From assembly GCA_963794945.1 (NCBI GenBank), contig CAWCFT010000001.1, positions 384,001 to 448,000 on the forward strand: a stretch of 64,000 bases of DNA, read 5' to 3'. The notes beneath the pieces were generated by a model. The model had not been told where the DNA came from, did no database searches, and saw nothing but the letters and a program-made list of their open reading frames with translations. Below, in pieces: positions 1 through 64,000 of the stretch (position 1 is the stretch's first letter; each line of letters opens with the position of its first letter). A program made the translations under genes and the position numbers. The stretch comes from Endomicrobiales bacterium (GTDB lineage Bacteria > Elusimicrobiota > Endomicrobiia > Endomicrobiales > CAWCFT01).

Positions 1-2
1 GC

Positions 3-2087
3 TTACAGTTCTTAAAAGGCGTCGGCCCTCATAAGGCGAAACTGCTTTCGCGCATCGGGTTAAATTCCATCCGCGACCTGCTGTGCTATTTCCCTAGGGA
101 ATATGACGACAGAAGGAATGTTACAAAGATCTCGCTTTTCACTCCTCAGGAAAGGATAACCGTTTCCGGCAGGGTTGCCGCCGCCGACGTGCTGAAGCTC
201 AGCCGCAGCCTTTCAGCGTTCAAGGTGGCGATCGATGACGGCACCGGCGTCGCGTACGCCATGTTCTTCCGTAAATCGAACCCGTACCACAGCCACGATA
301 TTATGTCGTCGCTCAAGAACAAATTCAAACCGGGCTCAACTGTAATTGTCAACGGCAAGGCCTCTCTGAATTTCGGCGAAAAACAAATTAATGTTGAAGA
401 GTTCGAGACAGTTGATGAGAACGGTTCTGATGAAAATCTCGTGAACTTCAAACGCATAGTGCCCGTTTACCCGCTGACGCAGGGGATAACCAACAAATGG
501 CTTAGGCCGCTTATGCGGGAAGCGCTGTTAAAGTATTCGTCCGGTTTTGGCGAGCTGCTCCCGCAGCCAAAAAGAACAGAGCTCTCGCTTACGCCTGTCG
601 CCGAGGCCCTCAACAAGATACACTTCCCGGCGGAGCTTGGCGACGGCGAAAAAGCAAGAAAGCGGCTTGCCTTCGACGAGTTCTTACTGCTCGAGACCGC
701 CCTCATGGCCGCAAGGAAGAGGAATTCTGAAAAGGCCAAGAACCGGCCGTACACGGTGAGACGCAGGCTTCTTACGCCGTTCCGCGAAAAACTTGATTTC
801 GAGTTCACACAGGCGCAAAAGAAAACTATTAACGAAATATTCGGCGACATGGAAAGCCCGAAGCCGATGAACAGGCTTTTGATGGGCGATGTCGGTTCGG
901 GTAAAACCGTTGTTGCGTTAAGCGCCATACTCTTGGGCATTGAGAATGGTTATCAGGCTGTCTTTCTTGCGCCTACAGAGATTCTTGCAGAGCAGCATTT
1001 TATAACAATAAGCCATTTCTTCGAAGGGCTGGGCGTCCGAACTGCTATTCTTACCGGAAGGCTTTCATCAAAAAAGAAACAGAAGAACAGTGTTCTTGAG
1101 GGCGCCGCGAGCGGTGAGGTCGACCTTCTTGTCGCCACGCACTCCGCCCTTGAAACAAACGTAAAATTCAAACACCTGGCTCTCGCGGTAATTGACGAAC
1201 AGCACCGCTTCGGCGTGCTTCAGCGCGGCAAGATACAGTCGAAATCCGAGAACCCGGACATACTTTTAATGACGGCGACGCCTATACCGAGAACGCTTTC
1301 TCTTACCGTTTACGGCGATATGGATATCTCAGTCATTGACGAACTGCCTCCGGGCCGCCAGCCGATAGTCACCCGGCACGTAAGCGAGCAGGAAGGCTAC
1401 GCGCTTGTGAAAGAAGAAATAAAAAAAGGCCGTCAGGCCTACATCGTTTACCCGCTGGTGGAAGAGTCCGACAAAGTAGAGCTTAAGGCTGCCGTTCAAG
1501 AAGCCGAAGGCCTGTCGGCCTCTGTTTTTAATGGATTTAAAGTCGGGTTGATACACGGGCAATTGCCGTCGGCTACGAAAGACGAGGTAATGAACGATTT
1601 CAGAGAGCGCAAGTTCGACATACTTATAGCGACGACGGTTATAGAAGTGGGTATCGACGTGCCCAACGCGAGCGTAATGGTTATCGAACATTCCGACAGG
1701 TTCGGCCTTGCCACCTTGCACCAGTTGCGGGGAAGGGTCGGCAGGGGGCAGAATAAGTCTTATTGTTTGCTGCTGGGGAACCCCAAAACTGATGAAGCAA
1801 AACGCAGGATAGAAACAATGCAGAAGTATTCCTCTGGCTTCAAGGTTGCCGAAGAGGACTTAGACCTCCGCGGCCCGGGAGAGTTTTTCGGCACGGCCCA
1901 GCACGGCCTGCTCGACCTTAAAGCCGGGAATATTTTAAAGGACTTCGACCTGATAGAAAGCGCCAAGGCCGTTGCCTCGGATATAATCAATGAAGACCCC
2001 GAGCTTAAAGACCCCGTTCATTCAAAGTTGAAAGCCGAGGTTATAAGGCAGTATTCGAACCGTCTGGAGTTGTTGAAAATAGGGTAG
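3..2087 (+). CDS. recG: ATP-dependent DNA helicase RecG (5' end outside window)
   Basis: The reading frame is open from base 3 (LQFLKGVGP...FPREYDDR). Motifs: GDVGSGKT, DEQH, MTATPIPRTL, QLRGRVGR, DLDLRGPGEFFGTAQHG. Confidence 0.97.
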   Translation, partial: LQFLKGVGPHKAKLLSRIGLNSIRDLLCYFPREYDDRRNVTKISLFTPQERITVSGRVAAADVLKLSRSLSAFKVAIDDGTGVAYAMFFRKSNPYHSHDIMSSLKNKFKPGSTVIVNGKASLNFGEKQINVEEFETVDENGSDENLVNFKRIVPVYPLTQGITNKWLRPLMREALLKYSSGFGELLPQPKRTELSLTPVAEALNKIHFPAELGDGEKARKRLAFDEFLLLETALMAARKRNSEKAKNRPYTVRRRLLTPFREKLDFEFTQAQKKTINEIFGDMESPKPMNRLLMGDVGSGKTVVALSAILLGIENGYQAVFLAPTEILAEQHFITISHFFEGLGVRTAILTGRLSSKKKQKNSVLEGAASGEVDLLVATHSALETNVKFKHLALAVIDEQHRFGVLQRGKIQSKSENPDILLMTATPIPRTLSLTVYGDMDISVIDELPPGRQPIVTRHVSEQEGYALVKEEIKKGRQAYIVYPLVEESDKVELKAAVQEAEGLSASVFNGFKVGLIHGQLPSATKDEVMNDFRERKFDILIATTVIEVGIDVPNASVMVIEHSDRFGLATLHQLRGRVGRGQNKSYCLLLGNPKTDEAKRRIETMQKYSSGFKVAEEDLDLRGPGEFFGTAQHGLLDLKAGNILKDFDLIESAKAVASDIINEDPELKDPVHSKLKAEVIRQYSNRLELLKIG

Positions 2088-2160
2088 AACAAATGCAATG
2101 ACGGTAAGTAATAGGTTTATCACAGCTGTCTGGACAAATGTCGCCCTAAAACTATTATTT

Positions 2161-2251
2161 TGTCATTTCGATCCCGCCTTGGCGGGAGAGAAATCTTTAA
2201 GTCAATTCAAGGATAGATCTCTCATCCGCCTTCGGCGGATTCGAGATGACA
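2161..2251. repeat. REP/RPE-like palindromic element (TGTCAT...ATGACA ends, two internal hairpins)
   Basis: TGTCATTTCGA...GAGAAATCT...AGATCTCTC-ATCCGCCTTCGGCGGAT-TCGAGATGACA. A related copy lies in opposite orientation at 7894-7974. Confidence 0.85.
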
Positions 2252-2293
2252 GCAATAAAATGATTTGTATTCCAAACAAATGCGATGGTGTAG

Positions 2294-2833
2294 ATGAAAA
2301 TTAAATTACTTCTTATCGAAACACTTTTAATATCCTCAAGTTTATTTATATTTTCGCCACTACTGCCTGCGGAGGAGAAAATGCAAGAACTCTTAACCGT
2401 CGAACATGTTGACATTAACCGCTACATGGGCGCCTGGCACGAAATAGCGAGATTCACGCAGAGCTTTGAAAAAGGCCTCGTTAACGTCACGGCTACATAC
2501 ACACTGCTTCCTAACGGCAAAGTTGACGTTCTAAACTCCGGGCATAAAGGCACGGTAAACGGCAAACTAAAAACCGCTCACGGAAAAGCAAAAATCGCCG
2601 ACAAAAAGACTAATGCCAAACTCATGGTAACTTTTTTCTGGCCTTTCTACGGAGACTACTGGATAATTGACCTTGGCAAAAACTACGAATACGCCGTGGT
2701 AGGCGAACCGGGCAGAAAATATCTATGGATACTGTCCCGCACAAAGGAAATGGACAAAGAAGTCTACAACCAGATCATAGAAAAGTTAAAATCCGTTGGT
2801 TATGACACTTCAAGGCTTGATATGGTCCCTTAG
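2294..2833 (+). CDS. blc: Lipocalin family protein (Blc-like)
   Basis: N-terminal signal-like segment. Motifs VDINRYMGAWHEIAR, FFWPFYGDYWII, YLWILSR. Confidence 0.9.
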   Translation: MKIKLLLIETLLISSSLFIFSPLLPAEEKMQELLTVEHVDINRYMGAWHEIARFTQSFEKGLVNVTATYTLLPNGKVDVLNSGHKGTVNGKLKTAHGKAKIADKKTNAKLMVTFFWPFYGDYWIIDLGKNYEYAVVGEPGRKYLWILSRTKEMDKEVYNQIIEKLKSVGYDTSRLDMVP

Positions 2834-2873
2834 TATATCTAGTTATCTTCTCATTCTGCCTGGCAAGTGAAAG

Positions 2874-2902
2874 TTGAAAAACCCGTAAAAAAGAAGTAGA
2901 AT
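2874..2902 (+). promoter_or_regulatory. Putative sigma70 promoter
   Basis: TTGAAA-17 bp-TAGAAT upstream of 2973. Confidence 0.5.
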
Positions 2903-2972
2903 TTCATTGTTGCAAAGTGATTAATCAGAAATAAGTATTACATGAACAGTAAATCTTTCAAAAGCCGCATCT

Positions 2973-3548
2973 ATGGATAAGAAAACAAATAACATATACA
3001 TAATAGCGGGCTCAAATGGCTCAGGGAAGACCACATTTGCAAAGAGATTTCTTCCAAAATATGCTAAATGTCCTAATTTTATTAATGCCGATCTTATCGC
3101 GCAGGGGTTGTCACCTTTTGAGCCTCAAACGGCGGCCCTGAAAGCTGGAAAAATTGTTTTACAGCAAATTGAAGAATTTTCTGCCCGTGGTTTGGATTTT
3201 GGTTTTGAAACAACTCTCTCTGGTAAATCATATGTAAAGTTGCTTGATGATTTGATTAAGAAGGGATATGAACTGCATTTGTACTATCTCTGGATACCTG
3301 ATACGCGATTGGCGATAGAGCGCATAAAGGGCCGGGTATTAGAAGGCGGGCGCAACATACCTGATATAGATGTTCGTCGGCGCTTTACGCGCAGTATATC
3401 CAATTTCTTCAGGTTATATGAACCTCTATTGAGCACATGGATGATGTTCGATAATTCGGGGCAGGAACCCGAATTAATCGCAAGAGGAAATAATGGACAA
3501 ATTGCGGTGGCAAACAAAGAACTATTTGAAGCTATAAAGGTGAGGTAA
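2973..3548 (+). CDS. Zeta-toxin-like / COG4185-type P-loop protein
   Basis: Walker A IAGSNGSGKTT, plus FINADLIA, FETTLSG and RVLEGGRNIP. Confidence 0.85.
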   Translation: MDKKTNNIYIIAGSNGSGKTTFAKRFLPKYAKCPNFINADLIAQGLSPFEPQTAALKAGKIVLQQIEEFSARGLDFGFETTLSGKSYVKLLDDLIKKGYELHLYYLWIPDTRLAIERIKGRVLEGGRNIPDIDVRRRFTRSISNFFRLYEPLLSTWMMFDNSGQEPELIARGNNGQIAVANKELFEAIKVR

Positions 3549-3554
3549 AATAAA

Positions 3555-3707
3555 ATGATAAAAAAAACTGTTTTACAAGGCAAAGCCGAAATTGCAATGA
3601 AAGAAGCGGTGAGGGAAGTAATCGAACAACACAAAAGAACCGGCCGTACGTTGGCTGTGTGGAAAAATGGCAAGGTCGTGCATTTGTCGCCGCGTTCTAT
3701 AAAATGA
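3555..3707 (+). CDS. 50-aa hypothetical protein, probable partner of the zeta-like protein (not in ORF track)
   Basis: MIKKTVLQGKAEIAMKEAVREVIEQHKRTGRTLAVWKNGKVVHLSPRSIK, starting 6 bp after the upstream stop. Confidence 0.7.
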   Translation: MIKKTVLQGKAEIAMKEAVREVIEQHKRTGRTLAVWKNGKVVHLSPRSIK

Positions 3708-3835
3708 TATTTGCTCCGTGCGAGATGCTTTTTTAATGAAGTATCCAATAGCCCGTCTTTGTCGGACTTGAGGGGAAATATTGTGGGGCCCAGAGAAAAT
3801 CATCAAAGGGAAATATATTTTAAATTGACACGAAG

Positions 3836-3868
3836 TGTCATCCCCGAGCGCCTAAATCGGGGATCCAG
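3836..3868. repeat. Palindromic repeat TGTCRTCCCCGA-N9-TCGGGGATCCAG
   Basis: Same arms and same 33 bp length as the copy at 49778-49810. Confidence 0.75.
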
Positions 3869-3877
3869 CAGTATGTA

Positions 3878-3912
3878 AGCCACATTCGCGCGCCGCGCGG
3901 TGTGGTTTTTTT
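3878..3912 (+). terminator. Putative intrinsic terminator
   Basis: GCCACA...CGCGC/GCGCG...TGTGGT stem followed by a T run. Confidence 0.6.
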
Positions 3913-3947
3913 ATTTTAGGTTACACTTAGGATGTATTACGGAATTG

Positions 3948-3972
3948 AGTTGTTTACAATTTGTAGACAACT
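3948..3972. promoter_or_regulatory. Near-perfect 25 bp inverted repeat, candidate operator for ParB-like gene #1
   Basis: AGTTGTTTACAA-T-TTGTAGACAACT (one mismatch), ending 33 bp before the ATG at 4006. Confidence 0.5.
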
Positions 3973-4005
3973 GAAACTACATTCTCAATAGGAGGGCAAT
4001 AAACC

Positions 4006-5655
4006 ATGGCAGATGAAGTACGGATGATCAAGTTAAGCCAAATTGTTGTGCCGGCGCATATGCGCAAGCATAGCCCTGAAAAGACGGCCGAACTGGCTAA
4101 GGATATTAAAGAGCACGGCCAGCTTCAGGATGTAGTTATCACACCTATGGGGGATGGAAATTTTGAGCTTTTGGCTGGCGCCAATCGTTATGAGGCCATG
4201 AAACTAAACGGCGCGGACGAACTCCGGTGCCTGGTCAAAGAGAACGTTTCACCGTACGAAAGGTCATGTATTACCCTGGCAGAGAATCTCAAGCGGGAGG
4301 ACGTCTCCCCTGTAGACCTGGGGTTTGAGCTAGACAGGGCCATGAAAACCGGCAACAAAACCCAGGAAGAGCTGGCAAAAGACCTGGGTGTGACGCAAGG
4401 CTATATAAGCCAATATGTGGTAACTACTGATCTTTCTGAGCCTGTCAGGGAAATTATTAAACGTTTAATAATTGGCATAGGCATCATAAATCAGATAGCC
4501 CGCCTGGCTGGTGACGAGGCCAAAATAGCCATGCTTGAAAGGTGCGAGAAAGAGGGCCTTTCAGTAAAACAGGTTGAAATTTTAGTCAATAAAGCGTTAG
4601 CAGCTTCGCCCAGCCCCGCCGGTCAGGCTGAGGCAGTCAATAAAACTGATGGCGGGACAGACCCAAAGCCCAAAAAGGCAGGCAAGGGCGGAAAGGGCCA
4701 CGCAGGGGATGTCCGCATAGTTAAGACAGGCAAAGTTATATGCCTGCAATACTTCTTCAATGAAGGCACTCCCCCGGATGCCATCGCCAAACCCGTAACA
4801 AACAGGTACCAGCAATGGTTTGATGAGCAAGCCCAGCCAAAACCTGATCTCAAGGCCCAAAAGGCGCAGCTTCGCAAAAGCGAAAAGGAAACCGCTGCTA
4901 AGATAGCCAATGTTCAGAAACTTTTAAAGTTAGCGCAGGACCATGACAAAGGATTGGAAAAGGCAGGCCGTGACAGGACTGCCAGCCTGAAAGAAGTAGA
5001 GGACTTAAAGGCCGAACTTCAAACGTTGAAGTCACAGATCCGCCATGGAGGGGCAAATAGTAAACCCAACAAGCCAACACCGCAAGCCCCTACCCAGGCT
5101 CAAATAATGGAACAAGCTAAGAAGCTCAAAGAAGGCGGCCTGGGCGCAACTGTAGCCCAACTTGAATCTCAAATTGCTCAAGCGAAAAAGAGCCTTGAAG
5201 CTCCCGGCATAACCGACGCGCAAAAGGCCGGGCTAAATATGGCCATTCAAAATCTTCAGTCACAGCTTGATGCGCTAAGGAAAGACAACAATACAAATCC
5301 CAATTTCCAGATCCCAAAACAAAACGATAATAAATCCTCGCCCCTTGCGGGTAAGACTTTGGACCTTGAGGGCCAGACCGAAGGGCCCGAAAAGGAAGAG
5401 GGTAAGGGTGAGGGGGATGTTCTGGCGAACGTTGAAGACCAGAAAAAGAAAATGCTTGACTTGATAAACAGCGGCCGGATGTCACCTGAGGATATGGCAA
5501 ACGTAAAATCGCAGTATGAGGCCGCCATACCCCAAACCCAGCAGGATCTTGCTAAGCCGGAAACTAATGAAGCCAAAGCCGCCTATCTGAAAGCATGGAT
5601 ACAGATGATGCAGGAAGTAATCGAAGCGATCAAAAAAAAGTTGAGTGGGCAGTGA
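4006..5655 (+). CDS. Orphan ParB/RepB/Spo0J-family protein with long low-complexity/coiled-coil tail (#1)
   Basis: LLAGANRYEA (GxxRxxA), ENLKREDVSP, HTH TQEELAKDLGVTQGYISQY, RBS GGAGG. No parA nearby. Confidence 0.85.
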   Translation: MADEVRMIKLSQIVVPAHMRKHSPEKTAELAKDIKEHGQLQDVVITPMGDGNFELLAGANRYEAMKLNGADELRCLVKENVSPYERSCITLAENLKREDVSPVDLGFELDRAMKTGNKTQEELAKDLGVTQGYISQYVVTTDLSEPVREIIKRLIIGIGIINQIARLAGDEAKIAMLERCEKEGLSVKQVEILVNKALAASPSPAGQAEAVNKTDGGTDPKPKKAGKGGKGHAGDVRIVKTGKVICLQYFFNEGTPPDAIAKPVTNRYQQWFDEQAQPKPDLKAQKAQLRKSEKETAAKIANVQKLLKLAQDHDKGLEKAGRDRTASLKEVEDLKAELQTLKSQIRHGGANSKPNKPTPQAPTQAQIMEQAKKLKEGGLGATVAQLESQIAQAKKSLEAPGITDAQKAGLNMAIQNLQSQLDALRKDNNTNPNFQIPKQNDNKSSPLAGKTLDLEGQTEGPEKEEGKGEGDVLANVEDQKKKMLDLINSGRMSPEDMANVKSQYEAAIPQTQQDLAKPETNEAKAAYLKAWIQMMQEVIEAIKKKLSGQ

Positions 5656-5680
5656 GCATAGCAGATTTTTGACTAATGGT

Positions 5681-6661
5681 ATGAATGTTATGCAAAAAAA
5701 AGAATTAAATGATTATTTAAATAACCTTAAAAAAAAGCACAACCTAAAAGAATGTTTTGCTCTAAACGCTGATTGTTCAGAAAATATCATTCAAGCGCAT
5801 TCTATACAAAATAACCGTATTTTAAAAAGAATATCTAAAGATGGTTTAATATTATATTTTGGGAAAGGCGATATTGATCGAGAAAATATGCAACCAAAGC
5901 AATTTGGCCGCAAAACCACATCGACATTTACAGGGTTTTGTGGTTATCATGATCAGAGAATATTTAAGCCAATTGACGACTTCGACTATGAGCAAGGAAA
6001 CGAGGAACAAGAATATTTGTTTTCCTATAAAGCTCTCGCCAAGGAATATCATACGAAGGCTTGTGCATTGTTTGTTGCGAACGAAATACTTGAGAAAAAG
6101 GAACTACCCAATTTCGATTATGAAACATATTATTGGTATATGGTTGGCACAAATAGGTCTTATGATCAGTTGTCGAGAATGCGTATTGCCTTTAATAAGA
6201 ATCTAGAAAGAAAACGATTTTACAAAATATTCACAAAAAGAATAGTTTTTGATGAGGTTTATCCGTTAGCTGTTAGTTCAATGATTTCTTTATCAACTGA
6301 TTTTCAGGGCAATAAAATAAACGATTTAGCGAATATGAAAAAAGATATTTTGCCAATATTTGTGACTATATTCCCTCAGAAAAATAAAACACACATACTT
6401 ATTCAATGCTTAAAAAAGGAAATAAATATATTTAACAAATTATTTAAACAATTTGATCAACCCCTGAATGACTTAAAGCCGAAATTATCTATGTTATTGT
6501 TAACTTACTGTGAAAATATGGCTATCTCTCCATTCCATTGGGACAAACTTTCAAAAAACCAACAAAATTTATTTGTTAGTGGTTTTTTGGAAAGCACTTT
6601 AGATTATACTGAAATTCAAAATTACAAGAAATATGAACAATGTAATTTATTTAACACGTGA
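5681..6661 (+). CDS. AT-rich hypothetical protein with Cys/His motifs (possibly HNH/Zn-binding-like); start uncertain (5645/5681/5690)
   Basis: Long ORF, visibly much more AT-rich than its neighbours. Motifs CFALNADC...AHSIQ and STFTGFCGYHD. Confidence 0.7.
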   Translation: MNVMQKKELNDYLNNLKKKHNLKECFALNADCSENIIQAHSIQNNRILKRISKDGLILYFGKGDIDRENMQPKQFGRKTTSTFTGFCGYHDQRIFKPIDDFDYEQGNEEQEYLFSYKALAKEYHTKACALFVANEILEKKELPNFDYETYYWYMVGTNRSYDQLSRMRIAFNKNLERKRFYKIFTKRIVFDEVYPLAVSSMISLSTDFQGNKINDLANMKKDILPIFVTIFPQKNKTHILIQCLKKEINIFNKLFKQFDQPLNDLKPKLSMLLLTYCENMAISPFHWDKLSKNQQNLFVSGFLESTLDYTEIQNYKKYEQCNLFNT

Positions 6662-6686
6662 ATTGTTCCAGATTTAACTAGTTGTA

Positions 6687-6737
6687 TAAATGGGGACGGC
6701 TCCAATTAATGTATTAAATAGGGACGGTTCTAATTAA
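6687..6737. repeat. Tandem 23 bp imperfect direct repeat
   Basis: TAAATGGGGACGGCTCCAATTAA (6687-6709) and TAAATAGGGACGGTTCTAATTAA (6715-6737), 20/23 identical. Confidence 0.75.
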
Positions 6738-6851
6738 AATATGAACCATGCCAGCCCGCCTAGGCGGATCTTCGACTTGACTTGTTGCTCTTGATGAAAC
6801 AATCTATAGTTCTACGAGGATAAAAGAAGTGCGGGATGTACACGCGACAGA

Positions 6852-6880
6852 TTGAATATTTAGTAGAAATTATGTAATAT
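6852..6880 (+). promoter_or_regulatory. Putative sigma70 promoter
   Basis: TTGAAT-17 bp-TAATAT, followed by RBS AAGGAG before 6918. Confidence 0.45.
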
Positions 6881-6917
6881 TATTTATCAAGATCATAGTC
6901 GCAAAAGGAGAAAATCT

Positions 6918-7508
6918 ATGCGTACAATTAAACTGCTCATAACAACGGCACTCATGGTATTTACGGCCTGGCTTTTGGTGGTAAAGAGTTCTCGGGCCGC
7001 GGAAGCGCAACCGGCCGCGCCTTCGGGGCAAAAGAAAATTCTGGTGGTGTTTTACTCACGCACGGGCAATACCAAGAAAGTTGCGCAGGATATCGCCCAG
7101 AGCCTCGGCGCCGACGTGGAACAGCTTATCGACAAAAAAGACCGCAGCGGAGCGCTTGGGTACATGGGAGCCGGCAAGGACGCTTCAAAAGAAACGCTTG
7201 CTGACATCGAACCTATAAAGTACGACCCGGCGAAATACGACCTGATAGTTATGGGAACCCCGGTCTGGGCATGGAACATGACGCCCGCAATACGGACTTA
7301 CATAACAAACAACAAATCTTCATTTAAAGATGTGGCGTTTTTTACTACAGCGGGCGGGACAAAACCCGAAAAGATAGTGGCAAAGATGGAAACTCTGTCA
7401 GGGAAAAAAGCGAAAGCTTTCGCCGGTTTTTTTGCTGGGGAAATAAACTCAAAAGATACCGCCAAGTATGACCAGAAGTTGTCCGCCTTTATCTCCAGCC
7501 TGAAATAA
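6918..7508 (+). CDS. Flavodoxin-family protein with N-terminal signal peptide
   Basis: FMN loop VFYSRTGNTKKVA and YDLIVMGTPVWAW. Hydrophobic leader ends in an A-x-A motif (AEA). Confidence 0.85.
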   Translation: MRTIKLLITTALMVFTAWLLVVKSSRAAEAQPAAPSGQKKILVVFYSRTGNTKKVAQDIAQSLGADVEQLIDKKDRSGALGYMGAGKDASKETLADIEPIKYDPAKYDLIVMGTPVWAWNMTPAIRTYITNNKSSFKDVAFFTTAGGTKPEKIVAKMETLSGKKAKAFAGFFAGEINSKDTAKYDQKLSAFISSLK

Positions 7509-7834
7509 TGGGTATCGAACAACTTATAGCGGCTACCGGGATAGTGTCGTTTGTATTGTTCCTGCTGTCCGCGGTAAACGGCATACCAAAGCTCCGCCTC
7601 CTGCGGTACCACGCGGTAACTTCTTACTCTTGCCTCGTAATATTAATTCTTCATGCTGCCGCCGCCATTAAATGCGACATATACGAACCACTCGGCATGA
7701 TCGCCGCCTTAGCCATGCTATTAACTATTATCAGCGGGCGTTTTCGATGGAAACTGCGGCTGCATATTGGCCTTGCTCTGTTCACCCTGGCGCTTACGGT
7801 TGCGCATGTGGGTTTGGTCATGTATATGAAATAA
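7508..7834 (+). CDS. Small 4-TM membrane protein with two H-x13-H motifs (cytochrome b-like)
   Basis: TAATG coupling to the flavodoxin stop. Segments YHAVTSYSCLVILILH and LHIGLALFTLALTVAH. Confidence 0.7.
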   Translation: MGIEQLIAATGIVSFVLFLLSAVNGIPKLRLLRYHAVTSYSCLVILILHAAAAIKCDIYEPLGMIAALAMLLTIISGRFRWKLRLHIGLALFTLALTVAHVGLVMYMK

Positions 7835-7893
7835 AAGCGCGCTGGCCCTGCCAAAAACATAAACGAATAATAATCTTATTGCATACATAAGCC

Positions 7894-7974
7894 TGTCATC
7901 TCGAATCCGCCTTGGGCGGATGAGAGATCTTGATTTTGTTTGACTTAAGATTTCTCCCTTCGGTCGAAATGACA
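7894..7974. repeat. REP/RPE-like palindromic element, inverted relative to 2161-2251
   Basis: Reverse complement reads TGTCATTTCGA...GAGAAATCTTAAGTCAA...AGATCTCTCATCCGCCCAAGGCGGATTCGAGATGACA. TGACACCTAC is duplicated in tandem at 7970-7989. Confidence 0.85.
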
Positions 7975-8049
7975 CCTACTGACACCTACATGGTGAAATT
8001 TGCCAGGCCAACAGCGGGTATTATCTGAGAATCTTAAAACGACTTTTTG

Positions 8050-8078
8050 TTGACAAAATCAATGAAATATATTAACAT
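8050..8078 (+). promoter_or_regulatory. Putative sigma70 promoter (leaderless geometry) for coaD
   Basis: TTGACA-17 bp-TAACAT, then 7 nt to the ATG at 8086. Confidence 0.55.
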
Positions 8079-8085
8079 TAGCCAT

Positions 8086-8589
8086 ATGAAACAGCTAGTT
8101 GCGGTTTATCCGGGGAGTTTTGATCCGCCGACTAATGGGCATCTTGATATTATTTTACGCGCGACGCACCTCTTCCCTAAAGTTATAGTAGCGGTTACCG
8201 ATAATTCCACGAAAGACCCTACATTCACCCTTAAAGAAAGAATAGAGATGTTAAGTTCTGCCACAAAAAATCTTCCATCGGTGCAGATCGACTCCTTTTC
8301 AACACTTCTTGTGAATTACCTCAATGAAAAAAACGCGTTTATAATCATACGCGGCCTGAGGGCCGTATCGGATTTTGAGTACGAGTTCCAGATGGCCCTT
8401 ATGAACCGCAGCCTAAGCCGCAAGATAGAGACCGTATTTTTAATGCCCGATGAGAAGTACACTTATCTGTCGTCCAGGCTTGTAAAAGAGGTTGCGAGGC
8501 TCGGCGGGGATGTTAACGGGCTTGTGCCGTCCCTCGCCGGCAAATACCTTAAGATCTACAGAAGGAACCAGCGCAGGAAACAGGGCTAA
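8086..8589 (+). CDS. coaD: Phosphopantetheine adenylyltransferase
   Basis: AVYPGSFDPPTNGHLDI, IIRGLRAVSDFEYEFQMALMNR, SSRLVKEVA. Confidence 0.96.
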   Translation: MKQLVAVYPGSFDPPTNGHLDIILRATHLFPKVIVAVTDNSTKDPTFTLKERIEMLSSATKNLPSVQIDSFSTLLVNYLNEKNAFIIIRGLRAVSDFEYEFQMALMNRSLSRKIETVFLMPDEKYTYLSSRLVKEVARLGGDVNGLVPSLAGKYLKIYRRNQRRKQG

Positions 8590-8594
8590 ACACT

Positions 8595-10274
8595 ATGAGA
8601 ACCAACCCCATCAAGAAAAGACTCGGAGACCTGCTTGTTGATGTAGGCATTATAAGCGCCGCCCAGCTTAAGCAGGCGCTGGACGCACAGAAGCGCACCG
8701 GAGGCAAGCTCGGCACCATACTCTCGCAGATGAACCTTATAAACGAAGAGGTCATGCTCGCATTTCTCGGTAAGCAGTGCGGCGTGTCTTATGTTTCGCT
8801 CGCGGAATACGGTGATATACCGGAAGATGTTATTAGGATAGTGCCTCAAAGCATAGTGCGCCACCAACACCTTATACCGATCTCAAAGGACGGCAAAGTT
8901 GTGACGATAGCGATGTCTGACCCGTTCAATGTGTTCGCGACGGACGACATCAAAATGATAACCGGTTACGATGTTCAGGTAGTAATTGCTTCCGAGTCGG
9001 AGATCAGGTCGGCCATAGAGAAATATTATTCAGCCGGCAGCGGCCTCGATACTTTAGCCTCAAGCCTTCCACCCAGCGTAAAGGACTCGTCTCCGGAAAA
9101 AGAGGCTGCGATAATCGAAAAGACCGTGATATCTCCTCTTATATCCGACGCGCTCAAGGCCGGAGCCTCAAAGATATTCTTTGAACCCGGAGAATCGTTC
9201 ATGAGCGTCCGTTACAGGGTTGACGGGTACTTAAAGGAACAATCGCGTTTTCCGATCGAAATGGCCGCCCGGCTTACAGACTACTTCAGTTCCAAGTCAA
9301 AAGGCGGGGAAGACAAACATTTTTTCCGTGAGTACGAGACCAAAATTGAGATCAACGATAAGAAGACGGGAGTATTGGTCAATATACTCGCGGCAAATTA
9401 TGGCGACAGCGTTTCCCTTAGCGTGATAAACGAGCTTGCCGAGCCCCGGGATATTTCCGAACTGGGGTTTGAGCCTGAAACCCTTTCGGTCTACAAGAAA
9501 AATATCGAGATACCGAACGGCCTTATTTTGATCACCGGCACCGCGGGGTCAGGCAAATCTCTTACGATGTATTCCACCATGAAGGCCCTTAATTACCCGG
9601 ACAGAAAGATCATATCGTTCGGCCGCAACCTTGAATACTCGGTAAACGGCGTTACGCAGATCTGCCAGCCAAGCGAGAGCCGCCTGGATAAATACAGTTT
9701 TTCAAAAATAATTGACAGGCACGAGCCCGACATCATATTCATTGAAGATATTTTGGAAGGCAATAACGCGGAGATCGTGATAGACGCCGCGATGACCGGC
9801 CATACGGTATTTTCCACTATGAACGCAAGCAGCGCCCTTGATGCGATAACTAAGCTGCTCCTTAACGGCATCTCTCCGTCTCTTCTGGCGTCATGCCTTG
9901 TTATGATATCCAACCAGAGGCTGATGAGGCTGATATGCGGGGACTGCAAAGAATCGTACGATCTGCCGGTCAGCATGCTTAAGCCGTTAGGCTATGAGCC
10001 GAACGACCCCAACGAGGCCGAAATCAAACTAAAGAAATCCTCAGGCTGCCAACAGTGCAACAACACCGGCTACAAGTCACGCACTGCCGTTTACGAGATA
10101 TTCGAGCCTGACGAAAAAATGAAAACACTTATAGCAAGCAAACATACTGAATCCAGTATGAAAGAACACTATCTGCAAAAAAAGTCAATGACAATAGCGG
10201 AAGGGGCATTGAGAAAAGTTGTTTCGGGCCTGTCGTCGGTAGAAGAATTCCTTAGGCTCACTAAGATAAGCTGA
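8595..10274 (+). CDS. GspE/PilB-family protein with MshEN domain and degenerate ATPase motifs
   Basis: MshEN RLGDLLVDVGIISAAQLKQALDAQ, Walker A GTAGSGKS and CxxC...CxxC are present. The Asp-box, Walker B and His-box are altered. Confidence 0.85.
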   Translation: MRTNPIKKRLGDLLVDVGIISAAQLKQALDAQKRTGGKLGTILSQMNLINEEVMLAFLGKQCGVSYVSLAEYGDIPEDVIRIVPQSIVRHQHLIPISKDGKVVTIAMSDPFNVFATDDIKMITGYDVQVVIASESEIRSAIEKYYSAGSGLDTLASSLPPSVKDSSPEKEAAIIEKTVISPLISDALKAGASKIFFEPGESFMSVRYRVDGYLKEQSRFPIEMAARLTDYFSSKSKGGEDKHFFREYETKIEINDKKTGVLVNILAANYGDSVSLSVINELAEPRDISELGFEPETLSVYKKNIEIPNGLILITGTAGSGKSLTMYSTMKALNYPDRKIISFGRNLEYSVNGVTQICQPSESRLDKYSFSKIIDRHEPDIIFIEDILEGNNAEIVIDAAMTGHTVFSTMNASSALDAITKLLLNGISPSLLASCLVMISNQRLMRLICGDCKESYDLPVSMLKPLGYEPNDPNEAEIKLKKSSGCQQCNNTGYKSRTAVYEIFEPDEKMKTLIASKHTESSMKEHYLQKKSMTIAEGALRKVVSGLSSVEEFLRLTKIS

Positions 10275-10303
10275 AACCGCCTTAACAGAACTGGAGATTA
10301 TTT

Positions 10304-11372
10304 ATGCTTAACATGCAGGACCTTTTGATGATGCTGATGGAGAAAAAGGCGTCCGATCTTCATATAACCGCCGGCCTTCCGCCAATGCTGAGGATCGACG
10401 GCGAAGTGAAATCAACACAGTTCGAGAAACTTACACCGGACGCCTGCCAGAGGCTTATATATTCGCTGCTGACAGATTCGCAGAAAGAGAAGTTCGAGGC
10501 CACGAACGAGCTTGACCTTTCTTTCGGCATAAAAGGCGTAGGGCGCGTGAGAATGAACGTGTTCCGCCAGCGCGGGTCCGTAGGCGCCGCGCTCCGCTCG
10601 ATCCCCCAGAAGATGCTGACTTTTGAAGAACTCAACCTGCCTCAGGTCATTTATGAGATTATGAAAACGAACAAGGGGCTTGTGCTTGTGACCGGCCCCA
10701 CGGGCTCGGGTAAATCTACTACACTCGCGTCGATGATAAACTTTCTAAATGAAACGAGAACAAGCCATATAATTACCGTAGAAGACCCGATAGAGTATGT
10801 CCATCTTCACAAACAGTCAATCGTCAACCAGAGGGAAATAGGCTCGGATACCAACTCGTTCGTTAACGCCCTGAAATATGTCCTGAGGCAGGACCCTGAC
10901 ATTATACTTATAGGCGAAATGAGGGACCTTGAAACCATATCGGCCGCGCTGACTATCGCGGAAACGGGGCACCTTGTATTCGCGACGCTGCATACGACCG
11001 ATGCCGCCTCCGCTGTCAACAGGATGATAGACGTCTTTCCGCCGCACCAGCAGCCTCAGATAAGGTCGCAGGTCTCTATGGTGCTCCAGGCTATCTTCGC
11101 GCAGCAGCTCCTGCCGCACGCGTCAGGCTCGGGCAGAGTGCTCGCGAGCGAAGTGCTCACGATGACGCCTGCTATCAGGAACCTCATACGGGAAATGAAA
11201 ATCGAACAGATATACCTTGCCATGCAAACAGGCGGGAAATACGGAATGCAAACCATGAACCAGTCTTTATACGACCTCTACACGCGCCGGCAGATACCCT
11301 ATCAGAACAGCCCTGGACGCCAGCACTGACCAGGATGACCTAAAGAGACTATTACAAAAGGCATCGCTATAA
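10304..11372 (+). CDS. pilT: Type IV pilus retraction ATPase PilT (frameshift near 11305, probably a sequencing error)
   Basis: GPTGSGKSTT, ITVEDPIEY, RQDPDIILIGEMRD, AETGHLVFATLHT, AIRNLIRE. The C-terminus continues in another frame (ALDASTDQDDLKRLLQKASL*). Confidence 0.93.
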
Positions 11373-11416
11373 ATATCTTACTGAAAAATAGACGCACCCG
11401 CAGTTTTGGAGGATAA

Positions 11417-12643
11417 ATGCCGCAGTTCAGTTACAGGGCCCGTTCTTCATCAGGAGCCATAGTTGAATCCGTAATAGAGGCGCTTAACCAGCGCCTTGCG
11501 ATGGATAAACTTAAAAGCCAGAAATTTATCGTGATGGAGATAAAAGAAGTAAAAACGAACGCCCTCCTTGAAACTTTAAAAAAATTAAACCCCTTAAAAC
11601 CCAGTGTTACCGCCAAAGAGCTTGTGCTTTTCTCAAGACAGTTCTCCACCCTGGTCAACGCGGGCGTTCCTATAGTGCAGGGCCTCACCATACTCGTCAA
11701 CCAGGCTGAAACACCCGTTTTTAAAGATATCATCACGAAGATAAGGGAAGACATAGAACAGGGTATTTCGATAACTGATGCCATGAAAAAGCATCCCGAA
11801 GCTTTTACAGAGCTTTATGTTTCTATGATAAAAGCGGGCGAAGTCGGGGGTATACTCGATACTATACTTGAACGATTGTCCGGCTACCTTGAAGCCGCGG
11901 AAGAATTAAAAGGGAAAGTAAAAGGCGCGCTTGTTTATCCCGGAGTTATATCATGCGTAGCCGGCGGGGTAACATTATTCCTGCTCATTTTTGTAATACC
12001 GACTTTCAAGGGAATATTTGCCAGTTTTGGCGCAGAATTGCCTTTGCCTACAAGAGTGCTGATAAAAATTTCGGAGCTGCTTAGACAGTTTTGGTATTTA
12101 GTAATAGCGATACCAGTAGGCTCCCTCACGGCATTTAATCGCTTTAGAAAGACTGAAAAGGGCCTTTTATTGACGGACACTATCGCGCTGAAGATTCCCA
12201 TGGTAGGCCAGCTGCTGAAAAAAGTTGCCATCGCTAAGTTCGCAAGAACACTTGGAACGCTTATAAAATCCGGCGTGCCGATACTGCAGGCGCTTGACAC
12301 CGTGGCAAAGACAAGCGGCAATAAGGTCATAGAGATAGCAATCAATTCAGCCAAACAGTCTATCAGGGAAGGCGAAAGAATGGCCGAGCCGTTGAGAAAA
12401 ACAGCTGTTTTTCCGCCGATGGTCATACAAATGATATCCATCGGAGAAGAAACGGGGAACCTTGATACCATGCTTAATAAAATAGCTGATTTTTATGACC
12501 AGGAAGTCGATGTGATGGTTAAAGGGCTTACAAGCATGATGGAGCCGCTGATAATGGTTGGTATGGGGCTGGTAGTCGGCGCCATAGTCATCGCCATGTT
12601 CATGCCGATGTTTGAGCTTGGTTCCCTGGCGGACAAGGGCTGA
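11417..12643 (+). CDS. pilC: Type IV pilus platform protein PilC (T2SS F family)
   Basis: FSRQFSTLVNAGVP, AGEVGGILD, GEETGNLDTML. Confidence 0.95.
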   Translation: MPQFSYRARSSSGAIVESVIEALNQRLAMDKLKSQKFIVMEIKEVKTNALLETLKKLNPLKPSVTAKELVLFSRQFSTLVNAGVPIVQGLTILVNQAETPVFKDIITKIREDIEQGISITDAMKKHPEAFTELYVSMIKAGEVGGILDTILERLSGYLEAAEELKGKVKGALVYPGVISCVAGGVTLFLLIFVIPTFKGIFASFGAELPLPTRVLIKISELLRQFWYLVIAIPVGSLTAFNRFRKTEKGLLLTDTIALKIPMVGQLLKKVAIAKFARTLGTLIKSGVPILQALDTVAKTSGNKVIEIAINSAKQSIREGERMAEPLRKTAVFPPMVIQMISIGEETGNLDTMLNKIADFYDQEVDVMVKGLTSMMEPLIMVGMGLVVGAIVIAMFMPMFELGSLADKG

Positions 12644-12668
12644 TGACCTTGAAAGACCGCGATTAATT

Positions 12669-13445
12669 ATGATCCTATACCTGACATTTTTTCTTGCGCT
12701 TGGCCTTGTTTTTGGAAGCTTTGCGAATGTTTGCATCTCAAGGATACCTAAAGGCGAATCCGTCGTATTTCCAAAGTCTCACTGCCCGAAGTGCAATAAG
12801 CTCATTAAATGGTACGACAACCTGCCTTTGTTAAGCTACGTGATCTTAAAAGCCAAATGCCGCGCATGCGGTGAACCGATATCGATACAATATCCGCTGG
12901 TCGAGTTAATCACGGGCTGTTCATTCTTAGCTCTCGCACTTAATATTAAAGACCCCGCGCTGCTGGCGTTCTACCTTCTGCTAACGTTAGTGCTTATTAT
13001 TATTTCCGGCATAGACTTTCACGTTCAGATAATCCCGGATAGTTTGTCGCTGCCTCTGATCGCGGCAGGCCTTCTTGTCAGCCCTTTCAACAATTCTCTG
13101 GGCAGCGGAGTAGTGCACAGGATATTAAACTCTTTTCTTGGTGTGCTGGCTGGCGGAGGATCTCTCTTTTTGCTTGGATTCTTCGGAGAGAAAATCATGA
13201 AGAAGGAGGCGATGGGAGGGGGAGATGTGAAGCTTTTGGCCGGGATAGGCGCAGTGATAGGCTGGTCAAAGATATTTTCAGTGCTGTTCGTGGCCTCGCT
13301 TGTAGGCAGCGTGTTTGGGATATTGCTAATCATGGCAAAAAAGATTGAGAGGACTGGCTACATACCGTTTGGGCCGTTCATTGCTGTTTCGGCATATATT
13401 AATCTTTTCCTGCCGGATCTCGCTAGGTTAATTTTTGCCAGATGA
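12669..13445 (+). CDS. pilD: Prepilin peptidase
   Basis: GSFANVCISRIP, SHCPKC, CRAC, MGGGDVKL, IPFGPFI. Confidence 0.95.
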   Translation: MILYLTFFLALGLVFGSFANVCISRIPKGESVVFPKSHCPKCNKLIKWYDNLPLLSYVILKAKCRACGEPISIQYPLVELITGCSFLALALNIKDPALLAFYLLLTLVLIIISGIDFHVQIIPDSLSLPLIAAGLLVSPFNNSLGSGVVHRILNSFLGVLAGGGSLFLLGFFGEKIMKKEAMGGGDVKLLAGIGAVIGWSKIFSVLFVASLVGSVFGILLIMAKKIERTGYIPFGPFIAVSAYINLFLPDLARLIFAR

Positions 13446-13506
13446 CCATTCCGGAGCAACAAAATCGTTAATAATTCAATGGGTGCCTTCCAATTCATAT
13501 TATACC

Positions 13507-13535
13507 TTGACAAATCAAACATAATCTGTTATAAA
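13507..13535 (+). promoter_or_regulatory. Putative sigma70 promoter of pilMNOPQ
   Basis: TTGACA-17 bp-TATAAA with TG extension. Confidence 0.55.
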
Positions 13536-13611
13536 TTCTTATATTCCCGATTTAATGGCCTTGATGATTTTTTGCATGATTATTGAGCTGTTTTCGGAAA
13601 TCATAAACTAA

Positions 13612-14751
13612 ATGGCTATAAAACTTCCAGAAATTAAACTACCGGGTCTCTCGTTATTAAAAAGCCGTGATTCTATAGCTATAGATATCGGCACTTCCTC
13701 GATAAAGATCGCCTGCCTTAAATCAGCTGGAAATAAGTTCACTTTGCTTAAATGGGCCGTTCTGCCCTTAAACGAGAGCGGCGCCGAGCTGTCTCCGCTG
13801 GATAAAAAGAATATTGCGGTTACCAGGCTGGCCGAATATCTAGCGAAAGAAAACATCACCACAAAAAATATCATAAGCTCAATTTCCGGAAATCAGGTTA
13901 TTGTTAGGTACGTGCGTTTCCCCAAGCTGACTCGTGAAGAACTGGCAAAAACTATACAGTTCGAAGCTGAACCGTACATACCTTTCGATATTCGCGAAGT
14001 TGATCTGAGTTTTCATATTCTCGGCGATGTTATCGAAGATGGCCAGAAAAAGATGGAGACCATCCTTGTGGCTTGCAAGAAAGATGCCGTCCAGACGAAA
14101 CTTGAACTGTTCAATGACCTTAGCCTCAGGCCGGTAGTCATTGACCTCGATGTTTTCGCCATTCAGAACGCTTATGAGTACAACAACGCCAACAGCGAAA
14201 CGCCGGCGCAGGAAACAGTGCTTTTAGTAAATATAGGCGCCAATGTCACAAATATGGCCATAATGGAAAATGGGATATCACGCGTTGTACGAGATGTTTT
14301 CATTTCCGGCAATTCTTTCACAAAGGCTATCCAAAGGAGCCTCTCCTGTGATTTCAAAACTGCGGAAGACTTGAAATCCCGCTATAGCCTGCTGGTCACC
14401 GCGGAAGAAAAAGAAAAAACTCTTTCGGACAACCAGAAAGAGGCCCTTCAGGTATCATCTTCTATCACGCCGGTTGCTAAAGATTTCCTAGCTGAGATCC
14501 AGAGATCTATAGACTTCTATATTTCGCAGAACCCCGAACGCGTAATTAATAAACTGCTCATATGCGGCGGATCGAGCCAGTTGAAAAACCTCGATAGTTT
14601 TCTCAACCACGAATTAAAGATACCCGTAGAGATATTCAACCCCTTAAAATATATCATGGACAGCGCTGTTGTGCCGGAAAACATAGCCCCGCAATTGACA
14701 GTTGCTGCAGGGCTTGCGATGCGCAGAGAAAACGATATCCCGAAAAAATAA
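13612..14751 (+). CDS. pilM: Type IV pilus assembly protein PilM
   Basis: IAIDIGTSSIK, FEAEPYIPF, VNIGANVT, ICGGSS (actin-like fold). First gene of the MNOPQ block. Confidence 0.93.
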   Translation: MAIKLPEIKLPGLSLLKSRDSIAIDIGTSSIKIACLKSAGNKFTLLKWAVLPLNESGAELSPLDKKNIAVTRLAEYLAKENITTKNIISSISGNQVIVRYVRFPKLTREELAKTIQFEAEPYIPFDIREVDLSFHILGDVIEDGQKKMETILVACKKDAVQTKLELFNDLSLRPVVIDLDVFAIQNAYEYNNANSETPAQETVLLVNIGANVTNMAIMENGISRVVRDVFISGNSFTKAIQRSLSCDFKTAEDLKSRYSLLVTAEEKEKTLSDNQKEALQVSSSITPVAKDFLAEIQRSIDFYISQNPERVINKLLICGGSSQLKNLDSFLNHELKIPVEIFNPLKYIMDSAVVPENIAPQLTVAAGLAMRRENDIPKK

Positions 14752-14756
14752 TCCAT

Positions 14757-15314
14757 ATGATCAAGATTAATCTGCTTGCGCCGGAAATGATTAAAAAAGA
14801 AGAACGCAACGAGTTGATAATACTCGGCTACGCGGCTCTTATTGTAGCGGTTATAATCGGCGCTTTTGATTACACTCTTAAATTCCGCTCTTATAAAAAA
14901 CTTGAGTACAGGGTGTCACAGTCAGAAAGGGAACTTGTTAAATACGAAAGTATTCTAAAACAGGTTGAGGCATTGCAGTCAACGACCAACGTGCTGGCGA
15001 CAAAGAAATCGGTAATAAGCACACTGATGCAAAGCAGGCTTACTTACCTGTACTTTATGGAAGATATACTTGAACTGCTCCCGTACAATCTATGGTTCAG
15101 GAACATTACAACACAGCTTACGGCCGACGGAAGGATATCCGTGAACATGGACGCTGAGGCTCTGGATAATTACTCGATAGCGGATTTCGTTTCTTCCCTG
15201 TCATCGAACCCGTCATTCGCGAACGTAGATCTTGGTGCTCTGACAACGTCGGGAGCAAAGACGCCGACATCGTTGTTTCATCTAAAATTCGACTACAAGA
15301 AGAAAAGTTTATGA
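14757..15314 (+). CDS. pilN: Type IV pilus assembly protein PilN
   Basis: MIKINLL N-terminus, single TM, gene order. Confidence 0.88.
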   Translation: MIKINLLAPEMIKKEERNELIILGYAALIVAVIIGAFDYTLKFRSYKKLEYRVSQSERELVKYESILKQVEALQSTTNVLATKKSVISTLMQSRLTYLYFMEDILELLPYNLWFRNITTQLTADGRISVNMDAEALDNYSIADFVSSLSSNPSFANVDLGALTTSGAKTPTSLFHLKFDYKKKSL

Positions 15315-15856
15315 CAAAGAAGATCCAGCAAAACCTCATCGTTCTCGCCATACTGATCAGCGGGTTTTCTTTTGTCTATTTCAAATACCTTGTTGCCCCG
15401 CTAAACGACAAATACAACGATAACCTAAAAAAGCTTATCCAGGTAGAGTCGAAACTCGCCGACACCAAACGAAAGGCGCTGGAGCTTCCTAAACTGCAAG
15501 CCGACATGAAAAACCTTGAGCAGGAGGTTGCTGACCTTGAGAAACTCCTGCCGAAAGACAAAGAGATTCCTGCTCTGCTGCGCACAGTGACTAAAGTCGC
15601 GCAGAAGTACCAGCTTAAAATCACGAATATAACTCCGGGAACAATAGTGTCTCAAGCGAATTATAACGAGATACCTTTCCAGATGACAATACAAGGCACA
15701 TATCATGCCGTAGCTTATTTCTTATGCGATATAGGGCAGGAATCGAGGATACTCAGTGTTAAGAATGTAAACTTTACGGCTCTCACGCCGTCAAAAGACA
15801 ACCCTAACACAGTAAATGTTACTTGTGTTTTCCTTGCATACACGTTCAAAGGATAG
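15311..15856 (+). CDS. pilO: Type IV pilus assembly protein PilO
   Basis: TM plus coiled coil, LLPKDKEIPALL, GTYH. Confidence 0.9.
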   Translation: MTKKIQQNLIVLAILISGFSFVYFKYLVAPLNDKYNDNLKKLIQVESKLADTKRKALELPKLQADMKNLEQEVADLEKLLPKDKEIPALLRTVTKVAQKYQLKITNITPGTIVSQANYNEIPFQMTIQGTYHAVAYFLCDIGQESRILSVKNVNFTALTPSKDNPNTVNVTCVFLAYTFKG

Positions 15857-15863
15857 TTAAAGA

Positions 15864-16337
15864 ATGAACTTTAAATACCATTACTTAGCCATAATTTTCA
15901 CAGCTTTGATAGCCTGTTCCTGCGGGTATGAAGAGCTGCCCACTCAAAACGTCACAAAAACGCCGGCCTCGCTGCCTTCACAGGGTGACAAGTCGGTTTA
16001 CAAGAAAAAAGAACCGGAGCACTACAATTACAAAGGTGATAAGTTCAGGGATCCATTTGTAGCGATGACCGGGGAAACTTCATCAGGCTCAGCTTTATCT
16101 GAAGAGGTTGCAATACCTAACCTGGGAAGCCTTAAACTAAAGGGAATTTATGACGACGGGAAAATTAAAATGGCGCTTATTTCCGGCGGGGGCATAAATT
16201 ACATTTTAAAAGGGTCCCGCCTTTACGACAACAGGCAAAGGCTGGTTAGAGCTATTTCAGGTGTTATTAGGAAAGACAGCGTGCTTATGATTGCACCCGA
16301 CAAAACGACTAAAGAATTATTATTGAAATCAAAATAA
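15864..16337 (+). CDS. pilP: PilP-like lipoprotein
   Basis: Lipobox-like N-terminus, RDPF motif, LKLKGI. Lies between pilO and pilQ. Confidence 0.75.
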   Translation: MNFKYHYLAIIFTALIACSCGYEELPTQNVTKTPASLPSQGDKSVYKKKEPEHYNYKGDKFRDPFVAMTGETSSGSALSEEVAIPNLGSLKLKGIYDDGKIKMALISGGGINYILKGSRLYDNRQRLVRAISGVIRKDSVLMIAPDKTTKELLLKSK

Positions 16338-16381
16338 TTGATCATGAAAATATTTTCTCTGGCCACAGGAGGCTTGAAATA

Positions 16382-18382
16382 ATGAATAAAATCCTTAAAA
16401 TCATCGGGTTTGCAATGTTGATGTCAGTTTGTTTTTGTTTACTATGGGCTCAGGAACGGTTCCGTACCCTTGATAAAATTAGCATTGACGGGAATACTAT
16501 TACCATTGCTCTTTCCGGTAAGGCGAAATGCCACGCCTTTAAGATATCAAACCCCGCGAGAGTTGTTATTGAGTTCACTAACACCGAATTTAATGCCAAA
16601 GACCGTGAAATAACCGGTTCCGGGGACATAAAGCGTATACGCGGCGGACAGTATCAAAATGACCCTATCAAGGTTGCCCGTGTTGTTGTTGATCTTGTAA
16701 AAATGTCGGAATATGAACTCAAAACCAGCGGCAAATTAGTAAAACTTGTATTGAATTCTCAAACACCGGAAGACAACACAGCAAAGTCAGCCGAAGAAGG
16801 GGTTAATGTTTCATCACAAACCGCGGCTGCTGCAGCTGTACCAGCCGAACCCGAAACCAAACAAGCTGCGCCTGCTGCCATGCAGGTGCCAGTAAAACCT
16901 CAACCAGCGGCTCCACAGGCAAAATCGGCACAGGATGAAACTCCAATAGTTATTGCTCAACCCGTAACACCTGAAGAATCAAAAAAAGTAGATATTTTGC
17001 CTGTACCTGTGGCGCCCGCTCCGCAAGTTAAAGCGGCCGTTAAACCGGCGCCAGCAGCAAATACTCAACTTACCGTAAGCGCAAATGACACTAACACACA
17101 GCAGAACAAAACTACGCCGCCTCAGAATGATCAAACTGTTGGCAATAAACAAATATATTTGTCAAAAAAACCAATAACTATTGATTTCGAGGACGCTGAT
17201 ATCCGAGATGTATTCCGTATGTTATCCATGAAAAGTGGCATAAACATAATTTATGGGGCAGATGTCACGGGAACTATCACGCTCAGGCTTGAGAACGTGC
17301 CTTTTGACAAGGCATTTGAAACTATTCTTGAATTAAAGAACCTGGTCAGCCAGGAACAGGGGCCGAATATCGTCCGCATCGCGACACCACAGCAGATATC
17401 AGAAGAAAGAGCGCAAGCCGTGGCTTTCACGAAAATATTTCCGCTGAATTACGCTAAAGCCGACGATGTTAAACTAAATCTTGACTCGGTGAGGAATGCG
17501 GAAGGCCGCAAAGGCAGCATTTCGGTTGACGAGCGCACTAACAGCATGATAATTACCGACACACCTCAGGGCCTCATCTCGATCGCAAAACTAATAAAGG
17601 AACTTGATCAAAAACCCATGCAGGTCATCATAGAAGCTAAAATCGTAGAAGTAGACCTGAACAAAGACCTCGATCTCGGCATTCAATGGCAGTACGCGAA
17701 TACAATCACGAACCAGCCGAACAACCAGGTTACAATAGGACAAACACAGACTGACGCCAACGGAAATATCACACCGGTTTCAGTTTCAGGAGGAGGAACC
17801 GGCGTAGCTTTCCCTGCAATTGCATCGGGCTCAGGAGAGATCGGCTCCATAGCGTTCGGCATTGTATCCAACCAGATGAGGATCACAGGCGCCTTGACCG
17901 CTCTCGCTCAGAAAGGCCTTTCAAAATTATTATCCAACCCCAAAGTCACAACAGTTAATAACAAAGAAGCAAAAATACTGGTGGGACAGAGAATTCCATA
18001 CACAACCACTACTGTATCAACAGCTGGTTCAACACAATCAACTAACTTCTTGGACGTAGGCGTCAAGCTCACAGTCACACCTACTATCAACATCGACAAA
18101 AAGATCACACTCGTGGTTCACCCTGAAGTTAGCCTGTTCGTCAGGAACGACCCAGCCGGCCCGGTAATCGGCACGAGAGAAGCCAGCACCACCGTTATAG
18201 TAAACGATGGAGAAACAGTAGTTATCGGCGGGCTGATTACAGACCAGGACATCAAGTCAGGCGAACAGGTTCCGCTTTTAGGTGACCTGCCTATAATCGG
18301 AAGCCTCTTCAAGCACACTTCGGACTCCAAAGCAAGGACCGAGCTGCTTGTATTCCTTACTCCGCAGTTGTTGAACAATTAA
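16382..18382 (+). CDS. pilQ: Type IV pilus secretin PilQ with AMIN domain
   Basis: AMIN (NPARVVIEF), Pro/Ala linker, IDFEDADIRDV, secretin C-domain VPLLGDLPIIGSLFK...ELLVFLTP. Confidence 0.95.
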   Translation: MNKILKIIGFAMLMSVCFCLLWAQERFRTLDKISIDGNTITIALSGKAKCHAFKISNPARVVIEFTNTEFNAKDREITGSGDIKRIRGGQYQNDPIKVARVVVDLVKMSEYELKTSGKLVKLVLNSQTPEDNTAKSAEEGVNVSSQTAAAAAVPAEPETKQAAPAAMQVPVKPQPAAPQAKSAQDETPIVIAQPVTPEESKKVDILPVPVAPAPQVKAAVKPAPAANTQLTVSANDTNTQQNKTTPPQNDQTVGNKQIYLSKKPITIDFEDADIRDVFRMLSMKSGINIIYGADVTGTITLRLENVPFDKAFETILELKNLVSQEQGPNIVRIATPQQISEERAQAVAFTKIFPLNYAKADDVKLNLDSVRNAEGRKGSISVDERTNSMIITDTPQGLISIAKLIKELDQKPMQVIIEAKIVEVDLNKDLDLGIQWQYANTITNQPNNQVTIGQTQTDANGNITPVSVSGGGTGVAFPAIASGSGEIGSIAFGIVSNQMRITGALTALAQKGLSKLLSNPKVTTVNNKEAKILVGQRIPYTTTTVSTAGSTQSTNFLDVGVKLTVTPTINIDKKITLVVHPEVSLFVRNDPAGPVIGTREASTTVIVNDGETVVIGGLITDQDIKSGEQVPLLGDLPIIGSLFKHTSDSKARTELLVFLTPQLLNN

Positions 18383-18448
18383 GTTTAAAAGAATGTCTAA
18401 GGCCAAAAAGCCGTTATGTGAACAGAACCGGCTATAAATATATTTATG

Positions 18449-18478
18449 AAGAGCCCGTTACTTTAGGGTTTTTTTTAT
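18449..18478 (+). terminator. Possible intrinsic terminator after pilQ
   Basis: AAGAGCCC...GGGTTTTTTTT. Confidence 0.4.
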
Positions 18479-18491
18479 TTCACGAGATCCA

Positions 18492-20081
18492 ATGAACAGA
18501 TTTTCAAGGCTTGAGCAGGCATTCGGCTACTTAACAGCAGCGGCGCTGTTTATTACGCCTCTAATGCGTTTCTCCTGGGACATCGGCCCGGAAACAATAA
18601 TATACCTGACATCGCTGTTGCTAATACTTTTGATCACAAAAAGCGGTCGTCTATTGTTGACCTCACCAATATACTTGCCATGTATCCTATTAATGGCGTC
18701 AGCCCTAATATCCTTTGCCTTTAATCAAAATGCATCTGTAGTGCGGAATAATATATTTTTACTTGCAAGCTCGATGATTATGGCTTGCGCAGCCATGGCG
18801 ACACCGGAACACGACAGAAAAACAATCCTCTCAGCGCCTGTGCTTGCTGGATTTTTACTTTCTGTGATGCTCCTTTCGCAAACCGTGTTCAGGTTATTCG
18901 GATTGTCAACAAGCAGCACCGACTTTTTAGAGACGATCGTAAACTACAATGTGCTCGCCGGTTATCTTTTGCTGACCTTGCCTTTGTCATTTATCTACTG
19001 GGAGAAAAATGATTTCTCAGCACCGATAATTTCTGTTATTTTGTACGTATCAATATTGGCAACTGGATCAAGGGCAGCAGCAGTCATAGCAACCGGCATT
19101 CTATCGATATATGCATTCTTTCACTTTAAAGATCATAAAGAGCGTTTTTTCTTACTTCTACCAACTTGCATGGCGGCCGTTCTTATCATGATTTTAGGCG
19201 GATCCGGACTTTACCATTCATTATCCGACAGGTTGTTATGGTGGCATTCTGCGCTCCTGATGTTCCTTGATAAACCGTTAACCGGTGTCGGCCTTGGCAA
19301 TTTTGGAGACCTTTATCTTTCATACCGCGCGGCACCTGGTTTAAACAGTGCCTACACACACAACATTATTCTGCAGTTGGCAGCTGAAACCGGGTTAGTC
19401 GGGTTGCTATCGTTTATCTTATTGATCTATAACTTCTTTAGATATGCCGGCAACTCAACTCCCGTAGCTAAAAAAGGCTATAGCCTCGAAATTACATTGT
19501 CTATTGCTGGGTTTCTGGTATTTAACATGTTCGATTACTCATTTTTTGTGCCTTCAATTATGTGCCTGTTCTTTTATATTCTTGGCCTGGGTTTTGAGAG
19601 TTCAGGCAGAGCACTTAGAGGAGGATTCATCAATAAGTACGTATTTTATGGAACCTTTGCTGTCGTGGGACTGTTCCTGGTACGCCCGTTCATATCCAGC
19701 GTTTTTTATAGCCGTAGTGTGTACTGCTTCAACGTTAAAGATTATGAAAGAGCAATAAACTATGCCGAAAGATCGCTTTCATACGACAGCAAAAACCGTC
19801 AGGCATACCTGAAACTTGCTGAAATATATTTTACAAAGTACGCCCTAAACGGCACAACTTCAGAACTTGATAATTCTATAAAAATGCAGCAACACGCTAT
19901 AAACCTTTTTCAAAGGTCAGCGAGGTGTTACTCGGATATCTCATGGCTATACATGGAGTTTGGGAAATACGCCGAAGCCTTAGAAGCGATGAAAACTGCA
20001 GTGTCATACGACAGATTCAATCCCCGCTACCGTGAGACTTTTTTGAATATGGAGAGAAAACTCCAAAATGCAACAAAATAA
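18492..20081 (+). CDS. O-antigen ligase / O-oligosaccharyltransferase family protein with C-terminal TPR
   Basis: Polytopic membrane protein with TGSRAA, R..WW, PLTGVGLGNF and HNIILQLAAETGLVG. TPR-like tail. Confidence 0.85.
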   Translation: MNRFSRLEQAFGYLTAAALFITPLMRFSWDIGPETIIYLTSLLLILLITKSGRLLLTSPIYLPCILLMASALISFAFNQNASVVRNNIFLLASSMIMACAAMATPEHDRKTILSAPVLAGFLLSVMLLSQTVFRLFGLSTSSTDFLETIVNYNVLAGYLLLTLPLSFIYWEKNDFSAPIISVILYVSILATGSRAAAVIATGILSIYAFFHFKDHKERFFLLLPTCMAAVLIMILGGSGLYHSLSDRLLWWHSALLMFLDKPLTGVGLGNFGDLYLSYRAAPGLNSAYTHNIILQLAAETGLVGLLSFILLIYNFFRYAGNSTPVAKKGYSLEITLSIAGFLVFNMFDYSFFVPSIMCLFFYILGLGFESSGRALRGGFINKYVFYGTFAVVGLFLVRPFISSVFYSRSVYCFNVKDYERAINYAERSLSYDSKNRQAYLKLAEIYFTKYALNGTTSELDNSIKMQQHAINLFQRSARCYSDISWLYMEFGKYAEALEAMKTAVSYDRFNPRYRETFLNMERKLQNATK

Positions 20082-22152
20082 TATTGAGCGTATTTCCAAA
20101 AATAATTTATTTCCACATTTTATAATATTGATCTCTGCGGTAGTGTTCTGGTTTAAACTAGTATTTTCCGGCAAAACACTGTTTTTTGACCTCACGACCA
20201 GGTCTTATTATCCAATAGCCTCATTATTCTCTTATTCATGGAAAAACCTCGAAGTGCCTCTCTGGAATCCATACGTTTACTGCGGTATGCCGTTCCTTGC
20301 TAACCCGCAAACAGCCGTTCTCTACCCGTTCAGCTACATCTTTTTAATTTTCAGTTATCCAACCGCATTAAATATTTTCATCATTATCCATACCGCAATA
20401 GCCGGAATGTTCATGTATAAACTCTCCAGAGAATTCGGCATGAGCGATTACGGATCCATAATTTCGGCCTTTATCTTCATGTTTAATGGTTTTTTCGTTC
20501 TTCACGCAGGAATGACCAGCCAAATTGCCGCCTACGTTTGGCTCCCGGGAGTGTTATACTACTTCAAAAAGTATACAACGGAACAATTGCCACTGTACGC
20601 AGTATTTACGGCTATAACATTGACACTCCAGTTCTTTGCGGGCTATCCGGGCTTTGTATATTACACGATCCTTTTTCTTCTTGTTTACCATCTGGTATTT
20701 CTCGAACAGCATTACACATATTTTGAGTCACTCAAAAAGCTTGCTTTAGCATTCGTGAGCGTAGGGGTAATAACTCTTCTATTTTCATCCGCGCAACTTT
20801 TGCCGTCCATAGAACTCGCCGCTAATTCATCCAGAGGCAGCGGACTAGATAGGGCACTCAGCTCAGTCTACTCCATTAGCACGCTCGATTATTGTAGATT
20901 TTTGCTCGTGCCCTTGTGGGATTATTTTCAACCGTTCTATAAAGGTGACGTTCATATAATCGGTTACTATTTCGGGCTCGTCTCGATCGGAGTGTGCCTG
21001 TTTAATTACAAAAATATACGCAAGAAAGAACATTTCTTTTTGATATCGGCATTAGTACTGCTGACTGGATTGGCTATTGGCAGCGGCACACCGCTTTACA
21101 ATATATTCCTATTGATAGTCCCCGGCTGGAAATATTTCAGGTTTCCGGCTCAGGTGATGTATCTTTTTGCGTTCTGTTTCGCGTTATTGACAGGATATAT
21201 GCTGGATATGTTACGTTCAAACTATGTACGGATTATTTTGGTAATTTTAGTATTCACTGAACTATTCCTTTTTAACCTGCGAGCGAATAGGCTAATCGAC
21301 AAGTCATATTACGAGACGACAACACCGAGCGTAGGATTCCTACAAAAAGACAATAGTTTGTTCAGAATAATGCTAACGCCAAAAACGGTCGCGGAACCAC
21401 CCTATTATGACGCCGATTATTACAAGCGCTGGCTAAACTTTAAGGATATGCTATACCCTAATACGGCGTCCGCTTACCGGCTCAGCTATGCAGACGGCTA
21501 CGAGACGATGATGCAGAGTTCGGCGCTCGTACTTTTTAGCAATATAAAAGATCCATCTTCAAAAATACTTGATATAATGAACTTGAAATATATGTTCTCT
21601 AAACGCGAGTTGGGCGAACACAATATGAAGTTGGTAAAAGACGGCTACGTTAAGATATATGAAAATATTCATTGTTTGCCTAGATTTTACATGGCCAACA
21701 AAGCCGAGTTGCTTCGCAGAGATAAAATTATTGACGCTATGCTTGATAAAGGTTTTGATCCTACTAAGACAGTGTTTATTGAAGATACTATGCCGTTTAA
21801 TGTTCAAAACAGCTTTCAATTACAGTTCGCTGGTCAAGACAAAGTTTCTATCGAACAATATACCATGAATAAGTACAAGTTAAATACTTACTCTAAAGAT
21901 GCCAAGTGGCTGTTCTGCGGCGAGGCATATTATCCAGGATGGAAAGCCGAAGTAGACGGTTTGCCTGTAAAAATATACAGAACTGACTACTATTTCAGGG
22001 CTATATTTCTTCCGCCCGGAGCGCATAAGGTATTATTTTACTACGCGCCTATGTCTTTCATACTTGGCCTGTTGATATCAAGCTTATCAGCTATTGCATT
22101 TTTAATATTACTGTTTAAGAACAACCTGTTTATTAAATGGCAGACAATATGA
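20068..22152 (+). CDS. YfhO-like GT-C membrane protein
   Basis: PLWNPYVYCGMPFLANPQTAVLYP, FRFPA, C-terminal YYPGWKAEVDG...FYYAP. Confidence 0.85.
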   Translation: MQQNNIERISKNNLFPHFIILISAVVFWFKLVFSGKTLFFDLTTRSYYPIASLFSYSWKNLEVPLWNPYVYCGMPFLANPQTAVLYPFSYIFLIFSYPTALNIFIIIHTAIAGMFMYKLSREFGMSDYGSIISAFIFMFNGFFVLHAGMTSQIAAYVWLPGVLYYFKKYTTEQLPLYAVFTAITLTLQFFAGYPGFVYYTILFLLVYHLVFLEQHYTYFESLKKLALAFVSVGVITLLFSSAQLLPSIELAANSSRGSGLDRALSSVYSISTLDYCRFLLVPLWDYFQPFYKGDVHIIGYYFGLVSIGVCLFNYKNIRKKEHFFLISALVLLTGLAIGSGTPLYNIFLLIVPGWKYFRFPAQVMYLFAFCFALLTGYMLDMLRSNYVRIILVILVFTELFLFNLRANRLIDKSYYETTTPSVGFLQKDNSLFRIMLTPKTVAEPPYYDADYYKRWLNFKDMLYPNTASAYRLSYADGYETMMQSSALVLFSNIKDPSSKILDIMNLKYMFSKRELGEHNMKLVKDGYVKIYENIHCLPRFYMANKAELLRRDKIIDAMLDKGFDPTKTVFIEDTMPFNVQNSFQLQFAGQDKVSIEQYTMNKYKLNTYSKDAKWLFCGEAYYPGWKAEVDGLPVKIYRTDYYFRAIFLPPGAHKVLFYYAPMSFILGLLISSLSAIAFLILLFKNNLFIKWQTI

Positions 22153-24074
22153 ATTACAGAAAAGAGTATTTCGCCTTGTTGACGCTTTCCATCTTAACCG
22201 TAATATTCTTTTTCCCGGTAATATTTCTTGGCAAAACATTTTATTTAAGAGATCTTACTTATATCTTCCATCCATGGAAAAGCTTGTGCGCCCAAGCCGT
22301 GCAAAGAGGGGAAATCCCGTTATGGGACCAGTATGCATTCTGCGGCATGCCTCTCCTTGCGAACTGGCAATCAGCCGTGTTTTATCCGTTCAGCCTGATT
22401 TTTTATATATTCGATTTCAGTACCGCCCTAAAATTTTACCATTTCTCTCAAGTTATTCTTGCAGGATATTTTGCCTACCTTTTTGGCCGTAAAGAGCTTG
22501 GCAGCAACAATTCGGCTCTTGTCATGATGGTCATCTTTTCATTCAGCGGTTTCTTTATAACTAAACTTGAATTCCTCAGTTATGCTGGCGTTATAGCCTG
22601 GACGTTTGCTCCGATGCTTTTGCGGAAAAACCCTCTGCTTCTGTCTGTGGCATTATGTTTTTCGTTCCTCGCGGGCCACCAGGTCTTTATTTTTCAGGTC
22701 TTTATACTTTTAATGTTCGTATTGTATGACCTCTCGAACACAGAGAACGATGTAACACTAATCAAGAATTACGGCCTAAAACTGGCATTAGCTGCTGTTA
22801 TAGCGATGTGCCTGTCGGCGTGCCAGCTCCTGCCGACAATAGAGCTTATATCAGGCTCTTTCAGAAGCAGGGAAGGCATTGACTATGCAATAGCTATGCT
22901 GCATTCAATCAGTTTTAGCGGGCTCCCAGGATTCATAAGCCCTTTGATACATAATATAAAGTCTGATCTCGTAGCTGGCGAGTTCATGCAGTGGGACACA
23001 ACATTTTATATTGGTTTTGTCGGTATCTGCATAGCAGCGGCCGGGTTGTTAGGTAAAAGATCTGGTAAACTGCGCATTTTGTCCGCGGTTCTTATAGTCA
23101 CCGGAATAGTACTTGCAATGGGGGATAAAACACCAGTATACCCGTGGCTCTACAAGCATTTTTTTATCTTCCACACAATGAGGTATCCTGTTCAATACGC
23201 ATATATATCCGTTGTGGGTTTAACAACACTTGCCGGCATCGGTATAAAGCACTTTAAGTACGGCTTGCTGATAATCGCGCTTTCGGCCGTTGAGCTTCTG
23301 GCCGTTTCAACCGGTTTTCAGCCGCTGGCGGATAACAATTATTTTTATCAGAAGTCTGCCATTATTGATGTTTTACAGAATGACCCTCAAAACACCAGGT
23401 TCATTCTAAGCCCGGGCACAGAAAAGGATAGGTTCATTCACGCTACATCTATCGAAAACGGTTGGCAGAAGGCAAGGGGCAGCCTTTATAATCTAACTTG
23501 CCTTCCTTACCATCTTTCTAACGCCTACGGTTTTGGAGAACCGCTGACCTCATACTCGATAGAGACAACAATAAACGCTATCTATTCTATCACAGGAGCC
23601 CGAAAAGCGGCCCCGGCCTTTAAGGAATTAGGTATCGGCTACCTGATCTGCAGGGATAAGCTTATAGACTCGACGGGTTATACATTGACAACTGATAAAC
23701 CGCTTTATATTTACAAAATAGATTCGAACCCCGGGCCTTACGAGTTTATGCCAATTGCCACAGGCCAAGATACTTTTAAATACTCTGGAGACTTCAATCG
23801 CCGCCATTTCGAGTTCTCAAATACTTCGGATCACAAATTTATCTGGAAAGAATGCATCTACCCTGGGTGGAAATTATTTATTAATTCCAAGCCAACGCCG
23901 TACCGAACATATAAAGGCATGTTCCCTGAGTTTGATGTAAGCGCAGGTCTTAATGACGCTTATTACTTTTACGAACCGCTGTCGTTCCGCCTTGGCCTCT
24001 CGCTTACGCTAATAACGATAATCGTTGGAGTCATTTTTTTATCAAGAAAATTACGGGGCAAAACCGATGAGTAG
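22137..24074 (+). CDS. YfhO-like GT-C membrane protein
   Basis: PLWDQYAFCGMPLLANWQSAVFYP, MRYP, IYPGWK...YYFYEP. Confidence 0.82.
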   Translation: MADNMNYRKEYFALLTLSILTVIFFFPVIFLGKTFYLRDLTYIFHPWKSLCAQAVQRGEIPLWDQYAFCGMPLLANWQSAVFYPFSLIFYIFDFSTALKFYHFSQVILAGYFAYLFGRKELGSNNSALVMMVIFSFSGFFITKLEFLSYAGVIAWTFAPMLLRKNPLLLSVALCFSFLAGHQVFIFQVFILLMFVLYDLSNTENDVTLIKNYGLKLALAAVIAMCLSACQLLPTIELISGSFRSREGIDYAIAMLHSISFSGLPGFISPLIHNIKSDLVAGEFMQWDTTFYIGFVGICIAAAGLLGKRSGKLRILSAVLIVTGIVLAMGDKTPVYPWLYKHFFIFHTMRYPVQYAYISVVGLTTLAGIGIKHFKYGLLIIALSAVELLAVSTGFQPLADNNYFYQKSAIIDVLQNDPQNTRFILSPGTEKDRFIHATSIENGWQKARGSLYNLTCLPYHLSNAYGFGEPLTSYSIETTINAIYSITGARKAAPAFKELGIGYLICRDKLIDSTGYTLTTDKPLYIYKIDSNPGPYEFMPIATGQDTFKYSGDFNRRHFEFSNTSDHKFIWKECIYPGWKLFINSKPTPYRTYKGMFPEFDVSAGLNDAYYFYEPLSFRLGLSLTLITIIVGVIFLSRKLRGKTDE

Positions 24075-26080
24075 GCCGTGGCTAGCTGTTCTCATTATTG
24101 TTTTTCTTACGGCAATAGTATTTGAACCTGTGATATTTCACTTTTCAGCTATGGCCGGCAATTACGGCGACGTTTACCAGCACTACTATCCCATGAAACA
24201 CCTTGTGGCCGAGCAGGTTATTTCCGGCAAGATACCGTTCTGGAACCCATACATTTTTACCGGAGAGCCGCTTCTTGCAAACCCCCAGAGCTCTGTATTT
24301 TACCCCTTAAGCGTATTTTTTTATGTGCTGCCTTTGTCGCAGGCATTCAATATTTTCGAGATGCTGCATATAGTAGCCGGGGGGGTATTCTTCTTTCTGC
24401 TCCTTAAACACTACAAACGGTCCCACACCGCGGCCCTCTCTGGCGCTGTAACTTACTGTTTTTCAAGTTTTTTATTGTACAAAATACCGGCTGGCCACCC
24501 GGCAGCTCTTTCGGGATATATATGGCTTCCGATCCTTATTCTTTTTTCTGAGAACCTTTCAAACAATCAAGAACCGGTGGCTATGATTTTCCTAGCTCTA
24601 ACATTAGTGTTCCAGTTTCTTTCGGGCCACGCGTTTCCATTGTTTATTGGGATTGTATTCTTAGTTGTCTATGTGCTATTCAAGCGTTTTGCGGGTTATA
24701 AATACTTTGCAACTGCAGCCGTGCTTGCGCTGCTGCTTTCGTCAATACAACTTCTTCCTAGTTATGAACTATCTAAAGCTGCGGAAAACGGCAACCTGGC
24801 CGGTCTTGTCGGAAATTACTCTATTTCTCTAAAGAACTTGATCAATTTTGTCCTGCCTGATTATTATGGCAATATAATAGACAAGACCTTCGTCTATCCT
24901 CTTAACCCATCATATTTCTTTGAAAGACACTGCATGTATATCGGCTTGATCCCCTTGTTATTGGCAATAGCGGGATTTTTTCTTTCACTTAAGAGGGGTA
25001 AATATTTTTATCCAGCGCTTTTCGTTATAGGCATAGCTCTTGCGATCGGTTTCCAAAATCCTGTTTATAAAATACTGTACGATCATCTGCCTGGGCTAGA
25101 TCTGCTACGTGTACCGGCCAGGTTCATATATTTATCAATAACCTCGCTGATAATACTTTTTGCGTTCGCATGGGATAGATACATCGGCAAGTTTGGCGCG
25201 CTGGTTAAAGCTATTTTAATACTTCTCATATTTACGGATCTTTTTGTTTGGGGAAACAGGTTCATCTATCCCGGCAACCCTGCCGTCTACCGAAGTAACA
25301 ACTCCATATCGGAAATACTAGACCCAGTTTACCGCATCATAACCGAACCTGACATGATAATGCCGAACAGGTCGATGCTATACCACCATTTCAATCTTAA
25401 CGGCTACGAAGCTATATTTCTAAAGAGTTTCACGCGCTATCTGGGTATGCAGGAAACCGGCGCGCTTAACTCTACCGGATTAAATAAGTCAGAACCTTAA
25501 CTCGCCTCTTTCAAAAGCATTTTCAGTTAGATATCTTGTTACACCTGAGCAGAAACCTGGTTTAACGTCGCTTTTAACGAACGGTAATATAAAGATATAC
25601 GAAATACCGGATTCGTTACCCAGACTATTTTTCGCAAAGCACGTAGATTTACTCGACAGTCATGATTTAAAAGGCCAGTACGAACATCTTAAGAATACTC
25701 TAGTCCCGCCCGACAAAAACTTATTCGTAGAGTGTACTGACGGCGGCACAGAAAAAGATTTCGTTGTCCCTAAAGGCATCGTATCATACAACTGCAGTGC
25801 AAATATGGTTACTGCAGAGTTTAATTTGTCAAAACCGGCAGCGGTTGTGTTCACAAACGCCTACTATAATGACTGGCGGGCAGCGGCAGGCATTTGCACT
25901 TACCCCCTAATGCGCGCGAACAGGGCGTTCCGTGCTGTATTTCTGCCGGCCGGAGATTACACCGGAGACAACAGGCTTTATCTCTATTATTTGCCCTCAA
26001 CATTTATTTTGGGTCTTATGATTACCGGATTTACTATACTTTTGCTGGCTGGTTACTATTTGCGCGGGGAGCTATTATGA
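24067..26080 (+). CDS. YfhO-like GT-C membrane protein (frameshift near 25490)
   Basis: PFWNPYIFTGEPLLANPQSSVFYP and RVPARF. The C-terminal YYNDWRA...YYLP is in the downstream ORF 25805-26080. Confidence 0.8.
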
Positions 26081-26805
26081 TATACGTACTGCTACCGGCT
26101 TATAATGAAGAAAATGATATCGCTGCGCTCTTAAAAGAATTCACGGAAACAAAGCTGGCCTATCCATTAAGGCTCATCATAGTAGACGATGGTTCGACAG
26201 ATGGTACGGCCAACTCCATTCTGGCTTATGACACTAAGCTTCCATTAAAGCTAATTTCACACAAGATCAATATGGGGCTGGGCAAAGCGCTTTCAACAGG
26301 ATTTACATACATAGCCAGTGTAATTGAAGACGACGATATATTGGTTACGATGGATGCGAACAACTCCCATAAACCTAAGCTTATCAACGAACTTACCGCG
26401 AAAACTTATTCGGGCTACGACGTTGTTATAGCTTCACGCTTTGTTAAAGGTGCAGGCGAACGCGGTGTTCCTTTGATCCGCAGGATCTTGAGCTTTTTAG
26501 CCAGCAGGCTAATTAAAGTAATTTTCCCTATATCAAATGCAAGTGATTATACAAGCGGCTTCCGCGCGTTTTCAGCATCAGCCGTTAAAAGGATGGTAGG
26601 CCGCTATGGTTTAGGTGTTGTTAATGAACCTGGTTTTTCTGCTACTCTCGAACTGCTTTTAAAAGCCAAAAAAATAGGGATCAAACTGGCTGAAGTTCCG
26701 CTTATCCTTAGGTATGATGAAAAAACAGGCAAAAGCAAGATGAAGATCATGAGCACGGTCTGCCAGTACTCCAAACTGCTTTTTAAATCTATTTTTTCAG
26801 TCTGA
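26077..26805 (+). CDS. GT2, polyprenol-phosphate sugar synthase (DPM1-like)
   Basis: LPAYNEE, VDDGSTDGT, SDYTSGFRA, GKSKM. The usual DxD reads DAN here. Confidence 0.85.
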   Translation: MIYVLLPAYNEENDIAALLKEFTETKLAYPLRLIIVDDGSTDGTANSILAYDTKLPLKLISHKINMGLGKALSTGFTYIASVIEDDDILVTMDANNSHKPKLINELTAKTYSGYDVVIASRFVKGAGERGVPLIRRILSFLASRLIKVIFPISNASDYTSGFRAFSASAVKRMVGRYGLGVVNEPGFSATLELLLKAKKIGIKLAEVPLILRYDEKTGKSKMKIMSTVCQYSKLLFKSIFSV

Positions 26806-26818
26806 ACACTTTATATTT

Positions 26819-26847
26819 TTGACAACGTCTACATATCTTTGTAATAT
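26819..26847 (+). promoter_or_regulatory. Putative sigma70 promoter
   Basis: TTGACA-17 bp-TAATAT. Confidence 0.55.
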
Positions 26848-26870
26848 TATTGGTCTTTACGGAGGCTACA

Positions 26871-27845
26871 ATTAATAAAAAATTCTTTGCAGGGCTTGCC
26901 ATCGGCGGCGCGTTCTTATACTTTACCCTCAGGCAGATAGACCTTGCCAACTGCTGGCATTATATACGTCAGGCAAGCATTCCCTGGATATGCCTCGCGG
27001 TTTTCGTATATTTTTTGGCGTTTGTCGCGAGAGGATTTAGGTGGGAGCTGTTGGTCGAACCGTTAAAAAGTGGCGTCCCGGTTAAACGTTTATTCTCACT
27101 TTTGGTCATTGGGTTCTTCATGAACAACGTCCTTCCGCTCAGGTTGGGGGAAGTTGTAAGGGCTAACATAGCGGGACAGAAACTATCCACGACAAGGACA
27201 GGCATTCTTGCAACGATACTCGTTGAAAGGTTGTTTGATGGTATTAGCTACATTACCCTTTTTCTGATAACCATAATGCTTCTGCCGTTCCCGGGCTGGG
27301 CCAAGACTTCTTTCTCGATAGGCTCGGTTGTATTCGTTGGGCTACTCGTGATGCTATATTTCCTTCTAAAACACCGTGAGATAGCCGTAAGGTTTATGGA
27401 CAAGATGCCTGTTCCGGCCAGGTTCAAAGTCGTGGCCCAGAACATGTTCAATAGTTTCATTGACGGCCTTCAGATATTCGCCAAAGGGTCATCGCTTGTA
27501 AAAGTATTCTTTCTCTCAGTTCTGGTGTGGTCTATAGAAGGCAGCGTGTTCTTCCTTATGGGACAGTCTTTCGGTATGCATCTAACTATATTCCAGTGCT
27601 TCTTCGTAATGATCATAATAGGGATGGGCGCTATCCTGCCGACCGCCCCGGGCTTCGTTGGCACAGTGGAATTCCTTGGAGTCACCTCGCTTGCTTTTAT
27701 GGGCTTCAACAAAAATGAGGCTTTCGGCTATATCATAACCCTCCACCTGTTGCAATTGGCAACGGTTTCTTTGCTCGGGATACACAGCCTGGTCACCGAA
27801 AATATAAGTTTTTCAGAGCTTATCAGAATTGAAAAACAGCCTTGA
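26871..27845 (+). CDS. Lysylphosphatidylglycerol-synthase-TM / UPF0104 flippase-like protein (possible ATT start)
   Basis: RGFRW, FMNNVLPLRLGEVVR, VERLFD, PTAPGFVG. GGAGG lies 5 nt before ATT at 26871. Confidence 0.85.
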   Translation: MNKKFFAGLAIGGAFLYFTLRQIDLANCWHYIRQASIPWICLAVFVYFLAFVARGFRWELLVEPLKSGVPVKRLFSLLVIGFFMNNVLPLRLGEVVRANIAGQKLSTTRTGILATILVERLFDGISYITLFLITIMLLPFPGWAKTSFSIGSVVFVGLLVMLYFLLKHREIAVRFMDKMPVPARFKVVAQNMFNSFIDGLQIFAKGSSLVKVFFLSVLVWSIEGSVFFLMGQSFGMHLTIFQCFFVMIIIGMGAILPTAPGFVGTVEFLGVTSLAFMGFNKNEAFGYIITLHLLQLATVSLLGIHSLVTENISFSELIRIEKQP

Positions 27846-27857
27846 TTATGATATAAT
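27829..27857 (+). promoter_or_regulatory. Putative sigma70 promoter (leaderless geometry)
   Basis: TTGAAA-17 bp-TATAAT with TG extension, 7 nt before ATG 27865. Confidence 0.55.
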
Positions 27858-27864
27858 TTTCAAT

Positions 27865-29027
27865 ATGGATAAACCAATTGGGATAGGTATGCTCACTGCG
27901 CGGTTCTATCCCTGCCAGGGCGGCGCAGAGATACAGTGCAGGCTCCTTTCGTCACGTCTTATAACATCCGGTCAGAAAGCAACGATACTCACCCAGAAAC
28001 TACCCAAAACTCACGCTTTTGAGTTGATTGACAACATCCCGGTTTACAGGATGGGCCTTCCGATATCGAACAGGTTAGGCTCATTTTTTTATTTTCTTGC
28101 GTCCATAAAGATGATCATAAAGAAATTCAATGACTTCGACATCCTTCACGCGCACATCGCTTCCACACCTGCAATAATAGCTTCGCTTTTCACTATGTCT
28201 TTCAACAAACCGTCAATAGTGAAATTCGCCGGCAGCCGTAATACAGGGGATATAGCGGTTTCGTTGAGAACTATCCATGGCAGAATGAAGCTCAATTTCA
28301 TAAGGGATAACGCCAGCGCATTCGTTTGCCCAAGTAGCGAGGTTGCAACCGAGCTTGAAAAATTCGGTTTTCAGAAAGAGAAGATATATACAATTCCTAA
28401 CGGTGTCGATACCGATACTTACACCCCGGCAAACTCCTCTGAGAAAAATAACTTAAAAAAGCGTATCGGGTTCCCGCTTGGGTCAAAGACAGTTGTTTAT
28501 TCGGGAAGGCTTGAAAAAGGGAAGGGCCTTGAAACCCTGATAGACGCATGGAGATATATAGAGGAAGTGGGTGTCACGCCGGCACCGCATCTTGCGTTAT
28601 TCGGAGAGGGAAGTTCTGATGAAAGCTTTGAAAGATCAGGCCTCGGGCTTGAAAAATGTGCGGTTCTATGGGTGGAGTGACAATCCGGCTGATTATCTTA
28701 GAGCGTTCTGACATATTTGTCCTGCCTTCTGCCGGTGAGGGGATGCCAAATTCACTTATAGAAGCCATGTCGTGCGGGCTAGCATGTGTTTCAACTAATA
28801 TCGGTGGTGTAAGAGAGCTCATAGTACACGACACAAATGGACTGCTATTTAAGCCAGGCAATACCGCAGCACTTGTTGAATGCCTCAAATCGCTTCTTTC
28901 CGGAGAGACTCTCGCTACAAGACTTTGCTCTTCAGCCAGGGAAACTATCCTTAAGAGCTATACGATCGGCCAAGTAACCGTGCGCTACATGGAACTTTAC
29001 CGTAAAGTTATGGTTAAACCGTCATGA
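27865..29027 (+). CDS. GT4 glycosyltransferase (frameshifted around 28610-28690)
   Basis: GGAE, IPNGVD and SGRL in the first ORF; FVLPSAGEGMPNSLIEAMSCG in ORF 28656-29027. Confidence 0.85.
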
Positions 29028-30784
29028 AAAAGAATCAGTTTGTACTTTCAGCAATATTATTTATTTCTCTTGTCGCTGGTTATACCGGAATAAAGTGGGG
29101 CGTACCATCAAATATTAGAGCTGATATGGTTCTTCCGAAAGAGCTGAGGACCGAAGAATTTTATAAAACAATGGCGGACACGAGAAGCGACATATATAAA
29201 GCCACCGGGGGAAATCCGCTTGGCCGTCTTCAGGAAGACCCGGGCCAGACACCGATCCTCAAGACCATGAACGTCCCTTCGACAGGCAACGTAGTGCTTG
29301 AACAGAACGACCGCGTCTTTGCGAACCTGATAAGGCCGTACCTGTTGAGGACTAACCATCCCGACGAACAAATGGCAGTCAATATGCTTTCACTAATGAA
29401 ACCCTCCAAACTCGATTTTAACCCTAGGCTTTTCCAGTACGGTGGCGTTTATATATATCCGATGGGCGCGTATCTTGAAGCCCTTAAAATACTAAACATC
29501 ATCCATGTCAGCGGCAATATCGACTACTATATGAAGAACCCTAGTGAGATGGGGAATATATTTTATTACGGAAGACTCGTCAACATAGTCTTCCTGCTTA
29601 TTACCGTGATCTTTGTTTATCTTACTTCAAATGAGCTCTATGGCGGCGCTACAGCTCTACTGTCCGCTCTCCTAGTATCAGTGGCGCCCGCGTTGATATT
29701 CCAAACACACATAATGAAACCATATATATTGTCTAACATGTTCACAAGCATGTGCCTGTATTTTTCCGCAAAAATGTTTAAACACCCAGACAATACAAAG
29801 AACGCGGCGCTTTCCGGGATAACCATGGGCCTCGTTTCCGGAAGCATGCTGGTATATTCTACCATGATAACGATCCCCTTGCTCGCGTGCGTATTCTCGA
29901 AAAAGAACATAATAAAGAACATGATTTTGATACTTCTGTTATCGGCCGCTGTGTTCGCCGTAACAAATCCCTACGCTTTCATTGACAGTACAGCCTTTCT
30001 TCGCGAGATGACCGCTTCGAAAGGTGTTTACGTTGCCGGAATGAACTCCGGCTGGTTGCGTTTCTTCTCGGGACAGCTACCGTATTACTATAACCATATA
30101 TTTATTGTTGCCGCTTTTTTGTCAACCGCATTTGTAATGCGAACCCGAAAAAAAGAAGACTTATTTCTGGTCTTCACCGCGTTGCTGCACCTTCTATTGA
30201 TGTCATACTTGCTTAGGAACCAAAAACCTTCCATGCATTTCACAAGATTTCTTCTGCCGTCCATAACCTTATTCTCCATACTTGTGGCATCAGTTTTCCA
30301 CAGGCTCAGAGGTGTGTCATCTCTCAAATATTCGTTTACAACCGCTTTCGTAATATTGACTTCGTCCATGTGCCTTCAGAGCGCGGTTGTCGTGCGCAAT
30401 TTTTACGTAGATTCCACGCCGAACTCGACAAGGCTATCAGCCGGCAGGTGGATAACCGAGAACGTACCTCAAAATACATTGATAGGTATCATTGGCTTGC
30501 CGGAACCAAGCACGCTCCCGCCGATATCGTATTCGAGGTACAAGCTGATGCTTATCCGCGACCTCAAGGTTCCGGCAAATACTCTGCCAAACTACCTGAT
30601 CATAAACACCGAGCTTGCAGGTGAATACGAGCACGACGCGAAAGTTAATTTTAAATTGTTGAAAGAGTTCAAGCCAGCGGAGTCGTTCGCCGGATTGTCT
30701 TTCGAACTGCTATCGAGTCATGTAAACACGAAGATATCCATCTACGGCAAGAACAGGGAAGGATCTTTCCTGAGACAGCCTTGA
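29024..30784 (+). CDS. GT-C (ArnT/PMT, GT39-like) membrane glycosyltransferase
   Basis: HPDE, DFNPRLFQYG, multiple TMs, TNPY, STRLSAGRWI. Confidence 0.75.
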   Translation: MKKNQFVLSAILFISLVAGYTGIKWGVPSNIRADMVLPKELRTEEFYKTMADTRSDIYKATGGNPLGRLQEDPGQTPILKTMNVPSTGNVVLEQNDRVFANLIRPYLLRTNHPDEQMAVNMLSLMKPSKLDFNPRLFQYGGVYIYPMGAYLEALKILNIIHVSGNIDYYMKNPSEMGNIFYYGRLVNIVFLLITVIFVYLTSNELYGGATALLSALLVSVAPALIFQTHIMKPYILSNMFTSMCLYFSAKMFKHPDNTKNAALSGITMGLVSGSMLVYSTMITIPLLACVFSKKNIIKNMILILLLSAAVFAVTNPYAFIDSTAFLREMTASKGVYVAGMNSGWLRFFSGQLPYYYNHIFIVAAFLSTAFVMRTRKKEDLFLVFTALLHLLLMSYLLRNQKPSMHFTRFLLPSITLFSILVASVFHRLRGVSSLKYSFTTAFVILTSSMCLQSAVVVRNFYVDSTPNSTRLSAGRWITENVPQNTLIGIIGLPEPSTLPPISYSRYKLMLIRDLKVPANTLPNYLIINTELAGEYEHDAKVNFKLLKEFKPAESFAGLSFELLSSHVNTKISIYGKNREGSFLRQP

Positions 30785-30830
30785 TTAGGCTTTAAATTAA
30801 TACTATACTCAACAAGGTACAAACAACATC

Positions 30831-32217
30831 ATGAACGTTCTATTAGTAAAGGTTCCGTCAATAAGCGATCACATACAACCCTCTTCCGGGCTCGGCTATC
30901 TTGCCACCGCGGTTAGCCCCGCGCACAACGTAGCGATACTTGATATGCCCAAAATGGGTTTGTCGGTTAGCGACTTTAGCGATGTCTTGACGAAACAAAG
31001 CTGGGATGTCATCGGCTTCCAACTCTACACTATAGAACTTGAGAACGTTAAGGCGCTATGCGCAATAACTAGAGCGGCGTCTTCCTTCTGTGGCGATACT
31101 TCTTGGAGGACCTCATGCCTCGGTCAACCCGAAAGACACGGCCGAATACTTCAAGGAATTCTCGGCCTATGTCTTTATAGGGGAATCAGAGAAGACTCTC
31201 CCGGTATTCCTTGGTAGGTTGGCTGACAAGAATACGTCTTTTTTTGATATACCAGGCCTTGCTTATTTCGATAAAGATAACCTTATTCTAAACAAGCCGG
31301 CCGCCTTTGTTGAAGACTTAGATTCACTCGGTATGCCCGCATGGGACCTTATTAAACCTAACGAGTATCCGCCTGCCCAGCACGGCGCCTTCTTTGTTAA
31401 TTACCCTATCGCGCCTATCATGACCACCAGGGGCTGCCCGTATATGTGCTCTTTCTGCTCGGCCCCTGTCTTAAGCGGGCACAAGGTCAGGAAGCGCAGC
31501 CCTGAAAGTATCGTGAACGAAATAACACTTCTCTACAGGGATTTCCACATAAGAGAGATACACATCATAGATGACAATTTTTCCTGCGATGTAAAACATG
31601 CTAAAGATACGCTAAAAAAGATATTAGAAACAGGACTAAAAATCAGTATCGCGTTCCCTAACGGACTGAGGATAGAGACGATAGACGAAGAGCTGCTTGA
31701 TCTTATGAAAAAATGCGGGGTTTACCTCATATCTTTGGGTATTGAATCCGGAAGTGACAGGGTGTTGAAACTCATTAACAAAAGCCTTTCTATCGGTAAA
31801 ATTAAATCACAGATCGCCATGATTGCTAAGTCAGGCATAGACATAGCCGGCTTTTTTGTCATGGGCTTTCCCGGGGAGACTAAAGAGGAAATTGAAAAGA
31901 CTATAAGGTTTTCTCTTGAGTTGCCCCTAATCCGCGCTAATTATTTCACGTTCCTTCCTCTTCCCGGGACCACTATGTACCGCGAGATGCAGGAATCAGG
32001 CGAGATAAACCATGTTGACTGGCACAATTTCTATTTTATGCGCGCCCCGTACGCTCCGAAAGGGATGACCTCGGCTGAGCTACGCAGTCTACAGAAAAGC
32101 GCTTTTATAAGGTTCTTTTTGCGGCCATCTATCTTTATTAAAAATGTCAGCAAGATCAGATCGCCGAGGCATTTTTGGTATCTTTTTAAAAGATTTTATA
32201 AATGGATAGTTTCATAA
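30831..32217 (+). CDS. B12-binding radical SAM protein (frameshift near 31085)
   Basis: N-terminal GLGYLA / GGPHAS, TTRGCPYMCSFC, GIESGS, MGFPGET. Confidence 0.88.
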
Positions 32218-32259
32218 AATTGGTGTGTCCCCTGCCTACAACTCCTTCCGGGCCTGAGT

Positions 32260-32288
32260 TTGCATGATCTTTACAAAAAAGCTATAAT
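32260..32288 (+). promoter_or_regulatory. Putative sigma70 promoter
   Basis: TTGCAT-17 bp-TATAAT. Confidence 0.5.
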
Positions 32289-32328
32289 ATTTCAGCGAAT
32301 TCACATAAATCCTTTACGGGCATTATTG

Positions 32329-33667
32329 ATGAAAAAATCTTTTCTGGCGGTATTATTTCTAGCCCTGATCTTAAGGCTTACGCTCTTTTTTTTCATACTT
32401 AAAATCGATCCTAATAATTTCTGCCAGTCCGATTCGGGTGTTTACTTACAGATTGCCGACAACCTTCTAAAAACCGGCACTTTTTCAAGTTCCAGTAAGG
32501 CACCCTTTGAACCAGAATATAACAGGACTCCAGCTTACCCTGTTTTCCTTGCGCCTTTCAGGGCGGCCAGCAATCGAGTAAACAGCATAATACTCTTTCA
32601 GGTATTTCTTTCCATTTTGTCAGTTTACCTTGTTATGTATTTCTGCCGTCAGTTACTTCAACTCTCGGTCACCGCAAGCGCCCTCGCGGGATTAGTTCTA
32701 GCCCTAGACGTACCTTCGATAGTCCTTGCCAATTCTGTTCTGACCGAGACGCTTGTTACTTTCCTGCTTTTGTCAGGCGTGATCTTAACGTTTCGCTATT
32801 TCAAAACAGGCAAAACCGTCTTGCTTGTAATTAGCGGTGTGATATACGGGCTCTCAAGCCTCTGCCGGCCCTCCGCTCTCCTTCTCCCGGTCTTCATTCT
32901 GGTTGCGTTGTTTTTCGCTGAAGTTTCGTATTCTCGTAAAGGCATTCTTTCTCTTTGCTTATTCATAATAGCTTATACGGCCGTCCTGTCACCGTGGCTT
33001 ATCCGGAACAAAGCTATTTTCGGCGGGGCATTCCTTTCCACAATAAGCTACGACAATCTTCTTTACGTTCAGGCCGCCGGAGTTAAATCCGTCCACGACA
33101 GAGTATCTCTGGATGAAACCCGCAGATACCTGGTAAAAGATTTCGAATCACGCAATTTAGAAAGCATAAATGCTGGGAACCTTCTGAAGATCAAGAAGCT
33201 TGAGGGGAAAGAAGCTGTTGAAATCATCAAGACTCACCCACTCATTTATGCGTATAATTACTGCCGCTCGGTATTGAACATGCTTCTCAGGCCGATCCGT
33301 AACGATATAGACTTAATGCTGGGTCTCACCCAAACACATTCAACGCTTGAGCTTTGGGATGGAGCAGGACCGGCAGGCATGATAAAAAGCTTTTTTAGTT
33401 CGACATCACGGTTCACCGCTATGGTGTGCCTGTTCCAGATAGCGGCACTCGCGGCTATATATTATTTTGCCATATATGGAGTTTTTGCAGGATATACGCA
33501 AGATTTGTCTCTTACTGCGCTTTTACTTTCATTTATCATATATTTTTGCCTCACGTTCTGGCGCTCCGGAGACATACGCGAGGTTCAGGGTGCCTATAAT
33601 GCCACTGGTATCCGTATTTGCCGGGCTTGGTATCGAAAAATTCAATCACAGGAGAAACGCCGTATGA
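32329..33667 (+). CDS. GT-C (ArnT/GT39-like) membrane protein (frameshift near 33555)
   Basis: DSGVY, RTPAYPVFLA, LTETL, PWLIRN. The true C-terminus (ARFRVPIMP...AV*) is in ORF 33467-33667. Confidence 0.78.
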
Positions 33668-34672
33668 CAAAGATCGGTATAATCGGATGCGGTTACTGGG
33701 GGCCAAACCTCGTAAGGAATTTTATGGAACTGACGAACTGCGAGGTCGCAGCTATATCAGATCTAAACGCCGACAGGCTAAAAAGTATCGGAACGCGTTA
33801 CCCGCAAGTAGCCAGGTTTTCAGATTACAATGATATTTTGAAAAATCCAGAGATAACAGGCGTCGTGATATCGACTAACCTTACAACCCACTACGCTATC
33901 GCGAAAGACGCCTTGAACGCCGGCAAGCACATATTACTTGAAAAACCCGTCGCCTCTACTGTGAGCGAATCAGCCGAGCTTGTTGCGCTCGCAAAAAAGA
34001 AGAAACTTATTTTCATGAGCGGGCACACTTTCCTGTACAATCAGGGAGTGATCGACATGAAGAAATACGTTGAAAAAGGTGACCTCGGTGATGTATTCTA
34101 CCTGCACTCCGAGAGGACTAACCTCGGCCCTATAAGGAACGATACCAACGCTCTTTGGGACCTCGCACCTCACGATATTTCGATCTTTATGCATGTGCTG
34201 GGCCATCTGCCTTGCGCCGTATCGGCTCACGGCCTCTTTCCTTAAAAAAGGCCGCGAGGATGTTGTGTTCCTTACGATGAAGTTTGCGAACGGTGTGCTC
34301 GGAAGCCTGCACGTCTCATGGCTTGACCCTTGCAAGGTCAGAAAGATCACTGTTATCGGCAACAAGAAGATGCTGCTATTCGATGATCTTAACACACTCG
34401 AACCAATAAGGCTTTTTGACAAAGGTGTTGAGTACCCGAAAGATTACGGCAACTACGGCGAGTTCCAGCATATATTAAGGGATGGCGACATTCTCGTCCC
34501 GAAGATCAAACTTAGCGAGCCGCTTAAAAACGAGTGCGCGGCGTTCCTCAAATCCATCGAGACAAGTTCGGCCCCAGTTTCGAACGGCGAGTTCGGCAAG
34601 GATATCGTAAGAGTGCTCGCCGCGGCACAGGAATCACTTAAAAACAACGGCGTTTTCACAGAGGTGAGTTGA
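33664..34672 (+). CDS. Gfo/Idh/MocA oxidoreductase (frameshift near 34235)
   Basis: IGIIGCGYWGPNLVRN, LEKP, WDLAPHD, SWLDPCKVR. Confidence 0.9.
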
Positions 34673-35299
34673 ATGAAAACAAAAGCTGTGCTCGGCAAAC
34701 GCAACAAAATTGATAAAGGCGCTATCCTTGGTTATCCGGCATCAAGAAAAATAGCCCGAAAACCGCTTACGATAGGCGACGAAGCAGTCATCAGAGCCGG
34801 AACTATAATTTACGAAAGCACCGTTATCGGTAAACATTTCACATCAGGGCACAACGCGGTAATACGGGAAGAGAACCGTATTGGCGATAATTTTTCGATA
34901 TGGAACAATTCAACTGTCGATTACGGGTGCAGGATAGGCAACAATGTAAAGATCCACTGCAACTGTTATATAGCACAGTTCAGTGTTCTTGAAGACGATG
35001 TGTTCCTTGCTCCGGGCGTCACTTTTGCCAACGATGTCCACCCAGGATGCGAGCATTCCATGAAATGCCTTAAAGGGCCTGTCATAAAGAAAGGCGCCAA
35101 GATAGGCGTTAACGCAACAATACTGCCCTTCGTTACGGTAGGCGAAAATGCACTTATAGGGTCCGGTGCCGTTGTAACAAAAGACGTCCCTGCTGGTTCA
35201 GTCGTTTACGGCAACCCCGCTCGTGTACGAAACAACGTTTATAAATTGAAGTGTGTAACAGGCCTCACCGATAAACCTTACAGAAAGGACATAAAATGA
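34673..35299 (+). CDS. Hexapeptide-repeat sugar N-acyltransferase
   Basis: Left-handed beta-helix repeats; IGSGAVVTKDVP...GNPAR. Confidence 0.9.
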   Translation: MKTKAVLGKRNKIDKGAILGYPASRKIARKPLTIGDEAVIRAGTIIYESTVIGKHFTSGHNAVIREENRIGDNFSIWNNSTVDYGCRIGNNVKIHCNCYIAQFSVLEDDVFLAPGVTFANDVHPGCEHSMKCLKGPVIKKGAKIGVNATILPFVTVGENALIGSGAVVTKDVPAGSVVYGNPARVRNNVYKLKCVTGLTDKPYRKDIK

Positions 35300-36408
35300 A
35301 AGTTCAGTTCGTAGACCTCAAGAGAATGCACGCGCCAATATCCGGCGAGATTAACGAAGCAATGAGCAATGTTATCGAACGCGGAGATTTCATTCTGAGC
35401 AAGGATGTCTCTTTGTTCGAAAGCGAGTTCGCCTCTTACTGCGGATGCAAGTACGCAGTCGGAGTAAGTTCCGGGACGGAAGCGCTTCGCCTTATTTTGG
35501 TTGCTTACGGTATAAAAGAAGGCGACGAGGTAATTGTTCCTGCAAATACGTTCATCGCTACTGCACTCGCAGTTTCCTACGCGGGGGCGACACCTGTCCT
35601 TGTGGATGCCGACCCTGCGACTTTTAACATAGATATTTCTAAAGTAGAGAAAGCATTAACCGTTAAGACAAAGGCGATAATGCCGGTCCACCTTTATGGA
35701 AACCCGTCAAATATCACAGAGCTAAAGAATATAGCGCAAAAACACAAACTTAAACTTATCGAAGATGCATGCCAGGCGCACGGCGCTTTTTTCAACGGTG
35801 CCAGGGCCGGTTCGTTGGGTGACGCTGCAGCATTCAGCTTTTATCCCGCTAAGAACATAGGCGCTTTCGGTGACGCAGGTATAGTAGTTACAGATGACAG
35901 CGTGCTGTACGAGAAGCTGATACTTTTAAGGAATTATGGGTCTAAAAAGAAGTATGAGCACGATGTGATAGGTTTTAACTCCAGGCTCGATACGCTCCAG
36001 GCTGCGGTACTACGTATTAAACTTAAGAAACTAGATGTCTGGAACGATTCAAGAAGGTCCAGCGCAGAGCTATATAGAAAATATCTCTCAAGTATAAGCT
36101 ATGTTACGCTGCCTCCGCTTGATGCCCCGGGAACAAAACAGGTGTATCATCTCTTTGTTATAAGAACTTCGAGGAGGGATGAACTCAAGGACTTTTTAAA
36201 AGACAGAGGCGTGGACACGGGCATCCACTACCCTATACCTATACACCTGTGCCCGGCATATTCGTCACTTAAGCTCGGAGAAGGTTCTCTTCCCGTGACC
36301 GAGAAACTCTCGCGCGAGTTACTATCTTTGCCAATGTTCCCTTTTATGACTGATGAAGAGGTAAGATACGTCTGCGATCAAATAAAGGATTTTTTTAAGT
36401 TACAATGA
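35296..36408 (+). CDS. DegT/DnrJ/EryC1/StrS aminotransferase
   Basis: PVHLYG, EDACQAHGA, FSFYPAKNIGAFGDAG, NSRLDTLQA. Confidence 0.95.
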   Translation: MKVQFVDLKRMHAPISGEINEAMSNVIERGDFILSKDVSLFESEFASYCGCKYAVGVSSGTEALRLILVAYGIKEGDEVIVPANTFIATALAVSYAGATPVLVDADPATFNIDISKVEKALTVKTKAIMPVHLYGNPSNITELKNIAQKHKLKLIEDACQAHGAFFNGARAGSLGDAAAFSFYPAKNIGAFGDAGIVVTDDSVLYEKLILLRNYGSKKKYEHDVIGFNSRLDTLQAAVLRIKLKKLDVWNDSRRSSAELYRKYLSSISYVTLPPLDAPGTKQVYHLFVIRTSRRDELKDFLKDRGVDTGIHYPIPIHLCPAYSSLKLGEGSLPVTEKLSRELLSLPMFPFMTDEEVRYVCDQIKDFFKLQ

Positions 36409-37136
36409 ATAAACTACATAAGATAATCGTCATCCTTCCTGCGTACAATGAGGAAGGCAAGATAGGCAACACCGTTAAAAAGGTTCTTAACGACCCTCCC
36501 AAGGGGCTTGTAAGTACGTGTCTTGTGGTTGACGACGGTTCAACTGATAATACTGTGCTTGACGCCGAAACGAACGGCGCACTAGTACTAAAGAAACCGC
36601 GCAATGAAGGCGTTGGTTCAGCTATAAGAGAAGGGATAGCTTATGCTGTAAAGAACGCTTTCGACATTATTGTAGTCATGGCGGGGGACGACCAGGACGT
36701 TCCGGCCGAAATACCGGCAGTTGTAGAGCCGATAATAAGCAGAGGGTACGATTTTGTGCAAGGCTCGCGCAGGCTCCGCGGCACAAGAACAGTAAATATG
36801 CCGCTATTTAGGCGTGTAACAACATGGGTGTATTCCTTCATCTTCAAGCTGGTGACCGGGTTCCCGTGCACGGACGGGACCAATGGTTTCCGCGCTTTCA
36901 AGACAAGCATACTTAATAACCCAATTATCAACCTAAACCAGGAATGGCTGAATACCTACGAACTTGAACCCTACCTTTTCTTTAAGATCATCGAAGCGGG
37001 AGGAAGAGTTTGCGAGGTTCAGGTCACCAAACACTATCACAAGAAGATAATAGGCTACTCGAAAATGGTACCGCTAAAGGACTGGTGGAACATTCTTAAG
37101 CCTCTCATATATTTAAAGATCGGTATAAAAAAGTGA
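36405..37136 (+). CDS. GT2 glycosyltransferase (DPM1-like)
   Basis: LPAYNEE, VDDGSTD, MAGDDQD, TDGTNGFRA. Confidence 0.88.
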   Translation: MNKLHKIIVILPAYNEEGKIGNTVKKVLNDPPKGLVSTCLVVDDGSTDNTVLDAETNGALVLKKPRNEGVGSAIREGIAYAVKNAFDIIVVMAGDDQDVPAEIPAVVEPIISRGYDFVQGSRRLRGTRTVNMPLFRRVTTWVYSFIFKLVTGFPCTDGTNGFRAFKTSILNNPIINLNQEWLNTYELEPYLFFKIIEAGGRVCEVQVTKHYHKKIIGYSKMVPLKDWWNILKPLIYLKIGIKK

Positions 37137-37155
37137 GCTCACTTAAAGGACGTTA

Positions 37156-38076
37156 ATGAAAAAACTGCTTTTCTACTTAAAACTTGTTTTTATAGTGTGC
37201 CTTTTAGGCTGGGTCGCAGTCAAATTTGACTACAAAATGGCGAAAGCCGTGCTATCTGCGGCTAAGATCGGCTGGGCCATAACCTCGATCGCTATATCCT
37301 TTGTGTCGGTAATATTCGTCAGCCTGCGCTGGAAAATGATAATACGCGGTTTCTGGAGCAACCCAAAGACTTCCACAGCCAAGCTCTACTGGTTCAACCT
37401 GCTCACAGTCTTTTACAATCTTTTTATACCGACATCAATAGCCGGGGAAGCCGTGCGTATATGGCGCCTTGCTAAAAACGAAGATAACGATTACGCGAAG
37501 GCGGCTTTTACGGCCATTATTGACAGGATAGCCGGCGTTTCGACTTGGTTCCTGCTTTTTCTGGCGATGCCTTCTCTGCTGCCAAAGAACAGGCTTCTGC
37601 TGCTGGTCTTCCTCGTTCCTATAGCTCTGTACCTCTTCCGGCATAAGCTAGCATACAAAGAAAGAAAGCTAATTGATTTTTCGAGGCATCACCCGCTGGA
37701 CATAGTATACGCGGTTTTATTCTCCGTTCTGTGCCAGGTCGCTGCAATTATTTCTGGATATGCGGCTTTTAAATGCTTCAACCTTAATATCGGTATCCTA
37801 TTGTGCGGCGGATTAATGACAGCCGGAGCTCTTGTGAGCCTTGTGCCTGTTTCAGTGCTCGGTTTCGGAGCGAGGGAAGGTTTTTTTATCGCCATACTTC
37901 CGTCATACGGAGCGCACCCTACGCAAGCCGTGCTGCTTACCACCTTTTTCGTTTTTTCTTCATACTTCGTGGGCATCACCGGCGGGCTTGTGGAGCTTAT
38001 GAATACCGGATGGAACCTCACCAGCCTTAAGAAGCCCGATATCGAAGAGATCAAGACGGTGGATCCCTTAAAATGA
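37156..38076 (+). CDS. LPG-synthase-TM / flippase-like membrane protein
   Basis: SLRW, FYNLFIPTSIAGE, IIDRIAG, PVSVLGFGAREG. Confidence 0.82.
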   Translation: MKKLLFYLKLVFIVCLLGWVAVKFDYKMAKAVLSAAKIGWAITSIAISFVSVIFVSLRWKMIIRGFWSNPKTSTAKLYWFNLLTVFYNLFIPTSIAGEAVRIWRLAKNEDNDYAKAAFTAIIDRIAGVSTWFLLFLAMPSLLPKNRLLLLVFLVPIALYLFRHKLAYKERKLIDFSRHHPLDIVYAVLFSVLCQVAAIISGYAAFKCFNLNIGILLCGGLMTAGALVSLVPVSVLGFGAREGFFIAILPSYGAHPTQAVLLTTFFVFSSYFVGITGGLVELMNTGWNLTSLKKPDIEEIKTVDPLK

Positions 38077-39468
38077 AAGTACTGCTCATTAACCCGCGTA
38101 AAATGTTCCGGTCCGGCAACATATGGAAATCCGTGCTGGGTTTTATGCCGCCCCTGGGGCTCGCGCAGACTCGCGGCGTACCTAAGAACAAAACAGATCA
38201 ACGTAAAGATAATAGACGCTAATGCTGAACTGCTCGATGATAGTGCGCTAAGATCAAGAATTGAAACGCTTTTGAAGACCTTCGGGGCTCCTGAATTTAC
38301 CGGAATAACAGCGTCAACGAACACATTTTTTCCTGCGATCGAAGCCGCGAAGATAGTAAAAGAGCTGATCCCTGGAACCTCCGTTACGGCCGGCGGCATA
38401 CACGCCACGATATTGCCGGAAGATTTCTTAAAATACGGCTTTATCGACTATTGCGTGCGGGGGGAAGGCGAACAGCCGTACTTTGAACTTATTTCAGGCA
38501 AAGACAAGAAAGACATACTCTCGCTTTCATACAAGGACAACGGAAAAATAGTACATAACGTTCCCGGACCGGTTCTGGATAACCTTGACTCGCTTCCATT
38601 GCCGGCATACGACCTGCTCCCTATGAGCAGGTACAAGCCGTCCCTGGGAAGCTACAAGAGGCTGCCAGCCGTTGGAATGGTCACTTCCCGGGGCTGCCCG
38701 GGTAAATGCACTTTTTGCTACGGCCAGTATTTTGGCAAAAAGATACGCTATCACAGCACTGAAAGGATATTGGCCGAGATACTTCACCTCAAAGACGTTT
38801 ACGGCATTAAAGAGATTTCGTTCTATGACGACACATTTACAGCGGTAAAACCGAATCTCATCAAGTTCTGCGAGCTTTTGATAAGCAGGGACATCGATAT
38901 CACCTGGTCATGTTTTTCAAGGACCAACCTCGTAAACGCAAACCTATTAAAGCTGATGAAAAAAGCCGGCTGCCACCAGATATGCTACGGTATAGAGTCA
39001 GGAGATGAGGTTATACTCAAGACAATTCAGAAGAACGTATCCCTCGATACGGCCAAAGAAGCCATCACGCTCACCAAAAAAGCCGGAATAGAGGCCAGGT
39101 CAACTTTTATGATAGGTAATCCAGGTGAAACCGCCCAAACGCTGGAGAAAACTTTCAGGTTCGCCGTTAACATCGACCCGGATATCGCTCTATTCAACAT
39201 AACAACTCCATTTCCCGGCACGGCCATGTTCGAGTGGGCGTCACGCAACGGTTACATAAAGACATACGATTGGGCCGATTACGACCTTTCCAAGCCTGTA
39301 ATGGAAATACCCGGGCTCCCGGCCACGGAAATAGTCCGGTATTACAAGATGTTCAACAGGAATTTTTACCTTAGGCCGTGGTATATAATAAGAAGAGCAT
39401 TTAAGATGACAAGCCCAGCCCGTATAAAAGCTGGTTTCTTGGCTTTACGCGCGATCATAAATAAGTAA
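38073..39468 (+). CDS. B12-binding radical SAM protein (frameshifts near 38130-38170)
   Basis: MKVLLINP start, PPLG, GGIHAT, TSRGCPGKCTFC, GIESG. Confidence 0.88.
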
Positions 39469-39477
39469 CAGCAACTT

Positions 39478-40572
39478 ATGGAAAAACCAAAAATATTTTA
39501 CCTTGCAACGAGCCTTAACATCGGAGGAACTGAAAAATTCCTTACAGTTCTTGCAGAAAATCTTTCAGAGAACTACGATATCACAGTAGGTGTTGTAAGG
39601 GGCGGGGGAACGTTGGAGGCCCATCTAATCAAAAATGGCATACAAGTGATCCATTGCCCGTTGCCATGGCAGCTTACCGGCTACCTTAGGCTTCACAAGA
39701 TCAAGATACTGCACACATTCCTTTTTTGGGCGCACATATACGGGCGGCTGGCGGCTAAATTCGCCGGCACACCTGTTGTTATTACCACCCAGCAGGCCGT
39801 CGACACCTGGAAGAAGTTTTACCACACGTTCTTAGATAAACTCACGGCCCCGCTATGCGATTTTTTCATTGTCAATTCTATCACTGCCGCTAAGCGGCTT
39901 GAAACCGTCGAAAAGGTCCCCAAAGACCGCATCGGCCTTGTCTACAACGGGGTAGACCTCGGCACGTTCCAAACACAGCACCCGCGGGAAGAAATAAGGA
40001 AAGAATTTAACATAGCTCCAAACGCGTTCGTCGTCGCCTGCGTCTCCAGGCTGCATTACGATAAAGGTGTTGATTTCCTTCCGGAGATAGCGGCGGGTTC
40101 GCCGGGCTGCGTTTTTCTTGTGGCCGGCGACGGGCCTTACATGAGGCTGTTAAAAGATAAAATTAAGTCCATGAAACTTGAGGGCCACGTGATCCTTTGC
40201 GGCTGGAGGCTGGACACCCCGAGGATACTCAAGGCTTCCGACGCTTTTATCCTGCCTTCGAGAGAGGAGAGCTTTCCGCAAGCGGCTCTTGAGGCAATGG
40301 CGATGAGACTGCCTGTTGTAGCGGCTGATGTCGGAGGGGTGAACGAGCTTATCGAAGACGGTGAAACAGGCACATTAGTAAAGCGCGGTGACACTGCTGG
40401 GTTCTCTGCAGCAATAAACAGGCTTATCAACGACAGGGTTCTTTGTTCGCGCTTTGCAGAAGCCTCTTATAACAAATCCCTTCAATTTAGCGAAAGTAAA
40501 ATGGTACAGAGCGTGACAGCAGTTTATGATGCGTTCCTGTCAAAAACATCGTCTAAGACCGTAGCCGGTTAA
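39478..40572 (+). CDS. GT4 glycosyltransferase
   Basis: IGGTE, VYNGVD, LPSREESFPQAALEAMA. Confidence 0.92.
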   Translation: MEKPKIFYLATSLNIGGTEKFLTVLAENLSENYDITVGVVRGGGTLEAHLIKNGIQVIHCPLPWQLTGYLRLHKIKILHTFLFWAHIYGRLAAKFAGTPVVITTQQAVDTWKKFYHTFLDKLTAPLCDFFIVNSITAAKRLETVEKVPKDRIGLVYNGVDLGTFQTQHPREEIRKEFNIAPNAFVVACVSRLHYDKGVDFLPEIAAGSPGCVFLVAGDGPYMRLLKDKIKSMKLEGHVILCGWRLDTPRILKASDAFILPSREESFPQAALEAMAMRLPVVAADVGGVNELIEDGETGTLVKRGDTAGFSAAINRLINDRVLCSRFAEASYNKSLQFSESKMVQSVTAVYDAFLSKTSSKTVAG

Positions 40573-40621
40573 TGCGATTAATTTTGTTTCTGATACTTTT
40601 GTTGGGTTTATCCATTAATTC

Positions 40622-42488
40622 ATGAAAATACTGGGGATATCCGCTTACTACCATGACTCAGCCGCTTGCCTGATCGACAACGGCAGTATCACAGCCGCCG
40701 CGCAGGAAGAAAGGTTCACCCGGAAAAAGCACGACCCGTCTTTCCCTGCGAACGCCGTTAAATTCTGTTTGAGTGCGGGCAACGTAACTCTTGCCGGCCT
40801 CGACGCTGTTGTTTTTTACGATAAACCCTGGCTGAAATTCGAGCGCCTCCTTGAAACTTATTACATATTCGCGCCTAAAGGACTAAGCTCGTTTATCCAA
40901 TCCATGCCTGTCTGGGTCAAAGATAAACTCTTCTTAAAAAGCCTTCTGCTTAAAGAACTTTCAGCTATAGACGGCGCCAATAAATATTCAATAAACCTCC
41001 TGTTTTCCGAGCACCACCTTTCACACGCGGCAAGCGCCTTCTACCCGTCACCTTTCGAAGAGGCGGCCATTCTTACAATAGACGGAGTGGGCGAATGGGC
41101 GACGGCCTCCATATCAAGCGGAAAGGGCAACGGCATTACTATGCGTAAAGAGATGAGGTTCCCTCATTCCGTTGGCCTGCTGTATTCGGCCTTCACTTAT
41201 TACCTCGGCTTTAAAGTCAACTTCGGCGAGTACAAGCTTATGGGGCTTTCTCCTTACGGGGATAAATCTTCAGGCAACCCGGATAAATTCGTCAGGCTCA
41301 TAAAAGACAACATCGTCGATATTAAAGAAGACGGCTCTGTATTCCTCAACCAGGACTTCGTCGATTACGCCGCGGGCCTCAAGATGGCCAATGACAAGAA
41401 GTGGGAGAAGCTGTTCGGGTTTCCCAAACGACTGCCGGAATCCGAGATAGGACAGAACCATTGCGACCTTGCCCTGGCTATTCAGAACTGTCAACAATGA
41501 AATGGTTATTAAAATGGGAAAGACCGCGAAAGAGCTTTCCGGTTCTAACAATCTGGTACTTTCGGGAGGCGTGGCGCTTAACTGTGTTTCCAACACTCGC
41601 CTGCTTGAGAGCGGAATGTTCGATAATGTTTGGATCCAACCCGCGGCAGGCGATGCGGGGGGAGCCATCGGTGCCGCTTTAGCCGCTTACCACATCTATT
41701 ACGGCGCAGAAAGAAAACCGGCGGCGGGTAAAACCGACGGCATGAGCGGGGCGTACCTCGGGCCGCAGTTCTCGAACACCGATATAGCGGAGACGGCAAA
41801 TAAATTTGGCGCGATTTTCAACCGTTATGACAATTTTGATAAACTCTGCGATGACGTATCGCTAAAGATATCGAACGGTGAAGTTATAGGATGGTTCCAG
41901 GGAAGAATGGAATGGGGTCCGAGGGCTCTAGGCAACAGGAGCATATTGGGCGACGCCCGCAACTCAGAAATGCAAAAACACATGAACCTTAAGATCAAGT
42001 TCAGGGAAAGCTTTCGTCCCTTCGCGCCATCCGTAAACTCGGAAGACGCGGCTGACTATTTCGATTCGAAAACTCCATCGCCTTACATGCTCCTTGTGGC
42101 GAACGTTAAACAAAATCTTCGAAAGCCCCTTCCTGACGGTTACGACGGGCTTTCAGTAAGGGATAAACTTTACCACAGGCGCTCAGAACTCCCCGCTGTA
42201 ACGCATGTAGATTATTCAGCAAGACTTCAGACTGTCGACAAGTCGACTAACCCGAGATACTGGAACCTTATCAACTCTTTTAAAATACTTACCGGCTGCC
42301 CCGTCATAGTAAACACAAGTTTTAACGTAAGAGGCGAACCTATAGTCTGCACGCCCGAAGACGCTTACAGGTGTTTCATGCGGACGGATATTGATCATCT
42401 TGTTATGGGCGATTACGTGTTTTCTAAGCAAAACCAACCAGAGTGGAAAGAAGGGCGCGGCTGGAAACAGGAGCTTGTTCTTGACTAG
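40622..42488 (+). CDS. NodU/CmcH-family carbamoyltransferase (frameshift near 41490)
   Basis: ISAYYHDSAA, QEERFTRKKHD, EHHLSHAASAF, GGVALNC, GPRALGNRS, FRESFRPFAP, NTSFNVRGEP. Confidence 0.93.
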
Positions 42489-42494
42489 AATACC

Positions 42495-42863
42495 ATGACA
42501 AAAAAAGAAGAAATAAAAATCATTATCGTGCTTTCCCTGTTGTGCCTCGCGCTGTTTTTTGCCTCCGGGCATAACAGATGGCTGCTTGCAATATCTATTT
42601 TTCTGGCCTTTTCCGAGCTACTAGGAGGAAGGCTTCCGTATCTCATCGCGGTTGGATGGAAAAACTTCGCCCTCGCGCTGGGAAAGCTTAATTCAAAAGT
42701 TATACTTTTTATCGCGTTCTACGTATTCCTTACCCCTATTGCATTGATATACAGGCTTTTCAATAAAATAGCCGTAGCGCATTTCAGGAACAACGACCGC
42801 GGCTCGCTTTTTGAAGATGTGAACAAAAAGTTCGATAAAGAAGTTTTTAAAAGGATGTGGTGA
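42495..42863 (+). CDS. SxtJ-like small membrane protein
   Basis: W..FALALG.LNS..IL...FYVFLTP...MW, directly after the carbamoyltransferase. Confidence 0.7.
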   Translation: MTKKEEIKIIIVLSLLCLALFFASGHNRWLLAISIFLAFSELLGGRLPYLIAVGWKNFALALGKLNSKVILFIAFYVFLTPIALIYRLFNKIAVAHFRNNDRGSLFEDVNKKFDKEVFKRMW

Positions 42864-42864
42864 G

Positions 42865-44925
42865 ATGACTATCAAACCCGGGCAGATACTAGCGTTCTTC
42901 TGGCTAATCATTATAAGCCTGTTCTATTATGCCTCTTTCCCGATAACCAATCTAATGGCAGGATTGCCGGCAATAAACATTATCAACCCACAGTTCAAAT
43001 CACTGGAACATATTTTGTGCCTTGTATTATTTATAATAGCGGCGAACGGTTGGGCCGGAACGCTCTGGTCAAATTCTCACCTCTCACATCTCGAACGGTT
43101 CCTTTTCTCCACCGCCGCGGGGCTCGGAGCGATGTCGCTTCTGACACTTTTCTTTAATGTCATAGGTGTTACGAACAACCTGCTCTATTTCTTTTTTCTT
43201 CTGTCAGGTTTTGTGCTGTTCGTGACTGCGGGGAAAAATATACATGGTATACTTTCAACGCGGATAAAGTCGCTTATGCTTATCTCGCTGGTCCCTCTGA
43301 TAAGCACCATTATTGGGGCCCTCGCGCCGCCTACCCAGTTCGATTCCCTTGTTTACCACCTTGCGCTGCCTGCAGAGTATCTCAAGGCCGGAAAGATGTT
43401 CACCGTTCCGCACAATATTTTCTTCTCTTTCCCACAGGGCATGGAGATGCTTTACGGGATGGCGTTAAGGCTCGACGGGCCCATACTCGCAAACCTCCTT
43501 CACTGGATGTTCCTTCCGCTGGGGGCCCTTGCCATATATTCGTTCTGCTCAAAATTCTGGGGCCATAAGTCGGCCGTGACGGGTTCGATAATATGGCTGT
43601 TCACACCGGCCGCAATGTTCGTTTCAACTGGCACATATGTTGACCTCGCCCTGGCCTTTTACGTATTCATTAGCGTTTACTGTTTCATGCTCTGGAAAGA
43701 TTCCGGCAGGACCTATTTTATCTATCTCTGCGCGATATTTTCCGGCCTTGCCTGCGGTATAAAATACACGGCTTTCATCAACGTGCTTATTTTGTCGGCA
43801 CTGTTCGTTTTCTCGGGCAGGTTCCACAGCCACAACCCGGTATCAAACCCTGACCCGGACTCTGACGAGCCAGAGGATATCAAGTTTGACAGGCATCATC
43901 TGCACACACGAAACAGCCACGCGCAAAGATTAAGAGCGTGCCTGAAGTATGTAATGGTAGTATCTATAGTTTTCTTCCCGTGGCTCTTAAAGAACTTCAT
44001 TTACCTCAACAACCCCATAGCGCCTTGGGGGGCTGCGATATTTACCGCTTCAAAGGTCTCCGCGGGCCTCGCCGGAGCTTACTTTAAGCATATTGCGGGG
44101 CACGGGTTAAGCATCGGCGGAATTCGGGGCCTCTTGCTCTTGCCGTGGTATTTGACGTTCTACGGTTACAAGTACGGCGGCGGGTTCGATATTATGGGCC
44201 CGGTTTTCCTGCTGTTCATACCAATCTTGTTTTTAAGAATGAAAATTGATAAAATAGAAAAAATATTAGTCGCCTATTGTCTCATGTATCTGGCCGTTTG
44301 GATAGTGACGGGAAAGGTAATGAGGTTCCTGATGCCGGTATTGCCTTTTTTGTGCATTCTTTCCGGCAAAGGTGCTGAATATATATACGAAGACGGCAAC
44401 AAACTGCTGGAAAGCGGCAACAAGATATTTAGGTACGCGGTAGCCGTAATATTAGCGGTAGCAGTAACACACAACATTTTGTTTTATCACTGGGTAATGG
44501 CCTCAGTTGACCCCTACTCGTACGTGATAGGCGGGATGGAAGACAGCAAATACATTTCTAACAGGGTCAATTACTACAAGGCCGCGGACGAGATGCTCGG
44601 CAAACTGGGACCCGGCACAAAAACAGTTTTTCTTGGAGAGACGAGAAGTTTCTATTTCACCAACAATGTGATAGCCCCAACAAACTTTGATACGAACCCG
44701 TTAATTGCCGGCGCCAACACATCGCAGTCACCGGAAAAGCTGCTTGAAACTCTTAAGCACAGCGGCATAACACATGTATTTTTAAACAAATTCGAATTCC
44801 AAAGGCTTTCCATGAGGTCCAGGTTCACCGACAAGGGCTTTGCCAACTGGACCGCCGTAAAAGAAAGATACGCGTCTATGACATACCAGGACAAATTCTG
44901 CGAGCTATATGAACTCACTCATTAA
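42865..44925 (+). CDS. GT-C-like polytopic membrane protein
   Basis: PPTQFDSLVYHL, GIKYT, PWLLKNFIYLNNP, RFLMP. Confidence 0.72.
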   Translation: MTIKPGQILAFFWLIIISLFYYASFPITNLMAGLPAINIINPQFKSLEHILCLVLFIIAANGWAGTLWSNSHLSHLERFLFSTAAGLGAMSLLTLFFNVIGVTNNLLYFFFLLSGFVLFVTAGKNIHGILSTRIKSLMLISLVPLISTIIGALAPPTQFDSLVYHLALPAEYLKAGKMFTVPHNIFFSFPQGMEMLYGMALRLDGPILANLLHWMFLPLGALAIYSFCSKFWGHKSAVTGSIIWLFTPAAMFVSTGTYVDLALAFYVFISVYCFMLWKDSGRTYFIYLCAIFSGLACGIKYTAFINVLILSALFVFSGRFHSHNPVSNPDPDSDEPEDIKFDRHHLHTRNSHAQRLRACLKYVMVVSIVFFPWLLKNFIYLNNPIAPWGAAIFTASKVSAGLAGAYFKHIAGHGLSIGGIRGLLLLPWYLTFYGYKYGGGFDIMGPVFLLFIPILFLRMKIDKIEKILVAYCLMYLAVWIVTGKVMRFLMPVLPFLCILSGKGAEYIYEDGNKLLESGNKIFRYAVAVILAVAVTHNILFYHWVMASVDPYSYVIGGMEDSKYISNRVNYYKAADEMLGKLGPGTKTVFLGETRSFYFTNNVIAPTNFDTNPLIAGANTSQSPEKLLETLKHSGITHVFLNKFEFQRLSMRSRFTDKGFANWTAVKERYASMTYQDKFCELYELTH

Positions 44926-45952
44926 CCATACCGAGTTTCTCTACCTGGTCACTTTTGTGATCTCCATAGTTATCGCGCTTGTTCTTACGCCTTTCTTCCG
45001 TTTTATCGCTTTGAGATACGACATACTTGATAAACCGCACACCGACATAAAAACGCACAAGATGCCCACTCCGTACCTCGGCGGCCTCGCCATCTGGTCT
45101 GGATGGGTCATAAGTCTTTTCTTTATCAGGTTCCTGACACACTTCCCAACGGGCACGCTGAGAAGCCTGAGGGGGCTGCTGATAGGCAGTTCAATCATAG
45201 TGCTTCTCGGCCTAGTTGACGACGTGCTGCCGAAGGGGCTTAGCTTCAAAAAGAAATTCTTCGTGCAGGCTTTGGCCGCGCTGGTGCTGGTGGCGTTCAG
45301 CATCAAGATAGATTTTATACAACCGTCTTTTATGGGCATAGCTTTTAGCGTGCTGTGGGTGATAGGTATAACCAACGCTTTTAACATCATAGACATAATG
45401 GACGGCCTATCAAGCGGTATAGCGGTCGTGGCCAGCCTCGCGTTCCTGTTCATAGCTCTGCCTTCCGAACAGATATACGTTAATTTTTCGTCCGTGGCCC
45501 TCGCCGGCGGATGCCTGGGCTTTATGCCTTATAACCTTTCTACAAAGAGAAAGATATTCATGGGAGACACGGGCAGCCTCGCCCTCGGTTTCATACTCGC
45601 GGGTATATCCATGGGCGCGTCATACACCGAAGTTAACCTCATCGGCGTTTTCGCGCCTGTATTGATACTTGCCATGCCTATTTACGACACAATGCTTGTC
45701 ATGGTGCTCCGCTGGAGCAAGGGCCAGTCGCCTTTCCTTGGCAGTAAGGACCATTTTGCTTTGCGTCTCGAAAAACTGGGGTTTTCACGCAAACAGATAC
45801 TAACGATAACTTACCTTGCGAGCATCATCCTTGCCGTAGGGGCATATCTTATGACGCGCCTTCCGGCCGCGTGGGCCACAGGTTTGTTCGCCGCCATATT
45901 CGTCACCGCGCTGCTGGTAGGTAACAGGCTCAGTAAAATTAAAATGTATTAA
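44909..45952 (+). CDS. WecA/TagO-like polyprenyl-phosphate HexNAc-1-P transferase (MraY family)
   Basis: PTPYLGGLAI, GLVDD, NAFNIIDIMDGL, FMGDTGS. Confidence 0.92.
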   Translation: MNSLINHTEFLYLVTFVISIVIALVLTPFFRFIALRYDILDKPHTDIKTHKMPTPYLGGLAIWSGWVISLFFIRFLTHFPTGTLRSLRGLLIGSSIIVLLGLVDDVLPKGLSFKKKFFVQALAALVLVAFSIKIDFIQPSFMGIAFSVLWVIGITNAFNIIDIMDGLSSGIAVVASLAFLFIALPSEQIYVNFSSVALAGGCLGFMPYNLSTKRKIFMGDTGSLALGFILAGISMGASYTEVNLIGVFAPVLILAMPIYDTMLVMVLRWSKGQSPFLGSKDHFALRLEKLGFSRKQILTITYLASIILAVGAYLMTRLPAAWATGLFAAIFVTALLVGNRLSKIKMY

Positions 45953-45976
45953 AGCCAAAAGGGCACAGGAAACAAA

Positions 45977-47279
45977 ATGCCGGAGATCATAATAATCGGA
46001 GCCGGTCTTACCGGCCTTTCAAGCGCTTACCACCTGAAAAAACCGTTCATTGTGCTGGAAAAGAATAAAACCCCGGGCGGCTTGTGCGGTTCCGTTGCTG
46101 TCAACGGTTTCACTTTCGACTATTCCGGCCATCTTTTGCACCTGCGCGAACCCCGCGTGAAAACACTACTCAGCCGCCTAATGCCTGCCAAGCTGGACAG
46201 TATATACAGAAAAGCTTCGGTATTTACAAACTCCCGCTATGTGCCTTACCCGTTCCAGGCCAATCTTTATTACATGCCCGAAAAGATTCGGAAAGCGTGC
46301 CTCGAAGGATTTTTAAAAAGGGACCTCAAGCACAACTACGGACATAACACGGATTTCTTAAGCTGGTCAAAGTCCTTCTTCGGCGAGGGCATAACCCGCT
46401 ATTTCATGAAACCGTACAACGAGAAGCTATGGACGGTTTCAGGCAAAATACTCACCGCGGACTGGGTTGCGCCGTTCGTGCCGCGGCCGGACACGCGCGA
46501 GATAGTTAACGGCGCCACAAGCGAGCAGAAAAAGGATTTCGGCTACAATGTTTCTTACTATTACCCCGATAAAGGTGGATGCCAGTCAGTAATAAATGCC
46601 TTCTACAATAAACTCGACAACGTCCGACTGGGCATTGCTGCCGGGAAGATAGAACCGAAACAAAAATACATTTTATCTTCGGACGGCAACAAATTCCACT
46701 ATGATCATCTTGTTTCTACACAACCCTTGGTCGAGCTGTTAAATAACATCGTCGGCCTTCCTTCTGACGTCGCGGCGGCTAGCGGAAAGTTTGAGCTGGA
46801 ACACTGTCGAATGCTTTAACCTCGCGTTCAAGTCGCCCCAAACTGGCGAAAAGCCGGCGGGCGGCGCTCATTGGGTATATTTCCCGGAAAAGAAGTATGT
46901 ATTTTACAGGGCGGGTATATACTCCAACATACAGCCTTCTATGGCGCTGAAGGGATATTACTCTATGTACGTAGAGGTAAGCCGAAACCCCAAGGAGACT
47001 TTTAACTCGCGGCAATCTTTAGCGCTGATATTAGACGGCCTCAAGGACGCAGGGATAGTAGAGAAGAACGCTTCGCCGGAGTTTAACCTCAGGCTCACCT
47101 TACCGTACGCTTACGTTATATACGATAGAAAGAAGGACGCCGCGCTGAAAGTTATAAAGGCATATCTCAAGAAAAATGGGATATTTTCAATAGGGCGCTA
47201 CGGCGCCTGGGAATATTCCTTTATGGAACGCTCCATATTAGACGGCATGAGCACCGCTGACCATCTGAACAATAAATGA
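45977..47279 (+). CDS. FAD-dependent oxidoreductase (protoporphyrinogen oxidase / UDP-galactopyranose mutase-like; frameshift near 46790)
   Basis: IIGAGLTGLS, GFTFDYSGH, PYNEKLW, GRYGAWEY. Confidence 0.82.
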
Positions 47280-48437
47280 ACAATATAAAAGTCTGCCACA
47301 TTATAACGATGCTTGAGCTCGGCGGCGCGCAAAGGAACACACTGCACACCGTAAAGAGCCTGGATCGGGAAAAATTCACACCCGTGCTCATCACGGGCCC
47401 AGGCGGCATACTTGACCAAGAAACTTCGGCTTTAACGGACGTTAAAACATATTTCGTTCCGGGTCTCGTGCGCCGGATAAGCCCGGTAAAAGACCTTTTA
47501 AGCATGCTTAGAATATACCGTCTGCTCTGCTTAGAAAAACCGGATGTAGTCCACACTCATTCCTCAAAGGCGGGCATAGTTGGCAGGATGGCCGCGAAGC
47601 TTGCCGGGGTGCCGGTCATCATACACACATACCACGGTTTCGGGTTCAACGATTTCCAGAACTTTGTCACGAGATGGGTCTTTATACTGGCTGAGAAAAT
47701 AACCGCACCTTTGACAACAAAGTTCATCGCGGTCACAACCGAGGACGTCGCCAAGGGCATTAAGTACGGCATAGGGACAACCGCCGATTACACGCTTATC
47801 AGGAGCGGCATTGATATTTCTTCGCCTGCCGCGGACAGCTTCAATAAAACAGATCTAAAAAAAGAGTTCGGCATAGCAGCGGACGAGAACGTTGTAACGA
47901 CAATAGGCCCGTTCAAACCGCAGAAGAACCTTGTGGATTTTGTCAAGGTATGCGCGCTTATCTCCGCGGAACTGCCGAAGACGCGTTTTCTTCTCGCGGG
48001 AGATGGTGAGCAGCGCCAGCTTCTCGAGGCGCTTATCCAGAAGTTCAATCTTTTCGGGCGCTTAACTCTTCTAGGATGGCGCAAAGACGTAAATAAAATA
48101 CTCGCTGTTACAGAACGTGTTTATAATGACATCGCTCTGGGAAGGCCTGCCGCGCTCCATACTTGAGGCCATGAACATGGGCCTGCCGGTAGTGGCCAAC
48201 GCTGTTGACGGCGTCAAGGAGATAGTAAGGGACGGTGTTACCGGTTACCTTATTGAGCCGCGCGACATCAAGGCCCTTGCGAAAAGAACTGTTCAACTGC
48301 TTAAAAACCCTTGCGTTGCAAAAGAAATGGGGATCAAAGGCAAGCAGAACATTGACACCCAGTACGATATTAATTTCATGGTAAGACAGCAGGAAAAACT
48401 ATACGTCGAACTAATGGATAAACATGGGATCAAATAG
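47276..48437 (+). CDS. GT4 glycosyltransferase (frameshift near 48115)
   Basis: LGGAQ, HTHSSKAG, TSLWEGLPRSILEAM. Confidence 0.9.
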
Positions 48438-49767
48438 CTTTAAGATAGGAAAGACACTGTTATTTATAATGCTCGCGGGGCTGGCGCTCAGGCTCGCATT
48501 TTTTGTTGCGGTAAAACCATGGCAGGAGAACTACATCACCAAGAAGATAATCATGGTAGACTCCGAACCTTACAATACTTTTGCTTTGAACATACTGCAC
48601 GATAGATCCTTTCAAAACACCGGCACCTACAGGACACCGGGCTATCCCGCCTTTATTGCCCTTGTGTATGCCGTCTTTGGCGCTCGGCCCTGGATAGTCA
48701 TTTTGATTCAGGCGTTCATAGGGACTTTAACAATATTCCTAGTGCACCTTTGGGCAAGACAATGGTTCGACGAGAAAGTGGCGAACGTCTCCGCGCTGCT
48801 CTTCGCCATAGAACCGCACGTCATAGTTTACGGGGCCTGCCTGCTTACTGAAACACTTTTCGTTTTTATCGTTATGTTGTCCATGATCGCGTGGTACAGA
48901 TCGATGTCAAACAGAAACATTGCGTTAACAGCCGTTTCGGCGGCTCTGATGGGTTACGCCGTGCTTATAAAACCCGTCGCCGTTATTTTTCCGGCGGCAA
49001 TAATCTTCCTTGTTATAATATTTAATAATACGAACCTGAGATTTAAGATCAAATCTGTCATTGTTTATGTTCTGCTTTTCTTTTTGGTAATGTCATCGTG
49101 GATGTTCAAGAACTACCAGCAGTACGGCCACTTTTCGCTTAGCCATATAAACGGTTTCAATCTGCTCTATGTAAGCGCCGCGTACACCGAGGTCGCCCGC
49201 ACGGGCAGGACCTACATCGACGTCTGCAAGGATTTCGACGTTGCCGCAAGGGAGAAGGGAGCCTTAGATACGTCCGACCTTTTCAAGCAGTCGCGAATAT
49301 TCAGTAAGTTAGGTTTAACGTACATACGCTCCCATCCTGTGCCGTTCATCAAGAGGCACGTGACAGGCATGTTGACGCTCTTTACCAACCTCGCCTCAAC
49401 CGACACCATGGACCTTATGGGCCTAGACAGCATGAAGAAGAAATACAACGTCTACGAGTTCCACAACTATGTCGACATGGTCAAGTGGTATTTCCAGAAC
49501 AAGACTTTCGATGAGATAATCTTCGGATCGTGCGTTTCAGCGTTCCTGATACTCACCTATCTTTTCTGTTTTTACGGCATGTGGGCTGCATTATCCGAAA
49601 AACTTTATTTTTGCTTTATAATTAATTTCTCGGTAGCATTTTATTTCTGTTTCATGACGGGCGTTTTTGGGGTGGCGCGCTACAGGCTGCCGCTTATACC
49701 TTTTTATATACTTTTCACGGCTTATGGTATTATCAATGCGGCAAACAGAAAGTGCGTTGTTCGTTAA
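48424..49767 (+). CDS. GT-C (ArnT/GT39-like) membrane protein, paralog of 32329-33667
   Basis: DSEPY, RTPGYPAFIA, LTETLF, ARYRLP. Confidence 0.78.
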   Translation: MGSNSFKIGKTLLFIMLAGLALRLAFFVAVKPWQENYITKKIIMVDSEPYNTFALNILHDRSFQNTGTYRTPGYPAFIALVYAVFGARPWIVILIQAFIGTLTIFLVHLWARQWFDEKVANVSALLFAIEPHVIVYGACLLTETLFVFIVMLSMIAWYRSMSNRNIALTAVSAALMGYAVLIKPVAVIFPAAIIFLVIIFNNTNLRFKIKSVIVYVLLFFLVMSSWMFKNYQQYGHFSLSHINGFNLLYVSAAYTEVARTGRTYIDVCKDFDVAAREKGALDTSDLFKQSRIFSKLGLTYIRSHPVPFIKRHVTGMLTLFTNLASTDTMDLMGLDSMKKKYNVYEFHNYVDMVKWYFQNKTFDEIIFGSCVSAFLILTYLFCFYGMWAALSEKLYFCFIINFSVAFYFCFMTGVFGVARYRLPLIPFYILFTAYGIINAANRKCVVR

Positions 49768-49777
49768 AAATATTTTT

Positions 49778-49810
49778 TGTCGTCCCCGAAATGTTGTATC
49801 GGGGATCCAG
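49778..49810. repeat. Palindromic repeat, second copy of 3836-3868
   Basis: TGTCGTCCCCGA-N9-TCGGGGATCCAG. Confidence 0.75.
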
Positions 49811-49841
49811 AACAATATAGGAATTTCAATATTAACGTGTT

Positions 49842-49929
49842 CCCCTCTTTATTTACAAAGAGGGGATAAAGGGGAGTTTGAAATTATGCACTTCAACTCC
49901 CCCAGCCCCTCTTTAAACAAAAGAGGGGG
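49842..49929. repeat. REP-like double-hairpin element
   Basis: CCCCTCTTT-N-AAAGAGGGG occurs twice, around GGGGAGTT...AACTCCCC. Confidence 0.75.
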
Positions 49930-49965
49930 GATGACACACACAGAACACTGCTAATTCGGACAACA

Positions 49966-50709
49966 ATGGACATAATCGAAATTGACAAGAACAACGTTCA
50001 CCGGCACCCGTGGGAGTTATCAAGGGCCGGGAACATTCTTTCTCTGGCCGTAAAAACGGGATTAAAAGCCCCGTTAGCCGATATCGGGTCGGGCGACCTT
50101 TATTTTGCCTCAGAGCTAAAGAAAGTATCCGGCAGTGATGTCACAGCCGTTGACGAGGGGTACTTAACGTTCAAGCCGGAAAACCCTCAGGGGCTTAAAA
50201 CTTTTACCAGCGTTGCGGAGCTTTCTAACGGGTCATTGGGAACGGTTTTTTTACTAGACGTGCTTGAACACGTTAAAGACGATGAAGGACTCCTTAATAC
50301 TTTAAACGGCAAGCTGGCTGTCGACGGAAAACTGATCGTCACAGTTCCGGCTTACCAATTTCTTTTTTCGGAGCACGATGTTCACCTTAAACACAAACGC
50401 AGGTATAATTTAAACACCCTCAACGGCCTGCTGAAAAGATCAGGTTTCGAAACCTATGAGATATTTTATTTTTTCGGCACGCTTTTCATTGCGAGGCTGA
50501 TACAGGTATTCCTAGATAACGCCGGTTTCAAAGCTTCGCCGGAAAAATCTATCAGCGCCTGGAAACGTCCCGCGGATGACTTTTTAACCAGGTTTGTCGT
50601 GTTCATACTTAACGCCGATTTCAGCATATGCCGCATGCTTTCGAAACTTAAAATAAGACTACCGGGGTTATCACTATGCGCGGTCTCGAAAAAAATGTCT
50701 TCCTTATAG
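49966..50709 (+). CDS. Class I SAM-dependent methyltransferase
   Basis: DIGSGD, LLDVLEHV, TVPAYQFLFSEHD...HKRRY. Confidence 0.85.
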   Translation: MDIIEIDKNNVHRHPWELSRAGNILSLAVKTGLKAPLADIGSGDLYFASELKKVSGSDVTAVDEGYLTFKPENPQGLKTFTSVAELSNGSLGTVFLLDVLEHVKDDEGLLNTLNGKLAVDGKLIVTVPAYQFLFSEHDVHLKHKRRYNLNTLNGLLKRSGFETYEIFYFFGTLFIARLIQVFLDNAGFKASPEKSISAWKRPADDFLTRFVVFILNADFSICRMLSKLKIRLPGLSLCAVSKKMSSL

Positions 50710-51392
50710 TGCCGTGTTACAACGAAGAGAAACGCCTGGGCAAAAACCTGAACACTTTTATCGGCTCACCCTTCAGGTTCGTGTTCGTAGACGACGGCTC
50801 AAAAGATTTAACGAAAAAGATACTCGAGAACGGGGTAAAAGCTCCTAATTACTTTATCTCTCTGCCTGCGAACTCCGGAAAAGCGGAAGCCGTGCGCAAG
50901 GGTGTGGAATTCGTCCGCAGCCTTGAAGAATACGGTGAAGCAGACTGGATAGGCTTCTGGGACGCCGACATGGCCGCGCCTTTGGACGAGGTCGCCCATA
51001 TGATCGACTTTGTAGAGCTCTCCGGAGGCGCCGACGCGGTTTACGGCAGCCGTGTGATGCGACTCGGCAGCGTTATAAAGAGGAAATCCTTGCGTCATTT
51101 TTTGGGAAGGATATTCTGTACGTTCGTTTCTATGCTTTTCGGCATAGAAAGCTATGACACACAGTGCGGCGCGAAACTTTTCAATAAAGCCGCGCTTGAG
51201 AAAGCTTTCGCCGAGCCTTTCCTCTCCAGGTGGATATTCGACGTTGAAATAATTCTGAGGCTCAAAGGCCTCAAACAGATAGAATGCCCGCTCAACAAGT
51301 GGGAAGACGTCAAAGGTTCAAAGATCTCGCCCTTTAATTCTTTCGCCGCGGTCGCAGCGGATATTATTAAGATTTACAGTAAATACAAATAA
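50676..51392 (+). CDS. GT2, polyprenyl-phosphate glucosyltransferase (Alg5-like); start uncertain
   Basis: VPCYNEE, VDDGS, GKAEAVR, FWDAD, DTQCGAKLF, WIFDVE. Confidence 0.88.
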   Translation: MRGLEKNVFLIVPCYNEEKRLGKNLNTFIGSPFRFVFVDDGSKDLTKKILENGVKAPNYFISLPANSGKAEAVRKGVEFVRSLEEYGEADWIGFWDADMAAPLDEVAHMIDFVELSGGADAVYGSRVMRLGSVIKRKSLRHFLGRIFCTFVSMLFGIESYDTQCGAKLFNKAALEKAFAEPFLSRWIFDVEIILRLKGLKQIECPLNKWEDVKGSKISPFNSFAAVAADIIKIYSKYK

Positions 51393-51427
51393 TACAGTTT
51401 AAGTTCGTTGAAATAATGTTCTAATGT

Positions 51428-51569
51428 TGTCATTGTGAGGAGTACCGCCTTGCGGGACGACGCGACAATCTTGCTGTCACTTTTGAAAGACGAGATTGCT
51501 CTCCAAACTTCCGGCGAGTCTTCGACTTCACCTGGAGCCTGCCTTCCTCGGAGGGGGTTCGCAAAGACA
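51428..51569. repeat. Degenerate TGTCAT-type palindromic element
   Basis: TGTCATTGTGAGG...CAATCT...AGATTG...TCGCAAAGACA, same end architecture as the other TGTCAT elements. Confidence 0.55.
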
Positions 51570-51606
51570 CAATGTTTGAGGGTTTTTCAACGAACTCAAT
51601 TTGGAG

Positions 51607-51692
51607 TTTCGAAATTGGTTATTAGAAATTGCCATAAAATTGTAGTTTATATTGAAGTTCTTTCGGATTTCGAAATTGTTGATTAGAAATTG
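51607..51692. repeat. Two 25 bp direct repeats upstream of ParB-like gene #2
   Basis: TTTCGAAATTG-NNN-ATTAGAAATTG at 51607-51631 and 51668-51692. A third copy lies at 53164-53188. Confidence 0.75.
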
Positions 51693-51715
51693 TTGTAAAT
51701 AGTGGGGGTAAAACC

Positions 51716-53110
51716 ATGCCTGACACAGCTCCGGTTATTAAGCTGATACCTGTAAACCGCATCCTTCCGTCCCGCCATCAAGCCCGCAAGAGCTTCAACG
51801 AAGAAAGCCTCAAAAACCTGGCCGCGTCTATCAAAAAAGAAGGGCTGGTAGAGCCTATTATGGTTCGCGTTGTGCCTCCTCCCGAAGGGGTTGCCGCTGA
51901 CCCCGTTAGAGATACATCGGCAGGATTGTCAGGACAGAGTAATGATAAGCAGGACAGTGCTGGTACTTCCGGCCAGCCAAGCGAGGGTGCGGCCGCCCTT
52001 GAGCGGCCTATCTCTAACGGGGCTGGCAGCGAATGGTACGAGATCATATTTGGCGAGCGCCGCTGGCGGGCCTATATGCTTTTGGGCAGGGAAACCATAG
52101 AAGCGATAATAACCACGGTTGCGAGCGAGGCCGCGTCAGCCGCCAAAGGGCTGGTTGAGAACCTTCAACGGGAAGGGATAAACCCCATTGAAGAAGCGGA
52201 GGGCTTTGTCCACTTAAACCAGCTAGACCCGGTCTACTGGACCCAGGGTAATATATCTGAAACAGTAGGCAGAAGCCATGGGTATATTAGCCAATCCCTC
52301 AAAATGCTAAAGTTACCGCAGTCTATAATAGATAATGTTAGGCGCCTAACTATCCACAGGAGCAATGCCCTAGAGCTTTTGCGCCTGCCAAACGAAGGCC
52401 TGCAGGAGACGGCGGCTAACGAGATAGTAGCCAAGGACCTGAACCTTAAAAATACACGGACACTTATTGATAAAATGATTGAAAATCAAGTCAATAGGGC
52501 AAAAACACAGGCTGGTGAACAGGCTGGCGGAGCTACTGCCGGCGCCCACCCCTCAAATGACTTCAGTATCAAAGACTCAGCCGGCGCTATACATATAATA
52601 GGTAGCTTCCAGAAGCCTATCGTCCCTGCCGAGGTTATAAAGGCCCTGGAAGCCACACTCCTGCATTGGCAAGAGATGGACAGCCAGCCAAAGAACCAAA
52701 CCAAACAGCCAAAACACCCCAAATCCCAACAGACGTCCAAGGAGCCAAAAGCCCCTGACCAGGGTGCGCCCATAACCCCTTCGCCGCTTGTGGGTAAGGC
52801 TGAAGCAAATACAGCCGGACAACCTCTAAACATGGACCAGCTCAAAAAGGCATTAGAGTCAGAACAGGGCAACCTCATCAACGGGCAGGCGGGTCAGGCA
52901 GTTCTCGCCGCATTGGAATATCAAAAGAAAGTAACCGAATTAATCAGCCTTCAGCAGGCCCTTAAAGCGGCTGGCAGCGAAGAAGAGAAGATCAGGCTGA
53001 ACGCTGAAATTGAAAAGAAAAAGGCGGAGATAGAAGCTATAAAGAAAGGCCTACAGGCAGGCGGTTCAAACTCGGCCCCGCATGATTTGCCGGACGCTCC
53101 AAAGGCCTGA
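51716..53110 (+). CDS. Orphan ParB/RepB/Spo0J-family protein with in-frame insertion and coiled-coil tail (#2)
   Basis: QARKSF, LAASIKKEGLVEPI, YEIIFGERRWRA, ENLQREGINPIEEA, HTH TQGNISETVGRSHGYISQ. No parA nearby. Confidence 0.88.
   Translation: MPDTAPVIKLIPVNRILPSRHQARKSFNEESLKNLAASIKKEGLVEPIMVRVVPPPEGVAADPVRDTSAGLSGQSNDKQDSAGTSGQPSEGAAALERPISNGAGSEWYEIIFGERRWRAYMLLGRETIEAIITTVASEAASAAKGLVENLQREGINPIEEAEGFVHLNQLDPVYWTQGNISETVGRSHGYISQSLKMLKLPQSIIDNVRRLTIHRSNALELLRLPNEGLQETAANEIVAKDLNLKNTRTLIDKMIENQVNRAKTQAGEQAGGATAGAHPSNDFSIKDSAGAIHIIGSFQKPIVPAEVIKALEATLLHWQEMDSQPKNQTKQPKHPKSQQTSKEPKAPDQGAPITPSPLVGKAEANTAGQPLNMDQLKKALESEQGNLINGQAGQAVLAALEYQKKVTELISLQQALKAAGSEEEKIRLNAEIEKKKAEIEAIKKGLQAGGSNSAPHDLPDAPKA
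51901..52022. mobile_element. MITE-like element inserted in frame in ParB-like gene #2
   Basis: Perfect 14 bp terminal inverted repeats CCCCGTTAGAGATA / TATCTCTAACGGGG. CTG flanks both sides (51897-51899, 52023-52025). Internal GGCCGC/GCGGCC hairpin. Confidence 0.7.
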
Positions 53111-53163
53111 AGTTTTCGGACGGCCAACTGTTTAAATATGAATTTGAAGTACCCTTTAGGGCA

Positions 53164-53188
53164 TTTAGAGATTGCCAATTAGAAATTG
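53164..53188. repeat. Third copy of the 25 bp repeat, downstream of ParB-like #2
   Basis: TTTAGAGATTG-CCA-ATTAGAAATTG. Confidence 0.6.
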
Positions 53189-53302
53189 AATTAATGGGGC
53201 TGCGCCGAGATCGAACCGGCAGCCAAAGTCAAAGATCCGCTAGTTAGGCAAACCACGGAAGAGTATATGCGCACTTGGAAAATATTTTATATATAGGGGT
53301 TG

Positions 53303-53330
53303 TTGCAATATGAAATAATATTGATATAAT
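53303..53330 (+). promoter_or_regulatory. Putative sigma70 promoter
   Basis: TTGCAA-16 bp-TATAAT with TG extension. Confidence 0.45.
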
Positions 53331-53426
53331 AGCCTAGGCATAGATCATCTTTTGACTATTGATACATCAGGACGCAAAATAATTAGAATAGTTAGTGAAG
53401 CCTGCCCTCATAAACGAAAAGGAGAA

Positions 53427-53990
53427 ATGAACATGGAAGTCAAAGGAGTGGCTTTTGTCGCGAGAAAAAACGCTTTGATCAAGCAGTTCGGCGAAAAAAA
53501 GTTCGCTGAGTTAATGAAAGAGGTTGCCGAGAAGGAAGAGTATTTTAAAGACCCCTTCATAAATCAGGCGACTTTGATCCCCATTGAAAAATTCCTGCTT
53601 TTTAACGATATGATGGTGAATAAATTTTACGGCGGTGACGCTAAGATCTACTGGAAGATGGGCGAAAAATCCGCGGAATTCTCGCTTATAGAAGGCCCTT
53701 TCAAAGTCTTTATCCAAAATAAGAGCATAGAGGATGCTTGCAAAACGAGCATTCCGAACGTATGGAAGGTTTATTACAACGAAGGAAGAGTGGAAACAAA
53801 ATTTGAGAAGGGGATGGTTAATATAAGGATCCTTGACGTGCCAATTCTCCACTCGTACTTCGAGTATGCGCTAATGGGATATTACGTTAAATTGCTTGAA
53901 CTGGTCGGCGCAAAATCGATCAAATACGATGCGATAAAAACGGTTGAAAAAGGCGACACGGAAATTGAATATGTATTCCATTTTCAGTAG
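53427..53990 (+). CDS. Hypothetical protein (weak resemblance to DUF2378/H-NOX-V4R-like ligand-binding fold)
   Basis: RBS AAGGAG. Motifs VKGVAF...FG, WKMGEKSA, W..YY..G, GY...LLELVGAK. Confidence 0.6.
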   Translation: MNMEVKGVAFVARKNALIKQFGEKKFAELMKEVAEKEEYFKDPFINQATLIPIEKFLLFNDMMVNKFYGGDAKIYWKMGEKSAEFSLIEGPFKVFIQNKSIEDACKTSIPNVWKVYYNEGRVETKFEKGMVNIRILDVPILHSYFEYALMGYYVKLLELVGAKSIKYDAIKTVEKGDTEIEYVFHFQ

Positions 53991-54095
53991 TGGAACAAAC
54001 AACCGCAGGCGTGGTATGAAAATAGTTCTAATTAATTTTGTCATAACAATAATTAGTCAAAATGTTCAGCGATTATAGAACAAACAAGGGAGCTC

Positions 54096-55065
54096 ATGAA
54101 AGCAATTGTATACACTCAATACGGTTCACCGGATGTTCTGCAGCTTAAAGATGTGGAAAAACCTTCTATTAAAGACAATGAAATACTGGTAAAAATCCAC
54201 GTGGCGTTTGTGAACGCGGCCGACTGGCATCTTTTAAGAGCTGACCCGTTCATAGTACGGCTGTTCGCGGGGCTTTTAAAACCTAAATATAAGATACTGG
54301 GTGCTGATATAGCCGGGCAAGTTGAAGCTGTCGGCAGAAATGTAAAGCGGTTTAAGCCCGGTGACGAAGTATTCGGCAGTATATTCGGTTGCTGGCCTTG
54401 GCGGTTTTGCCGAATACGCGCGCGCCAGCGATGACGCGCTTGTTCTCAAACCAGCCAATATATCTTTTGAGGAAGCGGCGGTGGCGCCTTTGGCGGCAAT
54501 TACCGCTTTGCAGGGCCTTCGCGGCAGGGGGCAAATTCAGCCCGGGCAACAGGTATTGATAAACGGCGCGTCCGGCGGTGTAGGCACGTTCGCGGTTCAG
54601 ATAGCCAAATCGTTCGGGGCAGAAGTAACCGCCGTGTGCAGTACGGGGAATTTGGATATGGCGCGCTCGATAGGCGCTGACCACGTCATTGATTACACTA
54701 AAGAAGATTTCACGAAAAACGGCCAGCGCTATGACCTTATTTTTGCCGCCAACGGATACCATCCCATCTCGGACTATAAGCGAGCGTTAAGCCCCGGAGG
54801 TATATATGTAATGGCCGGAGGGGCCGTAGCTCAAATGTTCCAGGCCGTATTTCTGGGGCCGTTGATGTCGCTTGGCGGAGATAAGAAAATGTTACAACTT
54901 TCGGCGAAATCAAACCAGAAAGACCTAACTTTTATAAAAGAACTCCTTGAAACAGGAAAGATCAAACCCGTTATATACAGGCGTTACCCGTTAAGCGAGG
55001 CCGCCGAAGCTGTCAGGTGCGTTGAACAAGGCCACGCCAAAGGGAAAGTTGTCATAACTATGTAG
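54096..55065 (+). CDS. NAD(P)-dependent MDR-family oxidoreductase (frameshift near 54390)
   Basis: [43 protein letters not shown]. Confidence 0.9.
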
Positions 55066-55095
55066 CAATAGTTTAACATTTCACCAGCCCAATTC

Positions 55096-55124
55096 TTGAC
55101 AAACTTTTCAATTTGAAGTAGAAT
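55096..55124 (+). promoter_or_regulatory. Putative sigma70 promoter
   Basis: TTGACA-17 bp-TAGAAT. Confidence 0.6.
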
Positions 55125-55176
55125 TAAGACCATTGAAAACAACTCAATAGTCTTGATTGCGCGGATAATTAACTAC

Positions 55177-55210
55177 GATTACACAGATTGTAACATAGAT
55201 TACACAGATT
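55177..55210. repeat. 13 bp direct repeat with 21 bp period
   Basis: GATTACACAGATT at 55177-55189 and 55198-55210. Confidence 0.8.
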
Positions 55211-55333
55211 AACATCAACAGAATTTTAAGGCAGTTAGGTTATTTGAAACGTATAAACAGAGTTTTACATATAACCAGTCATCGACCGAATCATTCCTAG
55301 ATCAAAATCCAAATCCTTAAGGAGAAAAAAGCA

Positions 55334-56392
55334 ATGTCAGCGCACAAAGTTACTCTTATACCCGGCGACGGAACAGGGCCGGAGATCACCGACGTTACAG
55401 TTAAAGTTGTCGAGGCGACAGGCGTAAAAATAGACTGGGAAGTAGCCGAGGCAGGTTCGGATGTTATGCAGAAATACGGCACACCGCTTCCTGAAAGCAC
55501 GCTTAAATCCATCGCAAAAAATAAAGTCGCCCTCAAAGGGCCTATAACAACGCCAATCGGGACGGGGTTCCGTTCGGTTAACGTTGCTATTCGCAAAGAG
55601 CTCGACCTGTTCACTTGCCTTCGTCCCTGCAGGACATACAAAGGCGTCAAAAGCAAATACGAGAACATCGACCTTGTAGTCGTTAGGGAAAACACCGAAG
55701 ACCTTTACGCGGGCGTTGAATACGCCGCGGGAAGCAATGAAGCCAACAAGATAATTGAAATGTCGGCGGGCAAGATACGCAAAGACTCCGCGATATCCAT
55801 CAAGCCCATGTCAAAATTCGGTTCCGAGAGAATAGTAAAGTTCGCGTTCGACTACGCTGTAAAGCACGGAAGAAAGAAAGTGACGGCCGTGACAAAAGCG
55901 AACATAATGAAATTTACCGACGGCCTCTTTTTCGACACCGCCCGCGAAGTGGCCAAACAATACGCAGGCAAGATTGAATACGAAGAACGCCTCATAGACA
56001 ACATGTGCATGCAGCTAGTCCAGAAACCCAACCTTTACGACGTTATCTGCCTTCCCAACCTTTACGGCGACATTCTTTCAGACCTGTGCGCCGGCCTCAT
56101 AGGCGGCTTAGGCATTGCCCCGGGCGCGAACTTCGGCAACGAAATCGCCGTTTTCGAAGCAGTTCACGGCTCGGCGCCTAAATATAAAGGAATGAACAAG
56201 GTTAACCCTGTGGCTGTTATTCTCTCGGCGAAACTAATGCTTGAGCATCTTGGCGAAGCAGATGCCGCCCAGAGGCTAGATAAAGCCGTTGCCGGTGTCA
56301 TTGCCGAAGGCAAGAACGTTACTTACGACCTTGGCGGAACGGCGGGGACCAAAGAAATCGGCGAAGCCATAATTAGCAAGATCAAAAGTTAA
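55334..56392 (+). CDS. icd: Isocitrate/isopropylmalate dehydrogenase family, probably isocitrate dehydrogenase
   Basis: [47 protein letters not shown]. Confidence 0.8.
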
Positions 56393-56478
56393 AAATCAAA
56401 TGTTAAATATTTTGATTTGCATACATCCGCTTTAGCGGATACCTTAATTTTGATATTTGATGTTTGATATTTAATATT
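56393..56478. repeat. AT-rich heptamer array with central ATCCGC/GCGGAT hairpin
   Basis: TTTGATA-TTTGATG-TTTGATA-TTTAATA units; ATCCGC-TTTA-GCGGAT. Confidence 0.6.
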
Positions 56479-56496
56479 TCTATAAAAGGAATGTTT

Positions 56497-56940
56497 ATGG
56501 AACGGACGTGCTTGATAGTCAAACCAGACGGTGTAGGCAAAAGAGTTATTGGCGAAGTTATAAAACGTTTTGAATCCGAAGGCTTCAAGCTTGTTGGCCT
56601 TAAGATGGCCAGGCCCGCCAGGCAAGTTATGGAAGATTTTTACAGCGTTCACAAGGGTAAACATTTTTTTGAACCCTTTATAAATTTTGCTACGTCAGGC
56701 CCCATAGTAGTTTGTGCGTGGGAAGGCCCTGACGCTGTAGCCAACACAAGAAAGATAATCGGCGCCACCAATTCCAAAGAGGCAGCGCCCGGAACGCTTC
56801 GCAACCTTTACGGCACAGACAACAGGCGCAACCTTGTGCACTCTTCCGATTCCGTAGAGAACGCAAAAAGAGAAATTAGTTTCTTTTTCAAAGACAGCGA
56901 ACTTTTCGATTACGAATGGAACGGATGGGAAGATAAATAA
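56497..56940 (+). CDS. ndk: Nucleoside diphosphate kinase
   Basis: ERTCLIVKPDGV, SGPIV, APGTLR, NLVHSSDS. Confidence 0.96.
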   Translation: MERTCLIVKPDGVGKRVIGEVIKRFESEGFKLVGLKMARPARQVMEDFYSVHKGKHFFEPFINFATSGPIVVCAWEGPDAVANTRKIIGATNSKEAAPGTLRNLYGTDNRRNLVHSSDSVENAKREISFFFKDSELFDYEWNGWEDK

Positions 56941-57026
56941 ATCAAAGATCAAGAATCAAATATAAAATATTTCAACCAAGACATTTTATGATTTATATTT
57001 GACATTTGATTTTTGATATTTAATAT
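56941..57026. repeat. Inverted AT-rich heptamer arrays
   Basis: ATCAAAG-ATCAAGA-ATCAAAT... facing ...ATTTGAC-ATTTGAT-TTTTGAT-ATTTAAT. Confidence 0.6.
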
Positions 57027-57055
57027 ATACGATAGGGCTTTAAAGGGATATCACC

Positions 57056-58260
57056 ATGAAGGTTCTTGTTATCAACAGCGGGTCGTCATCGATCAAATAT
57101 ACCTTTTACGACATGGACGGAGAAAAAAGGCTGGCAAACGGTTTGATAGAATGCATTGGCCTGCCTGAAGCTTATTTCAAGCACCAGATAGCTGGCAGCG
57201 AAGAAGTGAAAGAGTCCTGCAAAGCGGCTAACCACCTTGAATCGATAGACATGATACTCAAGAACCTTGTTGGCGGGAAGTCGCCGGTAATTAAGGACCT
57301 TAACGAGATATCAGCGGTAGGCCACAGGGTTGTTCACGGCGGCGACAAGTTTTCGGATTCCGTTCCGGTGAACGATGACGTTATGGCGGGCCTCAGGGAT
57401 TGTTTCGCGATAGCGCCGCTTCACACACCGCACCACTACGCGGGCATCGAGGCTATTTCGAAACTCATTCCCGGCCAGCCGCAGGTCCTTGTTTTTGACA
57501 CATCTTTCCACCAGTCGATACCCGAGCACGCTTACATGTACGCTCTTCCCTATTCCATTTACGAAAAATACCATATACGCCGCTACGGATTTCCACGGCA
57601 CTTCGCACAAATACGTTTCACTGCGCGCGGCGAAGATGCTTGATAAACCGGTAGAGAACCTTAAGCTTATAACATGCCACCTGGGCAACGGGTGCAGTAT
57701 AACGGCAGTGCTGAACGGAAAGTCCATTGACACTTCAATGGGGTTTACTCCGCTTGAAGGTTTGATAATGGGCACAAGGTGCGGCGACATAGACCCGGCC
57801 ATAATAGTTCACCTGATGAACAACGAAAGGATAACAGCTGAGGGTATAAATACCCTTTTAAACAAGAAGAGCGGCCTTTTCGGCATCTCGGGCCTGACCG
57901 GAGACATGAGGACAATATTGAAAGCGGTCTCGAGCGGCTCGGACAAGGCGAAACTCGCGCTCGACATGTACTGCTACAGGATAAAGAAATATATTTGTTC
58001 ATACTTCGGTGTGCTTAACGGTGCGGACGCTGTTGTTTTCACGGCAGGCGTTGGAGAGAACTCGCCCACAATACGCGAGAAATCCTGCCAGGACCTTGAC
58101 AGCCTCGGGGTTAAGCTGGATGCCGCTTCTAATAATCAGTCCGCATCAGGAGAGAGGGTAATATCATCGTCTCGATTCTAGAGTGAAAGTGCTCGTTATA
58201 CCTACCAATGAGGAGCTTATGATAGCACGCGAGACAGTAAGGGTATTGACAAATTCATAA
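57056..58260 (+). CDS. ackA: Acetate kinase (frameshifts near 57592 and 58175)
   Basis: [55 protein letters not shown]. Confidence 0.95.
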
Positions 58261-58272
58261 GTAAAAAATATA

Positions 58273-58729
58273 ATGAAAAATCTTCAAATATCCGTTAGTG
58301 ACGTAAAAGAACACGGCAGTGTAACTCAAGGGCCAGAAAAGTATCACAGCAAGGACCTTGAAGGCCTGGTTAAAAATCAGGACCTTTCGGTAAACTTCAC
58401 GCTTACAGACCTCGAAGGCGAGATACTGCTCAGAGGGGGCATCGAAGGTTCTATTGTCCACGAATGTTCTAGATGCCTTGAAGAAACTGTTCTGCCTGTT
58501 GATATAAAGATGTGCGAAAGTTTCCCTTCAACACAGGAAATTATAGATGTTGAAGAGGAAATAAAGCAATTATTGATACTTGAATTGCCCGAAAAGCCGT
58601 TGTGCAAGCCCGAATGCAAAGGCCTATGCGCCGTGTGCGGCGTGAACAAAAATATTTAAGGACTGCAGCTGTGGCGAGCCGGGCATAACGGATCCGCGCT
58701 GGGCCAAGTTGAAACAGATATTAAAATAA
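58273..58729 (+). CDS. yceD: YceD/DUF177 family protein (frameshift near 58655)
   Basis: ECSRCL and PLCKPECKGLCAVCG; DPRWAKLK in the shifted frame. Lies upstream of rpmF. Confidence 0.88.
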
Positions 58730-58748
58730 ACGCAGAAAAGGAGATACA

Positions 58749-58976
58749 ATGCCAAATCCAAAAAGAAAACATACCCCGTCAAGGCGCGACAGCCGCAGGG
58801 CGTCTAACTGGACAGTAAAGGCCAGGAATTCTTCTAAGTGCCCGCAATGCGGAGCGGCAAAACTTCCTCACCATATCTGCCCTTCCTGCGGATTTTACAA
58901 CGGCGAGCTGATATCGCCCAAGAAAGTTAAAAAGAAAAATACCGAAGGCCAGCAGCCGGCCGGGGAAAATAAATAA
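58749..58976 (+). CDS. rpmF: 50S ribosomal protein L32 (zinc-ribbon type)
   Basis: MPNPKRKH...CPQCG...HHICPSCGFY. Confidence 0.95.
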   Translation: MPNPKRKHTPSRRDSRRASNWTVKARNSSKCPQCGAAKLPHHICPSCGFYNGELISPKKVKKKNTEGQQPAGENK

Positions 58977-59993
58977 ATGCGCATAGCTCTTGACGCGATG
59001 GGAGGAGACAATGCCCCACGCGTAACCGTTGAAGGCTCTATTCTTGCCGCCAAGGCGTCAAAAGACGAGATAATCCTCGTCGGGCCTGAAGCTGTCCTTA
59101 AAGCGGAGCTCGCCAAATACGACACAAGAAAGCTGCCTATCAGCATTTACAACGCTGAAGAGGTAATAGGCATGGACGAGTCTCCGGCGCAGGCCGTGAG
59201 GCAGAAGAAAAATTCGTCGATGTTCGTCGCCGCGAGGCTCGCTTCGGAAGGAAAGGCCGATGCCTTTGTTTCCGCGGGTAACTCCGGGGCCGCCATGGCT
59301 TCGGCGCTCCTTAACATGAAGAGGCTTCCGGGAGTAGCCAGGCCGCCGATACTTACGGTATTTCCAACTGTTAAAGGCGTACTGCGCGATGCTTGACATG
59401 GGAGCCAACGTAGACTGCAAACCAAAACACCTGCTCCAGTTCGCGATAATGGCATCGGTGTATATGAAGAAGGTTTTAGCGATAGAGAGCCCCAGGGTTG
59501 GGCATTCTTTCCATAGGGGAAGAAGAAACAAAGGGAAATGAGCTTTCTCTTGCCGCTTTCGCTCTTCTTAAAACAGCGGGCTTAATTTCATCGGTAATTG
59601 TCGAAGGCAACGATATACCCCAGAGGCAAGGTGGACATAGTGGTCTGTGACGGCTTCGTTGGGAAACATAATACTAAAATTCGGCGAAGGCGTGGCCGAG
59701 ATGATGCTGAAATTAGTCAAACAGGAATTCAAGGAATATCCTATAGCGTGGGCGTCGATTCCGTTTCTTTGGGCCGCGCTTAAAAGACCTTAGAAAAAAG
59801 TTGATTATTCCGAACAGGGCGGGGCGCCGCTTCTCGGCGTAAACGGTGTATGCATGATAGCCCACGGGAGATCGGACTCGAAAGCCATAAAGAACGCGAT
59901 CCTCGCAGGGCAGCCAGGTTCGCCGAAAAGAATATTAACGCAGATATCACCCGCGAGCTTGCGGCTAGAGGCATAGACAAGGCAGAAGACTAA
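58977..59993 (+). CDS. plsX: Phosphate acyltransferase PlsX (several frameshifts)
   Basis: [38 protein letters not shown] and GGAPLLGV, distributed across frames. Confidence 0.92.
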
Positions 59994-59996
59994 ACA

Positions 59997-60995
59997 ATGA
60001 ACAACAACAGATACGGAGTAAAAATAGCCGGGACGGGCTCTTATGTCCCTGAAAAGATATTGACAAACCTTGACCTTGAGAAACTTGTCCAGACTTCGGA
60101 CGAGTGGATAACATCCCGCACAGGGATGAAGGAAAGGCATATAGCGGATGATAAAACGGCGACATCGGACCTCGCTATCGAAGCCTCTAAAAAGGCCCTC
60201 GATGACGCCAAACTCAAGCCCGAAGACATAGACTGTATTATCGTCGCCACCGTAACGCCTGACATGTTCTTTCCTTCGACAGCCTGTTTTGTGCAGAGAG
60301 CTCTGAATGTGCCCAACGCCGCGGCCTACGATATCATGGCCGCCTGCAGCGGTTTCGTCTACGGCCTGTCCATCGTCAAAGGCTATATTGAAAGCGGGAT
60401 CTATAAAAATGTGCTTTTGATCGGGGCCGAAACTCTTTCCAAGATAACCGATTGGCAGGACAGGAATACATGCGTGCTGTTCGGGGACGGCGCCGGAGCT
60501 ATGATCTTAAGCCGAAATGACAACCCTGAGGAAACAGGTTTGTTATCCATAACTCTCGGGTCAAACGGCAATTATGAAAAACTTTTGTACCTTGCCGGAG
60601 GGGGCTCAAGGAACCCAACGACAAGCAAGACCATTGAAGATAAACTTCATTTCATAAAAATGGAAGGCAAGGAGACATTTAAGGTAGCGGTCACAAAGAT
60701 GGCTGATGCCGCGCAAAAGGCTCTTGAGTTGGCCGGCAAAAAATGCGAAGACATGAAACTTATAATACCTCATCAGGCGAACAAAAGGATAATAGACGCA
60801 ATAGCCAAACGCATGAGTATCGCTGATGAAAAAGTTTACATCAATATACACAAATACGGCAATATGTCGGCCGCTACCACGATAGTAGCGCTGGATGAGG
60901 CCAGGCGGACCGGAATAGTCAAACAAGGAGACATGGTGGAACTGGTCGCTTTCGGCGGCGGTTTCACATGGGGCGCGGCGGTAATAAGGCTATAA
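59997..60995 (+). CDS. fabH: 3-oxoacyl-ACP synthase III
   Basis: AACSGF, LFGDGAGA, PHQANKRI, GNMSAA, FGGGFTWG. Confidence 0.96.
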   Translation: MNNNRYGVKIAGTGSYVPEKILTNLDLEKLVQTSDEWITSRTGMKERHIADDKTATSDLAIEASKKALDDAKLKPEDIDCIIVATVTPDMFFPSTACFVQRALNVPNAAAYDIMAACSGFVYGLSIVKGYIESGIYKNVLLIGAETLSKITDWQDRNTCVLFGDGAGAMILSRNDNPEETGLLSITLGSNGNYEKLLYLAGGGSRNPTTSKTIEDKLHFIKMEGKETFKVAVTKMADAAQKALELAGKKCEDMKLIIPHQANKRIIDAIAKRMSIADEKVYINIHKYGNMSAATTIVALDEARRTGIVKQGDMVELVAFGGGFTWGAAVIRL

Positions 60996-61083
60996 CGTCT
61001 AATTCAAGATTTAAGATTTTAAGATTAAAGATTGCTGGCATAATTTGAAATTTTCAATTTTTGTTTTTTAATAGGAATCTATA

Positions 61084-62815
<1,732 letters not shown>

Positions 62816-62864
62816 TTCCGGATTTACGTATACTTATATATATATGTGGTCAAAACCAGCGAAA

Positions 62865-62890
62865 TTGTTGCGGGAACAAAACCGCAACAA
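62865..62890. promoter_or_regulatory. Perfect 9-8-9 inverted repeat upstream of acpP
   Basis: TTGTTGCGG-N8-CCGCAACAA. Confidence 0.4.
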
Positions 62891-62911
62891 ACATGAAACA
62901 GGAGGAATCAA

Positions 62912-63160
62912 ATGGCAGATGCAGAGTCAAGAGTGAAGGAAATTATCGTTGAGCAGTTAGGTGTGGACCCGTCAGAAGTGTCGCTGCAGGCGTCGTTCGT
63001 GAATGATCTTGGCGCGGATTCGCTTGACACAGTCGAGCTTGTTATGGCGTTTGAAGAAGAATTCGGCCTGGAAATACCGGATGAAGAAGCCGAAAAGATC
63101 CAGACTGTCGGACAGGCTATAGATTATATCAAAGCCACCAGCCTAAATAGCCTTAAATAA
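62912..63160 (+). CDS. acpP: Acyl carrier protein
   Basis: [28 protein letters not shown]. Confidence 0.97.
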
Positions 63161-63179
63161 GACGAGCGATAAATAACCC

Positions 63180-64000
63180 ATGAAAAAACGAATTGTTATT
63201 ACCGGTATAGGAGTGATAACCCCTATTGGCACGGGAAAGAAGCGTTCACTCAGGCTTTGCGCGAGGGCAAATCCGGCGCGAACCGCATTACGACATTCGA
63301 TGTAAGCGCTTTTTCCACTCAGATAGCCGCCCATGTCAAGGACTTTAACGTCGAAGACCACCTCGACAAGAAGAAAGCCAGGCGTATGGCGCAGTTCAGC
63401 CAGTACGGCCTTGTGGCCGCCAAGATGGCGGTTGCCGATTCCGGGCTTGATCCCTCGAAAGAAGACCTTTCCAGGATCGGAGTTATAACCGGAACAGGCA
63501 TAGGCGGGCTCGATGTCATTGAGCACGAAGAAAAGAACCTTGTCGAAAAGGGCCCGAGACGCGTGAGCCCTTTTCTGATACCGATGATAATAACGAACAT
63601 TCTCCCGGGCGAGATCGCCATAGAGTACGGTTTTACCGGGCCCAACTACGCTGTAACCAGCGCCTGCGCGTCGGGCAACCACGCGATCGGCGACGCGATG
63701 AGGATGCTAACTTATGGCGATGCCGATGTTATCGTTAGCGGCGGAGCCGAGGCTGCCATAACACCTCTCGGCCTCGCTGGCTTTTGCAGCATCAAAGCGC
63801 TTTCCCAGAGGAACGACGCTCCTGAAAAGGCCTCGCGCCCGTTCGACAAGAACCGCGACGGTTTCCTCATGGGAGAAGGCGCCGGTATACTTGTTCTGGA
63901 AACGCTTGAGCACGCACAGAAAAGGGGTGCCAAGATATACGCGGAACTCATAGGCTACGGCGCCTCCGATGACGCTTATCACATAACCGCGCCGCACCCT
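63180..64000 (+). CDS. fabF: 3-oxoacyl-ACP synthase II (frameshift near 63240; runs off the window; missing from ORF track)
   Basis: MKKRIVITGIGVITPIG, GPNYAVTSACASGNHAIG, SRPFDKNRDGF, DAYHITAP. Confidence 0.95.

Follow-up and report, generated by a model that had tools for sequence, protein, structure and literature searches.

The presence of a parS site inside its own parB gene is already known. In B. subtilis, parS-359 sits within parB/spo0J, the gene of its binder (PMC4442127). The ParB-like protein ParT of SCP2 has a single 18-bp inverted repeat in its own coding sequence, gives a 5-kb ChIP-seq peak wherever the gene is placed, and diffuses from the site without CTP (PMC12260392). In SCP1 of S. 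coelicolor, ParB1/parS1 and ParB2/parS2 use a distinct inverted repeat per paralogue, with one copy in the protein's own gene and more identical copies outside it, and the CTP pockets of ParB1 and ParB2 are divergent (bioRxiv 10.64898/2025.12.10.693275). For ParT, ParB1 and ParB2, binding to the in-gene site has been demonstrated by ChIP-seq and BLI (PMC12260392; bioRxiv 10.64898/2025.12.10.693275). An earlier note on the DNA considered here knew of no description of a ParB protein with its own site in its gene; that statement falls with the published cases of parS-359, ParT and ParB1/ParB2.

Two further lines of work bear on the locus. Recognition of the half-site was described by Jalal et al. 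2020 (PMC7383237), wherein Arg at residue 173 goes with G and Gln173 with A at base 1, while Gly at residue 201 goes with A and Arg201 with C at base 6. Orphan ParB-fold proteins are widespread; in the available text of PMC12704722 their DNA targets are not given and the word "palindrom" is absent.

Two ParB-like genes and their internal palindromes

The window, the whole stretch of 64,000 nucleotides that was analysed, contains two ParB-like genes, each with a palindrome in its coding sequence. Residues 173 and 201 below are numbered as in the recognition code.

4006..5655, + strand: ParB-like 1, clade P1, 549 aa (ParB_N, HTH_ParB, tail)
4396..4398, + strand: Gln131 codon of ParB-like 1, equal to residue 173; pairs with A at base 1
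4452..4473, unstranded: palindrome 1, AATTATTAAACGTTTAATAATT, halves AATTATTAAAC and GTTTAATAATT; perfect 22 bp, 11/11 pairs; encodes (E)IIKRLII
4480..4482, + strand: Gly159 codon of ParB-like 1, equal to residue 201; pairs with A at base 6
5645..6661, + strand: ORF of 338 aa, start overlapping the ParB-like 1 stop; no Pfam match
51716..53110, + strand: ParB-like 2, clade P2, 464 aa (ParB_N, HTH_ParB, tail)
52277..52279, + strand: His188 codon of ParB-like 2, equal to residue 173; pairs with G at base 1, like the two other His-bearing members counted
52337..52350, unstranded: palindrome 2, GTTAGGCGCCTAAC, i.e. GTTAGGC/GCCTAAC; 7 perfect pairs, 8/11 in the 22-mer; encodes VRRLT
52361..52363, + strand: Ser216 codon of ParB-like 2, equal to residue 201; Ser has no single partner base

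Both proteins are members of the ParB_N (PF02195; 38.0 bits for ParB-like 1 and 71.6 bits for ParB-like 2, cut-off 26.3) and HTH_ParB (PF17762; 43.5 and 57.2 bits, cut-off 22.6) families, and the family profile matches Noc, Spo0J and ParB structures with E values of 1e-45 to 1e-60. ParB-like 1 has a coiled-coil/low-complexity tail of about 340 aa; ParB-like 2 has a 45-aa insert in ParB_N and a tail of about 200 aa. Boxes I-III of ParB-like 2 are canonical (GERRWRA, ENLQRE), and it shares GERRWRA/GERRLRA, ENLQRE and SRHQARK with most of P2, whereas ParB-like 1 has a degenerate box II (GANRYEA), ENLKRE and a shortened box I. Features of Noc were not found in either protein: the specificity residues are Q-Y-D-G in ParB-like 1 and H-S-K-S in ParB-like 2, as against QK(K/R)R, both sites are unlike the ATTTCCCGGGAAAT of Noc genes considered below, and both proteins lack an N-terminal extension ahead of ParB_N.

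No ParA-type ATPase was detected among the 61 window ORFs scanned, including those beside the two genes. The genome's canonical ParB (C3) has the LGRGL ParA-contact peptide, which P1 and P2 lack, and no P1 or P2 protein matches the C-terminal dimerisation domain PF23552, which the canonical ParB of genome G003 does match. A short G-x-[IV]-x-I motif following the linker resembles the C-terminal ParB dimerisation domain. The 338-aa ORF is probably co-transcribed with ParB-like 1, because its start overlaps the stop of that gene; neither this ORF (orf338) nor orf212, which adjoins ParB-like 2, has paralogues in the genome, and the surroundings of the paralogues share no common neighbour gene, operator or promoter motif. 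Solitary genes, the lack of common neighbours and the missing LGRGL peptide in P1 and P2 bear out the orphan status that the earlier note had assigned.

Palindrome 1 has its centre after the first base of CGT (Arg153), and palindrome 2 after the first base of CGC (Arg210). The earlier note had described the palindromes as perfect over 22 and 14 bp, with both central Arg codons at residue 17 after GYISQ, and both descriptions are correct. Its comparison of the two 16-mers is right as to the three A/G differences paired with T/C differences, but the second 16-mer has non-complementary bases at its two ends. A genome scan for both 16-mers, which it had proposed, was run and found no other copy at <=2 mismatches with both arms kept; the nearest others have 2 mismatches and are non-palindromic. 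The 22-mer is the window's longest perfect even palindrome and one of 27 with arms of at least 10 in the 2.9-Mb assembly. The 14-mer alone is unremarkable, being one of eight with an arm of 7 in the window, and synonymous shuffling gives it a P of 0.07 over 11 pairs; palindrome 2 gains weight because symmetry at this aligned codon is found in 33/33 family genes examined. A palindrome array in genome G004 holds a perfect 20-bp version of the ParB-like 2 site.

Symmetry and covariation across the family

Genome G000, an uncultured MAG (86% complete, 5.9% contamination, many split genes), encodes 11 atypical ParB-type paralogues, the majority with a palindrome of their own in the coding sequence, and one canonical ParB. 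The paralogues of clade P3 score 22.7 bits with PF02195, under the cut-off of 26.3. Four tail modules are each common to at least two paralogues from different DNA-binding clades. A profile search of genome contigs with the P1 alignment returned 13 loci, which were just four G004 genes plus canonical ParBs. The family sample comprised 33 P1/P2 genes from nine Elusimicrobiota genomes (G000, G003, G004, five of family f26 and one f31-adjacent) and three metagenome contigs.

All 33 genes are symmetric at the aligned codon, with 8-11 of 11 pairs; between them they carry 30 different 22-mers, of which 13 are palindromic throughout. With 20,000 synonymous recodings per gene, the probability of symmetry at least as great as that observed is 1e-4 to 0.02 in 32 genes and 0.07 for ParB-like 2, and the observed symmetry is unmatched at the other 218-279 positions of the same phase in each gene. 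Thus, the comparison with synonymous shuffles at codon +17, suggested in the earlier note and here run on 33 homologues, reveals excess symmetry. Pairs 2-8 from the centre contain only 2 mismatches in 210, i.e. a 16-bp core like that of parS. The mismatches comprise 3 of the G:T type and 30 others. The central pair is non-complementary in 7/30 distinct sites (six C/A, one G/G), and the central four bases are self-complementary in 22/30 (ACGT 8, CCGG 6, TCGA 5, GCGC 2, GGCC 1). Of the genome's 27 longest perfect palindromes, 13 are part of the system: seven in ParB-like genes, five in the intergenic hub described below and one an extragenic variant.

Sites at the same codon occur in other lineages, as ATTTCCCGGGAAAT in 4/4 Noc orthologues of one Bacillota order and as TGTTTCACGTGGAACA in two canonical-type ParB genes. 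One Bacillota ParB gene has a parS-like site about 60 codons past the recognition helix, away from the codon studied here, and parS-359 of B. subtilis lies in the linker that follows the DNA-binding domain. In AL645771, the sole perfect 18-bp inverted repeat of SCP2.04c (ParT) is located just past the HTH, with its centre between the first and second base of a codon; the equivalence of its codon position is a manual motif alignment, argued by hand because hhalign to the family alignment missed the HTH (probability 0.4). A Pfam scan of SCP2 ParT gave no match.

The half-site changes with the residues that read it. Residue 173 and base 1 pair as R-G in 14/14 cases, Q-A in 9/9, P-T in 5/5 and H-G in 3/3. 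The residue-base covariation (n=34) has a label permutation p <= 1e-5, a statistic that ignores shared ancestry; on the tree, four sister-pair switches in residue-base pairing are seen. Residue 201 and base 6 pair as G201-A in 6/6 and R201-C in 2/2, while Ser, Thr and Asn at 201 are not tied to any one base within the family. The sites of L001 and L041 (Gly, ..AAAC) and that of L040 (Arg, ..AACC) differ exactly at base 6, and L001 and L041, which come from different genomes, share both the site and the TQGYISQY helix. In light of bases 1 and 6 following the specificity residues, the co-evolution of site and HTH that the earlier note had put forward is supported. The codons of the reader residues flank the palindrome, those of 173, 179 and 184 lying 22, 16 and 11 codons upstream and that of 201 lying 6 codons downstream.

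Extragenic copies, rival readings and a predicted docking site

Exact second copies of in-gene sites are found outside the ParB-like genes in G000 at C12:26244 (20/20), in G004 at C146:915 and C280:2190 (22/22 each) and in G366 at C320:5993 (18/18), and these palindromes also turn up in non-coding arrays and within unrelated genes. An intergenic hub in G000, at C12:26240-26740, is a row of at least eight different palindromes, only one of which is identical to a resident in-gene site; the literature searched had no counterpart to such a multi-specificity hub. In G003 (97% complete), the three P1 sites are found solely within their genes, and in G000, 7/8 P1/P2 sites are without another copy at <=3 mismatches, the C2/C8 pair aside, the sites of these two paralogues differing at 2/20 bases. 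P1 sites and the site upstream of the G003 canonical parAB have a common AATT(A/G)T...A(T/C)AATT frame. The earlier note's term "self-contained" is only partly apt, several in-gene sites having exact second copies outside the ParB-like genes, some of them in multi-site intergenic arrays.

Two other identities were considered for the hub. An origin from gene fragments was ruled out, since similarity to genes stops at the palindrome, and assignment of the spacer GTTGGGCACTAC to sigma-54 or REP/BIME elements was dropped, the -12 GC being missing and each palindrome unique. Contigs C18 and C16, other than the hub contig, carry dnaA.

The reading favoured here is that each palindrome probably serves as cognate parS-type site for the ParB-like protein encoded around it, a prediction drawn from sequence comparison. 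That chance or protein-level constraint alone accounts for the symmetry draws on the ordinary size of the 14-bp palindrome of ParB-like 2, one of eight in the window, but the shuffle, covariation and conservation results and the share of the system in the genome's longest palindromes (13/27) speak against it; refuted already by the homologue survey, this account retains next to no probability. A hairpin in mRNA or single-stranded DNA, serving as a processing, stability or pausing signal in place of a protein-bound duplex, is highly improbable. It would fit the RNA fold of site 1 (-12.5 kcal/mol, z = -3.5), and at the 5' end of Caulobacter parB a coding-region mRNA structure controls the ParB level (PMC13371061). 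However, site 2 folds no better than shuffles (z = +0.49, 133/200 shuffles as good), G:U-compatible mismatches are not in excess (3 versus 30), and a hairpin gives no reason for the self-complementarity of its predicted loop bases in 22/30 sites. In addition, the same palindromes occur in non-coding arrays and unrelated genes, and the half-site tracks protein residues via a code established on duplex DNA.

A trans reader, either another paralogue or the canonical ParB, would make the sites a cross-regulatory network and not a case of self-recognition; this appears very unlikely. Many related DNA-binding domains are present in one cell (11 atypical and one canonical in G000), the C2 and C8 sites are only 2/20 bases apart, and P1 sites resemble the one upstream of the G003 canonical parAB; nevertheless, base 1 follows residue 173 of the host gene in 31/31 multi-member cases and base 6 follows residue 201, a match to the containing gene that a trans reader would not produce. 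Likewise, two genes of different genomes, L001 and L041, agree in site and in helix. That the in-gene copy is instead a passenger, the functional targets being the extragenic copies, is unlikely too, if slightly less so. On this account it would persist only through the low cost of encoding it in a helix whose usual sequence is already parS-like. Because synonymous shuffles average 4.2-8.3/11 symmetric pairs against a random expectation of 2.75, the peptide is palindrome-compatible, and canonical ParBs carry V/I-S-x-G-x-L/I-S here, where parS in this frame encodes V-S-R-G-T. Exact extragenic copies also exist. On the other hand, the three P1 sites of G003 exist solely in-gene, 7/8 G000 P1/P2 sites lack a near copy (C2/C8 aside), and perfect symmetry of 22-30 bp is maintained amid sequence diversification, which requires selection on the in-gene copy.

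Each palindrome is thus a predicted docking site of its own protein, because its sequence changes together with the site-reading residues. The protein dimer would read two 8-bp half-sites via the HTH domain. Since the site lies between the codons of its reader residues, reader and site would share a block of about 90 bp and so could be copied, transferred and diversified together. ParB-like 2, with its CTP boxes intact, would be expected to load as a CTP-dependent clamp at the site and to spread over its own locus, while ParB-like 1, with box II degenerate, may bind or diffuse without CTP, like SCP2 ParT. The CTP clamp that the earlier note had drawn on is accordingly a fair expectation for ParB-like 2 but not for ParB-like 1; clamp behaviour of P1 proteins, including ParB-like 1, is doubtful because boxes I and II are degenerate. 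The likeliest outcome would be a nucleoprotein complex assembled over the gene that encodes the protein, with no ParA involved, that would yield negative feedback and carry the long modular tail there, and in some genomes also to a second site copy elsewhere. The earlier note's "own loading site" finds support in palindromes that behave as the protein's own parS-type site, co-varying with HTH residues, but the self-containment is incomplete.

A more tentative and rather doubtful proposal is that the paralogues form a chromosome-addressing network of private in-gene sites, hub and shared tails, in which tail-tail or clamp-clamp contacts would tie chosen loci together or to the hub. If true, it would amount to programmable folding or anchoring of a bacterial chromosome.

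Comparison with known systems

If the rule holds, the target of many orphan ParB-fold proteins would be predictable from their own gene, and specificity from two residues. More tentatively, codon "195" of its own gene might in many cases reveal the cognate site of a ParB-family protein yet to be characterised, as was seen in Elusimicrobiota, in two canonical-type ParBs, in Noc within one Bacillota order and probably in ParT. With 30 natural reader-site pairs, the family adds to the ParB/Noc specificity-evolution experiment, and the pairs are predicted to be a ready set of orthogonal ParB/parS pairs; such pairs serve multicolour locus tagging.

KorB of the IncP plasmid RK2 is a ParB-family protein that has many palindromic OB operators and acts on transcription, with one specificity, promoter sites and KorA as partner. 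None of these last three was seen in the studied genes, and the weak Pfam KorB match of one P1 paralogue (E 2.8e-4) is under the cut-off.

The systems with in-gene sites also differ from the P1 and P2 genes, as far as their published accounts describe them. B. subtilis parS-359 belongs to a canonical ParABS centromere with further copies near oriC, unlike P1/P2. SCP2 ParT has a ParA partner and no CTPase fold, whereas P1 and P2 proteins have no ParA and retain ParB_N. SCP1 ParB1 and ParB2 are two paralogues in plasmid parAB operons with a partition role, and the available text describes for them neither a fixed position of the codon nor a tie to the specificity residues; here there are eleven ParA-less paralogues. 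The two specificities (parS, NBS) of Jalal et al. 2020 (PMC7383237) compare with 30 distinct in-gene sites, and H-G, P-T and A-T are further residue-base pairs beyond that ParB/Noc code. Relative to these systems, the novelty lies in the expansion of paralogues without ParA, the constant codon position, the diversified sites and the hub.

Placement of the palindromes in a ParB-like family

Both palindromes of the window lie inside open reading frames (ORFs) whose Pfam matches are ParB_N and HTH_ParB.

4452-4473: palindrome 1, perfect, 22 bp, inside ORF 4006-5655 (#1, clade P1)
52337-52350: palindrome 2, perfect, 14 bp, inside ORF 51716-53110 (#2, clade P2)

Each centre falls between bases 1 and 2 of the Arg codon at residue 17 after GYISQ. 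The #1 22-mer is the longest perfect palindrome in the window; there are eight 14-bp palindromes, so that of #2 is unremarkable by itself. The window (G000:C1:384001-448000) is chromosomal DNA, with recG, type IV pilus genes, a large glycosylation cluster, icd, ndk, ack and fab genes, and G000 is a MAG of 2.9 Mb in 19 contigs (completeness 86%, contamination 5.9%). Six window genes are each split into two overlapping ORFs (27829-29027, 32260-34672, 40622-42488, 47276-48437, 54096-55065 and 57056-58181), namely two GT4 glycosyltransferases, a GFO/MocA fusion, a carbamoyltransferase, a zinc alcohol dehydrogenase and acetate kinase. The splits are either assembly indels or true frameshifts; the paralogues on C8 and at C1:22816 are likewise frameshifted.

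ParB-like genes of the assembly were sought by tblastn and Pfam.

ParB-like genes of G000
Canonical ParB: 289 aa, LGRGL peptide present
P1 and P2 clades: 8 genes, three P1 (including #1) and five P2 (including #2)
P3, a more distant third group: 3 genes

Seven of the 27 perfect palindromes in G000 with arms of at least 10 lie inside ParB-like genes. With homologue DNA added from G003 and G004 (two further families of this order), Elusimicrobiota family f26 and metagenome contigs, the aligned codon is symmetric in 33/33 P1/P2 genes (8-11 of 11 pairs). The earlier note's observation of ParB-like genes sharing a palindrome at one aligned Arg codon is confirmed and much strengthened. These genes hold 30 distinct 22-mers, 13 of them perfect across 22 bp, and their longest in-gene palindromes reach 28 and 30 bp. 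Both clades are rare, P1-like genes occurring in 5/401 and P2-like genes in 8/401 of the Elusimicrobiota genomes sampled.

Among other ParB-family rows (canonical ParBs, 25-37% identity) a site stands at the aligned codon in just 3/80, one with ATTTCCCGGGAAAT and two with TGTTTCACGTGGAACA. ATTTCCCGGGAAAT is also found within the genes of 4/4 Noc orthologues of one Bacillota order (L159-L162; G401-G404; 67-100% identical, QK(K/R)R-type residues), at the P1/P2 palindrome codon. The metagenome ParBs L104 (~1426) and L074 (~1829), canonical in type (R173, G201), have TGTTTCACGTGGAACA at that codon, in a region encoding NVSRGTLS or YVSRGTIS; the common ParB motif V/I-S-x-G-x-L/I-S is near to the translation of parS in the same frame. 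The P3 genes (L154, L155 and L037; C2:77284-78714, C2:123696-125375 and C16:74930-76039) are distant and ParB_N-like. The two on C2 contain GCTCGGCACG|CGTGCCGAGC about 36 residues past the recognition helix, centred between codons, a position that differs from that in P1 and P2; a variant with one change per arm is intergenic at C4:128157. A single near-canonical parS, TGTTTCATGTGAAACA, is present in the assembly, at a distance of 12 kb from dnaA (C18:67991, C18:80324), and a second DnaA-family gene is on C16 (C16:58707).

Selection on the site and its probable recognition code

When amino acids were held and codons redrawn from window usage, the probability of symmetry at or above that observed lay between 1e-4 and 0.02 in 32 genes and was 0.07 in #2. 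Within each gene, none of 218-279 other same-phase positions matched the observed symmetry. The shuffles themselves averaged 4.2-8.3 symmetric pairs of 11, where random sequence would give 2.75, and the palindrome has therefore shaped the peptide too (I-x-x-R-x-x-I and variants). Mismatches at pairs 2-8 from the centre number 2/210, marking a 16-bp core; symmetry decays at the outer pairs, and the central pair is non-complementary in 7/30 sites (C|A in six). As read from these sequences, selection operates at the DNA level on the in-gene palindrome.

An RNA hairpin is a rival reading; site 1 is predicted to fold as RNA (z = -3.5), but site 2 is not (z = +0.49). The putative loop is self-complementary in 22/30 sites, G:U-type mismatches are not favoured (3 vs 30), and the same palindromes are found also in non-coding DNA and unrelated genes; a hairpin does not explain them.

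The docking-site reading is addressed by the residues that distinguish ParB (RTAG) from Noc (QKKR) at positions 173, 179, 184 and 201, where base 1 of the half-site is G with R173 and A with Q173, and base 6 is A with G201 and C with R201 (Jalal et al. 2020, PMC7383237). The equivalent residues were located by aligning the family profile with B. subtilis Noc from the PDB (spacing +6, +5, +17). They fall at -22, -16, -11 and +6 codons relative to the palindrome centre, and the site is therefore flanked by codons of its own predicted readers. The '173' residue predicts base 1 in all 34 genes.

Residue at '173' and base 1 of the half-site
R: G, 14/14
Q: A, 9/9
P: T, 5/5
H: G, 3/3
D, K, S: T, T, C, one each

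Label permutation gives p <= 1e-5 for this association, a statistic that ignores shared ancestry. In an IQ-TREE tree that supports P1 and P2 at 100/100 each, residue and base switch jointly in four sister pairs (L032/L043, L041/L042, L001/L031 and L145/L149), and the Q-A pairing appears in P1, P2 and a Noc-like gene. For '201' and base 6, pairings are G-A in 6/6, R-C in 2/2 and A-T in 4/6, with S, T and N mixed. Base 6 alone separates L001 and L041 (Gly, TATTAAAC) from L040 (Arg, TATTAACC), at the level of sequence a natural counterpart to the published G201R switch. In #1, Q131 and G159 are paired with A and A at bases 1 and 6; in #2, H188 and S216 with G and G. The covariation supports the in-gene palindrome as the predicted site of the protein encoded around it. 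It also supports the earlier proposal of a ParB co-evolving with its own predicted site.

Copies outside the genes, and the proteins

Allowing for 3 mismatches, in-gene 20-mers of G000 are unique except in two cases: the sites on C2 and C8 are 2 differences apart, and that of the C1:22816-23988 paralogue is duplicated exactly at C12:26244. That copy is the first element of a 0.5-kb intergenic hub (G000:C12:26240-26740; locus L039 2240-2740), where at least 8 different near-perfect palindromes (20-26 bp), some of P1 and some of P2 type, are packed into 417 bp. The assembly contains 179 such palindromes in total and no other cluster with 3 or more per 600 bp. Hub-like arrays occur on three small G004 contigs (L122 826-935, L123 2083-2350 and L124 1970-2520), where two G004 paralogues have exact copies of their in-gene sites (22/22 each) and a third has a copy with one mismatch; the #2 window site is present there as a perfect 20-bp version. 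Three composite units of the G000 hub have the spacer GTTGGGCACTAC in common, and some G004 units carry it as well. Second copies in f26 are single sites within unrelated genes; in G003, searched with the P1 pattern, none was found. Few of the G000 hub sites have a counterpart among the resident paralogues, perhaps owing to the 14% of the genome absent from the assembly, or perhaps because the hub serves a different purpose.

P2 proteins, #2 included, retain CTPase-fold boxes I-III; in P1 proteins, #1 included, box II is degenerate (G-x-x-R) and box I is shortened. The ParA-contact peptide is absent from all P1/P2 proteins inspected, and among the paralogues compared no two have a neighbour gene in common. 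Every paralogue ends in a long coiled-coil and low-complexity tail. Comparison of tails (window 4621-5652 and 52502-53107; G000 C1, C2, C4, C9 and C16) revealed terminal modules shuffled between P1, P2 and P3: four C-terminal modules each occur in paralogues of different DNA-binding clades, and the last ~75 residues of #1 are common to a P2 gene on C4. Tail-only homologous stretches lie at C15:89644-90354, C6:1151-1363 and C6:116285-116470.

A 338-aa ORF with no Pfam match overlaps the stop of #1 with its start, and a Zeta_toxin/AAA_33-like small kinase gene (2973-3548) is directly upstream of #1. The putative #1 promoter has an imperfect inverted repeat, GTTGTTTACAA/TTTGTAGACAAC (3949-3971), preceded by a GC-rich hairpin and T-run (3881-3912) resembling a terminator of the upstream gene. 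Directly upstream of #2, GAAATTG-N3-ATTAGAAATTG occurs twice (51611-51646, 51672-51707), a two-part pattern confined in the genome to this locus, with a related motif downstream (53160-53200). The hairpin repeat CCCCTCTT-N7-9-AAGAGGGG, upstream of paralogues at C1:76424, C9:65886 and C2:123759 and also at C4:421290-421390, may be a genome-wide REP-like element or terminator.

Relation to known ParB systems

The earlier note knew of no description of such a system, but precedents exist. B. subtilis parS-359 lies inside the parB gene (PMC4442127), the SCP1 genes for ParB1 and ParB2 each contain their own 'internal' parS, with two further copies nearby (bioRxiv 10.64898/2025.12.10.693275), and SCP2 ParT binds an 18-bp inverted repeat within parT by ChIP-seq and BLI (PMC12260392). 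Orphan ParBs are common according to PMC12704722, in which the word 'palindrom' is absent. A literature search thinly covering subscription journals returned nothing on a fixed codon position or a link to residues 173 and 201, nor on ParA-less paralogue expansions or multi-specificity arrays. For SCP2 ParT, a single perfect 18-bp repeat is present in SCP2.04c; it lies just past the HTH, in the codon phase of the P1/P2 palindromes. What is most original here is the placing of the site between codons of its own predicted readers, the diversification of about eleven ParA-less paralogues to private, predicted specificities, the multi-site hub, and the shuffling of tail modules among paralogues.
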